DNA of 64,000 bases. Origin: Epithemia pelagica. Its lineage: Eukaryota; Protista; Bacillariophyta. Under the pieces are notes generated by a model, which saw only the letters and a program-made list of their open reading frames with translations, ran no database searches and was not told where the DNA came from. The stretch's first letter is position 1. The number at the start of each line of letters is the position of its first letter. The DNA is taken from the NCBI GenBank assembly GCA_946965045.2, contig OX337228.1:4836001-4900000 (forward strand), in the 5' to 3' direction. Shown here in pieces: positions 1 through 64,000 of this stretch. Both the position numbers and the translations under genes were made by a program.

Positions 1-2335
1 TTTTCGTTCTTGTCTCCTTGTTTCGTTTAACGATGGATGCGTGACGTGCGACGAGCTCCGCCTCGACAAGTTTCCGACTTTTGCTTTCTTTCGGCGTCTC
101 AACTGTGGAACGAACAACAGCCTCAAGATATGCCCCTCTCCGATTGTTTACTGCCGTCGTCTCCAGTAGATCTGATTTCATATTGTTTATCAGAGTCTCG
201 ACTGTTTCTGCCTCATCTGCCGCCGAAGTCTCATTTCTGTTCGGATCCCCGTCAGTGCGTAGCTCGCCGACAATTCGAGGTTGTTGAACTGGGTCGTGAG
301 AAACTTTAGTAGTACCCAAAGCCCTCGTTTGCGTTCCCTGATCAGGTACCATTTCAATCCTAGACAATCCCACAGATCGTAAGTGAAGATGAGCCCGTTC
401 CTCAGGGGATAATTCTGAGAGTTCAGCGGACACCCGAAAATCGTCATGGTTCTCCCCAACACCACGATCCTCTTCGTCCTCATTAGAAATTTCATCGCTC
501 CCATCATCCGAGCAGTTTTCCTCGTCAACAAGGAGATCCAACAAAGTATCGACGTATGAAGGAGGCGGTTCAGCACGGGCTTTTATTATGTGGTGATCGT
601 CCACAAGTGCTTTCCCCATTGTCCTGCTTGGTTTCGCTTGTCCCTCATTTTGCCAGTACAACAAACGAATATCCTCCAATCTCTCTCTAAGGACTTCATC
701 ATCGATTGTATCTTGGCAATAACCCATCTCCTCGAGCCACTTCCACATTCCTCCTGTGTGCGCCATCGGATACTGTGAATCCTCCGCAGCATCACGGGCA
801 CGTCTTTCACAGGCAAGAAATGACTGCCTCATCGTTTCTTTTTTCCTCAAGAAGTCGGATTCAAGAGACTGAGCTGTCTGTGCTATGAGATCAGCGACAG
901 CTTTCCGTCGTTTTGCTGGTCTTAACTGAGCGTATGAAACAGGTTGAGCAGTGAGTGCAGTAGCAGATACTTTTGTTTCCTCTGGAGTGGATTTTCTTTT
1001 CTTGGATGGCTTTGATGCTTTTTTTGGGTCAACTACTGGTATTGTTGCTTGTTTTGCTGGTATTGTTGCTTGAAGCTTTAATTTCGGTTCTTTAAAACCG
1101 GTACAGATGACTTTGACTTTGAATGTCGATCCACTCAAAGCCTCAAGAATCGATTTTCTAAAGTGGGGTTCCTGTTCATTACCTCCATCTTTTCTTTTTG
1201 ATTTGGGGGGTAAATAAACTTCCGCGAACTCTTCCTCTGTAAGGTTGTCGTGGCACCATCTCTCCATATTTGCAGCGTTTTGCTTGAGAAAGTCATGTTG
1301 TCTTCGAAGCAAGGCGCACACAGCCAAGAGATCTTGGGATAGTCTTGTTTTCTCCAAGGATTCTACCGTCTTTCGTGTCGTTGCAACACTCGTCCCGACC
1401 GTCTCGGCTTTATTTTGAGAGTTTGCGTCAGTCGACGATGCATTCGATGATTTTTCGTCTTTGGCTGCCTCAAGCATAAGTTGAACAATTGTCTCTGGTG
1501 GCTTCGCTTGCTGCACACCATTCGAAGAGCTGCTTGGAGAAGAAAGTTGGCTGATGAATGAAGTATGGACTCGGTCTAGTAGGGCGTATATTTTTCGATT
1601 CTTCAGCGTTACCTCCTGAGGTAAGGAAGGGAGGAAAGGATAGAACAACGTCTTGGAAGGTAGCAAGCCGCAGAACGTACTTTGATTCAATCCAGGGTGG
1701 GGTGGAACATGCGAAGACGACTGAGCTTTCGGTCCCGAAGAAGACGATGAAGCTTTGGTATGGGGACCAGAATCGGAAGATTTTGATGTTGTATTCTTGG
1801 CTCCAAGCTTCTTTAGTCGACCTCCCGTTTGACCAGCTAATCCAACACCCGCAGAAGAACCCTTTGCCATAGGTAAAGGCATTCCGGTTTTCGTCTTCGA
1901 CTTTTTGTTGGCTGAAGATACTGGGATTTTGGATTCATCTTGTGCCGATGCCGCCTTTTTTGGTCCGCGCTTCTTTGTTGCGGTCGTCGAGGTACGCTTT
2001 TTCTTCTTCACAGGTTCTTCTTCCACTGGCTCATCTTGTTCATCAAAGAACGAACGAGCAGTAGTTCTACGTTTTGTTTTGCGTCGCTTTGGCGCTTCGT
2101 CTCCGATGGTATCTGCAGGAGGTGGAGACGGAGCTTCTGCGGATGAACTCTTCGGTGGTTGTGCTTCACCTGACTGTTCGTTGCTGACTCCAGCGATATC
2201 GTCCATGTTTCCCAGATCTATGTCAAGCCCATCGAAAAGATCGTCTCCTCCATCAGCAAACATGTCATCCAGGTCGAGATTGTCCAAAGCCTGAACGCTG
2301 GCATTCGGTGCCCCGTTGCGGTTGGTTCTCGCCAT
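1..2335 (-). CDS. Hypothetical nuclear-type protein, partial (runs off the left edge), >=778 aa
   Basis: Manual translation from ATG at 2335 (MARTNRNGAPNASVQALDNLDLDDMF...) to the window edge shows no stop in the segments checked (~1-1860), and the 5' part reads through. It has an acidic N-terminus, basic clusters (PKRRKTKRR, KKKKR) and a helical core (LLAVCALLRRQHDFLKQNAANMERWC). Not in the ORF track because the stop lies outside the window; the short ORFs listed here are off-frame or antisense. Confidence 0.8.
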   Translation of the reverse strand, partial: MARTNRNGAPNASVQALDNLDLDDMFADGGDDLFDGLDIDLGNMDDIAGVSNEQSGEAQPPKSSSAEAPSPPPADTIGDEAPKRRKTKRRTTARSFFDEQDEPVEEEPVKKKKRTSTTATKKRGPKKAASAQDESKIPVSSANKKSKTKTGMPLPMAKGSSAGVGLAGQTGGRLKKLGAKNTTSKSSDSGPHTKASSSSSGPKAQSSSHVPPHPGLNQSTFCGLLPSKTLFYPFLPSLPQEVTLKNRKIYALLDRVHTSFISQLSSPSSSSNGVQQAKPPETIVQLMLEAAKDEKSSNASSTDANSQNKAETVGTSVATTRKTVESLEKTRLSQDLLAVCALLRRQHDFLKQNAANMERWCHDNLTEEEFAEVYLPPKSKRKDGGNEQEPHFRKSILEALSGSTFKVKVICTGFKEPKLKLQATIPAKQATIPVVDPKKASKPSKKRKSTPEETKVSATALTAQPVSYAQLRPAKRRKAVADLIAQTAQSLESDFLRKKETMRQSFLACERRARDAAEDSQYPMAHTGGMWKWLEEMGYCQDTIDDEVLRERLEDIRLLYWQNEGQAKPSRTMGKALVDDHHIIKARAEPPPSYVDTLLDLLVDEENCSDDGSDEISNEDEEDRGVGENHDDFRVSAELSELSPEERAHLHLRSVGLSRIEMVPDQGTQTRALGTTKVSHDPVQQPRIVGELRTDGDPNRNETSAADEAETVETLINNMKSDLLETTAVNNRRGAYLEAVVRSTVETPKESKSRKLVEAELVARHASIVKRNKETRTK

Positions 2336-2838
2336 GGTGAGATCGAACCGCTCTAACGAGAATGCCTTGCTACAAATCAATATTTTCGACCTGCTCCTCT
2401 AAAGTCCAGTCTCTGAAAGACCCCTGAGCGTGACTTGGTGGGACGAACAATAGAAACCAGACTTCCTTTACTCTTCAACAAGCCAAAAGAACGGACATCA
2501 CAAACTTCGCCATGGTCCGGTCCTTCTCCATTAGAGTTGGTGATACAGTCCCTCCGACGACTTAGCGTGGTCAGTGAATCCATGTTTGTTCGTTCCGACG
2601 CGACCGAAACATGGACGTCTAAGAACAAAGTGGCGCGACTGCGTCGCCTCAAGTGGCAACACCTTTAGCAGATTGAGTCCTTCTTTCCTTCTCACAAACA
2701 GAGACGGATGAACTTCCAATTACGCTCAGGATGACTATATGTTCTTTCGTGAGAAAAAGGACTCGACCAATCGTGCTCGTATTCTCATCTCTCGCCATTG
2801 ACGTCAAACAAAAAGAAAGCAGTCAAAGAAAGAACAAA

Positions 2839-3537
2839 ATGTGCTGTCTGTTTGGCCTTTGTTGCAATGGCAATGAAGCAGATGACGATGATACTTTGAA
2901 TGAGACCGACAGTCGCAATGCTGTAGGACCTGTGAGAATGGCACGAAATGAGGACTCCTCTGAAGCGTTTCACGTTCACGCTGCGGGGGCCGCTACAATG
3001 CATGTCGGTGATGAAGATGAAGCCCGAGAAGGCGACGGCCTATGTTGTCGTCTTAGTCCTGGTGAAAACAACCCGGAGAGAAGGATTCATGGTTTTTTGA
3101 GAAAACTTCATGAGAGCTGGAGAAAGTATGACAGCCTTGAAACGAACGACGAGCATACCGCGACGGAGACCTTGAGCTTCCATATGCGTTCTGGAAAACA
3201 CGACGTTGAAGGTTCCATGTCTTCTCCTCTTCACACAGCCTCGGAATTTGACTTGACGAAACAAGTTGTTCCTACCATAAGACCAAAAGAGGTCGTTCTG
3301 CCAGGATCATCCCTGCAGAAAGAAATGTCCGAGGCCATGTCGGTGAACATCGAAGAACAGGGGGATGAATGCGTAATCTGTATGGAAGGATTCGACGAGA
3401 CGAATCCAAGAATGCCGACTGTATGCGGCTGTGGTGAAAATAAGACATACTTCCATCTACCTTGTCTCTACCAGTGGATCGAACAGAGTCAAACATGCCC
3501 GAGCTGTCGGCAAACTTTGCGCTGGGAGGAATTCTAA
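2839..3537 (+). CDS. RING-variant (C4HC3-spaced) E3 ubiquitin ligase-like protein
   Basis: C-terminal CVIC-x14-CGC-x7-H-LP-C-x10-CPSC. Likely start is MCCLFGLCC at 2839, in frame with track ORF 2731..3537. Confidence 0.85.
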   Translation: MCCLFGLCCNGNEADDDDTLNETDSRNAVGPVRMARNEDSSEAFHVHAAGAATMHVGDEDEAREGDGLCCRLSPGENNPERRIHGFLRKLHESWRKYDSLETNDEHTATETLSFHMRSGKHDVEGSMSSPLHTASEFDLTKQVVPTIRPKEVVLPGSSLQKEMSEAMSVNIEEQGDECVICMEGFDETNPRMPTVCGCGENKTYFHLPCLYQWIEQSQTCPSCRQTLRWEEF

Positions 3538-3685
3538 ACGCTTTTGAACATAAAACTTTTGGTACTGTTCGTTCACGCTCGTTCACATAGGATATCTTAC
3601 TTTCTGCTAGAGTGATTGATGCATTCGATCTCTTAACACAGAAATGAGAGCACAGCGGTCATAATCGCCAGAGAGCCATGCTGTT

Positions 3686-4711
3686 TTATTTAGTTGACGA
3701 GAATCCAAAGAAGTTCTCTGATATCACTTCATCTCGTGGATACCTTCTTAGGATGGAAGTTTCTCGTCGATCCTTTGTAAGCGCTTTGCCCGTGCTTACC
3801 AAGAGTGGTACTGCATATCGACTTTGTGGTACTTTTAAGACTTTCCGAATACCACTGGCGTTGATACCCTCCATTGGAATCGTTGCCAAACCAGACGCCG
3901 AACATGCTAGCATGTACGTCATTGCTACCATTGCGACTTGTTTGGAAGCCCATGTTTCGGAGCTCGATAGAGATGGGAATTCACACTTCCCAACAATTCT
4001 TCGGAGGAAATAGTCGATTGTACCAACGGCAACACGCAGCAAGAACGAAATAGCTGATGATAGGAACCGGGGTATGGGATAGCCCGAGGAAAATACAGAA
4101 AGGTATAACATGTCAATTTTTCGAAGCGGACGATTGTGGGGGTCAGCTGCCTGTGAAAATTCGGCCAACCGACGTATCGTCTTGAGAATTTGCCGATCCG
4201 CGAGAAAGACAGCAGTACAATCCGAATCCAGAACGCGCTGTCGATTAGGACCCAAACAGAACCGGGACAAAGCCAACTTCTGATCCGTAGAATGAACCAG
4301 AACAATGCGGTAAGGCTGTGTATTGAAGGCGGATGGTGACAACCGTGCCAGATCCAATGCATGCCGCGCCGTCTGAACGACAGCAGGATCGGATACCGAT
4401 GCTACCTTGGAATCCGACTCGGTTCCATCCGCTCGCTGGAATTTCTTGCACGCATAACGATTCAAGACAGAGACTTCAAAAGCCTTTGTATGGTCGCTCG
4501 CGATTTCTGTCAGATTGCTAGCTTGTCCCTTTCCAGGAGTTTCTCTTTGATCAGTTTGAGTGCAATGTACAGAGGGGCAACGAAAAGGCATGAAACGTGA
4601 TGCAACTATGGGATTCCTCAGAGGCTGAGAAGACCAGCAAGCCCCATCTTGTAGTTTGACCAGTAGCGTCAGGACAACAAAAGAAGCATGTTTAGTACGA
4701 AGCATCATCAT
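3686..4711 (-). CDS. Nitroreductase-family flavoprotein, probably plastid-targeted
   Basis: Motifs ARLSPSAFNTQPYRIVLV and YMLACSASGLATIPMEGIN...VPLLVSTG. Likely start MMMLRTKH at 4711 is followed by a hydrophobic signal peptide and GAC|W cleavage (ASAFAP-type, W at +1). Confidence 0.85.
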   Translation of the reverse strand: MMMLRTKHASFVVLTLLVKLQDGACWSSQPLRNPIVASRFMPFRCPSVHCTQTDQRETPGKGQASNLTEIASDHTKAFEVSVLNRYACKKFQRADGTESDSKVASVSDPAVVQTARHALDLARLSPSAFNTQPYRIVLVHSTDQKLALSRFCLGPNRQRVLDSDCTAVFLADRQILKTIRRLAEFSQAADPHNRPLRKIDMLYLSVFSSGYPIPRFLSSAISFLLRVAVGTIDYFLRRIVGKCEFPSLSSSETWASKQVAMVAMTYMLACSASGLATIPMEGINASGIRKVLKVPQSRYAVPLLVSTGKALTKDRRETSILRRYPRDEVISENFFGFSSTK

Positions 4712-4946
4712 CCAGAACCTGATGGATGCAGAGATGGATGATGAATGCAAAAAAATCTTTTTCGGGAAGATACTATATCTGAAACGCGACCATAATCGCG
4801 ACCGACCTAAAAAGCGAAAGATCTCCTCCTCCGACAACAAATCGCTGAGGAGACCACCCAATTGTCAGTGTCGGTGTTGCTATCATCTGGATCAGGATCA
4901 CCAAAACACTCCATTTGCTTCCCTTTGTTTGATATTGAGAGGCATA

Positions 4947-5799
4947 ATGTTAAAGTTTGGGTCAAATGTCGTGGGAAAACATCGGCATTTTCGCCTTCTC
5001 TTTTCTCCACATCTTCAGCCAATAAGAAGAGCAGTCGCGTCGGCAACGTGGGTGCTTCGAGACAAACGCACAATCAACGTTCCTACCATGGGTGATGCAA
5101 TCACAGAGGTACGTTGCAGTGATAAGCCACTTTAGTATAAGGTTCCTCGCTGACGGCTCGCGTATTCCTATTCTCTTCACCTCAACTGCTACCGGCAGGG
5201 CACTGTCATTGAGTGGGCTGTCCAACCCGGCCAAGCAATTCATGTGGATGATGTTGTCGCCATGGTAGAGACAGATAAGGTCACTGTGGAAATCAAAGCC
5301 GAGGTAGACGGAGTACTTACTCGCCAGTACTGTAATGTGTGAGTCATACTCTGGACATGTTCGTCCTTATTCGCAATTGTTGTCTCATCAAGAGTTGTTT
5401 ATTTCATTAATGTCGCTCAAAAGTGACGAAACAATCGAAGTCGGCAAACCGCTGTATGAAATCGACACAGAAGCTTCTGCTACCATTGAGTCATCCGATA
5501 CAAATGGGCCAGAAAATCCTCCTGAAGCTCTCGCTCCAACTGCTACGACTACGACTAGCGAAACACTAGGAGTCACTAAGTCTGAGATCAAAAACGAGAG
5601 TTATCATCGCACACCTATGATAAAGTTTCTGGGGAAAGAAGGCTGGGCCCTTAAGCTTTCGGGGAGTGAACAAGCGGTGGAAAGCTTCGTAATTCCGCCG
5701 ATGTATGGAAGACCAGCTTTCTCCGAAGAGGAAATGGAAGCACTGCTATTAGGAGGTGCAAGTCTTGAAGTTCCCGGGTATGCTTCTGTGTCCAAGTAA
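4947..5799 (+). CDS. Mitochondrial lipoyl-domain + KGD4/MRPS36-like protein (3 exons: 4947-5108, 5199-5338, 5424-5799; ~225 aa)
   Basis: R-rich presequence MLKFGSNVVGKHRHFRLL. Splicing (GTACGT..CAG, GTGAGT..AAG) gives INVPTMGDAITEGTVIEW...VETDKVTVEIKAEVDGVL...VEVG-like (IEVGKPLYEID) lipoyl domain. This is followed by a T/A/P linker, HRTPMIKFLGK and PPMYGRPAFSEEEMEALLLGGA. Confidence 0.85.
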
Positions 5800-6590
5800 G
5801 CATTGATTGACATCGGAATCTCCTACGCCTCTCTACGTTGATGTCTAGAAAAATGGAGTAGTAGGCCACTAGTCTAGAGGCTAGAGGTAGGTATAGTAGG
5901 TAGTTCTATCCGTATCGGAGAAGCGGGCGGCATCTGGGAATGTGGGTGTCAAGGCGTGCGCAGAACGTCGGCGCACGCGCCTCGTGCACTACTCCCCCAG
6001 AGTGATAGATCGTACAAAGACATTAAAATTTTGTGAGTATCTCGATGACTTCAACCTCATCTGGACGAATAGTTAGAAGAAAGACCAACATGAGATGAAT
6101 ATATAGTGTAGAGTTTTGTTGTGTATAATCTGTTCCGTTCATCATCGTTGTTGAGTCTTGGTCCTGATTTCATGGTTACTTAGACTGTTGTTAAGGATGG
6201 TTGTAGGTTTGTTATCGCCTATCAGCCGATGCAACGCACCTTCATGGTTAAGTATCCGTGCTAGTGTTTTATTACAACGAAGCACCGCTCGCCATCTCAC
6301 AATTTGGATTATTCAACGGCCCGATGTTGGACGCTAAATGCTCGCTTTCCAGACCTAACAGATCAATTCATGCCATCGGTCAAATTCCCACGTTCATGGC
6401 AGTGAAAGCGCACACATCTTTCGAACAACACCCGGTGCTCCATCATAATTTGCATCTATCTTTTGCAACTAGGACGACACAACCACGGAGTCCAGAGAGA
6501 TACATGCCTTGTTGTTAAGTCTAATTCATTTGGCTGGCGCCTTCTGGTTGGAGGAAGCATTGTAAATCTCCTGCGGGGTCGATTGTTAGC

Positions 6591-9500
6591 ATGGCGGAGT
6601 TTCACAACAAGTATGCCTCTCATAGATCAGGGATCAAGCATCCCATGAAGGCACCGCGGACTGAAGAAAGTCGTCAAACGTTTGATGACCGGAACGGACC
6701 TGGAAGAATCATCATTCGGGCCGCAACGGAAGAATCAGATGAACTTGAGCGGCATGAGTCCCGGATGAAGCACAACTCCATGCTTCCACCGTCTTTTCCA
6801 CGACGTTACCCAACCAAGCCGGACGGTTATGCGTCATACCATGGCTCTAGTTCTCGACAAGTACATCAGCCTCCATCTCCCGGACAATATCGCCCATCAT
6901 CAGGACAGCATCATTCAGCTCACTCCATCGTTACAAGCTCTTTCAGTGTAGAGGATGGATCGTACGCCCACGAGCGGGGCATGTCTCACGCAGAGCGACG
7001 ACATGATGGTTCGCCTCGAAAGTTCGAACGATGCAACTCAGACTCGATTGACCAGCGCGAGCCACCTCCTCATTTCGTTGTAACGACGTCGTCGTATGAC
7101 CGTCCTGATCAAAGACCTACTCTTAGAGGCGCGTTCTCATCACTTTCACGATCGTTTTCGTCTGGATCTGACTTCTATCACCCGCCGGTCAAACGAAGCT
7201 TCTTTCATCACGCCAAATCAAACGATCAAAGCCCCAGTCATGTCCCGCCCGAGTTTGTCCCTCCCAAACGCAGCAAAGTTAACGCTCCTGCCAGGAAGGA
7301 AGTGACGTTGAAACCTAGTAGACATCATCAAAATGGTCAACCAAGCCATGGGACTTGGTACCAACGTGGAAATTCCTGGGATTCTCGAGAGGATGAACCA
7401 TCACATGATCATGCTGCTTCGACAAACGATTTCAATGCATCAGCCCCGGTGAACCTATGGTATAGGCATCCAACAACTGTCGGATCGAACAGTCATGGAC
7501 CTCCAGTAATTCACAGGCCCGCAGCTCGCCTCCCCCCAATCAATACTTCCCATCCCGCGTACACTCGTTCCCACGACAGTCATGAAAACTCTGCTACATT
7601 CTGGAACCAGAGCCCACCTTCAAGTTGGCCGGGGCACTATCCATCCACTCATCATGAATCTCAGCATTTCTGGAGTCCCAATAGCTCTTTTGCATGGCAG
7701 CAACACCGAGACGACACTGATTCATCCAGAGCCGGCCTTGATGCAAGGGAGGGCTATCGTGCTGGCCCAGATGGTCGTGAGGGATACGATGCTCCCTCGA
7801 CAATCAGTGACAGAATGCTTCCCAACCGAGATCAAATTTTCCGCTCACCCAGTATGATAATGAGTAATCACGGAATATCTGGGAAAATGGACATTATCGC
7901 GGAGTCTTCGTCATTCGCAGACAGCTCTCAAAATTCGTCTCACAAGAAGATTGAAGCCGAAGGCAAACCTGTACTGCTTCTCGCCCTGCCTCAAGACAGG
8001 GTCGCATTGAGCGAAACACTCTGCGTAGTGAGAGACGTAAGTGTGAAATGATTCAGACATTTGCTTCTCGGAATAAAACCGCCCTAACACGTTTTCAAAC
8101 AGAATATCGAAGTTTTTACCGCCACACAGGCCGACGTGGATGCTCCTGCTCCAGGTCGGAAGCATGCTGTAGTCGTGGGACAAGTTGGTTTGAGATGCAT
8201 CCACTGTCGCCACACGACACGAGCCAGTGATAGAGTCAAACGTGCGGTTTGCTATCCATCCTCAATAAAGCGGATTTATCGCACTGTGATTGACATGAAG
8301 TTAGACCATTTCTCTCAATGCAAATTCGTTCCGAAACAACTGACGGAGAGATTGAATGAGCTTAAAGCTGTACACACAAGAAGCACTGGCACAACCATGC
8401 AGTACTTTATCAAAGCTGCTCACATGCTTGGAATGGAAGATGGTGCTTCGGGTGTTGTTCTCAACATGTCGAAGAAAGAAGACCTTGGTAGTCCTATCAC
8501 AACCAAAGTTATATCGAACAATACGAAAAAGAAAGCTACGACCAGTACCCAGAGGACAGAATCGTTCTCGGGGGACTCGGCATCATCTGCAGCGATAGAC
8601 AACATGTCCACTCAGCGACATGACTCAATGAACTCAGCCGGTAGTTTCGATAGCAATATGGCATCTTCTGAGCCTTTCGATGTATCAGGAAAATACTTCG
8701 AAGGCAAAATCCCGCTGGCACTCCCAGAGGACAAGACAGCTCTCAGTCCGTTGCGGTGTTTTCTACGCGAGCAAGTATGTGCTTTTTCTGCAACAGAAGA
8801 GGATATTGCGGTTCGAGCGCCCACGACATTCTCCATCACTGTTGGACAGGTCGGAATCGGCTGTATTCACTGTGTGAAACAGTCACCCAAGTTTCGGTCT
8901 AACCGAGCCGTCTGCTTTCCATTTTCGATTGGACGAATCTACCAATCTGTCGCGGACATTCAGAGATTTCATCTTGGGGAATGCAAAATGCTGCCCCCGG
9001 ATATTAAGGCGAAGTTCACGAAGTTGCAGAGTGCAAGTTCAAAAGGCTCGAAAGGCCTGGCGACGAGGCAGTATTGGGTGGCCTCTGCTCGCAAACTTGG
9101 ACTTGTTGATACGCAACGAGGAATTCGGTTTGGTAGAGACCCCGCCGAGCCTCAACAAACAAAATCCTTTTCGCTTGACATTTTGGCTCAGGCGGCGTTC
9201 AGCGTGACAACAACGAACAAGAAACTGGTCCTTCCGGAAGACAAGGATACAATCGCGGAATTTTTGTATGTTGTCATGGAACAACTCCAACCATGTCGTT
9301 TTACAGAAGCGGATCGTAACAAGCGACGGGTCCGTGACGTCGGTTGCATCGGTGTTGAATGCAAGCACTGTGCCGGTCAGGTAGATGGCCGGAAGTTCTT
9401 CTGGTCAAGTGTGAGTGCGGTCGAGTCAAACTTTGTTTCTGTTCACACACATATCCTTGAATGCCGTCATGTTCCGCAAGAGTTGAAGGATAAGCTAATG

Positions 9501-9860
9501 GAGCTTAAAAAGCTTCGAAAGGAGCAGACGGCCCAACTCATGACCGGTTCGCAAAAAGCCTTCTTCCGACGCGTATGGGAACGCCTTCATCGAGAAGAAA
9601 TTGTGACTCCAGAATCCCCTGGCTCGAGTGGATCAACGGATGATGGGAAAATGAAAAAAGATTTAATTGACGAACACGAAGTTGCAGCACACTTTCAACA
9701 AACCTCGATCAATAATGAGGAAGATGCATCTGTTGCAATCGATGACGAAAAGGCTTTGGCTGAACCAAAGTCAGATGACATGGGTGAACCCATGCAAGAG
9801 GAAGCAAAAATATACCACGACAGCAGTGATGAGGAGGTGGTCGAGACAATGCAAGTTTAG
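6591..9860 (+). CDS. Protein with long disordered S/H/P-rich N-terminus and three CxxC...HxxxC domains (exons 6591-8036, 8103-9860; ~1067 aa)
   Basis: Intron 8037-8102 (GTAAGT..CAG) joins track ORFs 6591..8051 and 8136..9860 in frame, restoring LCVVRD|NIEVFTAT. Three repeats start L(A/V)LP(Q/E)D and contain G(Q/C)(V/I)G(L/I/V)xCxHC. Confidence 0.85.
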
Positions 9861-10002
9861 TTCAATGATATGGTAGGAGGGGAGAGAGAATGAAGGGGGG
9901 AATATTATAATGGCAACAAGCGACATTAAGAATCTACATCCATTCTATTTTTCATTGTATACCAGACATAGCAGCCGTTAGTGGGTTGAACAATGTGTGC
10001 TG

Positions 10003-11370
10003 TCACACATCAACCAATTTAGGCTTGAACATCCTCTCAGTTGGACGATGATCGACAATGGAACAGCCAAATGCTACACCATTTGCGTTTTGTGCATCAA
10101 TTTGATCTCGGTCGAATCCTTGCGGTGGGATTGGATATGATCTCCAGAAGAATCGATGGTCCCCACTGTCATTCTTACCTTCCGCTTGTGATGTTGATAC
10201 ATCAGCGAAAGCCGAAGAGGGATCAGCGTTAATGGTGCTACGATTCGACTCTTCTTGGCGTTCAATCTTTGAAATGACAGAGAACCGTTCAAGAGACACC
10301 TTCGAACTTGAAAGACTTTCAAATTTGCTAATGAGATCTTGCAACTTTTTTGAGTTGCCTTGTGATGTCGATAGTGGTGTTTCCGCTTTCTCTCCGTCGC
10401 CTCTCTTTTGTTCAGACTTGATTGTTTCTCGAAACCTTCTCATTCGAGTTACTAGAGGTTCACCAGCTTGGTGGAGCACGTGTTGATCAGGGCGAGTAGC
10501 TACAAAATCGCTAAAAGAATCAAACGAAAGCTCCGACACGACTGTACGGTCGCAATCGGGCTTCTTTGGAATGGTTATCGCCGTAAACTGTCCCATGTTT
10601 GTCTCATCCGAAGCAAAGATAAAGTCGCCCGAGACTGATAAACCTGCATCTCTTGAAGCGGGTGGGTCGGGTTTCGTGGGTTCTAAGACGTCTCCATGTT
10701 GTGTTAGCGCATCCACGCTAGGTCCAGGAACAGAGAATGGCCGCATCGTTCGTTTTGAGTCGAGTGGTTGTTTGACATATAAAGCATCTGTGGAGAGAAG
10801 ATTAACCTGGTTTTGAACTTCACACGCGGGATAATCCACAAGATCGATTGAGGTGACCAGCATATTTGACGATTCCTCGGACCTGGCCGTTGTATACGTC
10901 GCCGGTGAGTGGCATTCCGGAAATACTTTTTCGTGCTCTTCGTCGGAATCCTGGTCCTCGTCCCATTCGGTTCCCTCTTCTACGACCTTGAGCGAACCCG
11001 TTGTATTGAACAACTCACTGGCAAGATCATGTTCGCTATCTAGTGTCCCTTCGTGAAAGAGGAGCCGCACGTCATTGGCGCCCACTGCTTCATTCGAGTC
11101 GTTTTCGTCGACGACTACATAATACTTTGCTTGAGAAGAGTCACTAGCAACATCGACGCTTTCGTCCTTCAGGCTCCCGGAACTTCGAAGTTCGCGCAGA
11201 GCTGCGAGCGGAGAGAGACATCTCAGGACCTCGAGTGACCTAGCCAGGCGACCTTTCTCATTCGCTTCGACCAAGTATGCTTCCATGGAGAAAATTCCTT
11301 CTTCCTCGTCAACTTGACACGCCAAGGCCTTGTCCTTTCGGGCATTCACACCTCCAAACACTTTCGGCAT
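10003..11370 (-). CDS. Hypothetical acidic, largely low-complexity protein; 5' exon structure uncertain
   Basis: 455-aa ORF with protein-like composition and no recognised domain. A possible acceptor AG lies just before the ATG, and ORF 11385..11795 may hold upstream exon(s). Confidence 0.6.
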   Translation of the reverse strand: MPKVFGGVNARKDKALACQVDEEEGIFSMEAYLVEANEKGRLARSLEVLRCLSPLAALRELRSSGSLKDESVDVASDSSQAKYYVVVDENDSNEAVGANDVRLLFHEGTLDSEHDLASELFNTTGSLKVVEEGTEWDEDQDSDEEHEKVFPECHSPATYTTARSEESSNMLVTSIDLVDYPACEVQNQVNLLSTDALYVKQPLDSKRTMRPFSVPGPSVDALTQHGDVLEPTKPDPPASRDAGLSVSGDFIFASDETNMGQFTAITIPKKPDCDRTVVSELSFDSFSDFVATRPDQHVLHQAGEPLVTRMRRFRETIKSEQKRGDGEKAETPLSTSQGNSKKLQDLISKFESLSSSKVSLERFSVISKIERQEESNRSTINADPSSAFADVSTSQAEGKNDSGDHRFFWRSYPIPPQGFDRDQIDAQNANGVAFGCSIVDHRPTERMFKPKLVDV

Positions 11371-12205
11371 ACCTTAGTCGTCAATCACAGAAAAGAAAAT
11401 GTCAGACTGATAGATGAAATGAAAGGGACACTGGAGGCCGTCGTCGTTACCACGAACCAAAATTTCCAATGGTACCCGGACCAGATTGCTGTCGAGTATC
11501 CAAGGGAACGAATATATGTGGAGCACATGGCCAAAAAATGAGCGTCCGGAGTCCGGTTGTCAGAATTTTCGACACACATGCGCGCTATCGTGTTAGATAC
11601 GGATGGAAGCAATAATTCGTCCGGATCAATTCGCATGCATACATAGAGGGGCGGGCACTCGTAGCAAGTAGCAAGAGCAAGTAGATAGGACATAACTGCC
11701 ATCCACACCTTAGACTGCCTTAAGTATTCAATGAAGCATGCGCGGGAAGCGTTCATGGCCGTAAATCCAACTAATAATGGAAAAACGTACAACAAGATCG
11801 GCTCTCCTCCCGGGTCCGTTGGGGTTGGGAGTCATTTCCCAGTTTCCCATTCCCGGGTTCTGACGGAACACCATCTTAGTCGCTTTTCGGGTGCTGGTGC
11901 GAGTGCGAGCCGCTTTGCATCATTGGCGTGTCTTGGCGACCGGGCGTGACAGAGCGTGCCACGCCTTTTACATATGCCTTCGGATGCAACTCGCCGACAA
12001 CTTAAGATTCGAATACAAACAGATAGCTCTGCCGCAATAAGTGGGAGCCTTAAATAGTTTATTCTGTCGAAGAGGTTTGATAATAGTGTGGCTGTCTTTC
12101 TGCGATAAGCTCCTTTTACAGCGTAATACTCGTACATCAGCAGTTAGCAACGGTCGGCAAGATCGACAATGGAGTAAAGAAGTAACGAACCGCAGTCCGT
12201 AGTGC

Positions 12206-14002
12206 TTGTATTCTTCGATACAGAGACAATCATATCATAGGGACAGAATGAGATACGATCTTGCGTTTTTTCTGTGCTGTTGTAAATCGTTCTTGGGAGA
12301 TGACACGGGCGACAACGACTTTTATGGGATTCTGGACGTTGAACGGGATGCCTCCCAAGAAGAGATTAAGCGAGCTTACAAGAAGCAAAGTCTTCTAATG
12401 CATCCGGACAAGCTGGCTCAACGAGGGCTGACAGTGACGGACGAAGACCAAGCGAGATTCACTCGAATGAAAGAAGCGTATGAGGTTCTCTCCGACCCAC
12501 ACAAACGAGAAACATACAATGCTGTCGGCGAACGAGGCATGAAATGGATCGATGAGCCTTTCAGCATCGACCCTCAAGAACTTGCCCACAACTTTGCCAA
12601 TTCGTCAGTTTTGGATCGATCCAAAATTTTTTCCATCTTTGTGTTCTTTGCCGTGTCTGTTCTGATTCTTCCCTTTTTGGTTTGCCTTCATGTCGATGGT
12701 ATCTTCGGAGATGATGCTTCATGGTTTGCGACATTGACACCGCTGTGGCTCTGGGATACTTTCATCCTGTTTTATCACATTCGAGTAATACTTATGGGTC
12801 CTATTAGTCGACCCGAGCATATTCCGCCTGATGAATGGGTTGACCCTCTGCCGATGAAAAAGCGATTCTTCTCCCTTTTCCGATTTCTTCTTATTGTTGG
12901 TTTCGAAGTGTTGGTCACTATGAAGTTGGACGCCATTCTAGATCTTATGTGGTCCATAGTTTTTGTCCCATTGTATGTATGGGAATTGACTACACTCTTC
13001 AAGAAATGGCCGCTTGCGAGAATGCGCATTGTCACAGTGGAAGACCTTGAGCAAGCACTTGGTAAGCCCTTTACTCAGTTCACTCAAGCAGAAAAGGATC
13101 TTATTGGAAAGAGATACAATGTCGTCCCAAATTTGAGCAGTCCTGAGTTTGAGGCCGCTCAGAAACTCAAGGTTCGTGCTCGACATGATATCATTAAGAG
13201 CTTGTTCAGAATTGTCTTTGTTGTCATTCTTTTGGTTCAGCTCGATTGGGATTTGGACTGGAACTGGTGGCTCGTCTTTTCTCCTTTCTGGATCATAACG
13301 GTCCTCATCTGCTTTGCAAATTACCAAGCATTTGCTGAAGTTCAAGAAAACGCCCTCAAGAAAGACCCGAATCTTTTCCGACCAAAGAAGCCTGATGTAG
13401 AGACGGGTGAGGGCAATGCCACAAGTTACGGAGCAGTCGGTGCCAATGGTCAAGCAACACCCGAAGACGCTGCCGCTGCATCTCCATTGACCGAAGAAGA
13501 ACGGGAAGAACTGAAGGCACAAGTCATGGCAGGCAGTTCCAGACTTTGCAGCAAGTGTTGCTCACAAGGCTTTCTTCTACTGGTGGTTCTCTTGTTTGTT
13601 GGCAAATTAGAGGGAGCAGGCTTTTCGTCGCTTTGGATTATTTCACCGTTTCTTTTCATTGCCGGTATAATGTTGTGTTGTTTGGGATGTGCTATTTTTG
13701 GTATACAGGAGGTGCCAACCGATGGAGTGGAGTTCGACACAGCCGACTTCGGATACTCATCGACTGAAGCCAAACCAACTCAGGCAGGAATGCCCCAACA
13801 ACCAACTCAATCTAGCAACTATACTCCTCCTCAACAACAACCTCCTCCTCCTGCTGATCCTTCACCTGTGATAGTACCACCTCCACCGTCGACCCCCGAG
13901 CCATCAACAATACCAGCTACCACGGAACAGGCTGACCAATTATCAGGAACAGACGTCAATGCTGCACCAGGGCAAAAAGAACAGCTATCTGAACTTGATT
14001 AA
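12206..14002 (+). CDS. DnaJ (J-domain) protein fused to a multi-pass TMEM185/TMEM203-like membrane region
   Basis: DFYGILDVERDASQEEIKRAYKKQSLLMHPDKL...KEAYEVLSDPHKRETY (HPD intact), then repeated W-x-x-(V/I)(F/L)-x-P-(L/F)-W membrane hairpins and a P/Q-rich tail. The start may be the ATG at 12248. Confidence 0.85.
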   Translation: MYSSIQRQSYHRDRMRYDLAFFLCCCKSFLGDDTGDNDFYGILDVERDASQEEIKRAYKKQSLLMHPDKLAQRGLTVTDEDQARFTRMKEAYEVLSDPHKRETYNAVGERGMKWIDEPFSIDPQELAHNFANSSVLDRSKIFSIFVFFAVSVLILPFLVCLHVDGIFGDDASWFATLTPLWLWDTFILFYHIRVILMGPISRPEHIPPDEWVDPLPMKKRFFSLFRFLLIVGFEVLVTMKLDAILDLMWSIVFVPLYVWELTTLFKKWPLARMRIVTVEDLEQALGKPFTQFTQAEKDLIGKRYNVVPNLSSPEFEAAQKLKVRARHDIIKSLFRIVFVVILLVQLDWDLDWNWWLVFSPFWIITVLICFANYQAFAEVQENALKKDPNLFRPKKPDVETGEGNATSYGAVGANGQATPEDAAAASPLTEEEREELKAQVMAGSSRLCSKCCSQGFLLLVVLLFVGKLEGAGFSSLWIISPFLFIAGIMLCCLGCAIFGIQEVPTDGVEFDTADFGYSSTEAKPTQAGMPQQPTQSSNYTPPQQQPPPPADPSPVIVPPPPSTPEPSTIPATTEQADQLSGTDVNAAPGQKEQLSELD

Positions 14003-14038
14003 TTTCGTTAATAATGTTGTTTGAAATCATGTCGTTTT

Positions 14039-17000
14039 CTACCAGCCCCTTTTGATAAGAATGTTATTGCGTTTGCAAATGTTTCGAAAAGTGTCATCTA
14101 GATTCGCCAGCAACTTCCTGGAAGACACGTGAGAGTCAATAGATCCCAAGACCACTCAAGAGACAACGGAATAGTTTCTTACCTTGCAAGATCATAGAGG
14201 ACGGGATTGCTGGCTTTGTTGAAAGCCATGCAGTTTAGAAACACAAGTTTTAGGTCCTTCTGAAGGTCGCCTATGGTTTTGTAAGATGGGAGGCGGTCTT
14301 CTTCTATTGTTCGGAAGTCCATCGGTTCATCAATGATTTCGTTGTATGCATCTGCGATATCTGGGTACTCCTCTACGACAGGGCCCCCAAATGCTGCGTA
14401 TTGATCTTCTTTCCTCAGTTCCTCAAGAATCCAGTGCGCAAGAATTGATAATTCTTTGAGTTCAACATCGGGCCATTCTTTACTCGGAGGGAGATCTTCA
14501 TCATCGAGCCATCGTTTGCGCTTCCGAGAAGGAGGAGGTTTGGCTGTCGGTTTAAGTTGAGGCGGTTCCTTTCGCTTCTTCGACTTCTCTTGCTTCACGT
14601 TTTTCGTCTTCACTTCTGGTTCACTATCGAATTCAGACGACGAAGGGTCAACGTATGACTTCGTGGCAGTAGCGGATCGTCGTCGGGGACTCTGTCGCTC
14701 CTGCACGCCATGATTGTGTCCATTATCTGGACTCTGATCCCGCGAGCTATCAGTGACGTTGTCCTCAACGGAGGGAATGTTTCTCGATCTGGTCCTCGGC
14801 TCCGAGGCAAATGTGTCCGATCGCGCTGTATTTATGTCCTTGTTACCAGAGTTTCGCGTGCGCCGGCTACGACGACCCTCCAATTCCGGATCTCGGGCAC
14901 GACTTGAACCGGCATGCGAGACACGTCGAGTAGTGTTGGTTTCACGTTGAGATTTCCTTGTGGCAGTCTTTTCAAGGGGATTTCCATCCGTCTCCACAGG
15001 GGCTTTCATGGTCGAGCTTTTACGTGCTGGTCTTTTCTCCGAAGAACTCGAACTTGATTCGACTGAGTCATCGTCGCTATCAAAATGAAAGTCAGATTCG
15101 TCGCCCTGAGCCACTAATCCATCGCTTCTCCGCCTAGATGCGTCGTTACTCCTCTGAGCCCTTGTTCTCCTACCTCGTTCACGTCGGGATTGAGGTTCAT
15201 CCTGTGCGGATCGCCGCCGATTCGAGGCAAGCTCATTGGAATGAGACCTTGTTGCTCTAGTCGATCTCCGAGATTGAACAATATTGGCGGTTTCGTCACC
15301 GGATGAAGAGTCAGACGAAGTGTTTGACATGATGTGACGATCCGATAAGGCAGCACTGTCGCTTCCGTCGGCATCGCTTGTATTGTCGTCTTTATAATCA
15401 GATTGGTTGATTTCCTCCTCTGAATCATTCAAATTCTGTGATCTTGTTCGTTGACCAGACCGAAGTCTTGATGTACCAGAAATGCCACCACGGCGTCCGA
15501 TCCTATTTGAGTCCTCTTGTTCGTTCGTTGTGCTCACCCTTTCAGTCTGGTTCGTATTAGATCGAGAGGACCGGGATGATGATTGGTGGCGAGAACGAAT
15601 ACGTGACTCCTCGTTTCCCCCATTGTTCGACATGTTCAGAGTCCTACTCGATCTCAGAGAACGGCCGACTGGTTGACCACCGGGATTTCTGGCTGCTCGG
15701 CCCCGAATCCCGCCGTCCATAGCTACAACGGAGGCCGATGGTGGCTCAAGTACAGACAACTGAGACTCTTCTTGACGGCGTTCTCGTCTACCATGACTCC
15801 CTCTCACACTAGTTCGGCGGTGAGTAGTATTTGTCAAGTTGTTTGAGTCTGGTAGCGGCAGGTTTTCTAGAGCCGATGAGGTCCTTCTGATTCTAGTGGA
15901 TCGTCGACTTGTTCTTGGATGAATTCCTGATCCAAAAGAAGATGATCGCCCTGTGGACCTAGTTGCCTCATGAGTTTGAGCACTGGCCTGATCGGTGAAA
16001 GGAACGCGAACAGCCTGTTCACGAGTGCGACTATGTTTGCCTTCAAGCGCAGCTACTTCCACTTCCATTTGACTGTCAGTGAATTCTTTATATTCTTCAC
16101 TCGAAAGAATTGCTAATGAGAGCTTCTCGATCATTTGACCTGCGAGCCACGTCAACTCGCAATCACCATTGTATTTCAATGAGTTTTCCCTTATCAATTT
16201 GATGTCTGCAATCACACTCCAAGGATTGGAGTAGTAGTTGGATTCCAGTCGAGACTTCACAAAATCCAATGTCATGGGAACTTCTACTCTTGTAAGGTAG
16301 TCAGAGTACTTCCGAGTATCAACTGGGGCGAGGAAGCAATCTCTAACACCCTCCATATCTTGGATTTCTCTAAGCGCGTCTCTAACTTTCTTTTTCTGAT
16401 CATCTGACAATTTGGGTCGCTCGATAGTCTCAGTAGAATCTTTTCTCACCCTCACTTCCCATGGACTCAATGTATCCTTCGTACGTTCCCTATCCCATAA
16501 GACCTCAATTGTCTGATAACCACTACCACGCAGTGTCGGGTTACTTAAGGAGTCTTCGTCAAGGACATTTGTTACTGTAGCGGGAAAAAATTCGTAGAAC
16601 TCATTTGTGGGGTTCGAATAGGCAACTTCAACAAGAGGAGCGTCATCGTTGGCCAGAGCTTGTTCCAGAGACGACATCCTGGAAACGTAAAGGGACAAAG
16701 GCACAAGGAAATCAGTTTCATCGCTGACAAAAACGGCAACTTCGAAGTTGTGGAAATTCGCCGGTGTGATAAATGATGGTTTAGGCCATGCATCATCACC
16801 AGAAAGCTCCGGTATTCCGGTAAGTTCCAGGGATAAAATCGCGACTACACTGTCGCAAAATTTCTGCTCCGTATGCTTTCTCGGGTAGTATGCCTTGAAT
16901 GGGAACCTATAGCGAATATAGCGTATCAAACAGCGGACAACCGGCCACTCAGCTTCATCTGGCCAATTCTGCCATGGAGGCACCAAGCTCGGAAAATTCG

Positions 17001-20000
17001 TCATCGTCTCATGATGAGCGCGAGGAATGTATACAACAGAGTCACCAACCTGAGGACAATAGCATTTGGTACCATTGAAAGAAGAATCACTTTCATGCCG
17101 AAGAAGCCATTGGTTATGCACTCGTTGAGACTGAGATATCTTGAAATAATGGGAGTCATAATCAGAAGCAAAGGGGCCAGACGGAGTGTTGTTCGAGCTC
17201 ATAAACTGAACCAGTTCCTCGTCGGAAGACGGCTCTCCATCAACGTAACGTCGTCTCGTGTTTCGAGACGACTGTCGATTGGTAGTCATTGAGTTCTCTG
17301 CGGTTTCGTTCCCCAGAACCTCGGACTCTGAACTATCACTTTCATCCGCTTTTCTTTGGGGGTTCGTGTTTGTTTCCAGCTGGAAAGAAGCATCGTCAGA
17401 GTCTGGTTGTTCCTCATCGTTACTGTTCAACCCTTCCTCCATCAAAACGTCACTGTAATCCCTCCACCTCCAGTTCCGCGAGAGCTGTGGACTTGCCCGA
17501 GATGATTCGGGCTGTTCCGAACTTGTAGGCACCAATCCTGTGACGGAGGACGGAGGCATTTGTTCCCCTGAAGCAGACACAACGATTGTACTGCTGTGAT
17601 CATACTGTGCCACGATATTCCCTTTCTTAATTTTCTTTCGGCACCAAAGTCCAGATCTCCTCCTCCGATGGATTCTTTCCCATCGGACGCAGTGTTCTGA
17701 TAAAGGAAGAGGACCAGATAACGACTTGAAAGCGTTGCTAACAAGCTCGCCTGAAGGCGCACCTGAATGAGAACAGCGAACCGACCTGGGAGCAAGATGT
17801 GGTGGTTGCTCCGACCCTCTTTCAATACAGTAACCATCTGGGTCGTAAAGAAGCTCATAGTAGTCATTTGCGAAGTATTGCTCTCTCATCCACAAAGAGG
17901 TGCTCATATGTGGGATACCACAATTCAGAACTGTGACACGGCCACCATCATCAGTAAGAACAAGGTGTAACCCATCTGGAGAAAAACAACCATCTAGATA
18001 CGAACTGATTTGTCCTCGATCTCTAGCCTCTATTGGCCCGTATTCAACTATGTTCTGATGAACAAGAAGGCTTTTTCCTGTTTCAATATTCCATAGTCGT
18101 GCTTTACCATCAGCACCGGCAGAACACACAAGTGAAGGTTCCTTTGGGTGAGGGATTACCACAGCACACTGCTTGGTATGCGCACCCGCTATGCCAAGCA
18201 GGCATTGTCCCGTATGACTATCCCAGACAAAAATATACTGTGAACCCGGCAATATATCATTCGACGTTTGCTTTACCAGCTCGCACTGACTTGTTATGAT
18301 GCACTCATCATCTCGACACCAGATAGCGACGTCACATGATACGTTGCTTTCACTACCGCGGCTTGGTCCACGACGAGCACCGATGGGTATCTGCTGCTTC
18401 TGTGTCTTTGACGACATACTTGAAAGTTTGATAACAATATGAGAAACACGAAAGTTTCTTGCCGAAGGTGTGGTGATCATAGACCCTAATTCACGTTCAA
18501 CTTGACTAGGGTCACACGTGAATGACCATATTCTCACAACACCATCTTTCTGACTCGCGGAAAGGATACGATCACCGTTTGACGAGTAGTGAAGATCCGT
18601 AATAGCACTCAAATGGCCCTTCAGTGTGTTTATAAGGGTCGATGAAGATACCTTACTTGCGAAAGTTTGCCGAGATGCCGCAAACCCTGCTTGGACACTG
18701 GCTTGGTGGTCAGCCAATTCAACTGCCTCATCGTCATCCGCCGAGAAAACACGGCAAATTCCGTCGTCCGCACCAGTTGTGAAGTGCCCACCTGTCGGAC
18801 AAACAGCAACACACAACACTTTCACGGCAGCTCTCCTCGTCCGTGATCCTACTCCAGTCATACTTTCGTCACGAGAGACAGCACCATGTTGGTGCTTCGC
18901 GAGAAGACGGACACCTCGATCTATGGAATCTCCTGCTATGAACCGTCCCGGTTCGTTTGCTTGAGGAGGTAATGGAGGAACAGGAACTCCATTTTCGACG
19001 GGTGGTGGCAACGGAGGTAATGGGATAGGGGCGAGATTCTGTGGACCATCAACGTCTGGTGGAGGAGGTACCGGCTGAAGAGGAACGACGGAGTCGGTAT
19101 TTCTGCTCGTCTCCGCACTTGATTCATTTGTTTCCTGCTGAGGATTGAAATTATCACCGTCACGGTCTTCTACTACCTGATTCTGAGACATGGCCTTTTC
19201 CGAAAAGTGCTGAGGTGGAGCATCAGATTTGTCAGGGTTCGTCGTATCTGGCGGAGCTTTCAATTCCTCATGTGTTGCATGATTTATCGGCCTCTTGGCC
19301 TGGTGCTTTGCCAGACGATTCCCCCGTTTAGTCTTAGAGGAGCAGTAGTCTTTCCGATTGCCAAGTACAGACTTGTATTGTCTTACACAGGCTTCCTTTA
19401 CGTCCCACACTCTCGAACATCCATCCGAAGAGGCGGTTATAAGTCGATACGGAGTAAGATCAGACCAGTATACCATATTTGCCCCTCCCGTGTGACCCCG
19501 AAGTATGGCAATTGGTGTTCCATCCTTCAGACCCCATACTCTGCAATCGCCGTCATCGGATGCCGTCGCCAAAAAAGCGTTGTCCGAAGAAACATGGATA
19601 TCATTGATAACACCAGCGTGTCCACGAAAAGTACAAACAAGGACTGCACCAGCCATGAACGACGTCCTGTCAATGCCGCGACCCTTTGCGACGACATTGG
19701 ACCCCAGACAGTAGAGTTTCACAAGGTAGTCGTCAGCACCTGTAATGAAATAGCGACCTGTTCGATCAAAGCGCATACAGTAGATTGGATATGACAAATG
19801 TGTGTTGATTGTGGCACCATGAGTAAATCTGGATTCTAGATGGTCTTTCCTCACGACAGCAGCCGAGAGGGAACTCCCCAAAATCCCCCTTGATACCCGA
19901 TGTTGCCCCATCCCCGACGGCCGGAGACCGATTTGTCTCAACATGAGAGCATTCTGTACAGCGTTTGAAGGGTAGTGAGACCGAGAAGCAGTAATGGGGT

Positions 20001-21167
20001 CGTGATACTTTTGAACAACTCTTGTGAATCTATGATAGCTTGAATAAGCTTGTGCTTTCGAACGAGCAAGTGACATTTTATCAGTGTCATGTTGATCTCC
20101 AATAATTGCAAGTTGACGATTGAGCTGCGATATGATCCGAACGCAGTTCTGGATATTCTCCTCTCGTACATCCATTGCTCTCATTTCGGCCGATATCGAT
20201 CCATTAGTTCTCGAATTAGCATGTCCCAGAGAAGGTACCGATTCTTTCTTTTTGCCCTGATCTTCGCATTCTGCAAGGATGCGTTTTTGATACTGCAAAG
20301 ACCTTTTCAGTCTACGGAGTTGATTCGATTGAGCAGTGAACTGATCTCTCAACGCAAGGAATGCGCGACATGATTCTGCTGCGTCCGCCCGTGATGCCTC
20401 GTAAAAGGAAAAGATAGTCAATTCATTGCTTTCTGTTGAGCCTCCATTCTCTCCTGACTTGCCAGTCAAACCCGACAAAGCTGGTCGATGCAAGGCAGAG
20501 TATGCCACATGGCTTGCACCCAGCTTTCTGTTGCTATCAGTACCATCAACATCTATTGCATCCTGTACAGTACGGCCTGAGATCGGGTTCGTTATCTTTT
20601 GGCTGCGCTTTTCGGCTCCCAATGTCAACAGATTTGGTGGATTGAGACCTACAGAGCCAACTGCTACGTCTGACACCAAGGAGGATTGTACAAGTTGATG
20701 CAGTTGATCATTGGGACAAGAAGAACCCCAGCTGCGCCGTACGTCAGCATATGTGGCATTTCTGGTGATCTCTCTGGAAGATGATGTCCCTCGAAACGAA
20801 GGTTTGGGTTCCACGAAAGAGGTCTTAAAGGAAATACAAAGAGGATGGGAATAAGTTCTTCAGACCAAAGATGGCTCACCGTATTTGACTGTGAAATGCG
20901 AAAAGATCGCTTCAAACATACCTGAGAAACAGTTCCAAATAGACCCGCATCAGAGAAAGCTGAAGCTAATTCAGACGCTGCATGTCGTATCCGGGCTGCG
21001 AATGATGGATCGTCTTCATGTTCGGACAAGTTTGCCAGCCAACTTGTAATGAGAAACGGCATGTCGCCTCCTCGCCCCAGGCCTGCCTCTGAGACCAACG
21101 ACAGCGGAAGAGGCAGAGCCCGTACCACAGATTTACTGGCCTCATTGGATTTACTTGATTCCGGCAT
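14039..21167 (-). CDS. BRWD1/PHIP/BRWD3-like WD40 + Tudor-like + two-bromodomain protein (exons 21167-20922, 20823-14183, 14117-14039; ~2321 aa)
   Basis: N-terminal PFLITSWL segment (track ORF 20664..21167) splices CAG|GTATGT..TAAG into the 2211-aa ORF. WD40 repeats (FRGHAGVINDIHVSSDNAFLATASDDG), YFANDYYELLYD, CPQVGDSVVYIPRAH, and bromodomains (FLAPVDTRKYSDY..PMTL; YNEIIDEPMDF..NCMAFN). A last intron (GTAAGA..CCAG) completes bromodomain 2. Confidence 0.92.
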
Positions 21168-21452
21168 TGCAATTGACCCTACCTAGTCAATCTCTGTTTC
21201 CTTGTCCACGGCTGACCGAAGCGCTCCCCTCTGCATGGATGGAGATGGAAGAAACGCGACATCAATTGTGGTCACCGCGTGCCGCGTGCTGGCAAACTTT
21301 CATTCCGAGCGGGTAAAATCTCGAGTACAAACAAAAAGGATCTAAAAGGCGTAGTCTATGACATCTCAGTATTATTTTAGGCGTCTAACTCCAAGATTAT
21401 TGGAGCCATAGACGATAGACTAGACTACGAGTAGATGTAAAAGTACCCATGA

Positions 21453-22592
21453 TCAAATCTGTCCTCTAAGATTTAAAAGGTCCTTGTCCAATGCTTTAAG
21501 TTTCAACCGAACTTGAAGACGCTCTTCTCTTTCTCGTTCAACTTCGTTTAGTCGCCTAGACGTGTCAAATTCAGCTCGCTTTTGAGCTCTCAATGTACTT
21601 CGAGGGATAAACTCTTCGCCTTTTGGATTAGCTTGCGGTGAGGAATATGTGCTGTCCAAGAGATCTTCTCCGCGAATCTTTGAAGAAGAAGACAATGCCA
21701 TTGAAGTCTCATTTGTACTTGCTTTCTGAGGATCTGTTTGTGGCACTTTAGGTCTTCTCATCCCAAGTAACGGAGAGACAGGCACGGTAACTTTGCGTTT
21801 TGGCACAAAAGGTAGGCCCATAGCTCCGCTACTACCAGATTCCCCTGTCGTTTTAGGAAGAGGCCTTGCTTTGAAAGATGACTGCTCTGGAGCACTATGC
21901 TGTTGAGACGGAGGTCTTTTCATTCCAAGAGGAGGAGATATCGGAATTGTTGTTGGTCTCTTCTTAACCATTGGTAAGCCCATTGTACCCCAGTGACCGT
22001 CTTTTGCTGTCGTCTTGGGAAGAGGTTTGGCCTTGAACGAATTTTGGTTAAGATTCTGGAGCGGTCGTCGTTCTTGTCCGTTCTTGCTGGTTGTTGAATG
22101 TCCTCTTTTTCCGATCAACGGAGATCTCGGTACTGTTGATGGCCTCGTTTTGATGAAGGGAACGCCCCAAGTTCCTGAGGACTTCGAACTTTCGGGAACT
22201 GGACGTGCTTTGAATGATGACGTTTCTGTAGTTCTTACGTTGTTCTCACAGGAACTCTCAACTTGTTTGCTTTGGTCGCATAATATCGCTTCTGCTGTCG
22301 CAATAGCCTCTCGGTTTTCTCGTTCCTTCGCGACAATGGTGTCACGAAAACGAACCACATCGGCCACTCTACGGGCTGCAGCGTCCCGGATATGTTTGAA
22401 AAATACGCGTGAAGACGCTCCGATCAAATTTTTAACAGCTTCAATATCCTGATGTCGAACAACGCTTTCTTCGGATTGAGGATTGATTTCTTGTTCATGA
22501 TCTTCAGCGGAGACGGAGATTTCGTGGTCCCTGTCCTTATGAAGATCGGGAAGAACAGTCGAAGATGCGCCTTGGTTATCTAGAGCAGCCAT
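21453..22592 (-). CDS. TPX2-family microtubule-associated protein
   Basis: Three FKA(R/K)P(V/L)P...G(V/L)P...T(V/I)PxSPxLG repeats and a C-terminal FIPRSTLRAQKRAEFD..E.ERE helix typical of TPX2 domains. Confidence 0.75.
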   Translation of the reverse strand: MAALDNQGASSTVLPDLHKDRDHEISVSAEDHEQEINPQSEESVVRHQDIEAVKNLIGASSRVFFKHIRDAAARRVADVVRFRDTIVAKERENREAIATAEAILCDQSKQVESSCENNVRTTETSSFKARPVPESSKSSGTWGVPFIKTRPSTVPRSPLIGKRGHSTTSKNGQERRPLQNLNQNSFKAKPLPKTTAKDGHWGTMGLPMVKKRPTTIPISPPLGMKRPPSQQHSAPEQSSFKARPLPKTTGESGSSGAMGLPFVPKRKVTVPVSPLLGMRRPKVPQTDPQKASTNETSMALSSSSKIRGEDLLDSTYSSPQANPKGEEFIPRSTLRAQKRAEFDTSRRLNEVEREREERLQVRLKLKALDKDLLNLRGQI

Positions 22593-22799
22593 ATCGTGAG
22601 TGGATCAATACTATGAACTTGCCAATTCCTTTGTTTCGTACTCCTTCAAGACTTACCAAGATCTGTCATTTGCTGTCACCTTCTTCTACTCTTTGTTTGC
22701 CCTCGTCAATGATGAATGAGAGCGTGATGTCTGTCTATCTACCCATGTCGAAAATGTGAGCGTCTCAGCCTCTCCTCGCGCACCGCGCCCCCCGTTTCC

Positions 22800-22930
22800 G
22801 CCCTCTAACTCTAGCTAGCTATCGTTGCTACCCTTATATCGCTCTCTCAACTCCAGAGGAGCTATACCTCCAGCTCTAGAGACTCCTCTAGTAGGATTAG
22901 CTAGCTAGGAGTACTCTAGAGAGCTCTAAT
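22800..22930. repeat. CTAG/TAG-rich low-complexity intergenic tract
   Basis: ctctagctagctatc...ctctagagactcctctagtaggattagctagctaggagtactctagagagctct; similar tracts occur at other gene boundaries in the window. Confidence 0.7.
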
Positions 22931-24169
22931 AAAGAGTATTGTAGGGCTTCATAGGGTCTTATCCTTCTCTAAACGAAGGTAGTCTAAGTGGTATGGGCAA
23001 CGCTTTGAACATTCATTCTCAATAATGAACAACGTCCTTTTCGGACAAGCGACTGTTGAATCCTATGGTAATATATCGGCCTTAAACCCCTTGCCTTCCG
23101 AGACAAGTGCACCAGGAAAAGAGGCACATGGCAAGAGCATGCAATTTGATACGGCGAATTTCGTTAGGCTTGTCCCGGCCGCAACCTGCAACAACAATAG
23201 TCCACAAATTGGTCCGCTCAAGGTGTTGTCTGGGGGCTAGAACCCTTCCATGGAACAACGCGCTTTAGAGAGGAGCTTCATTCACCACGTCGTCCAAGCC
23301 ATCTTTTATGATCAATACCAGTTCTAATCGCTTTGGTGCTCCTATGCGAACCCTACCATCTATTCTTGACCATGCGAGCCATATGGATGATCCATTAAAT
23401 TAGGTAAATTCCATTGGAAAATCATCATAGACGAGCCGTCGACAAGACGATAGCCTGTATGGTTTAGGCAAATAGGTTAGAAAAATAGTTGCACGATGTA
23501 TCGTCGTTATGACTCGATCAATTTCCAACAATAGAAGCTAAGTGCGTTCTGACAAAAGAATGTCATGGAAATCAGCCTTAAGGACAGCGAAATGACATTT
23601 ACCCAATAACAGACAATCAAGGCAGAACGCCACATGACCGATTCGAATCTATGTCCATCTTCATCTGCCAGAGTGTCTGGGCGTCGTCGCCATCAAACTA
23701 AGGTATATAACATGTACCCTGACGCGACGCAATGATTCTCTGGATTCATCCTCCTCAACATGGAACGGGTTTCAGTTTCAAGTAGCCTCATCAGAATCTT
23801 ACCTGCATCATCTTGATAACACGATGGCGGCGATAGTGTCTACTTGGTGGGGTGTGGGCACAGGGGTGTTAGTTTCAAAAGGCAGCAATATGATTGGGTT
23901 AGAAATGTCGTTTCACAAAAAATCACTTAGGAAACAAATGTCGTTACAAGTGTCTTACCGTGTCCCGGGAACCCATCGAATCACGGACAAAAAACATGGA
24001 GGGAAGATTCCATCAGCCGATCCGGTCGGTCCTTCACGGTCGCCCATGGCATGGCCAAGTCAACCATTGCGACAAGTCCTCTTCTGACCATCTCATGACC
24101 CTTTTGAGCATGGTCAGAAGCCTGGAAAAGAGGATACACTTCAATAAGTTAGAATAACAAATAGAGATC

Positions 24170-27100
24170 ATGAGTTCTGCAGCACAATTCACAGCGGCCA
24201 AGGCCATGGGGCCACAGTCGCAACGATACGGAAATCAGTACTCTCGTTGGCCAAAGAAGAGTTGGAAGAAGCGTTCAGGTTGGAGAAAGATGGACCTTTT
24301 GGTCATCTTTGAGTCCGACATTGACTGCCCCATCTGCAGGGCCAAGGCAAGAGGAATGGCCATCCCTCATCGCCCTCACCACCCCAGATGCAGCAAAAAC
24401 ACAACAACAAGGGGCAAGGGAATGAACGATGGAAGAGGAGCAGAGGTAGTGGCCTCAGAAAAGGCCCAGGCTGCCCATGCCAAAGCAATCCGCAAGCAAC
24501 TTACCAGTGCAGAGAGATTGTCCGCCTCCAATGTCACACAGGAGGCACTCAACACTTTCATGGAGCATCGTCCAAATTGCTCGTCAAAAAAAGCAACGAC
24601 AAGAGACGCTGAAAATGAAAAAACACAATCAACTACGGAAACTACGGCAACGGAAAGTTCTACCGTTGGTGGCGAGGAAGGCGTGTATGTTCCAACAGCC
24701 GAAGATTTCAAGTTTGAGGTAATTATGCGTGTGACAGCAGTACCTACGGAGGTGCATGTCCCACGTGCTGTGCATGCGTTGGCGAGTTATGTGACCGACA
24801 CGTGCCTTGGTTCTAAGCGTTGTGTTGAGAATTTGAAACCTTTCTTCACTAATATTACCGTTACTGTACCCCCCATTGCCGACAACACGAGTGCTTTGTA
24901 CGACTCGATTGTGGGACAGGAACTCCTGGTTGTTGATTGGGAGCTGTTTTTCCCCAGTCACCACTTGCGTTGTCCTCGTTGCCGGGGTAATCTCCAGCGT
25001 ACGCGATCGAACTTTTCAAAAAACAAGTCCCTTTTCCCCATTTTCGCCATGTCTGGTCCCCCAAAGTATGCAATACTTATGGGATACAAGTGTGCCGGGT
25101 GCTCGGCTGCCTTCTATGCGAATGATGGAGAATTGCTCGCACGACTGCCTCCCTACATGGCTATGTGTTACCCAGTGGAATCCAAGTATGCTAGAGGAAC
25201 ATTGCATCTAGCTAAAGATGCTACAAGGATTATGGAAGCATCAATGGTAACCTATGGCAATGGGGATTACATCAGTCGGATGCTATATGAAGGAATCAAC
25301 ACCTACTATGAAGACAAGACAATGAGATACTATTCTTATTGTGCTGCTACAGGAAAAGAATCAGAAGACTACGTGCAAAAGGATGGTGAGTTTCTGGTTC
25401 GCTACCCACCTTTAGGCGAGACAATCCGCCAGCTATATGATGATGGAGCTAGCTCCGAATGGCAACCCTGGATGGTGTCGGACAAGGAGAGAAACACAAG
25501 AGAGATTCAAGGGGTTAGATGCCAGCACATTTTTGCTCACGACCACACCCACCAGGTAGTGAAAAATTATCCAAGACGCCTCAATGCAGCTGCAATGTGG
25601 ACCATGGCAACAGAGGCAGGAGAAATTGCTTGTGCAGTGTTAGTGCACGACACATCAGCACTCGAGTTTGCACATGCTGCGGAACAAGTGCTGAGACGTA
25701 CCGGGTTTTGCCCCAAGGCCATGTACTCTGACACATGGCCTTGTGGCAAGGATTTTTGGTTGTTGTTGGTTGATGACTTGGAGGGCCGTCTTGGCCTTTT
25801 CCATTTCATACAGAGGATCACCAAGACGCTCAGACAACGGCACATTGACTTTGGGATAGCCATGAAGGATTTGTTGGATGCAATCTACGAGTACCATCCT
25901 GAAGACTTGGAGAAACTTGTTGGTTCTTTGAAAAATGGAACCATGTCAAGCTCCAAGAAACAATACACAGACGAAGAGATCAGTGAAATGATGGGAACAA
26001 AGACCTTTCGACAGAGGTACTCAAAGAACTTACGGAAGATCATTCGGGGTGGCGATACGATTGTCCTCAAGTTGGAGGAGTGGAAGTGCAAATACAAGTG
26101 CACTTCCACTCCTGGCAAGCCACCAGCACGAGGCAGATTGGATCCACACTCCAATCAACCTCTTTTTACGGCCGAAACACATCAAGCACTGGAAAACTGT
26201 AAAGAGAAGGCAAAGTTCCTTGCTGATCCCTTGCCCGTGGAGAAAATGTATCGTGAGATACCTCCATCACCAAGATCAAGCAACCAGCTGGTGGAGTACG
26301 TACCTTTGAGAGGAGAGAGTAAGCTCGAGAGCTTTCATGACAATTTGACGCATTTTGCCAACTGTGGCATGCGAGAAACTCTCGCAGATGCTTTGAATTT
26401 GGCAGGCACGGCCCAGTATAACAGGGCAATTCGTCACAAGATGAGAATCATGACGAAGTCTCAAGAAGAACGTTCAGTGGTGCCTGCAGGATGGGAAATG
26501 GTGGTGAGTTTTGGTAACGCATGCAAAACAAACATGATCAATATACTTGCCTCGATGTCTGGAGCTTCTCGTCCTCCCTTTCCAGAGGTTGAGAAGCTTC
26601 CAGAAGATACGGGAGAACGGTTTTTCTCCGAGTACCTGGAAACGAGAAAAGAAATCACGCAACAAGTTCCAAAGCATCCACTCAACGATCGATGCCAGTG
26701 CCGAAAATGTGCAAACAACAAGAAGAGGTTGCCGCATGACACGTCCATTCCATTGTTGGGTTTGGCAGAGGAGGAGTCAGAGGTCGAAGATGAAATCCAA
26801 CAACAGGACAGCGAGGAGAATCCAGCCAAAATACAACAACCACAGACACAGCCAGAAACACAACAACAGACACGGCAAGAAACACAACAACAGACACAAC
26901 AACAAGAAACAGCACAAGCACAGGCAATCAGTAGCAATAAGAGAAAGGAAAGAGAGGGAGAAGAAAAAGAGAGCGACGATTTGGATGAGAACAACACCAG
27001 CAACAAAAAGCAAAAGGTTACAAACAACAGCGAAGCCTTACCAACAACAACGATGGCAGCAACAAATCAATCAGCAGCGACAGTGCAGGATCAACAACAA

Positions 27101-27502
27101 CAACACAAAGAGCCTCAAAATGCAGCAAACAGCACACCTGCAATGGCAACAACAGCAAATGAGTTGGTGGTACTGCAATCGACAACAACAACAACGACAA
27201 CAAGACAGAAAAACCAACCTGTCAACCCGTACAAGCAAAATCAGCAACGGCCAACAACACTCCCCGATCAACAGCAATACCCCTTTGCATTCAACAGCAA
27301 TCCCCATGGCTGGGGTGGTCTTCAATCCGTCCCGAGATGCATGCCCACCTTTCCTCCCTTCGGACCACCACCTCGTGTCCAGACCCAGTTCTGTTGCGTC
27401 AAGTACATGAAGTACTGCGTAGAACGAGGGAAAGGACGTCCACCCCATGACCGACGCTGCCCCAAACGAGCCTTGAACAAGGCACCATCTTCATTCTCTT
27501 GA
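24170..27502 (+). CDS. DDE-type transposase-like protein with Cys/His zinc-finger motifs, 1110 aa
   Basis: Candidate triad D458 (HDHT), D521 (MYSDTWP), E720 (RGESKLESFH), with GLFH545 at the C/D-x2-H position of Mutator/hAT/P/Kolobok-type enzymes. Cys motifs CPICR..HHPRC, CPRCR..YKCAGC, CQCRKC and a C-terminal FCC..HDRRC; Q/T-rich tail. Confidence 0.72.
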   Translation: MSSAAQFTAAKAMGPQSQRYGNQYSRWPKKSWKKRSGWRKMDLLVIFESDIDCPICRAKARGMAIPHRPHHPRCSKNTTTRGKGMNDGRGAEVVASEKAQAAHAKAIRKQLTSAERLSASNVTQEALNTFMEHRPNCSSKKATTRDAENEKTQSTTETTATESSTVGGEEGVYVPTAEDFKFEVIMRVTAVPTEVHVPRAVHALASYVTDTCLGSKRCVENLKPFFTNITVTVPPIADNTSALYDSIVGQELLVVDWELFFPSHHLRCPRCRGNLQRTRSNFSKNKSLFPIFAMSGPPKYAILMGYKCAGCSAAFYANDGELLARLPPYMAMCYPVESKYARGTLHLAKDATRIMEASMVTYGNGDYISRMLYEGINTYYEDKTMRYYSYCAATGKESEDYVQKDGEFLVRYPPLGETIRQLYDDGASSEWQPWMVSDKERNTREIQGVRCQHIFAHDHTHQVVKNYPRRLNAAAMWTMATEAGEIACAVLVHDTSALEFAHAAEQVLRRTGFCPKAMYSDTWPCGKDFWLLLVDDLEGRLGLFHFIQRITKTLRQRHIDFGIAMKDLLDAIYEYHPEDLEKLVGSLKNGTMSSSKKQYTDEEISEMMGTKTFRQRYSKNLRKIIRGGDTIVLKLEEWKCKYKCTSTPGKPPARGRLDPHSNQPLFTAETHQALENCKEKAKFLADPLPVEKMYREIPPSPRSSNQLVEYVPLRGESKLESFHDNLTHFANCGMRETLADALNLAGTAQYNRAIRHKMRIMTKSQEERSVVPAGWEMVVSFGNACKTNMINILASMSGASRPPFPEVEKLPEDTGERFFSEYLETRKEITQQVPKHPLNDRCQCRKCANNKKRLPHDTSIPLLGLAEEESEVEDEIQQQDSEENPAKIQQPQTQPETQQQTRQETQQQTQQQETAQAQAISSNKRKEREGEEKESDDLDENNTSNKKQKVTNNSEALPTTTMAATNQSAATVQDQQQQHKEPQNAANSTPAMATTANELVVLQSTTTTTTTRQKNQPVNPYKQNQQRPTTLPDQQQYPFAFNSNPHGWGGLQSVPRCMPTFPPFGPPPRVQTQFCCVKYMKYCVERGKGRPPHDRRCPKRALNKAPSSFS
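26830..26915 (+). repeat. Imperfect coding minisatellite (GAAACACAACAACAGACAC-like units) encoding ETQQQT repeats
   Basis: Directly visible as QQPQTQPETQQQTRQETQQQTQQQETAQ, within a CAA-rich low-complexity region extending to ~27250. Confidence 0.7.
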
Positions 27503-27894
27503 TTGACCTGAATACCTGCATGACAAACAACAAAAAGAAAAATTCGTAGTGAGTAACATCGTAGCAAAAAGAATTATGACAAGATCTTGTGCGAGGTGCA
27601 AGCAGTTCCGATTGTGATGCGAAGCACAGACTGGATACGCCTCATCACATGCTACGTAGAACCACGTGAAAGGTCATCGGATGGTCGGGAGGATTGTACC
27701 AGTGTAGAATGTCGTTTCAATAACAAAAAGGTGCTGAAACGACATGAAGGGCTTAATCGTTTTGGAGGGGAAGTGCCTTCTCCCCTCTGAGGGAAGCTTG
27801 GAGCTTCCTAGAACATTTCATACGTCAGAGGAAACAAACGTGAGACTGCGAGCAATACGAGGATCGATTTCATGAAGGAATCTGACTTACGGAA

Positions 27895-27958
27895 TCTCCT
27901 TCTTCTCTCCTTCTCTCTCCCCCTCCTCTCCCCCTCTCCTCTGCCTTCTCCCCCCCTA
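27895..27958 (+). repeat. Polypyrimidine (CT/CCT) low-complexity tract
   Basis: Almost pure C/T run ctccttcttctctccttctctctccccctcctctccccctctcctctgccttctcccccc upstream of the gamma-CA-like gene. Confidence 0.8.
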
Positions 27959-28140
27959 TTTTCGGTGTGGGGTGGTGAGCGGAGGCGTGCTTCTGAGCGG
28001 CATCTGGGACGCCGGGGATTGGTTCGTTTGACGTTTGTGGGTGTGGCCGAAGGACGAAGTTGATGGTTTGACCATACGCCTCTGTATGGGAGACTACGAC
28101 CTTTTATTGTCTGTTTGTGCTCTTTCGTTTCTCAGCTAGA

Positions 28141-29195
28141 ATGACTTCACTCGTTGCCCGGTTCTCTGCCGGTTTTGCGTCGGTCCTCCGAAGAACAGGG
28201 TGAGTTGATTGGCTTTCATCTGATGTCCCCAGCATCCAGGGACCGATGATTCATCGAAGAAATTCTTTTGATGTATCCTGTTTCCTGGTATGGTTCTTTG
28301 TGAAGGCTTGATCTCATAAATCAGTGATTCTGTCGTTTACCTTCTCTCTGTCAGGGCTGCGTTGGACACGTGGGGGAAAGGAATGGAAGTAGCCAAACGG
28401 CCAGAGACTCTAATTCCGTCAACTCGGTTTGTTGCGGTGGATAGAGCATCTCCTGAAGTATCAGAGGAATGCTTCGTGGCCCCATCAGCTTCTGTTATTG
28501 GCGATGTGCATATTGGAAAACATACAAGGTACGAACTCAAGCCGGGTAGTTTGTATCCTTGAATCTGGTGACTAACATTGTAGGAGTTCAGTGTGTGGTA
28601 CGGCGCTATTGTTCGAGGTGATGTAAACACAGTAAAGATTGGTGAAGGTTGTTCCATTGGAGATCGTGCTGTCGTTCATGTTGCCAAAATTCAGGGTGAT
28701 TTCCCTACTCACATCGGTAACCATGTCACAGTTGAGGCTGGTGCATTGATCCATGCAGCAACGCTGGAAGATGGTGTAGTTGTTGGAGAATCGGCACAAA
28801 TTCTCGATGGCGCGTTAGTAAAGGCAAATTCCATGATTGCGCCCGGATCTGTTGTTACCTCTGGGACAGCGACTCAGGAAGGAGAACTATGGGGTGGTGC
28901 ACCAGCTGTGAAAATTCGTCCTTTGACCTCTGAGGAAATTGCCCAGGCCAAAGCCACGGCGTTTGAAACCATTCAACTAGCTTCCATGCACGAGGATGAA
29001 CTTTCTAAGGACTACAAGCAGGTTGTGGAAGAAGAGGAAGAAGAAGATGTCATGGTACATATGGAAGATCCAGCCGTGCCGAAGCCTGAACCTGTAGAGA
29101 GCACCGACGTCCTTGGCCAAGGGGCCCCCGGACAGATCTTCCGAAGTACCCTGTCTCATCCTCATTTGAAGAAATACGATGACGAGAAATCGTAG
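28141..29195 (+). CDS. Gamma carbonic anhydrase-like protein, mitochondrial complex I CA-module type (exons 28141-28199, 28355-28528, 28592-29195; ~278 aa)
   Basis: Hexapeptide repeats FVAPSASVIGDVHIG..SVWYGAIVRGDVNTVKIG and presequence MTSLVARFSAGFASVLRRTG. Both GT-AG introns restore the frame. Confidence 0.9.
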
Positions 29196-29412
29196 ACATC
29201 TACACATCAGATATTCATGTAAAATCCTTAATTTCTCAAACACAAAGGATTATGAATACTAGTTTCAGTGCCGTTCGATAAAAAGGACCCGGTGAGATGC
29301 GTATTCCAAACGACTCAACCACAGGTACAAGCCAGTTCAGAGAGGTAAGGGCACGGTGTGTATTGAGTGCTCCCCGTTTGAGATAGGACGACTCGAATAT
29401 TCGTAACTAATT

Positions 29413-29923
29413 TTACTTGCGTCGAAGACCAAACTGATTCTTGTATTCCTCTCGAGCCGCGCGTTCCAATTCTGCGTCCACTCGACCACTCTGTGGATCG
29501 GTTCCTAAGGGGCGTCGAAAAAGCAGAATGTGGGGCTCTGGTCTGCGATTGTCGAGGTCGAAACAAATACTGATATGAGAATGACATCTGGAGGCCTGCT
29601 TAAGATGGCCGAACTACTCACCGATGAATTGCATAATGCTGCCATCCACGGCTTTGCTGAACCCCAATTCCCCTCCATTCAGACTCCGTCAACAAACGTG
29701 ACTTCGGAAGAGTTTTCGCAAGTTCCTTTGGCAAGATCACATGTCTGTTCGTATGCAACATTAGAACGTAAGAACAAAAAATGATGAAAATGTCACAACG
29801 GAGGACGATTCTTATGAAAGTCGCCTCGAAATCTTGCTGCCGTCAAACCAAAATTTATTCTCACCTGTATTCGTTCACATCGTCAGCATATTTTTCACTG
29901 TATTCAATTCGAGAGGCGCTCAT
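29413..29923 (-). CDS. CKS1: Cyclin-dependent kinase regulatory subunit (exons 29923-29865, 29744-29622, 29542-29413; 103 aa)
   Basis: Spliced product [74 protein letters not shown]... is the canonical CKS1/Suc1 signature, with GTGAG donors and CAG acceptors. Confidence 0.97.
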
Positions 29924-30238
29924 CGTCTAGAATTCACTCAAGCAGAAGCACACAGGACAAAGATGGGGAGAAGCAAGAAAGTGTGAGAGAGGAGATGCAC
30001 CGTCCGCCACGAACAGCGTTTTGTACCGGGAAGGTCGCCAGCCGACCGCCATGATGGAGCATGCAGCGCGCGGCGTGACACAATTGATGGGCGGGCGGGC
30101 GGAACCGACGGACTCGGGGCTGACTTGGGGCTCGGGGAAATGTTTTGGCTTCGGGGTTGAGGGTTTGGGGGAGCATCGAGTGTCTTCGCGAAGTCAAGCA
30201 ATGACCGTAACAGAATAAACCAACCGAAAAGATAAAAC

Positions 30239-31388
30239 ATGGATCTTGACAGTTCACTCACCGCCTTCATGGCGTGGTTAAAGGAAGATGTTGTTCGTCC
30301 CATTATCATCTTGGCATGTGGTCTTCTTCTTCTCAATCTTCCAACTTTGATACACAAGATACGGATGTTCGCTAAAGGTTTCTTGTATTTTTTTCTTTGC
30401 TGGGACAAATCGTGGAAGAAGCCGAAAGATCCTGGCTCCATCTTTGGTCCACATCTCAGCCAAGGCCTCCCAGTTGAACGCAAGACTGTGTACTTTGTGC
30501 GCCACGCCGAATCCACTTGGAACGACACTTTCAACAAAGGCAAGCATAGATCTGCAATTCGATTCGCCATTGGATTTTTCCCCGGCCTGATCAAGGCAGT
30601 TTTGTATGAAATATATCTTCTGTTCTCTGGGAAAATGGACAGGTGCGTTCCACTGCTAGGATAAGGTCTGATTACTTCCACAGCTCACTTGAGATCTTGC
30701 ACACAGCTGGTTCTATGATTCGCCCATTTCAAATTTGGGGCTTTCGCAGGCTGAGGAGCTGGCAACGTTTTTAAGAGAGAAACCTCTGGATGGACCCGAA
30801 GCTGTCCACATTAAGCTCTTGCGTGGTGACCCTGGTTCGCCGCATTCAAAGATTGTTTGTTCTTCTCTCCGTCGGGCAGTGTCTACCTTTGTTGTTGGTT
30901 TCCGCGATCGCCTCGGCCGTCGACCTGAGGACAAGATCCTCGTGATCCCTCCTCTGCAAGAAATCAGCAGAAATCCAGATACGCTGTCCATTACTCCAGC
31001 TCATTCCACAATTCAGGCATCTTGGATTGAGAAATCTTCTAAAGTTGTTGATTTCCAGCACTTGTTCGACACCCAGATGGACATGAGTGAGCATACTGGG
31101 AACAAACCTCTGAACACTAACGGGTTGAAGAGAATGAATGACTTTTGTGAATACGTGTTCTCCTCTGCCCATAATGAGGACTACTTCATTGCTTGTGGAC
31201 ACTCGATCTGGTTTCGCTCCTTCTTCCGTATGTTCTTGCCCTACAGCGTGCATCATCCATCAAAAGATAAGAAAATTGTGAATTGCGGAATCATCGTTTG
31301 TGAATTGATGAAAGCAGAGACACGTCAAGGTCCAAAATTCATGGTGGATCCCAAGACCATTCAGGTCGTCTATGGAGGATATTCTTAG
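30239..31388 (+). CDS. Histidine phosphatase (phosphoglycerate mutase-like) superfamily protein with N-terminal TM segment (exons 30239-30642, 30707-31388)
   Basis: VYFVRHAESTWN (RH[G/A] motif), SPISNLGLSQA, SSLRRAVST and IACGHSIWF. Intron GTGCGT..CAG keeps the frame. Confidence 0.88.
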
Positions 31389-31787
31389 ATACTCCTACAA
31401 AATAACATGTTGTAGCTATCGTTGTGGCTGTAGATCCATGAAATGCTCCATCATGAGACAGACCAAGGCCCATGTTATAGTGGACACGTAGATCATTAAG
31501 GTCGTATGTGGATAAATTTAGTAGTACAAATGAAAAGGTCGCTGCAATCGCAGTGCTGTCGATCGTCGATCTATACCAACATGCGACTCACCAAGGTCAA
31601 AAGTACATAGTGGACCAATTCAAAGCCCATAAAAAGGTAGAATCTATGCTTGTGACTTAAGATGAATGCTCAAAGATAAAAAATGTACCAGGCGCAGAAC
31701 CACCATTTGGCCGTGGCGTCAAGAGGGCTGGAAGCTGGAAGTGGTGCACAATTAGGGTGTCGAGTCCGTGAGAGAACTACGACATAC

Positions 31788-32373
31788 CTAGTGTTGATCT
31801 TCTTTCTCCTCTATCCAATTTCCACCATGGGAATCATTGAGGCCACCACCTCTTCTCTTCAATGCTTCCTTCAAACAAGGCGTTAGAGTTGGATGTTGGG
31901 CGCGACGCAACGAGTCATACTGATCTCACCTGAAGAGTAGTCCTCCTGAACAATCGGTTTCGTTCTCTGCCCAAAAGTTCTTCTTGTACTTGAGCTTGCA
32001 ACTGATTCTCGTGGCCAACCTCGTTCTCGTCCAATGAAGGAATAGGCTCTGGTTCCCTGGCTCCACGTCGAAAAATTGGGTGGAGCTGATGGACTTCATT
32101 TTTACCTCTGGTGGTCGAAAGAATCAAAGATCCGAGAGCTCCACCACCCATAGTCCAAGCCATTGCCGTGTTGCGATTCAGTGTAGACAGGGGAGGTTTT
32201 CGATAGACGGAGCGTCCTAGAGCACTTAAAGCCATGTGTAGGATGAGACCGGTGGCAGAACCCACCGCCATGCCGTAGAAACCATCGACCCAGATGTCAC
32301 GTCGGACTTCACTGATGGTTCTAATGTCCTCTTTAGAAAGAGTATCTGGAGGATGAAACGACCGAGACATCAT
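31788..32373 (-). CDS. Hypothetical small membrane protein (exons 32373-31930, 31868-31788; ~174 aa)
   Basis: Two glycine-rich hydrophobic segments (FYGMAVGSATGLILHMAL; AMAWTMGGGALGSLIL). A CAG|GTGAGA donor precedes the track stop; the second exon is inferred. Confidence 0.7.
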
Positions 32374-32835
32374 AAACTGTCTTGTAAGGTATCGTCACCA
32401 AGGCCAAGGAGAATTATGTTGATTGTCTTTGTCGCCCTGTTCTTTCTTGATGACACATGGGGACTGATTTGGTGCTGCTGAAACATGAAGGATATTTAGC
32501 TGATTCTTTTATCTCTTGCTACTAGTTGCTAGCTATGAGCAAAGACTATCAGTATACAGTTTGTGGCATCGTAAACACGATGATACTCTTGCTTAGAATT
32601 AGACGTGATCTACTCATCATCTAAATATTATTAGCTTCATGCTTGACGACAGAACCAGCACAGAGCACAACGATTGAAGATCTTTTCGACATCTACACGC
32701 TACACCTACAACACACGGCACCCGCTTCGCTTCGAACTATCTTCTATTGAAATCATCATCGACCAAAGGTCTTCGCTCACTCTTGCGTTAACAACTGTCG
32801 ACTTTGCGAACACAAAATCACAGTCTGAATGAGCA

Positions 32836-35800
32836 ATGATCGGCAACCATGAACGAGCATTCTTTTGCTACTCAATCTGCCTTCTTTTCCTTGTACTGAT
32901 CCCATGTTCTATTGGCTTCACGTACTCTCCCGCGTCGACGAAGCATTCGTATGTCCCTTCCCCTTTGACCTGGCAACAAAGCTCAAATGAGCAAAGAATA
33001 TATCCTTCAAGAACACAATGTGTTGGAAGGCTGAATCATCGCCAGGTCACAACTCAGTCTCTAGATGATGCTGCGACGCGACGCTTGTCGAGGAATTTCT
33101 TTCAGGTTCATCCTGGCTGTCGCAGACTGTCTTCACTGAAATCATGGCGTGTTGAAGACAATGATGGGAAAAGCAGTGATTCTACAGAAGACGATGACCG
33201 CGATCGTGCCGTTAGTGATCGAGTTCGTGGCTGGTTCAGATCGTCATCATCTAGCACTAACAACGATGATGGGGGTCGTCCTGTCAAGGCAAAAATTGAG
33301 GGGTTGTTCTCTGGAATGCCTAGTATTGATGAGATGTTTGGTCAGGACGAAGACAGTGACGCCGCAAATTCAGCCAAGGAAACTGGAAGAGGGGAGAAGA
33401 GACGAAAGCCCGTCGCCGACTGGGGCTGGTTTGAAGCAGAACGACAGTCAATCATCCAGAGTTACGACAATATACTTTCCGAAATGTTAGTAAAGCTTGA
33501 CAATCAACGAAAGACCGAACCAGATTCGGTTCCGGAGAATGCGGAGGGAATGGTTAAAAGCATTCTGAAACAGGAAATGGAAACCGAAATTGAAGAGACT
33601 AGGGAACGAATGGCAAGAGATCGATTCGAATCGTACGAGAGTGAACAACGAGCCGAAGTAGAGACGAAGGATGTCTCTGGTGATATCACCGATTCGCGAG
33701 TACGAAGGTTGATCGACGAAGGGGAAGCAGAGTATAGCCGGCAACTAGAAGCACAGGTTCAGTTAGACGAATTCCTTCGTTACGAAGAAGATGCATTTCG
33801 AAAAGCTACGGAAGAAGCAGAAAAGAATATAGTGAAACCCGAACGCAATGCAGACCTTGATAAGTGGGCCTTGGAAAGAATCGAAGAGATGGCTTCGAAA
33901 CAAGAAGCATTGGGTGCCGACGATGCTGTTCTTGATATACTTGAGGAGACTTTGGAGGACTTACGTGACCGAATGGACAAGGAATCAACCAAAATGCCGC
34001 AACAACCAGAAACAATGAAAGAATGGCAGATATACAGAGCAATTGCTACCCGGCTGGGTGCGACTGTTGAACAAGACGGCAGTATTGTTTCTGGTGTGGA
34101 TGAAGACTCGGATGTCACTTATGGGGAAGTTTTAAGGAGGCTTCAAGCCTGGAAAGAGTACGATGAAAAGGAAGCTGACATCAGACAGAAAGGAGGACTT
34201 TCGCGCGGTCCGAAGTTGCCTTTTGAATGGCAAGAACTCGATGCTCCGTCGAATGAAGATACTCGTTTTTCTGTTGACGGAAAACAGCGAGTTGAGGCTA
34301 GAAAACAAATCAATCGAATGTCTATTGATGCTTTAGAAAGCATTTTGGAAAGAAGTGATTCTTCTCGTCGCGAGAAACTGAAAAATGAAATTGACTTCTT
34401 GAGAAGAGAGCTAGAATCCAGAGACTTCCTTGATATCGAAGAGCCAGCGGAGAGGGTTTCAGACCCACAAGGACCAGTGGACCTGTCCGACGTTTTCTTA
34501 TCTTTGGAAGAGGAAACTCCACCTCCAGCCAGTCCTCTTGTTGACCAGAGCCCGGCTCGTCAAACCACTCCACCTCCTCCTGTTGTGCAGCAGGTTGCGT
34601 CCGTCGAACTATCAAACCCAGTTCCTCGTCCGAGGACAGCTTTCTTTGCTGACGACGAGTTTGAGGAAAAGATGGAAGCAGCAGACACTGATAGCAAGCT
34701 TGGAACAATGGAAGATCAGAAACTTGAGGCGATGTATCGACGTGCGGGTGCTCGGACAAGAGCCGAACAGGAGCGAATACGGGCAGGGTACGAAGATTTT
34801 AAGCGCGTGGAGGAATCCAAACGAAATATTGCAGGACTGGATGAGGAAGATGAGGATGATTTAGCCCGTTCAACGTCGAAATACAATGTGTCAGATGTTT
34901 TGAAGGAAGGAGGGGACTTCGACGCCCAAAAGGTCTTGTCCGCCATCGGTCCTAGACCAACGAGAACACCAAAACCGAATGCTCTCGAGGAAACAAGAGG
35001 GGGGAAGGAAGATTCGTCTCTTACCTCAGATGTCGATGAACAAGAGGTGGTTTCGTCACTTTATCGTAGCGTGTCTGCTGCTGGAGGAGGGCGTTTCAAA
35101 GATGATCCTGAGGCGAAAGCTGAGGACAAAGCTAGATTCTCAGAATACATCGAAATGGAGAAAGAAATGCGAGAACAAGTTGAATCCATGTCTTCGGATC
35201 TTTTACAGTCATCATCATGGCAGTCTGACCTCGACGACGAAAACTATGTTGAGAAGTTATCACCACGACCAAAAACGCAGAAAGCCGAACAAATCGATGA
35301 ACGGTATCTAAGCGACACAGGGGCAGCTATACGTGAAGAATTAAATGACCAAGAGGACAAAGATGATCTTCAAGATGACAGTGAAAGAGACAGGGAGTCA
35401 TCACTGTCTAATCGCCGTACTTTCCTTCGAGGAGACGAGATCGAAGAAGCTTTCTCTGACGATGAATACGAGAGAAATATGCGCCAACTTGCGGAATATG
35501 AAAGAAGGCGTGCTGGGAAACCTCGTCAAATGGGTATTGATATCTCAGATATTTTTGAGCCTCGTCGAGACATCAGCAGCGATGATTATATGGACTATAA
35601 GTTTGAAGACCGTGGGCGACGATATGGGTGGGGTGGAGCGACGTACGAAGTTCGGAAACAGGAACTCATGGAATACACCGAGCTCGAAGTCCCTCTGTTG
35701 AATGCTCTTCTGGAACAGAAAGATGCTGTTTCGGTTACTGGCGTTTCACCGTACATGGCGAAAATCAATAAGCCGTTCAAAGCGTTCGGTGCTATCTTCC

Positions 35801-37848
35801 GGTTGGAGGGTGTAATTGTTGATATATCAGGTCTTCATTCGGAGGCGTGGACCAAGACCGCAGAGGCCCTTGAGCTGCGCACGCCATCTCAAGATGAAAG
35901 CAAAAAGGCTTCAGTACTTCGCCCAGAGATTGCAGTTAGTGACATATTCGGATGGACGACTGATTTGTCGGAAATAGAACCAATCACTGCTCATTTTCGT
36001 GAAGAGTTCGATATTTCTTTTCAGAAATTTTTAGAAGAAAGTGGGGTGTCGAGTCCATTGGAGTCAGTGGCGTCGACTTTACCATCTGAGAACGTAAAAG
36101 GAAGCCTGGCTATTGGCGAAGAGTTCGTTGAACCGAAGGCTAGTGATGTAGAGACAGCCGTGATGACCGAAACTGAGGCAATCGGATTGCTAACTCAAGC
36201 CTGGACAAAAGCCGCCGATACTTTCAGTTTGCCCTGGCCTGTGAACGACGACGTCGTCGCGGCTGCTTCAATGGAACCTGAATTGGCTATTATGGAGGTT
36301 TTCCGCTGGACGACTGATGCTCGGAAAGCTGAGGAGATTGCGTCCTTTCATCGACGAGCAATGAAAACATTAAGGGAAGGCAGAAATTTGTCGGATATGG
36401 ATTTCTCTCAGCCTGGCGAAGATTCCGCTGCGAGTTCGGCACAGGCGAAAGACATTGACAAAAATACTCTGATGGAACTTCACTATAGAGCCTGGACAAC
36501 AGTTGCCTCGGCCTCTGGCTTTGATCGACCGACTACAGACGAAGTTCTCGGAGCGTTCGTTCTGAACGACCCCGTCCTTGTTGTGCGAAATGGATTTGGT
36601 TGGGTCGAAGACCTCGAAGAAGCCACGAAGATCGGGCAAGCGTTCACCGAAAAGCTACGAGAACTAGTGGACAAGCCTGCCGAATCCGTTTACGGGGAAA
36701 TGGCCCAACCTGAACATATCTCCAACCATGGCACGGAAGACCAACCATCTGATGATAACACCCTTTCTTTTCATGATGTTGTCCAAGTTCATGAAACTGG
36801 ATGGCGTGTAAGTTGTAACATTCATGGCCTGGTGCTTCCGTCACCAGAACAAGTCCGCCTCTCGGTAAATACGGACCCACGCGAGTTTGTTAAGAGAGTA
36901 ATGAGATGGACAGATGAACCAGCAAGTGTTGATAGAATCGTCTCTACGTTCCAGGACGCCTCGAAAGATGCGTCTTCAGCTTTTGCTCGGTTGTCGACGC
37001 CGGAAGACAGTCCCGCAGGGAAACCTGAGTCTCCTTCCCATAGATCTGGTCCATCAGCTGACGAAATTTTTGAGGCCGAGCTTGAAGCATGGAAGGCAGT
37101 AGCGAAAAAGTTTGGGCTATCTTCTCCAACTTCAGATCAAGTAATGTACGCATTGTCGGTTGGTCCTGAAGGAGCCATACGATATGGTTTCCGATGGTCC
37201 ACGAAAGAGGAGCGAGTTGCCGAACTTTTTGCGTTCTTCCTTCAACAGATTGAGTCTCGACGCAAAAACTGGTCGAACTTTGGTGCCGATAGGCAAACAA
37301 CAGATTCAAGCGAAGACACCCAACCTCCCGTTCAGGTTAATCCGGGAACAGACAAATGGATCCAGTCACTGATGGATGTGGAGATGGAATGTGGAATAAT
37401 ATCACATTTGTCACCTTCACAGGTGGATACCCTGTTAGAGTACGCGGGCCTCTCCCGTCTGATTGGCAAGGACAAGCGCGTATGTGGTTCCCCGAGACCA
37501 CAATTAAAGCCAATAGCAACCCATCATGTGGACTCACAGCAAATGTTGGCGGCTTCGCTGCGTCTGGAACGTCGTCCCGATCATTGTGTGGTGGTCGATG
37601 GCAGTCCTGGTTCTTGCGTTGCTGCTCGTGGGGTGGAAATGCAATCTGTCGCTTGGATTGGATCCTTTCCCCGATATGAACTCCTCGCTGCGGATGCTAC
37701 GGTGAGCCGTCTCGAGGAGCTGACAGCCATGAACATTCGACGGCTCTTTGGAGAGCGTGTCTACGACCAACCTCTTTTGGACAGTCAGAAAACAGACATT
37801 GAAAAGAGCCGAAAAATCAAAACCAGTTTTGCTTGGGGCGACGAGTGA
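32836..37848 (+). CDS. Plastid-targeted 1670-aa protein: acidic coiled region + HAD-like (PyrP2/CbbY-like) domain with five tandem cap modules
   Basis: Signal peptide ending CSIG|FTY. FGAIFRLEGVIVD (HAD motif I position) at ~35785, and C-terminal RRPDHCVVVDGSPGSCVAARGVEMQSVAW...YELLAADATVSRLEEL. Confidence 0.85.
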   Translation: MIGNHERAFFCYSICLLFLVLIPCSIGFTYSPASTKHSYVPSPLTWQQSSNEQRIYPSRTQCVGRLNHRQVTTQSLDDAATRRLSRNFFQVHPGCRRLSSLKSWRVEDNDGKSSDSTEDDDRDRAVSDRVRGWFRSSSSSTNNDDGGRPVKAKIEGLFSGMPSIDEMFGQDEDSDAANSAKETGRGEKRRKPVADWGWFEAERQSIIQSYDNILSEMLVKLDNQRKTEPDSVPENAEGMVKSILKQEMETEIEETRERMARDRFESYESEQRAEVETKDVSGDITDSRVRRLIDEGEAEYSRQLEAQVQLDEFLRYEEDAFRKATEEAEKNIVKPERNADLDKWALERIEEMASKQEALGADDAVLDILEETLEDLRDRMDKESTKMPQQPETMKEWQIYRAIATRLGATVEQDGSIVSGVDEDSDVTYGEVLRRLQAWKEYDEKEADIRQKGGLSRGPKLPFEWQELDAPSNEDTRFSVDGKQRVEARKQINRMSIDALESILERSDSSRREKLKNEIDFLRRELESRDFLDIEEPAERVSDPQGPVDLSDVFLSLEEETPPPASPLVDQSPARQTTPPPPVVQQVASVELSNPVPRPRTAFFADDEFEEKMEAADTDSKLGTMEDQKLEAMYRRAGARTRAEQERIRAGYEDFKRVEESKRNIAGLDEEDEDDLARSTSKYNVSDVLKEGGDFDAQKVLSAIGPRPTRTPKPNALEETRGGKEDSSLTSDVDEQEVVSSLYRSVSAAGGGRFKDDPEAKAEDKARFSEYIEMEKEMREQVESMSSDLLQSSSWQSDLDDENYVEKLSPRPKTQKAEQIDERYLSDTGAAIREELNDQEDKDDLQDDSERDRESSLSNRRTFLRGDEIEEAFSDDEYERNMRQLAEYERRRAGKPRQMGIDISDIFEPRRDISSDDYMDYKFEDRGRRYGWGGATYEVRKQELMEYTELEVPLLNALLEQKDAVSVTGVSPYMAKINKPFKAFGAIFRLEGVIVDISGLHSEAWTKTAEALELRTPSQDESKKASVLRPEIAVSDIFGWTTDLSEIEPITAHFREEFDISFQKFLEESGVSSPLESVASTLPSENVKGSLAIGEEFVEPKASDVETAVMTETEAIGLLTQAWTKAADTFSLPWPVNDDVVAAASMEPELAIMEVFRWTTDARKAEEIASFHRRAMKTLREGRNLSDMDFSQPGEDSAASSAQAKDIDKNTLMELHYRAWTTVASASGFDRPTTDEVLGAFVLNDPVLVVRNGFGWVEDLEEATKIGQAFTEKLRELVDKPAESVYGEMAQPEHISNHGTEDQPSDDNTLSFHDVVQVHETGWRVSCNIHGLVLPSPEQVRLSVNTDPREFVKRVMRWTDEPASVDRIVSTFQDASKDASSAFARLSTPEDSPAGKPESPSHRSGPSADEIFEAELEAWKAVAKKFGLSSPTSDQVMYALSVGPEGAIRYGFRWSTKEERVAELFAFFLQQIESRRKNWSNFGADRQTTDSSEDTQPPVQVNPGTDKWIQSLMDVEMECGIISHLSPSQVDTLLEYAGLSRLIGKDKRVCGSPRPQLKPIATHHVDSQQMLAASLRLERRPDHCVVVDGSPGSCVAARGVEMQSVAWIGSFPRYELLAADATVSRLEELTAMNIRRLFGERVYDQPLLDSQKTDIEKSRKIKTSFAWGDE

Positions 37849-38328
37849 ATCTACCTATTCCACTTTGCCTGGTACCTTAGACATCAATTGAACCCCTCGA
37901 GTATATCTGTCGAAGTCGAATGGGTATCGATATTATTAAGAGCTACGTACCTACCTAGGAGTACCTAGGATATTCTTACGTGCACTGGGACTGGGATAGC
38001 CGATAGCCGTGTTCTGCTTGGACGTCCTCGGGCCCTCGGCCTCAGCTTGCTCTCACGCATGTCGAGCATATCCGTTCTGACAACCCATATGTAAAAGGTG
38101 ATATAATCCCATAACTTTTTTGGAACGCTCTGCTTTTCTAACTCTAGAGATTCCTTCATTCAGTCTTACTTTGAGTCTTGGATATGTGGGAGTTGCAGAA
38201 ACGTTAAATTAGAAGATGTATGTGGATCATGGAACGAGAATACAATTTTGCAATGCATTGCATCAAAATTAATATATCTTCTTTGGTGCGTGGCTAGGAA
38301 CGACGAGGACATCCAGAAAATCGATAGC

Positions 38329-40131
38329 ATGGCGTCGGCTCATTTAAACGATGAGGCTGCAGTGGCAGCCGCGGACAAGGAAATGGAAGAGCGGGCTAAC
38401 CGCGCCAAGGAACTCTTGTCGAAGCGATACCATGGACTCAAGCGACAGCAGGTACGACCGAGAACACGTGTGAGCTTAATTGGAAGCGTTGTCTTGTTAC
38501 TGATTGCTCTTGATCATTTCTTGTTGTTGTCGTCGTTTTTCAGGAAGACAAGCATCACCGCAAAATGCAACTAGAACGTCAAATGGTGGGCTTACCCGAG
38601 CAAAAGAAACACGAGTTGCGACGTGTGTTGGAAGAAGAAGAGACGACAATTCAAAAGGAGTCTCGGCGTCGCATTCACGTTGCGGACTTTGAGTCTCTAG
38701 CCGTAATTGGACGAGGAGCCTTTGGGGAAGTACGTTTGGTGCGTCGAAAAGGCCGACCAGGGGATCCGTCAACGGGTCAAATTTTCGCATTGAAATCGAT
38801 GAAGAAAGAAATGATGGTGGTGAAGAATCAAGTTCATCACGTCAAGGCGGAAAGAGATGCCTTGGCAGCAGCCGAAGCCACAAATCGTTGGCTCACAGTG
38901 TTGCACTGTTCTTTCTTTGATGAAACTCATCTGTACATGGCCATGGAATATATGCCTGGTGGAGATCTCATGTCACTTCTCATCAAAGAGGATACTTTCT
39001 CCGAATCTGTGACCCGATTCTTCATGGCTGAAGCAGCGCAAGCAATTAGTTCCGTGCACGCGTTGGGCTACATTCACAGAGACATCAAACCTGACAATAT
39101 GCTCCTTGACGCGCGAGGTCATTTGAAATTGACCGATTTGGGTCTATGTAAAAAAGTTGGAGAAATATCTCCCCATGACGAACCTGAAGTTGTACTTGAA
39201 CGTTTGCGGGAAGAAGGGGCTCAAGGGGACTGGAGATCCACAATGAATAATGCGACCAGTGGGCCTGCTCCCAACGGGTCCTCTAGCTCCAACGCTGGGT
39301 CCATGTCCAATGGCAGTGGTTCGAAGCATCACATGGCCATGTCCATTGACGATGGGAATGTCAAGTCGCCACAGCCCCGCGACGGCAAAACTCGTCGTGA
39401 AATGGCCTATTCTACAGTAGGCACACCTGATTACATTGCTCCGGAAGTCTTGGCGGCCCAGAATGGAGCGTCGGGTTACTCGTACACTTGTGCTGTTGAT
39501 TGGTGGTCGTTGGGTGTGATCATGTTTGAATGTCTGGTTGGATACACGCCCTTTTATGCGGACGATCCTGTCACTACCTGTCGAAAGATTCTTCGATGGA
39601 GACAGTGTCTTGACCTGCCTGCGGAGACTAGAAATAATCTTTCTCATGAATGCTTGGACTTTCTCTCATGCTTATTGGCCAGTCCTGAATCGCGAATTGG
39701 GTCAGGGCAAAATGGGGAATTTCAAAATGGCTTTCAACAAGTTGTTCAACATCCTTGGTACCGTAACTTTGATTGGGAAGGGATGCGCGAACAGGATGGG
39801 CCGCTCCTTCCGAACGGCGCTCAGGAGATTAAAGAACTATTGGAATTCCTCAAGTATGTCCACACGTGAATTTTTATACCGTACTTGTTCTTGGTCTTAC
39901 AGCTCTTTCTTGTATTGATTATTTCTTTCGCCTTGCAGGACTTGTCCAAAATCGGACCCTCGATTTTCAACCCTTGTCAGCCGGGTGACGCAGAACTTCG
40001 ACACCTTCGAGGATTTGGGTTCAAATCTCGATGGCGAGCGCCAGCGTGTGACGAAAAACTCTCTTGACCAATTTTACAATTACGATTATCGTCGAGTCCG
40101 TAAACCTCGTGTTCCTCTTCCTGGAATGTAG
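38329..40131 (+). CDS. NDR/LATS-family AGC Ser/Thr kinase (exons 38329-38451, 38544-39853, 39939-40131; ~541 aa)
   Basis: NTR region ([13 protein letters not shown]), [19 protein letters not shown] in place of DFG, a long activation-segment insert ending [15 protein letters not shown], and a C-terminal NFD..FYNYDY tail. Confidence 0.95.
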
Positions 40132-40332
40132 GCACGAGAAGTTTGATTGTATGTTTGACAAATGGCTCCAAAAGCCTTTCAATTGACATACACACTGGGA
40201 TAATTAATTCTTTGCGTCAACATCATAAGTGAGTTTGTTCTTAAACTTATTCATAGCAATAGCAAAATGCAATTGAGATTGTGCTTCGAAGCTGACTCAG
40301 CTAAAATATCTATAATGGTCCATGCTACGTGC

Positions 40333-43300
40333 CTAGTCGAAAGGGTTGGAGCTGGTGTTGCCATGTGAAGTCGAAGCTCTCGGGGTATTGTTGATTCCCA
40401 TCAGACTGATGGCTTCAATATCCACATCAGCCACTCCCATGCTACCGGAATCTTGAAAAAGACCGACATCAAGTTTGTCCAGCATTCCGGCAACTAAATC
40501 GACCGAATTGTCTTCCTCGACGTCGTTGTCAACCAGAGCGAACAGGCGTCCACGACGTGAAGCCGCCGGAACACCACGTCCAAGGTCAAATGGGAGTGAC
40601 GGAGGGTTTGCATTTGACACAGAGGCTAAACGCGGGACGGTTCCATCCGAAAAGACATCAGGCCCAAACGGTGAATCAGGAGTCAGAAAATATGGCGAGG
40701 TAACTGGTGGAGTTGATGTTTCAAAATCTGTTCGAAAAGGCTCCGTAAGCACTGCTGGCGGGGGAGACCTCCGTTCCTGGAAAGAACTAGGAGTACTTCC
40801 TCCGGTATCCAAAAATCTAGCCAAGGTAGATGGTTGCACCGCGAATTGGTGTTTTCCCTGCTCGCTTTGGAGAACTAGTAAAAGCGTCTTGTATGGCGAA
40901 AGTCGGGTGTCCTCTTGGCGATGAATGGAGCAAAATACATGTTCCGAATGCGGTGGAATCTCAGATACTTGTTCGTTTACGTCCAGTCGAGGGTCCATGA
41001 TGAGCAACTCATCTCTTATCTCACGTGAAGGATCATGAAGCGCAAGACCAGTGACAAAAACCACGAACGACATCGCAACTTCGCGTGTGTTAGCTTCTTG
41101 AATTAGGTCCAGCATTCGACTAAGATACTGAGATGCAACCAAACTATCGAATGGAAGGAGGACCATACACGAGCCTCCAGACTCTCGAAGTTCAGTGCAT
41201 TCGTCTTTCGTGAACGGTTTCTTTCCACCAAAAACTCCTTCCAGCTTCATCAACGATCCAAAATATGTATTTTGGGGACGGGCGGTGAGAGGATTGGAGG
41301 CAAGCTCAATCGAAACACTCAATATTTTCGAGAGGGAATCCTTTGCATGCGACGAAAGACGGCAATCAAGGCCAGTATCAGAGACGAGTAGGCCCATCGT
41401 TTCCTGGTTAATCAACAGAGAGAAAAACGCCGCAAGGATCTTATCCGACGGCCCGATGTAGCGTTGACGAAGCAGTTCCATGTCGGCTGTAGATAAGGCA
41501 ACTTCGTGTTGATCTTCCCAACAAATCAACTCGGAACTGAGGAGGTCATTGCGGGCACGGACAGATAGACCCTGCGTCGCATCGGTCCACTCTAACCCAC
41601 TTTGCTCATCAAGTTGGCTCGAGATGTGCGACAAATGTTGCGCAAGCTCATGACAAACCCCCGCAAACGCAACAGCAGCAGATTTGAGTGCCTCCATGTT
41701 CACAGCAGTGTTAAGACGTCGATTCTCCGTGATGAATTGCCTCTGAAAGAAAGCGATCCCTTTGCTTGTATCCGTCCAACTAGGGATGAGTGGATCTAAA
41801 TACTGATCATCACCGTGGCTTGCACGGATAACCCACCGGCATATGATTCTCTTCAATACGGTCACGGGGAAGACGTCTTGAACCTTCTCGGCTCGACGCA
41901 GCAGTTCTTCGATATTGCTCTTTCGATGTATAGCAATGGAAGGCTGTTCGATAAATATACGATCGGAGGTATGACGAAAACCGTTGTTGGTCGATGCATC
42001 TTGTTGAATGCTCTTCTTAATTGGTTCACTCTGCACTGTGGGCAAAGAAGACGGCAGAGATTGCGTAGAGGGCATTGTACCACTGGAAACAGGATGCAAA
42101 GGGACACCAACAGGACGGTTCTCCGCAGATGATTCTAGAGACGCTTTTGTGGAGTTGACCATGGACTGTTCATGCTTCCTGGTTGTTTCCCACCGACGAT
42201 TGCCTTCTAGAGCTGGCATGCTCTTCAGGGGTTTATCAAGGTTATTCAACGCAGCGGGAGAACCAGCCGGTACAACAGAAGATCGCTTTGTTCTCGTTGG
42301 TTTCCCTGCTCTCCCGTCAGTTGATACGGTGGATACGTGGCCCTGATGCCTTGGCGAATTGGGTGGATCTTTCATATTTTTCTCTTCCCGTTGTTTCTGA
42401 CGTTCTTTTCGTTCCTTAACACGTCGTTGTTCTTGGAGATTTTTCTCTCGCTTCATCATCTCTTCAATTTCTCGCTCCTTTTGTTCACTCAGTCGCTTCT
42501 CGCGTTCCTTCTTCTCGCGATCTTCACGTTCCTTCCGCAACTGTTCGCGTTCCCGTTCTTCTTGCTCTTCCCTCTCGCGGCGTTCCCTCTCTTCTTTCAA
42601 TTTCTGTTGACGTTCACGTTCTTTCTTTTTTCGTTTCTTCGCTTGTTTTTTACTTGCCTCTGCCTCCTCTTTTTTCGCTTCCTCTTCCTCCGCCGCAAGC
42701 TCTCGTAGCAACTCCTCCTCCGCTGCCTTTGCTTTCTCTTCGGCTGACATCTTGGATGTGCCCTTTGGCTTCTTTTTATCTGAATTGGAATCGGAATGGA
42801 AACCATTTGCAACATGCTGTGCTAGCATGGCTTCACCTTCTTCATCATTCTCGCTTTCATCTTCATCGTCAAGAGAATTTTTACCTTCGCGATCGAGCTG
42901 TTTCATCCGCAAATTAATGAGCAAACGCGCCCTCTGCACTTTCTTGCGATCACGTGAACAACGGGGAATGCTTGCATTGTACTTAGTGACCATGTCAACC
43001 GCCGCATCGATCAAATTTTGCTCCACGAGAATCGACAACGCAGTGTCGCCCTTCTTGGTTGTAACTGTGTGATCAGCTCCGTGCCGGAGTAGGAGATCAA
43101 CTGTGTCTGTCAGGCCTTTTGTCGCTGCTTGAAGCAAGGCGCTAAGCGTCGGATCATCCTCTTCCGTTGGTGCCCCTTCTTCCAACAGTAGCCGTACTAC
43201 ATCATCGTGGCCTTTGTAGGCAGCTATGCTGAGAGGCGACCATCCGGTGTCGGTGCATTTGCATGGATCGGCTCCACTCGCAAGCAACACTTCTACCGCC

Positions 43301-44646
43301 CCTGCTTGACCGTGATTTGCGGCTGTCAGCAAAGGAGTCTCCCTCCACTTGTTCAATGCATGAGGGTCCGCATCGGCCACCAAGAGAATTTTGACTGAGG
43401 CGAGATGGCCTGGTTTGGAACCAGCACAAGCTTTGTGAAGCGGAGTACTAAGATCTTCTGACACTCTACTGTTGACCGGTGCCCCAGCCCGAAGCAGCAG
43501 GGCTACAATGTCGTCGTACCCCTTGTGTGCGGCGAAGGTAAGCGCAGACCACCCTGCCTCGCTGCAAAGGGAAGGATCTGCACCATGTCGGAGAAGTGCC
43601 GCCACACCTAAACGGTGACCATTGTTGGCTGCAATCAGCAAGGGAGTTTCTCGCCATTTGTTGCATGCATTGCAGTCTGCGTTTCGCTTGAGAAGAATTT
43701 CAAGAACATCCAAAGATCCCGTGCTTGAACCAGACGAGCAAGCAGTATGAAGAGGGGTGTAAAGATCGTCTTTGAACTGACAATTGACAGAAGCTCCATT
43801 TTCCAAACACAGCTCCACTGCATCCGCATCCCCTTCTTCGACAGCGCATTTGAGGTAGAGCTCTGAATCTTCTTCATCAATACTCACCAGAGATGACTTA
43901 ACAGTCACCGATGCACGAACTTTGAGTGAATCGTTTGAAACAAATCCCTCTTGTTGAATACGATCGGAAGTTATGAATTGTGACCAACCCCAGTCAATTG
44001 CTTTTGGACATAATTTGAACGTTTTGTCTGGGTTTCGTTTGGCGTAACAGTAGGTTGATCCATTGGGGTGTTCCAACGTCAACACATAGCTCACAGATTT
44101 CTTCCATCCAAAAGGTAGATCATCAGCATCGGCTACCTGTAAAAACAAACTCAGGTGATGGTTGCTTGCTCTTCCATTTCCGTTCACATATATTATAAGT
44201 CTCCAACGGTTACCGTGGTCATCAACCTTGATTTCACTATATTCTGCCTTCTTGCAGCCAGATTCTCGTTTGTTGGAATAATCGGTTATAATGTGAGTGA
44301 ATTCTGTTGTTGACTGTACATTCTGAGGGTGCCACGCTGGATGCTTATCCTCCGAATCAGCTTCGTCATCATCCTCGTCTGGCTCAACATGATCTCCCCC
44401 ATCATCGTCGCGCGACCTCTTACGTTTGTCTCCACGACTCTTGTGGTTACGAATGACATCATGACCATGTTCTTCATCATCGGTCTCGTCATCCACCAAG
44501 AGAGCCCCAGATGGTTCTAGCGGCTCCGGACTGCTTGAACTTGTTTCATCGTGGTGCTGATGATTCATGCTAAGAACACTAGATGATGACTCCTCCACAA
44601 CCGCACTGTTACTAGCGGATACTGGGGTACTTCCCCAGCGGAGCAT
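40333..44646 (-). CDS. MATH + ankyrin repeats + charged coiled coil + PCIF1/CAPAM-like methyltransferase-fold domain
   Basis: MATH (RWRLIIYVNGN..HLSLFLQ..DWGWSQFI), ~9 ankyrin repeats (TPLH/TPLL..AA), a K/E/R coiled coil, then GLDCRLSSHAKDSLSKILSVSIELASNPL...MSFVVFV...VLQSEQG. Likely start MLRWG at 44646 (track start 44739). Confidence 0.85.
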   Translation of the reverse strand: MLRWGSTPVSASNSAVVEESSSSVLSMNHQHHDETSSSSPEPLEPSGALLVDDETDDEEHGHDVIRNHKSRGDKRKRSRDDDGGDHVEPDEDDDEADSEDKHPAWHPQNVQSTTEFTHIITDYSNKRESGCKKAEYSEIKVDDHGNRWRLIIYVNGNGRASNHHLSLFLQVADADDLPFGWKKSVSYVLTLEHPNGSTYCYAKRNPDKTFKLCPKAIDWGWSQFITSDRIQQEGFVSNDSLKVRASVTVKSSLVSIDEEDSELYLKCAVEEGDADAVELCLENGASVNCQFKDDLYTPLHTACSSGSSTGSLDVLEILLKRNADCNACNKWRETPLLIAANNGHRLGVAALLRHGADPSLCSEAGWSALTFAAHKGYDDIVALLLRAGAPVNSRVSEDLSTPLHKACAGSKPGHLASVKILLVADADPHALNKWRETPLLTAANHGQAGAVEVLLASGADPCKCTDTGWSPLSIAAYKGHDDVVRLLLEEGAPTEEDDPTLSALLQAATKGLTDTVDLLLRHGADHTVTTKKGDTALSILVEQNLIDAAVDMVTKYNASIPRCSRDRKKVQRARLLINLRMKQLDREGKNSLDDEDESENDEEGEAMLAQHVANGFHSDSNSDKKKPKGTSKMSAEEKAKAAEEELLRELAAEEEEAKKEEAEASKKQAKKRKKKERERQQKLKEERERREREEQEEREREQLRKEREDREKKEREKRLSEQKEREIEEMMKREKNLQEQRRVKERKERQKQREEKNMKDPPNSPRHQGHVSTVSTDGRAGKPTRTKRSSVVPAGSPAALNNLDKPLKSMPALEGNRRWETTRKHEQSMVNSTKASLESSAENRPVGVPLHPVSSGTMPSTQSLPSSLPTVQSEPIKKSIQQDASTNNGFRHTSDRIFIEQPSIAIHRKSNIEELLRRAEKVQDVFPVTVLKRIICRWVIRASHGDDQYLDPLIPSWTDTSKGIAFFQRQFITENRRLNTAVNMEALKSAAVAFAGVCHELAQHLSHISSQLDEQSGLEWTDATQGLSVRARNDLLSSELICWEDQHEVALSTADMELLRQRYIGPSDKILAAFFSLLINQETMGLLVSDTGLDCRLSSHAKDSLSKILSVSIELASNPLTARPQNTYFGSLMKLEGVFGGKKPFTKDECTELRESGGSCMVLLPFDSLVASQYLSRMLDLIQEANTREVAMSFVVFVTGLALHDPSREIRDELLIMDPRLDVNEQVSEIPPHSEHVFCSIHRQEDTRLSPYKTLLLVLQSEQGKHQFAVQPSTLARFLDTGGSTPSSFQERRSPPPAVLTEPFRTDFETSTPPVTSPYFLTPDSPFGPDVFSDGTVPRLASVSNANPPSLPFDLGRGVPAASRRGRLFALVDNDVEEDNSVDLVAGMLDKLDVGLFQDSGSMGVADVDIEAISLMGINNTPRASTSHGNTSSNPFD

Positions 44647-45571
44647 GTTTGCTATGTGATGGTTGCGTTTCCGGGATGATACGATACAGTTTTCTGCGTC
44701 CAGGAAGAAAGGAAGAAAAAAATCGGAAGATGGAAACAAAATGCGTCAGTTGACTACCAACGACTGATCCAATTTCAAGGTATGTTTTACCATATTGACA
44801 GTTTGGAGCAAAAACATTCTAATGCTTCTTCAATGTCCCGTAAGGTTGCTTCCATCGCATTCCAAGAAACTACTATGCGGGCACACTCGTATCACGATTT
44901 CTCTGTGATCAATGAGAATCCTTCCAACACCCTCCGCGTGATCTTCCAATCAATTGACAAAGGGTCTCGCCAGTCCCTACACAATGCTGTTCACATGGCA
45001 ACCTACCTTGGAATTGTCTTTCGTCCGTGTCCAATCTTGCTGCGGCAATTGGCGCAAGGACCAGCCGTGCCCTCTTCGTTAGGTTGTGGGGTTTGCAACC
45101 ACATTCACCACACACACACATAAACATTTTTTCTATCGTATCGCACAGGCCAGCCACAGCCAGAGGCGGACTTCTCGCCCTCGCTCTCGCCGCCGTGTCC
45201 GTCACGGTCGGAAGATGAGGGGGTACATTAAAGTTTATATTAGTACAGTCTCATTGTTGTATTTATGATTCAGTAGTATATGGCTTTCAAGTTTGACGGA
45301 CGATTCTACTGACAGATAACCGACATATCACGTTTGAATCATCCGGGATCCTCCCACTTCCCGAACGACGGACGACGACAGGCGGGGGGAGTCAGGCACA
45401 AAAAAGACATTTCAAACTTTTCTAATAGCACAACGAATTACCGATGCACACTTACATATAACCTGTCCATATCCATGATTCGTCGGCTCCAAATTTCGGC
45501 AGACACTTACAAAAGCTAAAGCATTTCCACCAAGGACCGATTCTCTTTGAAAAGCTGAAGTTAAGGGAAGA

Positions 45572-46645
45572 ATGAATGATAGGTTAGGTGACGTCCCCGG
45601 TTGGGCAATCGAAGATGCTCAGTCCAACACAGAGTTCGACAATGAACCTCCGCTGAGTGGACAACATGGTAAAAAGGATGGAAAGAAAGGTGGAGGTGAC
45701 ATAGAAATGGGAAATCAGCAACCTCAACAAGCAAAACACATGGAACATTTCTTTCGTGAAGTTGAATCGATCAAGGAAGACATTGAATCCGTGAAGAAAG
45801 CTACCAAGACCATAGGTGATATCAACGAAGCCGCATTGCAAGCGACGACAACTGAAGAAGAGAATGAGTTGTCGAGAAAGCTACGACCGCTCGTCGACCA
45901 AACAAATAAGCGAGCAAAGCGAACAAAAACATTGTTGGGCCTTCTGAAAGAAGAAACCAAAAAATTGCAGAATGAGGACGCCATTAAACAGTCTGACCTA
46001 CGGTGAGTATTCGTCAATCTCGTTCTTTCCTTGGTTGCTTTCCAAGACTTGGTCATTGTCATGCAATGTGCCCCCTCATGACGCTGTTGTTCATTTTGCA
46101 ACGTCTGCAGTATTCGAGAGAATCTTGTGAACACACTGACGCGCAAGTTCATCGACGAGATGAAAGCTTATCAAGCGGCGCAGCAAAAGTATAAAACGGA
46201 TATTAAGAAGAAAGTCACCCGACAAGTGCAGATCGTAAAACCCGACGCTACCGAGGAAGAAATTGACGAGGTCATGCGTAGCGAAGGAGGCCGTGATTCT
46301 TTGTACAGGGAGCGAATCCTGGCAGGTGGTGTCAACGATCAAGTGAAAACATCCTACGCCAAAGTTGCTGGAAAGTATCAAGATGTCTTGGCATTGGAAC
46401 AATCTGTAGCCGAGCTTCATCAAATGTTTTTGGACTTTGCTCTCTTGACAGAGCAACAGGGAGAGTTACTTGATCAAATTGAATTCCAAGTTAAACAGGC
46501 CGGTGACTACATCGAAGATGCTAATGTGGATGTCTATGAATCAATTGAGTATCAACGCAAGATTCGAAAGAAACAGTGTTGGATTATCCTCATTGTTATC
46601 ATTGCCACAGTTGTCCTCCTCTTTGCAATTGGGGTTCTACCATGA
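45572..46645 (+). CDS. Syntaxin (Qa-SNARE, syntaxin-1/SYP1 type) (exons 45572-46002, 46111-46645)
   Basis: Habc helices, SNARE motif LEQSVAELHQMFLDFALLTEQQGELLDQIE, and a C-terminal TM anchor. Confidence 0.95.
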
Positions 46646-46795
46646 GAACTGGTTAGAGTAGTGTTTTGTTGGTTGAACAATATAGCTTTGTTGCAAAACG
46701 TGGAACCGCTTCATATTTCGACCATGCAGGCACCAAACAGTGCCGCATCGTACTCTCGGACCGTTTTACACTCGCAAAGTATGGGCACAAAACTA

Positions 46796-47857
46796 TCAGA
46801 TCGTATTAAAGTGATTCTGTAAAATTGGTTGAGCTTTTTGCCGTGCGAAATTACTGGACTCCCCGACTGTTGATACGACTGAATCCTCCATATCCTCCGC
46901 TTCGCGTGCAACGCTGTTGCCCCAATATTCCGCCGCATCGAGTGCCACCAGGCAGCTTTCACGAATGACATCATTGTCGTCTTTCGCAAATTCCTTCAAG
47001 ATGGGCTCGACGATATCCCATTTAGAATCAATTGCCCCCAATGCTTCTGCACTCTCGTGGCGTACCATTTCATTTTCGAGAGATCGTCGGAGACTTCTCT
47101 CCAAAGCATCGACCGAGTCAGCATGCTGCATTTGGCCAAGTACATACGCTACTTCATGCCGTAGTAAGGCGGAACTCGAGTCCTCCACTAAAACACGACA
47201 TAGCTCAAGAACTGCCTCGCTCCCCCCAATGTTCCGCAGAGAGAACATAGCTCGATATCGCTCAAAAAGAGGAAGAGACGTATCAGAAAGTATGGCGCCA
47301 ATTTCGGTGATACTCTTGTCAATATGAGAGGGATGAGGTGGCGCTGGATCAACGGAGGAGTACGGATTCAGCATACAAGCACAAGCGACCGGCATTTCCG
47401 AAGAGTCCCCTCCATTTTCTCTCCATTTCATCACATTTAGTGCGATTTGACATGTTTCAGTTAATTCATCGGGGACGTTGTCAACGTCATTAAGTACACT
47501 TTCCAAAACGGCTCTGGACCTGGGTGCTCCGATGGCACCCAAGGCTTCGGCTGCTTCGTGACGCACCATGACACAATCATTTGTAGATTGTAAAATGTCC
47601 TCAAGCCCTGCACAGCATCTATCGTCTCGCATTTGTCCCATGACGTAGGCAAATTCATGACGCATCAGTGCACCATGCCTCAGGTCAGCAAGACCAGCAG
47701 TTAGGGCTAAAACAATTTCATCCTTTTCTTTGTCTGAGGTGCCTTGTTCATGAAACTTGGATCTTAGATAGTACGCTGCTCGCATTCGCATTCCGATTGG
47801 GTTCGCTGGATCCTGTATAGACTGAATGAGGCTTGACAGCGGCGGAACTTCCCACAT
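46796..47857 (-). CDS. DOHH: Deoxyhypusine hydroxylase
   Basis: Four HE motifs in HEAT-like repeats: RHEFAYVMGQ, RHEAAEALG, RHEVAYVLGQ, RHESAEALG. Confidence 0.95.
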   Translation of the reverse strand: MWEVPPLSSLIQSIQDPANPIGMRMRAAYYLRSKFHEQGTSDKEKDEIVLALTAGLADLRHGALMRHEFAYVMGQMRDDRCCAGLEDILQSTNDCVMVRHEAAEALGAIGAPRSRAVLESVLNDVDNVPDELTETCQIALNVMKWRENGGDSSEMPVACACMLNPYSSVDPAPPHPSHIDKSITEIGAILSDTSLPLFERYRAMFSLRNIGGSEAVLELCRVLVEDSSSALLRHEVAYVLGQMQHADSVDALERSLRRSLENEMVRHESAEALGAIDSKWDIVEPILKEFAKDDNDVIRESCLVALDAAEYWGNSVAREAEDMEDSVVSTVGESSNFARQKAQPILQNHFNTI

Positions 47858-48878
47858 TTCGAAACCAAGGATGTAAGATGTTTACCGACGGAGACAAAAA
47901 GTATATTGTGAATTGTGATGGTTGCTGTGGAAAGAGTGCCTACGCCTCTACCTATGCCTGGGCCTCGGGGCTTTCGGCTTTCGGGACCAATCTGCCGCAC
48001 GCACCACGCCAACCGACGCGGGACTACCTAGCTAGGCGAGGACTACAATAGATCACAGATTGAAGAATAAGAGGCTTCCAGGTGTTGATAGCTGCCAAGA
48101 CTAAGGCTCCTCTCGGAAGTGTTCGCAAGTTGAAGAGAAGAAAATGATACAGTAAGAAGAACGCACCGAAGAGCAAAACAAGTAAAGGTCAGCGATGAGT
48201 TCTCGCTGCGAAGGGGGGTTGGTGCATCATGGCCACGAGTATCAAGAAAACGGTGGAGCTAGAGGTCACGAATATGTTGCCATAAGATCTCGATGGCAGT
48301 CGGAAACCAGAAAATTTAGTCGGGTTCATCTCATTCGAAGAGACAAACTGGCCGTGCAAAGTGATCCACACATGCACAAAAGAACGATCCAACAAAAGGT
48401 GATTCCAACTGACAGATGCTTATCGGGCAATGAGAAGGCGATAAGATGACGAGATGTTCGGAAAGGCAATGGGTTTGCCGTCAGCAATCCAGCGGAGTAA
48501 AGCTTATGTTGTAACTGAGGATCAAAGCAGTGATCGGCACAGAAAGAGAAGAGTTCATCAAACAGCAGACCAGTCAACTTTGTCGTACAGAAAAACGTAG
48601 AAACAGGACAACGTAGAAAGTGACATCAGGAAGATGTCGAATGCACACTATAAAGGTGGTACTCAAAGGAATCAACTAATTCGAGAGAACAGCCGGTCTT
48701 GTGCACGAACTCGCGAATTGACGGAATCCAAGTCATAGGCTCGAAGTGGGGCAGATAAGTAGAGACATCATGTAACACCGCCCGTTCGTTTCCAGACAAA
48801 AGTAGCTTCTCATGTTTCATTAGCTGTCGCATATGCTTGATCAGGTTTTCTCGCCGAGCATCGTCTGGCGAGAAATTT

Positions 48879-49725
48879 TCAAAGGTCAATCCTTATGAGG
48901 TCGACTTTCACGTCCAGTGTTTGACGTGTGTGGAACTTATACATGCTTGGTATGTCAAACTGCATTTCTGCCACAACAGTTAATGGCATTTTCCACTCAG
49001 ATTCAACGTGTTTCTTCATGAACGCTCTTGTGCTTGTTTTATGGAATGAATAAACCGTTCTCCTCGCTAGGCGAGTAGCTGCCTTTAAGAATCGAAGGTC
49101 CATCCCAGCATTGTCTTTTGTGCCAAATGGTGGATTGGTGAGAACTGCGCCACGATTTTCAGTACAAAGACCAAAATCATGAGTCAACTTCTGAAGTTCA
49201 GAAAAATCTGTCACAATTTGATACTACCCGAAAACACTCACCAGTATCAACGCATTTTGACGTGAGAGGTATCCCGTCGTCGGCGCCATCAGACATGATG
49301 CGGTCACGGACTTCCTGAGTGGAAGAACGTGTGTTGTTCGTTCGCCCTTTGTTCTTCTTTGTTGTTTTCCGTCGTTCTTTTCCCTTCCCCCCGGGACTTT
49401 TCACCTTTGCCAAAATGAACGACACGTGCTGCTCCAGTTCAAGTTCTTCAAGGTTTTGCTGGGCAATCAATAGGGCAGATTCATCGCAGTCGACCGCATA
49501 AACATGATCCGAATCAACACACGCAGCAGCAGCTGCTAACATTCCAGTTCCACATCCTAAATCTAACACGGTTTGTCCATTGCCGACGTCCCCTCTTTCG
49601 AGGGCAGTCCACACCACCGCGGCCGCCAACTCTGGACTGCTTGGATACTGCTCCAAAGTTACATCTGGGTTTGGAAAGTCACGCTGGATCCCACTAAGAG
49701 CTGATTCCAAGTGCTTCAAGCGCAT
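48879..49725 (-). CDS. METTL5: 18S rRNA m6A methyltransferase METTL5-like (exons 49725-49242, 49144-48879)
   Basis: LEQYPSSPELAA, VLDLGCGTGML, spliced VDT|VLTNPPFGTK, VYSFHKTSTR, and AEMQFDIPSMYKFH..DVKVDLIR. Confidence 0.93.
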
Positions 49726-49970
49726 CTAGTTTCTACTTTTCCTGTGCTCCGTCTTTCTCTCTGGTAGCTCTGTCGTTCAACAAGCCCTTCGTCTCGAAGT
49801 GTCGTTTGGGTTGTATCTTGTATCATTGTGAAAAGATACTCTCCTAATTTTTAACACCCCGACTGAATTTGGGGGATTCGATTTTCCCCCAAAAGGTCGA
49901 CGGAAGGACTGACAGACGACGGAAATGGGCCCCATCTATCATCTATCCCACTTCTGTTGTGGAGGAGACA

Positions 49971-52301
49971 ATGTTCCGTAGCGCCAAAGCTAGACGAAAG
50001 AAACAGCATGTTCGGAGTTCCTTGACGACCGAAGATGAGGAGGGCGACTTGCAAAGCAATTCCGCAGCGGAACGTGAAGATTCAGAAGAAAGTAACGTAT
50101 TGCTTTCTCTTCAGAGCAAACGGAGAGACCTCAGCAAAAAGAAAAAATCGCTTCGTACGACAACGTTCGGCGGCGCTTCTTCGATTAATCGAACAACCAA
50201 CATTGTAAAAGGCGGAAGCAGTGCTTCAAAGAAACGCCGCCGTATTGGATTCGGGGGAATTTCATCAACAGATGAACCAAATGATCCAGAGACGGACGGT
50301 GGTGGAGCTACGACACAGGTTTACGATTCTGAGTCTCTTGCTCAACTAAAAGCCGAGCAAGAAGAAATGAACAGCAAAGTCAGTCAACGACAGAGAAAAC
50401 AAGATGTTGAGAAAACAAGTAGTTCAATCCCCCAGCACCTTCATGAAGCAGACAACATCTCACGTGCTATTCCTCGACAGAGCTCCAACCAACAACACGG
50501 GGCAACGAAGACAGAAGGCGAAGAAGATTTCATTTCATTGAATACTGCTAGGCGTTATGAAAACGATCGATCATCTGACTCTGGTATTGTTCTTGTTGGA
50601 GACGAGGCTATGGAAGCTGCATTGAATGTCGACAGTCATCAAGTACTTTCGGGCAGTGACAATGACGACAAATATCAACGGCATGAAAACGTGACCTCGG
50701 AAAAAGAATTAGGGGATGAGTCATCCATGTGGGAAGCTCAGGTTGCTGAGAGAGCTGGTGTCGATATATTGTCACGCGATCCTCCATCATCCCAAACACG
50801 TCATCGATCTGAACAAAAGTTTCACAATATAGTTTCACTGACCGAGATACGGCAACAATTTGTGGATGCGCAAAGTATTTTGCGTCAACAAATGGAGGAC
50901 TCGAAAACATCGTATGAGAGACGGCAGGTAGATATCGATCATGCGGGGAAAGAGGAGCTGGAACGGCATACTTCTGCCGTTCAGTCATGTGGAAAGGCAT
51001 TGGAATTCTATCAAGGTTGGCGAGGTCGAGTGGTTCCGTTCGTCGCTGCCTTGCGTGAACTATCGGACAAGTTGTTCAGCATACAGAATGGTCTTGTGCA
51101 GCTCGTCGAACGCCAGACAATTCTTGTAAAAGAAAGACGTCAATGGCAGATCGATGACATGTTGGCAGAGCTTCACCAAATGGGTGAACTAGAAGCTGTG
51201 CTGGGGCGTCAACCAGCATCAACTCTTCTGGTGGATGAAACGAATTGCGAGGACACGTTCGATGAATTTGGGCGTACAGTGCAATCACAACGAGTTCTGC
51301 AACGTGAAAAACGACGTCAACAACTATTGAGTATTCGTACAACATCTGTGGAACACTCTATGGATGGCGTTGATAGCGAATTCGCACTATGGATGATGAA
51401 AAGCGAGATAACATCATTTCATGATCAGTCGTCAGCACTACACGAAGCCTTTCAATTTGCTTTACTTCAAGTTCAGGAAGAGTTTACGATCTTGGATGGG
51501 TTGACGAAGCTTTTCTACGAGTGGTTCAGTCACAACTCAAATGAATACAAAGATTGTTTTGCGGGCCTTTGTCTGGCCGATCTTGCTAGTGTGCTTGTCC
51601 GCGCTGAAATTTGTTCTCGGCTACTGAATCGCACGAATAATAGGCATGATTCACTTCGGTGGGTTCGTACAATTCAAAATGCCGTAAATTCCGGATTATT
51701 GGAGGACGCTGCAATTGTCCGTCTCATGGAAAAGGCGGTTTTCCCAATATTCAATGATTTTTTTCAGACTAACAGATACGATACAGATCTCCATTCACAG
51801 ACGCAAACACTTCTCAAGATTTGGAAGGAGATACCTTGGTTATCAGGTCGAGAGGCGACCATCGATGCTGTAGAAACATGGAAGTCAGAAATCGCTGCAC
51901 CATCACTTTTGGAAACATGGGAAATGGAAGTAAAAGAACTCGCGTTTCCCGTGTTAGCTGAAGGGAGCGACAACTCGAATCTTGAAAAGGTCGAAGGTGT
52001 GAAAGATCAACTTATACGAGGTTTGCGTTGCCTGGAAAACGTCGTTGAATGGACGCCATACCTCCCGACAGATAAGTTTGCGGAATGTTTTATCAATTTC
52101 CTTGTGAGTACAGTCTTACCGTTTATATCATCGCTCAATGCGGCAAGGGAACAAAACAAGCATAATGGTCTCTCAGGCTCAGAGTGGGCGTCCTCATCGT
52201 TCGCTAACATATATAAGTTGCTCCAGAAGACGACATGGTTGAATCGACCAGATCTGTTGGTCCAGGTGACGACTCTTCAAGCGGCGTCAGAGATTGACTG
52301 A
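49971..52301 (+). CDS. GCFC2/PAXBP1 (GC-rich sequence DNA-binding factor, Ntr2-like) splicing-related protein
   Basis: Basic/acidic N-terminus, SMWEAQV motif, coiled coil, and EWFSHNSNEYKDCFAGLCLADLASVLVRAEI matching the GCFC domain. Likely start MFRSAKARRKK at 49971. Confidence 0.75.
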   Translation: MFRSAKARRKKQHVRSSLTTEDEEGDLQSNSAAEREDSEESNVLLSLQSKRRDLSKKKKSLRTTTFGGASSINRTTNIVKGGSSASKKRRRIGFGGISSTDEPNDPETDGGGATTQVYDSESLAQLKAEQEEMNSKVSQRQRKQDVEKTSSSIPQHLHEADNISRAIPRQSSNQQHGATKTEGEEDFISLNTARRYENDRSSDSGIVLVGDEAMEAALNVDSHQVLSGSDNDDKYQRHENVTSEKELGDESSMWEAQVAERAGVDILSRDPPSSQTRHRSEQKFHNIVSLTEIRQQFVDAQSILRQQMEDSKTSYERRQVDIDHAGKEELERHTSAVQSCGKALEFYQGWRGRVVPFVAALRELSDKLFSIQNGLVQLVERQTILVKERRQWQIDDMLAELHQMGELEAVLGRQPASTLLVDETNCEDTFDEFGRTVQSQRVLQREKRRQQLLSIRTTSVEHSMDGVDSEFALWMMKSEITSFHDQSSALHEAFQFALLQVQEEFTILDGLTKLFYEWFSHNSNEYKDCFAGLCLADLASVLVRAEICSRLLNRTNNRHDSLRWVRTIQNAVNSGLLEDAAIVRLMEKAVFPIFNDFFQTNRYDTDLHSQTQTLLKIWKEIPWLSGREATIDAVETWKSEIAAPSLLETWEMEVKELAFPVLAEGSDNSNLEKVEGVKDQLIRGLRCLENVVEWTPYLPTDKFAECFINFLVSTVLPFISSLNAAREQNKHNGLSGSEWASSSFANIYKLLQKTTWLNRPDLLVQVTTLQAASEID

Positions 52302-52387
52302 CCTGCTCGCGGAGCTAAAGGAAATTTGACCAAATCGGTGGCAATAGATCGCTCCATGCTCATAGATTAGAGAACTACAGTAACTCT

Positions 52388-53187
52388 CTAGACAGTCATA
52401 ACATCTTTCTCCTTGTTCGCAACAATCGAATCAATCTCTTTCACTTTTGCGTCTGTCAACTTCTGAATTGCATCTTGCCCGTCTTTTGATTCATCTTTTC
52501 CGATATCGCTGTTCTTTTCCATCTTTTTGACTGCGTCAACTCCGTCTCGTCGAATATTTCGGAGGGCCACTTTTCCTTCTTCCCCCATGGCTTTACATTG
52601 TTTCAGCATTTCCTTTCGACGTTCTTCAGTCAACGCAGGAATATTGATCCTAATTAATGTTCCATCATTGGTGGGCATCAGACCCAAATCTGACTCCGCA
52701 ATCGCTCTTTCAATGTCACCAAACAACGATTTATCGTACGGGTCAACAGTAAGCTGTTGAGCCGAGGGAATTCCAATTGTCGCGAGTTGATTCAGCGGTG
52801 TCTCCGCCCCTGATTCATGTAAATTGTAATGATTTGGTCGAGTATATTGAGCGGAAAAAGAACTATGCACATATTCGGCACTCGTCACCTGAATGAGAAA
52901 AGACGGTACGTACCATAGTAGTCAAGTTTGACTCGATCGAGCATGTTCGCGGAAGCTCTTCCAGTACGGATCGTCAATAAGTTCGTTTTTACAGAATCTA
53001 TTGTTTTCTTCATACGCTCTTCTGCGTCTGTCGTAATATCTTTCACCGATTTCTCGGATGTCGACATGAAGAGCCTACCAACCACGGCGTGGTTCCTAGA
53101 GGAAGAGACAAAAGGAGATTGAAATGCCTTTGTGGTTGCAGCCGCCACCAACCAGAGAACGGATATGGCGATGTTGAAGGACCTCAT
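52388..53187 (-). CDS. frr: Plastid-targeted ribosome recycling factor (exons 53187-52914, 52809-52388)
   Basis: IRTGRASANMLDRVKLDYYG|AETPLNQLA, PTNDGTLIRINIPALTEERRKE, KVALRNIRRD. Signal peptide ending TKA|FQSP. Confidence 0.95.
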
Positions 53188-53262
53188 ATTATTTTCTTTC
53201 AATGTCAATGGATCCCAACGATATAGTCCTCTGTCGACTCACAGGATCGCTCTTGATTATGG

Positions 53263-54285
53263 GTGGTCGTCGAATTCGAACAAGTGAGCGGAGGCACAGA
53301 CCACATCAGTGACGTCAATCACGGATACCCCTCAAATCTTAGTCCCGTGTCAATATCTTTACATTTCCCATTTACATATCATCGAAGCAATGGCGATATG
53401 ACCATGGTGCCAAACTGCCAACAGCTGATTGGTCCTTCGCGACTAGTCCTCAAATCAAGAACAAGACTTAGCACTTACTCAGAGAGATTCTTTCATTCAT
53501 CGAAATGGGCAGCGTCGAAAGTTATCTGGCGTCTCGCCAGATATATGGCACAACGGCAGATTGGTCCCGAGAGAACCCGCGTCCTGCCTTTGTTGAGAAC
53601 GAATGAAAAAGCAATTCAAACTTTGCGTTGGTACTCTCCAATGTACGATAAAGACGTCGAAGACCGAGATGGAGGTGAAACTGTTCTCTATGAGAGAAAC
53701 AGTCATCGCCTTGCGCTGACAAGATCGGCATTCGGGATAGCATGCTTTCATTCATGTGTCTGGATCGGCTACAACGCTTACTTCTTCCCGATGTTCGAGC
53801 ATTCCGACTTGATTGTGAATTCCTTTTCATTCTTTCCTGCTTTTGGCTATACAATAGCAGCGATAGTTCAAATAATTGCAACGGGGTACCCTATTCGACT
53901 TGTTTCCCGGCTGGTTTGGAAACGAAACCATCGACAACTATTATTGTATCGATATACGTTTCCGTTTATCAGGGAAAATCCCGAGCCTGTGGTCTTTGAA
54001 TTGGGACAAATTGTCATAAATCCTCTTTCCACCGAAGCCGCAACCATTTTGAATGATTTACAAGGTGATATATCCAAGTTTGAGGGGCACATTTCACTGC
54101 AACAGACACGACAGTCATTCTTCTCTTTGCCATACCTTCTTGATATTTCTGAATCCGTGGACGTTCGGGAACCACAGATGCTATTTGACTCGTTGTTACA
54201 GCCCGAACGAATCAGGAGAGAGACCTACAGGAGTGTTTCTTCAGGACGGACTGAGAAGAGAACTGGTCGAAGGAAATCTCGATGA
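53263..54285 (+). CDS. Hypothetical two-TM protein, probably mitochondrial (TMEM223/TMEM70-like topology); paralog A
   Basis: R/S-rich leader, VLYER, two hydrophobic segments, R.VS.L, then FEGHISL..LPYLLDI and a basic tail. The true start is probably downstream (ATG near 53395-53403). Confidence 0.7.
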   Translation: MVVEFEQVSGGTDHISDVNHGYPSNLSPVSISLHFPFTYHRSNGDMTMVPNCQQLIGPSRLVLKSRTRLSTYSERFFHSSKWAASKVIWRLARYMAQRQIGPERTRVLPLLRTNEKAIQTLRWYSPMYDKDVEDRDGGETVLYERNSHRLALTRSAFGIACFHSCVWIGYNAYFFPMFEHSDLIVNSFSFFPAFGYTIAAIVQIIATGYPIRLVSRLVWKRNHRQLLLYRYTFPFIRENPEPVVFELGQIVINPLSTEAATILNDLQGDISKFEGHISLQQTRQSFFSLPYLLDISESVDVREPQMLFDSLLQPERIRRETYRSVSSGRTEKRTGRRKSR

Positions 54286-54669
54286 CAAGACGATGAGCAT
54301 GTCGTGACGGTTCCTCCTGGTGACTGCGGCATCTTCACCATGCCGAAGGCTTGTAAGTTGCACATTTCTAGTGAGGACCACCTCCTTTTAGCTCTAGAAG
54401 CACTCCAAGTAAACTTGACAATAATGTGTTAACCCACCTTTGTTTTCACACAATGTCTTCTTGCAAGGAGCCGCCTTGTCATCTTGGGAATCAGATATAG
54501 GAGTAGGAGTACCTTAGCATTATGACGGCTTAATATTACCTGAGCCTGAGGTAAGCGGTAGCTCCAGGTCCCCAACAAAGATCCGTGGTGACCACCGTTC
54601 CCGCTTAGGTGTACTGAATCATAACCATGTTGTATTGTATGTCAACGATAACTGAACAGTTGATTCACG

Positions 54670-55650
54670 ATGACGATGGTTCACACGTATGCTATACACA
54701 ATCCGTTTCTCGCTCTTCGACCATATACCAAGCGCATTGCATGGCGGATCACCCTTCAAGAGAAATGGGATTTCGGTGTCTGTTGGCCAAGAGATGCAAC
54801 ATTCATCAACGAGAAAAGATCATCGTTAGGTCGCTCTTTCTGTGTCAACCAAACCCCGAAACCTAGGTGGTTCTCAACTGATGCTACTCCCAGAAGAAAT
54901 CCACTGGGTCTTGAGGATACTGAAGAAGAAGATAGTGGAAGATCGAACGATATTGTTTTGTTTGAACGGACCACTCCTCCGTCATTCATCGAACGAGCCA
55001 GTTTTTGTACAGCAACCGTGTGTTCAGTTTTCTTTGTTTGGTATGTCGTTGACTTTGTTCCAGCCGGTAGGTTCCTTTATCTATTGCCAGTATGGTATGG
55101 TTCTTTCCCTCGTACTCACTTGTATTTCGAGGGAACTACAGTTAATTCTTCTGGTATCCCAGAGCTGTACATTCATCCTGTTTTTCCTGGGCTCGGGATT
55201 GCAGGAGCACTCATCTTTCAGGTTGGGTCAACTTTTTACCCCGTTCGAAACGTCTCGAAATTGATGTTGCGCCAATCTACCACTTCTGATGAGCCCGACA
55301 AGCTTCTTTATTATGTCCATACGCTCCCTTTTGTTCGCCCGTCTGTAAATCCCCTTGAATACCCGGTTGGAGAATTCACCTTGAATCCGAATTCCGCGAA
55401 AGCTAGGAAAGTGGTGGAGCACGATAACATTTCAACCTTCAAAGGCCATATCCCTCTTTACAGGACCGGGACTCTTCTACCATTTGTGCTTAATATCAAT
55501 ACGGAAAATGATGTGGTTGAACCGACTCTACTGTTGGAATCCATCATGCGACCATCACCTGACAAGACCTCCATAGTTGATGCAGCTCCCCATCAAATGA
55601 TAGAACGGATGCGAAGAAAGAGGTTTAGGAGGTCCAAGAAACGGAGATGA
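54670..55650 (+). CDS. Hypothetical two-TM protein, probably mitochondrial; paralog B
   Basis: Same motif order as the upstream gene: VLFER, two TMs, RNVSKL, TLPFVR, FKGHIPL..LPFVLNI, EP.LL.ES.MRP and a basic tail. Confidence 0.75.
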   Translation: MTMVHTYAIHNPFLALRPYTKRIAWRITLQEKWDFGVCWPRDATFINEKRSSLGRSFCVNQTPKPRWFSTDATPRRNPLGLEDTEEEDSGRSNDIVLFERTTPPSFIERASFCTATVCSVFFVWYVVDFVPAGRFLYLLPVWYGSFPRTHLYFEGTTVNSSGIPELYIHPVFPGLGIAGALIFQVGSTFYPVRNVSKLMLRQSTTSDEPDKLLYYVHTLPFVRPSVNPLEYPVGEFTLNPNSAKARKVVEHDNISTFKGHIPLYRTGTLLPFVLNINTENDVVEPTLLLESIMRPSPDKTSIVDAAPHQMIERMRRKRFRRSKKRR

Positions 55651-56025
55651 GATTTCCATATCGTTAGACGGAGAAGCTTGTACATTTGATCTACAAACAC
55701 AGTTGCTATACTGCTTCGCTAAGTCTTAGTTATATTGTACACATTTGCTCGCAAACGTCACTCAGGCAGTGATACCCCGAAATCCTTACAAGTGACATAG
55801 AATAAGGCGGGTGGATTTTCGGGGCGTGCCTCTGATTGTGGTATGTCTTCCCTCATTGTCAGTCTTGTAAGTCTTCATAGCATTTGATATTGGAAGCAGA
55901 GTCTAGTAGCAAGGGCGAAGGATTCTACCGGCCAGGTGAAAGTGCGCCATGGAACACACATCTTGATCATGGCGGTCTAAATGTAACATATATATCGATC
56001 ATAACAGTCCATGTCCCGGCAACAA

Positions 56026-57825
56026 TCAGGGTAGGTACAAGCCGAGACTGGTTTGGGGTCCACCACCGTTAGCGGGTGATGGGTAAGAGCCATGAATAGA
56101 ATGTTGTTGACGGGATTGTTCGTCACGTTGTGTAGGAGGCCATCGCGAAGGCGGATGGGGTTGTTGATTGGATGGGAATTGCTGATGGACAGCCTGAACA
56201 TCGCTCGTCACAGTATTTGGCTCAAGAGTAAGATTTTCCATCAAATTCGACGGAACGGTGCGACAAACTTCGTTTTGAAAGTTTCCCTGATACCAACCAC
56301 TGGTAGACTGAGAGCGGGATCCAGCGATGAATGATCCTTCATCTTCACTGTATGCTTCAGCAGATGTCTCTTCTTGAGTATCAAGCATATTAAGCAACGC
56401 AGACGTCATCATTGTGAAACCTTCGTCGCCGTTAGGACCACCCCTCGACTGACGTTGTCGAATGCCACTGTTGGCGGCCATGGGAGGACGACCACTGGCT
56501 GCTTGGTGAGCCCCCAAGGCGGCATTGCCTGGATTTTCCGATGGACCCTGATTGGAATAGTTAGTGTTTCTGGCGGTTTGCATGTCAAATGAAGATGATC
56601 GACCTCTCCATTGAGCCGCTCGTGCCCCTGAAGGCGGAGTACTCTCGCCATAATAATCCCCGGCACTTCCCAGAGAAACCGAGTGTGCACGCATTGCAAT
56701 ATTACCATCGGAGTTGCTATTAGTAATGTTGTTGATTGGCATCGATGGACGACTTTTGTCAAACGCATTCAGAGACCCTACGCTCCCATTCTTACGTGCT
56801 CTGGTCCAGAGAGCTGCTGTGGCGACATCGTTACCTGAGAGTTCCATTCCAGAGCTAGCAGTATCAAAACTGCTGGCAATACTAGATGCAGAGCTACCTT
56901 GCTCGGTCATGACAGTCGAGCCGGAAAATACTGGAGCAACTCCCAGAACCCCATGCGAAACTTGTTGTTGTTGTGAAGCCATAGAGTCGCCTCCGGGGCT
57001 AACATATGATACTGGCTTGTACGATGTCTGTGCTTGGATTGAGTGATCAAGACCAACAAATGAAACAGGTCCACCGCCTTCCGATGCTACGACTATGTGA
57101 CTGGGCGGATGACCCGATCCAGCTTGATGCGCAGCGTAAGGTATTCTCTTTGGGCCAGAAGAGGAGTACATATCGCTCTGTGAATTGCGTGGATGCCGCG
57201 GGTGTCTTGGTTGCGGTGAAGGATTGGCGTAGGCATGAACTGGATGATGATACCGGCAAGTTGCCCCGTACTTACATCGGCCATTTTTTAAGAAATAAAT
57301 GCAGTCTGGTTCTTCTGGTCGTTGAGGTAGGAACTGAACCATCATTTGTGTAACATCTGTTCTTGGTGGTCCCACTGCTACCAGCTGAGGAGTCGGTTCC
57401 ATCATTTTCCGGCCTGGGGCAACAGTCAGTAAGACTGGAGAGGCTCCAACCGGAAGCGCGGTTGCCGGTACATAGTGTTGCTGTTGCGCTGATGATGGTG
57501 GGTGATGAAACTTGCATGCCTGACCAAATTTGCATGTTCCATGTTTGAGAAAGTACTGACAAATTGGCTCATTAGGCCGAATAGGGAACATTGGTTCAGT
57601 GGGGTTTAGTGGGGTTTTCATGCCACCTCCACTTTGGACATTGGGAGGGTGTCGATATTTGCAGGAAGCACCATATTTACATCTTCCCGTTCGCAGGTAG
57701 TCACGACAATCCTCTACTGGGGCCTCCTTGCTGGCGTTGCTATCAGCGCTCGTTGAATTCGGGTTTGCGCGACTCCCTGCGGCAGAATACTGTTGATGGG
57801 GTACTGGGATATTGCCTGCAGACAT
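56026..57825 (-). CDS. CCCH (C-x8-C-x5-C-x3-H) zinc-finger RNA-binding protein with three fingers
   Basis: CRDYLRTGRCKYGASCKYRH, CQYFLKHGTCKFGQACKFHH and CIYFLKNGRCKYGATCRYHH, followed by a low-complexity C-terminus. Possible 5'UTR intron around 57841-57923. Confidence 0.92.
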   Translation of the reverse strand: MSAGNIPVPHQQYSAAGSRANPNSTSADSNASKEAPVEDCRDYLRTGRCKYGASCKYRHPPNVQSGGGMKTPLNPTEPMFPIRPNEPICQYFLKHGTCKFGQACKFHHPPSSAQQQHYVPATALPVGASPVLLTVAPGRKMMEPTPQLVAVGPPRTDVTQMMVQFLPQRPEEPDCIYFLKNGRCKYGATCRYHHPVHAYANPSPQPRHPRHPRNSQSDMYSSSGPKRIPYAAHQAGSGHPPSHIVVASEGGGPVSFVGLDHSIQAQTSYKPVSYVSPGGDSMASQQQQVSHGVLGVAPVFSGSTVMTEQGSSASSIASSFDTASSGMELSGNDVATAALWTRARKNGSVGSLNAFDKSRPSMPINNITNSNSDGNIAMRAHSVSLGSAGDYYGESTPPSGARAAQWRGRSSSFDMQTARNTNYSNQGPSENPGNAALGAHQAASGRPPMAANSGIRQRQSRGGPNGDEGFTMMTSALLNMLDTQEETSAEAYSEDEGSFIAGSRSQSTSGWYQGNFQNEVCRTVPSNLMENLTLEPNTVTSDVQAVHQQFPSNQQPHPPSRWPPTQRDEQSRQQHSIHGSYPSPANGGGPQTSLGLYLP

Positions 57826-59854
57826 TTTCGATTCTCGATCCTCAATAAGAACAAGGCCAACAGCTTAGCTCTTCTCCAATGCTTCAGAACTAGTGGTTGC
57901 CGAGGTTCAGCCACACCACTTACGAAAGCAGGGTAGCACGCTCAGTTGGCCAAGAAAGAGGAAGATTCAATAAAAACAAGAATGATTCGAATGCTCGATT
58001 TTCCATTCCTTTTCACCTCCTTCGTCCGAAATTGTGACCTTTACGAAGCAAATTGACTACTACGTACTACGTATCGTTGAGGCTTTCAGACCACCGATAT
58101 GGTCAGATCAACCTCTCTTTCTCTGCAGCACGTTCGCTCAATGACAGACTGAACCTGTCCTTGATAAGAGCCTAAACTTCCAATGTCGCGGTTTTAGGTG
58201 TCGATGTCCATAGGCGCAAGCGCAAAGCTGGGAGAGGAAAAACAGAAAGAAGCGAACAGAAACAACACCCCAAACACGAAACATAGCTACTTCCACGATG
58301 TGCTGAATCAGCATGGACAGAACTGATCAGCACACGTGTTTCCACAACCAGAAATCTACTAGCTAGCTAGTAGATTTGAACGTGATTCTTGAAAACCTGT
58401 GTACTAATCTACCTGTCTAGTTCTAGAGTAGCTAGAGGGTATGTGATTTTTCGCCATGTAGTATCTGTATGGGGAATAATACTAATCAGCAGGATTCTAC
58501 TAGCTAGAGAGTGTAAGTAATGACATGGAAAGTTAAAACTAATAGCTTATACTACTTGAGAACTTCATTCTAACAAGAAGTCTCTACTAGTAGAGCTAGA
58601 ACAAAAAGCCGTGCCCTGGCTACTGGACACGCATCATGCACGGTGTAAGTTGCATGCTCGCTCGCATAGAAACGTCATTTTCATGTTTCTGCGAAAGTTG
58701 CAAGCTATTTATGGGCTATAATCTGCGCATCTGTATATTCTGTATAAACTCATCGTTGACTCGAAACAGACAGTAGACAGTCCCACGAACTCATTCGAAC
58801 AACGTGGCAATTATGGTTTGCGTTAGAGGATGAGCGCGTAAACGTTGGGGGCAATAGTCACTCAACGAATCCAGAAGCATCATCTCGAATCTCCTTTCGC
58901 AAAGGTTAAAGGGCGTCTGCCCAAACAGGAATGTGGTGAGTGTTAGGTTTTAGAGGCTGTACCAAAGCCTCAGCAGACAGAGAGCAAAGAGGACAATCAG
59001 GAGTCACCAACTACGTAGCCAGTTCCTCACGGGTCAAGGAAAAGGCCAACAACTACTAGGCGAGTAGGTAGGACACAAAGAGATGTGATGAATGGTGAGA
59101 TTTTAGATTGTGAGCTTTATTCTAGATTTGTATGTCTTTCCCCATGGCTGTCTTTGCTGCCACATTAGGTTATTATCCCCAGTACTGGGTACAGAGATCC
59201 TACGTGCATTTCTTCCCAAATGTACTAAGGCTACGAGGATCTACTGGGTCATATCTCTAATGTACCGTGGCTACGTATCCTGTACGTATCCTTGGATGAT
59301 TGTCCATTTCCCAATGACCACAGGTTCTCACATGTATCTTTGATTCTCACATGTAAGCCAATGTTGGTAGTCCCGTCATGGTCAATGGCGCCAATCTCGT
59401 CTTCTATAGCATACCTAGAGAACTAGTTATGATAGTTCGAGTTTTGTCTACGGTGTGTTAAGTGAATCAACCACAAGAAGGTGTACTCCTTATCGAGACG
59501 ACTCGATCGGATACCTATAACTTGTGCGATCCTTCTTGCTTTCATGAGTCTTGATTGGTACGAAACATCGATGATGATGATGCCACCTCTTGTCAATCGC
59601 AGCTCGAAGATTCATCCAGACCTGCACGCCTCTTTCATAATATATTCAATCGACATGGATCAACGCAGTTGCGAAATACGATTGCGGAGCTAGGGTCCAC
59701 ATTTGTTTCCTCTCGTAAAAAAAGTGGTCGAGGACTGCGAATTGATAGAACAAAGGGAACGATCAAAAACAAATGAACGATCCATAGTCCCTGGAGGCAA
59801 ACGATGTCTCTAAGACCACATGATGGTGATGCTCATGAGGCGCCCTTCCCGGTG

Positions 59855-61740
59855 TTACTTCGTGGACACCTCCCCACCTGCGGCAAGGGCAAGGCATAGT
59901 TTCGAGTAGATAATAGTTGCTCCGTCTGCCCATTGCACAGCAAAACCGTATCTGCCCTTCCTCGACACACTCACCGGTGTCAAGCTTGGGGATGTTTTCG
60001 ATTTCCCGGTCGAATGGTTCACTTCCACACTATCGTTGTTAACTGGTTCGATTTTGTCGAGGAAGGGAGAATCGACGATTGAGTCTCCGGTTTTCGGATC
60101 CCGCGAACGAAGAGCTGCAGGGTGTAATTTTTGTTGAATGGCCCCGGCAGACGAGAAAAAGCGTAAAACCATACAAGCAGGTGTTGTTGCTTTATCGATA
60201 CTCAGTTGAACAGTAGATACCAAAAAATCTTCAGAGGGCTTGTTTGGAAATCTTAGATACTCCTGAGCCTCTGTATCTCCGTACTGCACTCGCAAAAGTT
60301 CCCGCGACACAGAATTTGCAAGCAGATGAAAAGACTCAAGCTCTTCAGTTGCGCAGTCGGGCCTTCCAAGACAAAGTGGTTCACCTGACTCTGTTGCAGC
60401 GTTTGCCTCTGGAGAAATAGGTAACTGAAATATTTGAAAAGAATTTGTATCTGTCAAACTGCTGAGAGACCCCTTACCAAATGGATGATGCTTTGTCCCT
60501 CCTTCACACTGCAACCACAAATTTCGAGATTAGCCGGAAATCAAACGGACAAAAAAAATCACTTAGCGCAAGAAAAACTTACGACAAAATATGACATGTT
60601 TTCAACGACCGCCAGCGTGGGAACTCCCAAGGATGTGAACATCTCAATCCCCTTCCGAGTGTCAGCTATTGCCAATTTTGAAGGTGTGGTCACGGCGACA
60701 GCGCCGCTCAGCGACAGATCTTGGCAGACAGCAAGCTGCACATCACCTGTCCCAGGAGGGAGGTCCAGTACCAACACGTCAAGTTCGCCCCAATCTGTAC
60801 CCTTCAACAACTGAGCGACAACCTTTACTACCAAAGGACCTCTCATGATTGCTGCACCGTTATCTGCCCCACTACCCTGTACCCCAGAGTTTGAATTGAC
60901 AAAACCAAGCGATAGCAGTCGAACGTCTTCGTGTTCAAGAGGATACACCATTCCTGACCCTTTCGGTGATCGTCTCACAGTTTTATCCACTGGATGGACC
61001 AATATAGGTAAGGACGGGCCATACAAGTCCAGATCAAGTAGGCCGACTCGACCGCCCATTCGAGAGAGTTCATATGCCAGGTTAACGGCCACTGTCGATT
61101 TCCCAACACCGCCCTTGCAACTGTAAACAGCAACAACATGGGCTACATTTTCCAGTCCCGGTCCCAATTCTTTGAGCAGTTCATCAGGATTTTCTACAAA
61201 TCGGGACATGAGAGGAGTAGGAGACACTGCTACAGCTTCGACGTTCACTTCACTCAGTATAGCTTCATTCGATAGTGCATTCATGTTGTCTTTTCTCCAC
61301 TTGTTTAATATATTTTCCGCTTCAGCGGTCACTAAACCTTTCAGAGTTTCCAGCTCTGGGTGAAGCAGACTGGGTAGGCGTAGAAGAAGTTCCACAGTTC
61401 TTCCATCCTCCGACACTGCAACACATCGTGAATTCAACCACCCAAGAGATGCGAGGTCCCTGTTCAGAACCGGATCTTTCACTCTGCGACCCAAATGAAC
61501 CTTGAGGGTATCTTCCATATCCGCGATCTGGCGCTTTGATAACGTGTGCAACAATCGGTTCGTGGACCGATTTTGGAACCTTGTTTGTCCCCTACGCCAA
61601 TCTTTGGGATCACGGGAAATAGTTGAAAGAGTTCTGTTAGATGAAAAGCGTCTGGGAGTATAATGGAATCGATGCATTTTCAAACCCAAGCGAAGAGGTA
61701 TTTGGCAACATCGGAGAGCTGGAGTTAAGCAGAACGACAT
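59855..61740 (-). CDS. HCF101: HCF101-like Fe-S scaffold (DUF59/MIP18 + Mrp/NBP35 P-loop ATPase + DUF971) (exons 61740-60583, 60508-59855; ~603 aa)
   Basis: VKDPVLNRDLASLGW, VYSCKGGVGKSTVAVNLA, MRGP, LDLPPGTGDVQL, VVENMSYF|CEGG..PFGKG, and C-terminal GRYGFAVQWADG. The leader is R/S-rich. Confidence 0.9.
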
Positions 61741-62097
61741 GTTGGCTTTCAACTCTATCAATGGAATATTGTTCCTGTCTATTGACTGGATGACTAACAA
61801 TTCTGACAAGGTCAAGATCTCATGCTTGTGACGTCATAGAGGAAGAGCGACAGGCAACAGTCGCTCGCCTAATTCACTGCCCACATTGCAGCAAGGTACG
61901 TATTTTGACGTCTCGTTGAAGAACGTCTCAAGTGTGGGTGAGAAGGGCGAGGTGCGGGGAGGAGAAAGATACATGCGAACCGAAGGAACACAAAGAATTG
62001 TCGCATTAGATCCACAATGGGTATGAGTTGATATCGAACTTCCTCTACTCGGAGAACAATCGAACAAGATCTTCGACAAAATCCAACCACGAGCACC

Positions 62098-62748
62098 ATG
62101 GTTCCATTTTCGTTAGCACTTTTGTCGGCTGCATTTGCTCCTTTGGTCTCTTCATTTGCTGTGAATAGTCGCATTCAAGTGAAAGATGAGCGATCGACTT
62201 CCCGGCCTGCTTCCTTTGAGAACGAAATTGGAGTGACGGCACCCTTGGGATTTTTTGATCCTCTTGGCTTGCTGAATGACGCAGAGTTGGAACGATTCAA
62301 TCGCTTGCGTTATGTGGAACTCAAGCATGGTCGTATATCAATGTTGGCTGTTCTTGGACACATTGTGACGACTGGTGGGGTGAGACTACCAGGAGACATC
62401 GACTTATCTGGGACTTCGTTTGAATCCATCCCACCTGGTCTGGGTGCTTTGACCAAGATCCCTGCAGCGGGATTGGCACAAATCATTGCCTTCATCGGTT
62501 TCTTGGAGCTTGCTGTGATGAAAGATATAACTGGAGGAGAGTTTGTTGGGGACTTTCGAAACGAGGCCATTGACTTTGGTTGGGATGTCTTTACGCCGGA
62601 AGAGCAAGAACGAAAACGAACGATTGAGTTGAATCAGGGACGGGCCGCCATGATGGGAATTCTTGCATTGATGGTTCACGAGCAACTACCTTCGCATGAT
62701 CCATACGTGATCAATGGTCTTCTTGGCTATCCTATTGGCTTTTCATGA
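62098..62748 (+). CDS. lhcf: Fucoxanthin-chlorophyll a/c binding protein (Lhcf family)
   Basis: FENEIGVTAPLGFFDPLGL, RLRYVELKHGRISMLA, IELNQGRAAMMGIL. Signal peptide ending VSS|FAV. Confidence 0.96.
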   Translation: MVPFSLALLSAAFAPLVSSFAVNSRIQVKDERSTSRPASFENEIGVTAPLGFFDPLGLLNDAELERFNRLRYVELKHGRISMLAVLGHIVTTGGVRLPGDIDLSGTSFESIPPGLGALTKIPAAGLAQIIAFIGFLELAVMKDITGGEFVGDFRNEAIDFGWDVFTPEEQERKRTIELNQGRAAMMGILALMVHEQLPSHDPYVINGLLGYPIGFS

Positions 62749-63302
62749 GAATGAGACTTTCATTCCATTCGCAGGTTATAACTCTGGCTACCTAGGTTTA
62801 TAAGTGAATTTTTCTGTAACGAATATGCCACGGGGAATTGGAGTTGTTTGATCTGTATCATGAATCATAACAGAGATGTTGTAATAGGTAGCAGTAGTTG
62901 GTAGTAGCTCTATGCCAAAGGCGAGTTCGAAAATGATGGGATATGGGAAACTCCATTGAGAGATCAGTTCAAAATGGGTAGATCCGAGAATCATTTCTAC
63001 AGGGTAGGAAGAGGGCGTCTACTTGTAACCTTACGAGCACTTTTGAGGCTCACCCACGACACTGACACTCATTGCCCCATGTTTTTGAGGCTACACGAAG
63101 TTTCGTGTGAAGCTAAAAATGCGGTGATCCATGGCATACAAGTACCATAGCTCAGTCTTGCGTGATACACCCAGAATCGTTCTTGGAGGAAGACTCAGAT
63201 AGAACACATCGACGGCCAGACCAAAATCCTGCGTGAATTTTACGAGTTACGAGATCAAGCACAAGAGACTTGAGACAATAAGCAAGTGGAGTCCGCATTA
63301 CC

Positions 63303-64000
63303 ATGGATACATCAGAAACAAATACGGAAAAAGAAAAAATAGAGCAGCCCGCTCCCGATAAAAAGGACGTTGATGGACTTGCGTCGGGAGATGCCTACGA
63401 AGAAAACAAGTCCACGTCCATTGCCAAAAAGACGTCACAAACAAGAGAGTCACACGATGAAGCCTTTTGGTACAAGCTCTGTGAGCGATACAAACAATAC
63501 CAGGAAGATAATCCACAGAAGAATTGTTCTCAGAGGTCTTTCCTGAAATCGAAAGAGGCGCTGGAAGTAACTGGAGCCCCTCGAGAATGTCGAAGTTTTT
63601 CTCGCTATTGGAAAAGATTTGAACAAGGAGAACTGAACCCTACAAGTAGACGAAGGCGAAGGAGAGCCGTTGGTTATGTTGAAATTGAGGAGCGTTTATC
63701 TACTTATCTCCTTCTTCGTTCGATGATTTTTATTCGAGGCGATGTAAATGGAGCTACTTGGGCCAAACTGAAACAAAAATGTGTTAAATGGGGAGCAAAG
63801 GAATTGAAAGAACTTCAGTCTCGAGAGGAAAGTAATGAAGTTTCCCAGACCGATGTTGATTCTGTCTCAGACAAAAAGGAGATTGAGAACACAGACGGAA
63901 AGCCAAGTGATGATAAAACGGAGAAAAAATATAGCGACTTTCGTGCCTCTCCGGGATGGCTTCACAAGGTTCTGAAGCGGAACAACATAGAAGTAAGTAG
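63303..64000 (+). CDS. CENP-B/Tc5-type HTH protein, partial (runs off the right edge)
   Basis: Open frame from ATG 63303 to the edge: FWYKLCERY..QRSFLKS..RSFSRYWKRF, GYVEIEERLSTYL, TWAKLKQKC, and FRASPGWLHKVLKRNNI (F.AS.GWL signature). Possible donor GTAAGT at ~63993. Confidence 0.7.
   Translation, partial: MDTSETNTEKEKIEQPAPDKKDVDGLASGDAYEENKSTSIAKKTSQTRESHDEAFWYKLCERYKQYQEDNPQKNCSQRSFLKSKEALEVTGAPRECRSFSRYWKRFEQGELNPTSRRRRRRAVGYVEIEERLSTYLLLRSMIFIRGDVNGATWAKLKQKCVKWGAKELKELQSREESNEVSQTDVDSVSDKKEIENTDGKPSDDKTEKKYSDFRASPGWLHKVLKRNNIEVS

Follow-up and report, generated by a model that had tools for sequence, protein, structure and literature searches.

A Rossmann m6A-methyltransferase fold can persist without catalysis, in a structural or binding role. 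METTL3's pseudo-methyltransferase partner METTL14 is an example and works as the obligate partner of an active paralogue. The cap-specific m6Am writer of vertebrates is PCIF1/CAPAM (PDB 6IRV-6IS0), whose activity requires N553 and the NPPF motif (PMC8287941). In the human protein R235 contacts m7G (m7G contact residues as given in PMC13290413), and the helical domain, reported to be 15% positive, is used for RNA binding. An N-terminal WW domain that binds the phosphorylated Pol II CTD is usual in the family (PMC4738411). A recent activity screen chose its PCIF1-like candidates by the catalytic motif and the stacking Trp (bioRxiv 10.64898/2026.10.22.757692). Some relatives depart from this plan. 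Drosophila Pcif1 is catalytically dead and regulates gene expression, and a non-catalytic role has been proposed for it (PMC10158991). It keeps the Asn (NPPF has become NPPH; PMC9479742) and a WW domain that binds the Pol II CTD. The PCIF1-clade domains of DIRS1 elements lie inside a multicopy transposon polyprotein with reverse transcriptase, RNase H and tyrosine recombinase, and have been judged inactive from substitutions in catalytic and substrate-binding residues (PMC4738411). Choanoflagellates have eTudor-DCD-CAPAM-like proteins (PMC7641849).

Here we describe a gene of the diatom Epithemia pelagica that probably encodes a conserved diatom scaffold, with a C-terminal module that descended from the cap adenosine N6-methyltransferase PCIF1/CAPAM and lost adenine methylation. 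It has the same two-domain module as the vertebrate protein (Z 30-31 over about 350 residues) and shares with it the blocks RW...DP.IP, G-L-x-x-x-L, V-S-x-E, D-x-x-F-G, G-S, P-L-S-F and L-Q. Unlike vertebrate PCIF1, the diatom protein has LLPF for NPPF, Leu for W588 and no WW domain; it adds MATH, ankyrin, a charged stretch and a motif-bearing tail, and its module is neutral to acidic, not basic. Like Drosophila Pcif1, it is a retained PCIF1 relative that is predicted to be without m6Am activity. Unlike the fly protein, the diatom clade has lost the Asn itself, is without the WW domain and has another domain architecture. The DIRS1 domains differ in that the diatom gene is single-copy, syntenic and cellular, with MATH and ankyrin domains. 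In the protist DCD-CAPAM-like fusions (choanoflagellate, and the metagenomic P0199, P0112 and P0150) the CAPAM-like domain is also C-terminal in a long multidomain protein. P0199, from a marine metagenome, shares a collinear series of elements with the window protein: MATH, ankyrin, the RCSRD.RKV motif, the charged stretch and the PCIF1 module. The modified-base-binding DCD domain of those fusions and the additional RanBP zinc finger of P0199 are both absent from the diatom clade. P0150 retains NPPF; in P0199 the motif reads HPPA, and motif I is canonical.

Reading frame and domain organization

The window is a 64,000-nucleotide stretch of E. pelagica DNA (assembly GCA_946965045.2, contig OX337228.1, positions 4,836,001 to 4,900,000 of the forward strand), and coordinates are given within it. 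In the open reading frame list, an open frame on the minus strand covers 40333-44739. Counted from the first ATG at 44646, it encodes 1437 uninterrupted amino acids (40336-44646), and the N-terminus MLRWGS is common to the protein and four orthologues. The homologues that align over the full length include transcript-derived MMETSP sequences. This is a probable diatom gene that joins MATH and ankyrin domains to a PCIF1-type module. The domain order is an acidic N-terminus, MATH, about nine ankyrin repeats, a Glu/Lys/Arg-rich stretch, the PCIF1/CAPAM-type module and a disordered tail:

40333..44646 (-), whole CDS, single exon, 1437 codons, stop verified at 40333-40335, aligned end to end with 12 homologues
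44317..44646 (-), acidic, Ser-rich N-terminal region, residues 1-110 (translation and pattern scan)
43900..44301 (-), TRAF-like MATH domain, residues 116-249 (PF22486, E 5.5e-20; PF00917, E 6e-10)
42922..43869 (-), array of about nine ankyrin repeats, residues 260-575 (PF12796, E 2.3e-45; PF00023, E 3.1e-42)
42277..42774 (-), Glu/Lys/Arg-rich stretch, residues 625-790, 59% E+K+R (composition and pattern scan)
41980..42276 (-), low-complexity Ser/Pro linker, residues 791-889, the fastest-evolving segment (dN 0.58)
41380..41979 (-), CAPAM/PCIF1-type helical domain, residues 890-1089 (AF2 model, VIA-align, hhalign)
40777..41379 (-), Rossmann methyltransferase-like domain, residues 1090-1290, catalytically degenerate (PDB profile matches, fold match)
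40336..40776 (-), disordered C-terminal tail of 147 aa, residues 1291-1437 (pLDDT <50 throughout in the 47-sequence AF2 model)

The earlier note described the protein as ending in the methyltransferase domain; that domain is near the C-terminus, but the tail, which has conserved motifs, follows it. When the full protein was scanned, the MATH and ankyrin families were the only Pfam matches and no WW domain was found. Residues 1-110 have no Pfam domain; a pattern scan places a KRKR basic cluster there at residues 74-77. The Pfam scan found no BTB, RING or other ubiquitin-ligase domain in the protein, and no reverse transcriptase, recombinase or RNase H domain within the ORF. The PF22486 match spans profile positions 2-136 of 136, that is, a full-length MATH domain. 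Its best PDB sequence matches by phmmer are TRAF-family MATH domains, mostly TRAF4 (E 3e-5 to 1e-4), with others to TRAF5 and TRAF2 and two weak ones to KBTBD4. The ankyrin Pfam matches start at residue 265, with PF00023 in seven stretches and PF12796 in five. The array closes with the conserved stretch NASIPRCSRDRKKVQR, a terminal motif that the distant relative P0199 retains too. The Glu/Lys/Arg-rich stretch is present in all long homologues and has NLS-like basic runs, including KKRK at residue 670. Its composition suggests a long charged helix or spacer with a nuclear targeting signal. Within the Ser/Pro linker, an R-W-E triplet (R818, W819, E820; 42187-42195) is invariant in 13 sequences.

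The PCIF1/CAPAM-type module

The helical and methyltransferase domains together form a module of residues 890-1295, which in the predicted structure is a complete PCIF1/CAPAM-type helical plus Rossmann methyltransferase fold. An AF2 model built from 13 sequences has a pLDDT of 84.8, and in one built from 47 sequences most of the module exceeds 90. A PCIF1-type Rossmann fold in this region had been set beforehand as a test, and VIA-align matches the model to CAPAM with Z 31.3 (348 residues aligned, rmsd 3.5 A, model residues 2-395 on chain residues 192-673), the next unrelated match having Z 8.7. The best six Foldseek matches are all CAPAM/PCIF1 (E 1e-14 to 3e-13), and the next has E 7e-3.

The window protein by itself falls below the Pfam filters for PF12237 and matches 6IRV by phmmer with E 0.78. 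PF12237 is matched by 9 of 13 family members (best E 1e-12), and family profiles searched against the PDB match PCIF1/CAPAM chains only (E 3.8e-7 and 4.6e-5). A clade profile compared by hhalign with 17 canonical PCIF1-like proteins gives a probability of 99.8% and E 7e-28 over 367 columns. The helical domain holds an RW...R...DPLIPSWTD...FFQRQFI block, and hhalign pairs its rW and DP.IP with the canonical ferW and DPLiP. In the ESM Atlas, PF12237 clusters account for all 30 feature matches among the matches listed. The PCIF1 likeness goes far beyond chance, since the PDB matches are to PCIF1/CAPAM only, the hhalign E is 7e-28 and the structural Z is 31. A canonical PCIF1 profile searched over the whole genome matches this gene alone (E 9e-13); the search found no canonical PCIF1 or active paralogue, and the gene is single-copy. 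A partnership of the METTL14 kind is unlikely here because the genome is without an active PCIF1 paralogue.

Catalytic and ligand-site residues

The C-terminal blocks quoted in the earlier note are real. On the minus strand, 40816-41520 translates to GLDCRLSSHAKDSLSKILSVSIELASNPL, YFGSLMKLEGVFGG, GGSCMVLLPF, MSFVVFV, HVF and KTLLLVLQSEQG, and 41149-41160 translates exactly to LLPF. The altered sites are as follows:

41287..41316 (-), motif I region VSIELASNPL; canonical V.FECFASPL (sequence alignment)
41236..41265 (-), acidic D-x-D region, canonical FPDTDgyFGS; here K-L-E, YFGSLMKLEG (sequence alignment)
41149..41160 (-), LLPF at the place of the catalytic NPPF, motif IV (translation; HMMER and hhalign registers agree)
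41038..41040 (-), Leu1203 at the place of the cap-stacking Trp, human W588 (alignment register)

The Asn of NPPF is found in none of the 81 clade sequences that are informative at that column (0/81), whereas 51 of 51 canonical sequences have NPP. The residues at its place in the clade are Leu (45), Met (11), Phe (9), Val (7) and Ile (5). The clade spans pennate and centric diatoms, and at its base the catalytic Asn gave way to a hydrophobic residue. Because the Asn is absent across this clade, the catalytic loss is ancient and not strain-specific; no orthologue keeps NPPF. The motif loss suggests an inactive module, in line with the pseudo-methyltransferase proposed before. The proposed pairing of FASPLN with LASNPL was one residue out, as ECFASPL aligns with ELASNPL.

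The earlier note went on to propose a cap- or RNA-binding module. Such a pseudoenzyme would bind the cap or RNA 5' end and tether capped transcripts to signalling or ubiquitin machinery held by MATH and ankyrin. In CAPAM the helical and methyltransferase domains together form the cap groove, and the module retains the whole of that helical domain. The equivalent of human R235 (the m7G contact, PMC13290413) is kept as R/K in the RW motif and is the only m7G contact retained. At the W588 place, for which the human numbering was derived from chain offsets, most clade members have Phe, which could still stack on a base. However, Trp is never found there in the clade, the window's subclade has Leu, and Glu is not conserved at the E558 place. 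Nor is the module basic: its net charge is about zero in the helical domain and about -6 in the methyltransferase domain, against the positive helical domain of human PCIF1. These features weaken the proposal. The ubiquitin link was conjecture, as the MATH domain is TRAF-like and the protein has no ubiquitin-ligase domain. We consider this reading unlikely.

The cofactor side of the module bears on another reading, in which it is a live SAM-dependent methyltransferase with a changed target (for example a non-amino acceptor or a protein) that no longer needs NPPF. Among clade sequences, 90% keep the motif I Glu and 95% the second Asp of D-x-D (Glu in the window protein); F-G-G and the Gln of the LQ motif (100%) are also conserved. 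W-S-D-P in motif I, G254 and G265 are strongly conserved residues specific to the clade, and such residues point to a selected pocket. In motif I, the clade has Asp or Asn where every canonical sequence (100%) has Ser. Against an active enzyme, the first Asp of D-x-D is kept in 59% of the clade, its position is acidic in only 78% (D 47, E 15 of about 80) and is Lys here, and hydrophobic residues fill the catalytic loop. The module's dN, ten-fold above that of MATH and ankyrin, also contrasts with the report that active PCIF1 is strongly conserved (PMC4738411). Since several cofactor-side positions are conserved, SAM binding or a different methyl-transfer chemistry is conceivable, but we think a retargeted enzyme quite improbable. 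The predicted cofactor site is partly conserved and may bind SAM or SAH.

Conservation and constraint

The diatom relatives form one branch with SH-aLRT 100 and a stem length of 0.94, in a tree with 61 clade rows that took in no DIRS1 sequences. Relatives are found in at least four named genera (Entomoneis, Stauroneis, Nitzschia and the centric Detonula), so that the clade includes both pennate and centric diatoms. All 25 full-length members (25/25) have MATH, ankyrin, the PCIF1 module and the tail, and the order syntaxin - gene - kinase is kept. In the literature that could be searched, no description of a MATH-ankyrin-PCIF1 protein was found. The claim that no such protein is described holds in that respect, but the architecture is not unique to this organism: the whole clade has it, including Nitzschia inconspicua KAG7356494.1, which GenBank names 'ankyrin repeat domain protein'.

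The two halves of the protein evolve at different rates. Against L004, dN is 0.024 for MATH, 0.038 for ankyrin, 0.36 for the helical domain, 0.36 for the methyltransferase domain and 0.58 for the linker. Constraint on the PCIF1-like module is about ten times weaker than on MATH and ankyrin. With the nearest orthologue the module shares 56% identity, and MATH and ankyrin 95%, the MATH value being reached despite near-saturated synonymous sites. The module could be a decaying relic that has no function of its own and is carried by a functional MATH-ankyrin protein, as it is the fastest-evolving folded part and its dN is only 1.6-fold under that of the unstructured linker. However, it is retained in 25/25 full-length pennate and centric members, its confidently predicted fold is preserved, and D62, I65, P66, S67, C109, A113, D133, F250, S304 and Q371 are invariant in 47 sequences. 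No frameshifts or truncations were seen inside the domain, and a relic is very improbable. The rate of change would also fit a module that is just weakly functional. Domestication from a DIRS1-type retrotransposon instead of a cellular PCIF1 gene is very unlikely: DIRS1 elements do carry PCIF1-derived, likely inactive domains (PMC4738411), but this gene is single-copy with conserved synteny, its ORF is without reverse transcriptase, recombinase or RNase H domains, the full CAPAM helical domain is present, and motif I is canonical in the collinear relative P0199.

Proposed role and the C-terminal tail

A non-enzymatic scaffold is most likely because the PCIF1 fold is kept while its catalytic motif is lost. 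Of the earlier note, the observation is confirmed and the interpretation is partly supported. We infer a nuclear protein that would work as an adaptor, the nuclear location being suggested by the basic NLS-like clusters and the long charged stretch. Protein partners would dock on the TRAF-like MATH domain, on the ankyrin array and on three short motifs conserved in the tail. The dead PCIF1 module would offer a surface for binding or regulation. A protein could be its ligand; because the cofactor-side motifs survive in part, SAM/SAH or a nucleotide is also possible. Drosophila Pcif1, for which gene regulation without catalysis has been proposed, would be an analogue.

The tail motifs consist of invariant or near-invariant columns, and their coordinates were verified:

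40522-40557 (-), tail motif RRGRLFALVDND
within 40450-40500 (-), tail motif AGMLDKLDVGLFQD
40393-40428 (-), tail motif DVDIEAISLMGI

A tail motif is found in 96 of the 98 clade sequences that are long enough to show the tail.

Gene Model and Domain Organization

The gene is a single uninterrupted minus-strand open reading frame (40333-44739 in the ORF list) and encodes a protein of 1437 aa when started at the first ATG (44646). Homologues, including transcript-derived MMETSP sequences, align over the whole length and with the N-terminus MLRWGS of the window protein, so that no intron is needed. The peptide blocks read by eye in the earlier note are all present in the translation, LLPF is encoded exactly at 41149-41160, and both the MATH and the ankyrin domains that it named are found by Pfam. 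The parts of the protein and the two flanking genes are as follows.

Protein parts and neighboring ORFs
N-terminus, minus: acidic Ser-rich head with a KRKR cluster
Residues 116-249, minus: MATH domain (Pfam; PDB sequence matches mostly TRAF-family)
After MATH, minus: ankyrin array of ~9 repeats (Pfam), closed by a conserved NASIPRCSRDRKKVQR block
After the ankyrin array, minus: charged stretch of 166 residues, 59% Glu+Lys+Arg, with KKRKKK-type basic runs
Between the charged stretch and the PCIF1-like module, minus: Ser/Pro linker holding an invariant R-W-E triplet
Residues 890-1295, minus: PCIF1-like module
40336-40776, minus: C-terminal tail of 147 residues, disordered by AlphaFold (pLDDT <50)
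38565-39869, plus: protein kinase ORF, kinase domain interrupted by a long insert (PF00069, E 7e-51)
45572-46006, plus: syntaxin N-terminal fragment ORF (PF00804, E 1.4e-6)

Though predicted to be disordered, the tail carries three near-invariant short motifs (RRGRLF.LVD, GML..LDVGLFQ, and DVDIEAISLMGI). These are found in 96 of the 98 sequences of sufficient length from the clade formed by the diatom relatives of the window protein. The R-W-E triplet (42187-42195, minus; consensus N-R-R-W-E-T) is invariant within an otherwise unconserved Ser/Pro linker and may be another short linear motif.

The C-Terminal Module Has a PCIF1/CAPAM Fold

Pfam searches with the C-terminal 622 aa and 455 aa of the window protein return no family, even at E 10. 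A word-indexed protein search with just the C-terminal piece is also empty, an artefact of its length window that does not speak for absence. The window protein is too divergent for the Pfam model, which is insensitive to the clade, and orthologues and profiles were therefore used instead. PF12237 is matched by nine of 13 family members (best E 1e-12). Against the PDB, the window protein alone has human PCIF1 as its sole match (E 0.78). Ankyrin and DARPin matches dominate a PDB profile search with full-length rows, and C-terminal references were cut from the loci instead. The resulting small clade profiles match only PCIF1/CAPAM (E 3.8e-7 and 5.5e-5 and, in a second profile search, 4.6e-5 and 4.6e-4). 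A four-sequence clade profile (A4) was compared by hhalign with A5, a profile built from 17 canonical PCIF1-like proteins that bear NPPF. The two align across 367 columns, the helical domain among them (probability 99.8%, E 7e-28); A5 itself matches CAPAM at E 1e-105. AlphaFold models of the module reach pLDDT 84.8 and pTM 0.86 with 13 sequences, and pLDDT is mostly >90 across the module with 47. Foldseek ranks six CAPAM/PCIF1 entries first (E 1e-14 to 3e-13; next best 7e-3), and VIA-align gives Z 30-31 over ~350 residues, covering both the helical and the methyltransferase domains (next best Z 8.7). In the ESM Atlas feature search, all 30 of the matches listed are PF12237 clusters.

Profile, hhalign, Foldseek, and VIA-align evidence thus agree on the PCIF1-type fold that the earlier note had proposed, and by fold and sequence profile the window protein belongs to the PCIF1/CAPAM superfamily. 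It differs from functional PCIF1/CAPAM in having no NPPF, no stacking Trp, and no usual WW domain. Because all three are missing, it is filed here, on sequence grounds, as a putative PCIF1-derived pseudoenzyme subfamily; functionally, it is not counted as a PCIF1 orthologue.

Loss of Catalytic and Cap-Binding Residues

With A4 as the query, HMMER finds 160 proteins at E <=1e-3 among 1.84 billion representatives, and these divide cleanly into a canonical group (51 non-redundant sequences) and the diatom clade (87 non-redundant rows). The canonical group has the motifs V.xECFASPL and FPD[TV]D..FGS, and most members have P-x-W after strand 5. Its motif IV is NPPF in 50 of 51 sequences and NPP in all 51. 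The diatom clade has VS.ELWSDP and F.D[VI]D..FGG, and [L/M/F/V/I]-[P/L]-P-[L/P/F] at the NPPF place. Here the first Pro is kept in 46% of sequences, the second Pro in 86%, and the Phe in 12%. The catalytic Asn occurs in none of the 81 rows that are informative at this column. Mutations of NPPF abolish PCIF1 activity (PMC8287941).

In human PCIF1, m7G is contacted by W588, P591/P592, E558, and R235 (PMC13290413). These residues were placed by chain offsets from the PDB profile match. Trp is never found at the W588 place in the diatom clade, which has Phe or, in the subclade of the window protein, Leu (Leu1203). The E558 place is occupied by Ser, Asn, or Thr, and R235, in an RW motif, is the only m7G contact kept. 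A recent screen took the catalytic motif and the stacking Trp as its only two criteria for PCIF1-like candidates (bioRxiv 10.64898/2026.10.22.757692), and the window protein has neither. The net charge is ~0 for the helical domain and ~-6 for the methyltransferase domain; the module is not basic. The helical domain of human PCIF1 is reported to have 15% positively charged residues (PMC8287941). That the module binds caps or RNA, as raised in the earlier note, is a reading of lower probability, weakened by the loss of the Trp and the Glu and by the charge of the module.

On the cofactor side, retention in the diatom clade is uneven: 90% of sequences keep the motif I Glu and 95% the second Asp (Glu in the window protein), and F-G and the LQ Gln show essentially no variation. 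The first Asp is present in 98% of canonical sequences versus 59% of the diatom clade, with Lys in the window protein, and canonical Ser residues are systematically replaced.

Evolutionary Constraint

In the comparison with the nearest orthologue (contig L004), synonymous divergence is at or close to saturation (pS 0.63-0.97), so that dN is the only informative part of dN/dS. MATH (0.024) and ankyrin (0.038) have the lowest dN, the conserved part of the tail has 0.15, each half of the PCIF1-like module 0.36, and the linker 0.58. Constraint on the module is thus much weaker than on MATH and ankyrin. The module is still far from free of constraint: some of its columns do not vary among 47 sequences, and its fold is predicted with confidence. 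An enzyme with new chemistry, which the partly retained cofactor motifs would favor, has a lower probability in view of this high dN and of the Lys at the first Asp position in the window protein.

Distribution and Genome Context

The methyltransferase-region tree unites the 61 clade rows on a single branch (SH-aLRT 100) whose long stem measures 0.94 substitutions per site, and loss of the Asn maps once, to this stem. Names were looked up for ~30 hits, and the range is stated from four named diatoms: the pennates Entomoneis paludosa, Stauroneis constricta, and Nitzschia inconspicua and the centric Detonula confervacea. With Asn missing throughout and members both pennate and centric, the loss of NPPF seen in the window is not strain-specific. 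The Nitzschia protein KAG7356494.1 is annotated just as "ankyrin repeat domain protein." An 893-aa protein of Triparma, a member of the Parmales (the sister group of diatoms), has canonical NPPF and neither MATH nor ankyrin.

MATH, ankyrin, and a tail motif are present in all 25 clade proteins long enough to judge. The shorter gene models on fetched contigs (P0006, P0007, P0010, and P0013) are read as split gene calls, because an upstream gene fragment adjoins each of the four and carries MATH and/or ankyrin domains in three (P0006, P0010, and P0013). That the module is a functionless relic is of lower probability, since every full-length clade member retains it. Domestication of a DIRS1 domain likewise has a lower probability, as the transposon context is missing and the full helical domain is present.

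The window and L004 share the gene order syntaxin, MATH-ankyrin-PCIF1-like gene, protein kinase, and syntaxin also lies upstream of the gene in a third contig (L003). Over the whole 60.5-Mb genome, the A5 profile has this gene as its sole match (E 9e-13), and it is single copy. PF12237 six-frame and A5 profile searches of this one genome find no canonical PCIF1, and a METTL14-like partnership with an active paralogue is rejected, as this genome has none. A PF12237 six-frame match on contig 5 (G000:C5:969778-969993, E 0.02) is judged spurious because it is antisense inside a 579-aa protein-kinase-like ORF.

A metagenomic protein, P0199 (1602 aa, JGI; cluster of P0101), shows collinearity with the window protein that runs from MATH through the PCIF1 module, so the MATH-ankyrin-PCIF1 fusion either predates the diatom clade or extends beyond it. 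Unlike the window protein, P0199 carries two further domains ahead of the PCIF1 module, a RanBP zinc finger and a DCD domain, which binds modified bases. Unlike the diatom clade, it has canonical motif I and HPPA at the NPPF place. It has no motif-bearing tail. P0199/P0101 may be sister to the diatom clade; the methyltransferase-domain tree does not resolve its deep nodes.

Proposed Role and Significance

A clade spanning pennate and centric diatoms has fixed a PCIF1-derived fold that lacks both the catalytic Asn and the cap-stacking Trp. MATH, ankyrin, and a disordered tail with short motifs accompany this fold in every full-length member, and the E. pelagica genome has no active paralogue. 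Basic clusters and a charged spacer suggest that the window protein may act as a nuclear adaptor. Clients would be bound by the TRAF-like MATH domain, the ankyrin array, and the tail motifs, and the dead PCIF1 module would serve as a binding or regulatory surface rather than in catalysis. Such a role is comparable to that proposed for catalytic-dead fly Pcif1 (PMC10158991), and the module can be compared with the PCIF1-like domains of DIRS1 elements, which are judged inactive (PMC4738411). It is improbable, on present evidence, that the module is more specifically a ligand sensor for SAM/SAH or a capped/modified 5' nucleotide that gates recruitment of MATH-ankyrin and tail-motif partners. If it were, diatoms would have a lineage-specific nuclear switch that ties the recruitment or turnover of proteins to the state of the methyl cycle or of RNA caps, and the metagenomic DCD-reader form would be an earlier, reader-type stage of the same machine.

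Pseudo-PCIF1 proteins are already known, and the kind is not new. In the literature searched, we found no description of a lineage-wide loss of the Asn itself, of the apparent absence of any active PCIF1 in a genome, or of the MATH-ankyrin-charged-stretch-PCIF1-tail architecture. Diatoms provide a second natural experiment, independent and much older: across an entire lineage, the PCIF1 fold has outlived its catalytic Asn and cap-stacking Trp and has been wired to MATH and ankyrin. PCIF1-type cap m6Am is predicted to be absent from E. pelagica and probably from diatoms generally. A conserved, diatom-specific, and likely nuclear protein is thereby identified as a target for functional study. 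There is also a lesson for annotation: clade proteins are labelled "ankyrin repeat domain protein" in public databases because PF12237 misses the most divergent members.

Other PCIF1-Like Proteins

Among other database hits, P0112 has a DCD-PCIF1 architecture and P0150 is Myb-DCD-PCIF1 with NPPF intact. P0149, P0154, P0168, and P0221 are otherwise canonical PCIF1-like proteins with GPPY, CPPF, or NPVF at motif IV, which suggests that the catalytic motif may have degenerated further times, independently, outside diatoms. The nearest PF12237 feature-space clusters in the ESM Atlas are dominated by Nucleocytoviricota, so that short PCIF1-like proteins seem to be numerous in giant viruses, and some canonical 300-500-aa metagenomic matches of the HMMER search may be viral.
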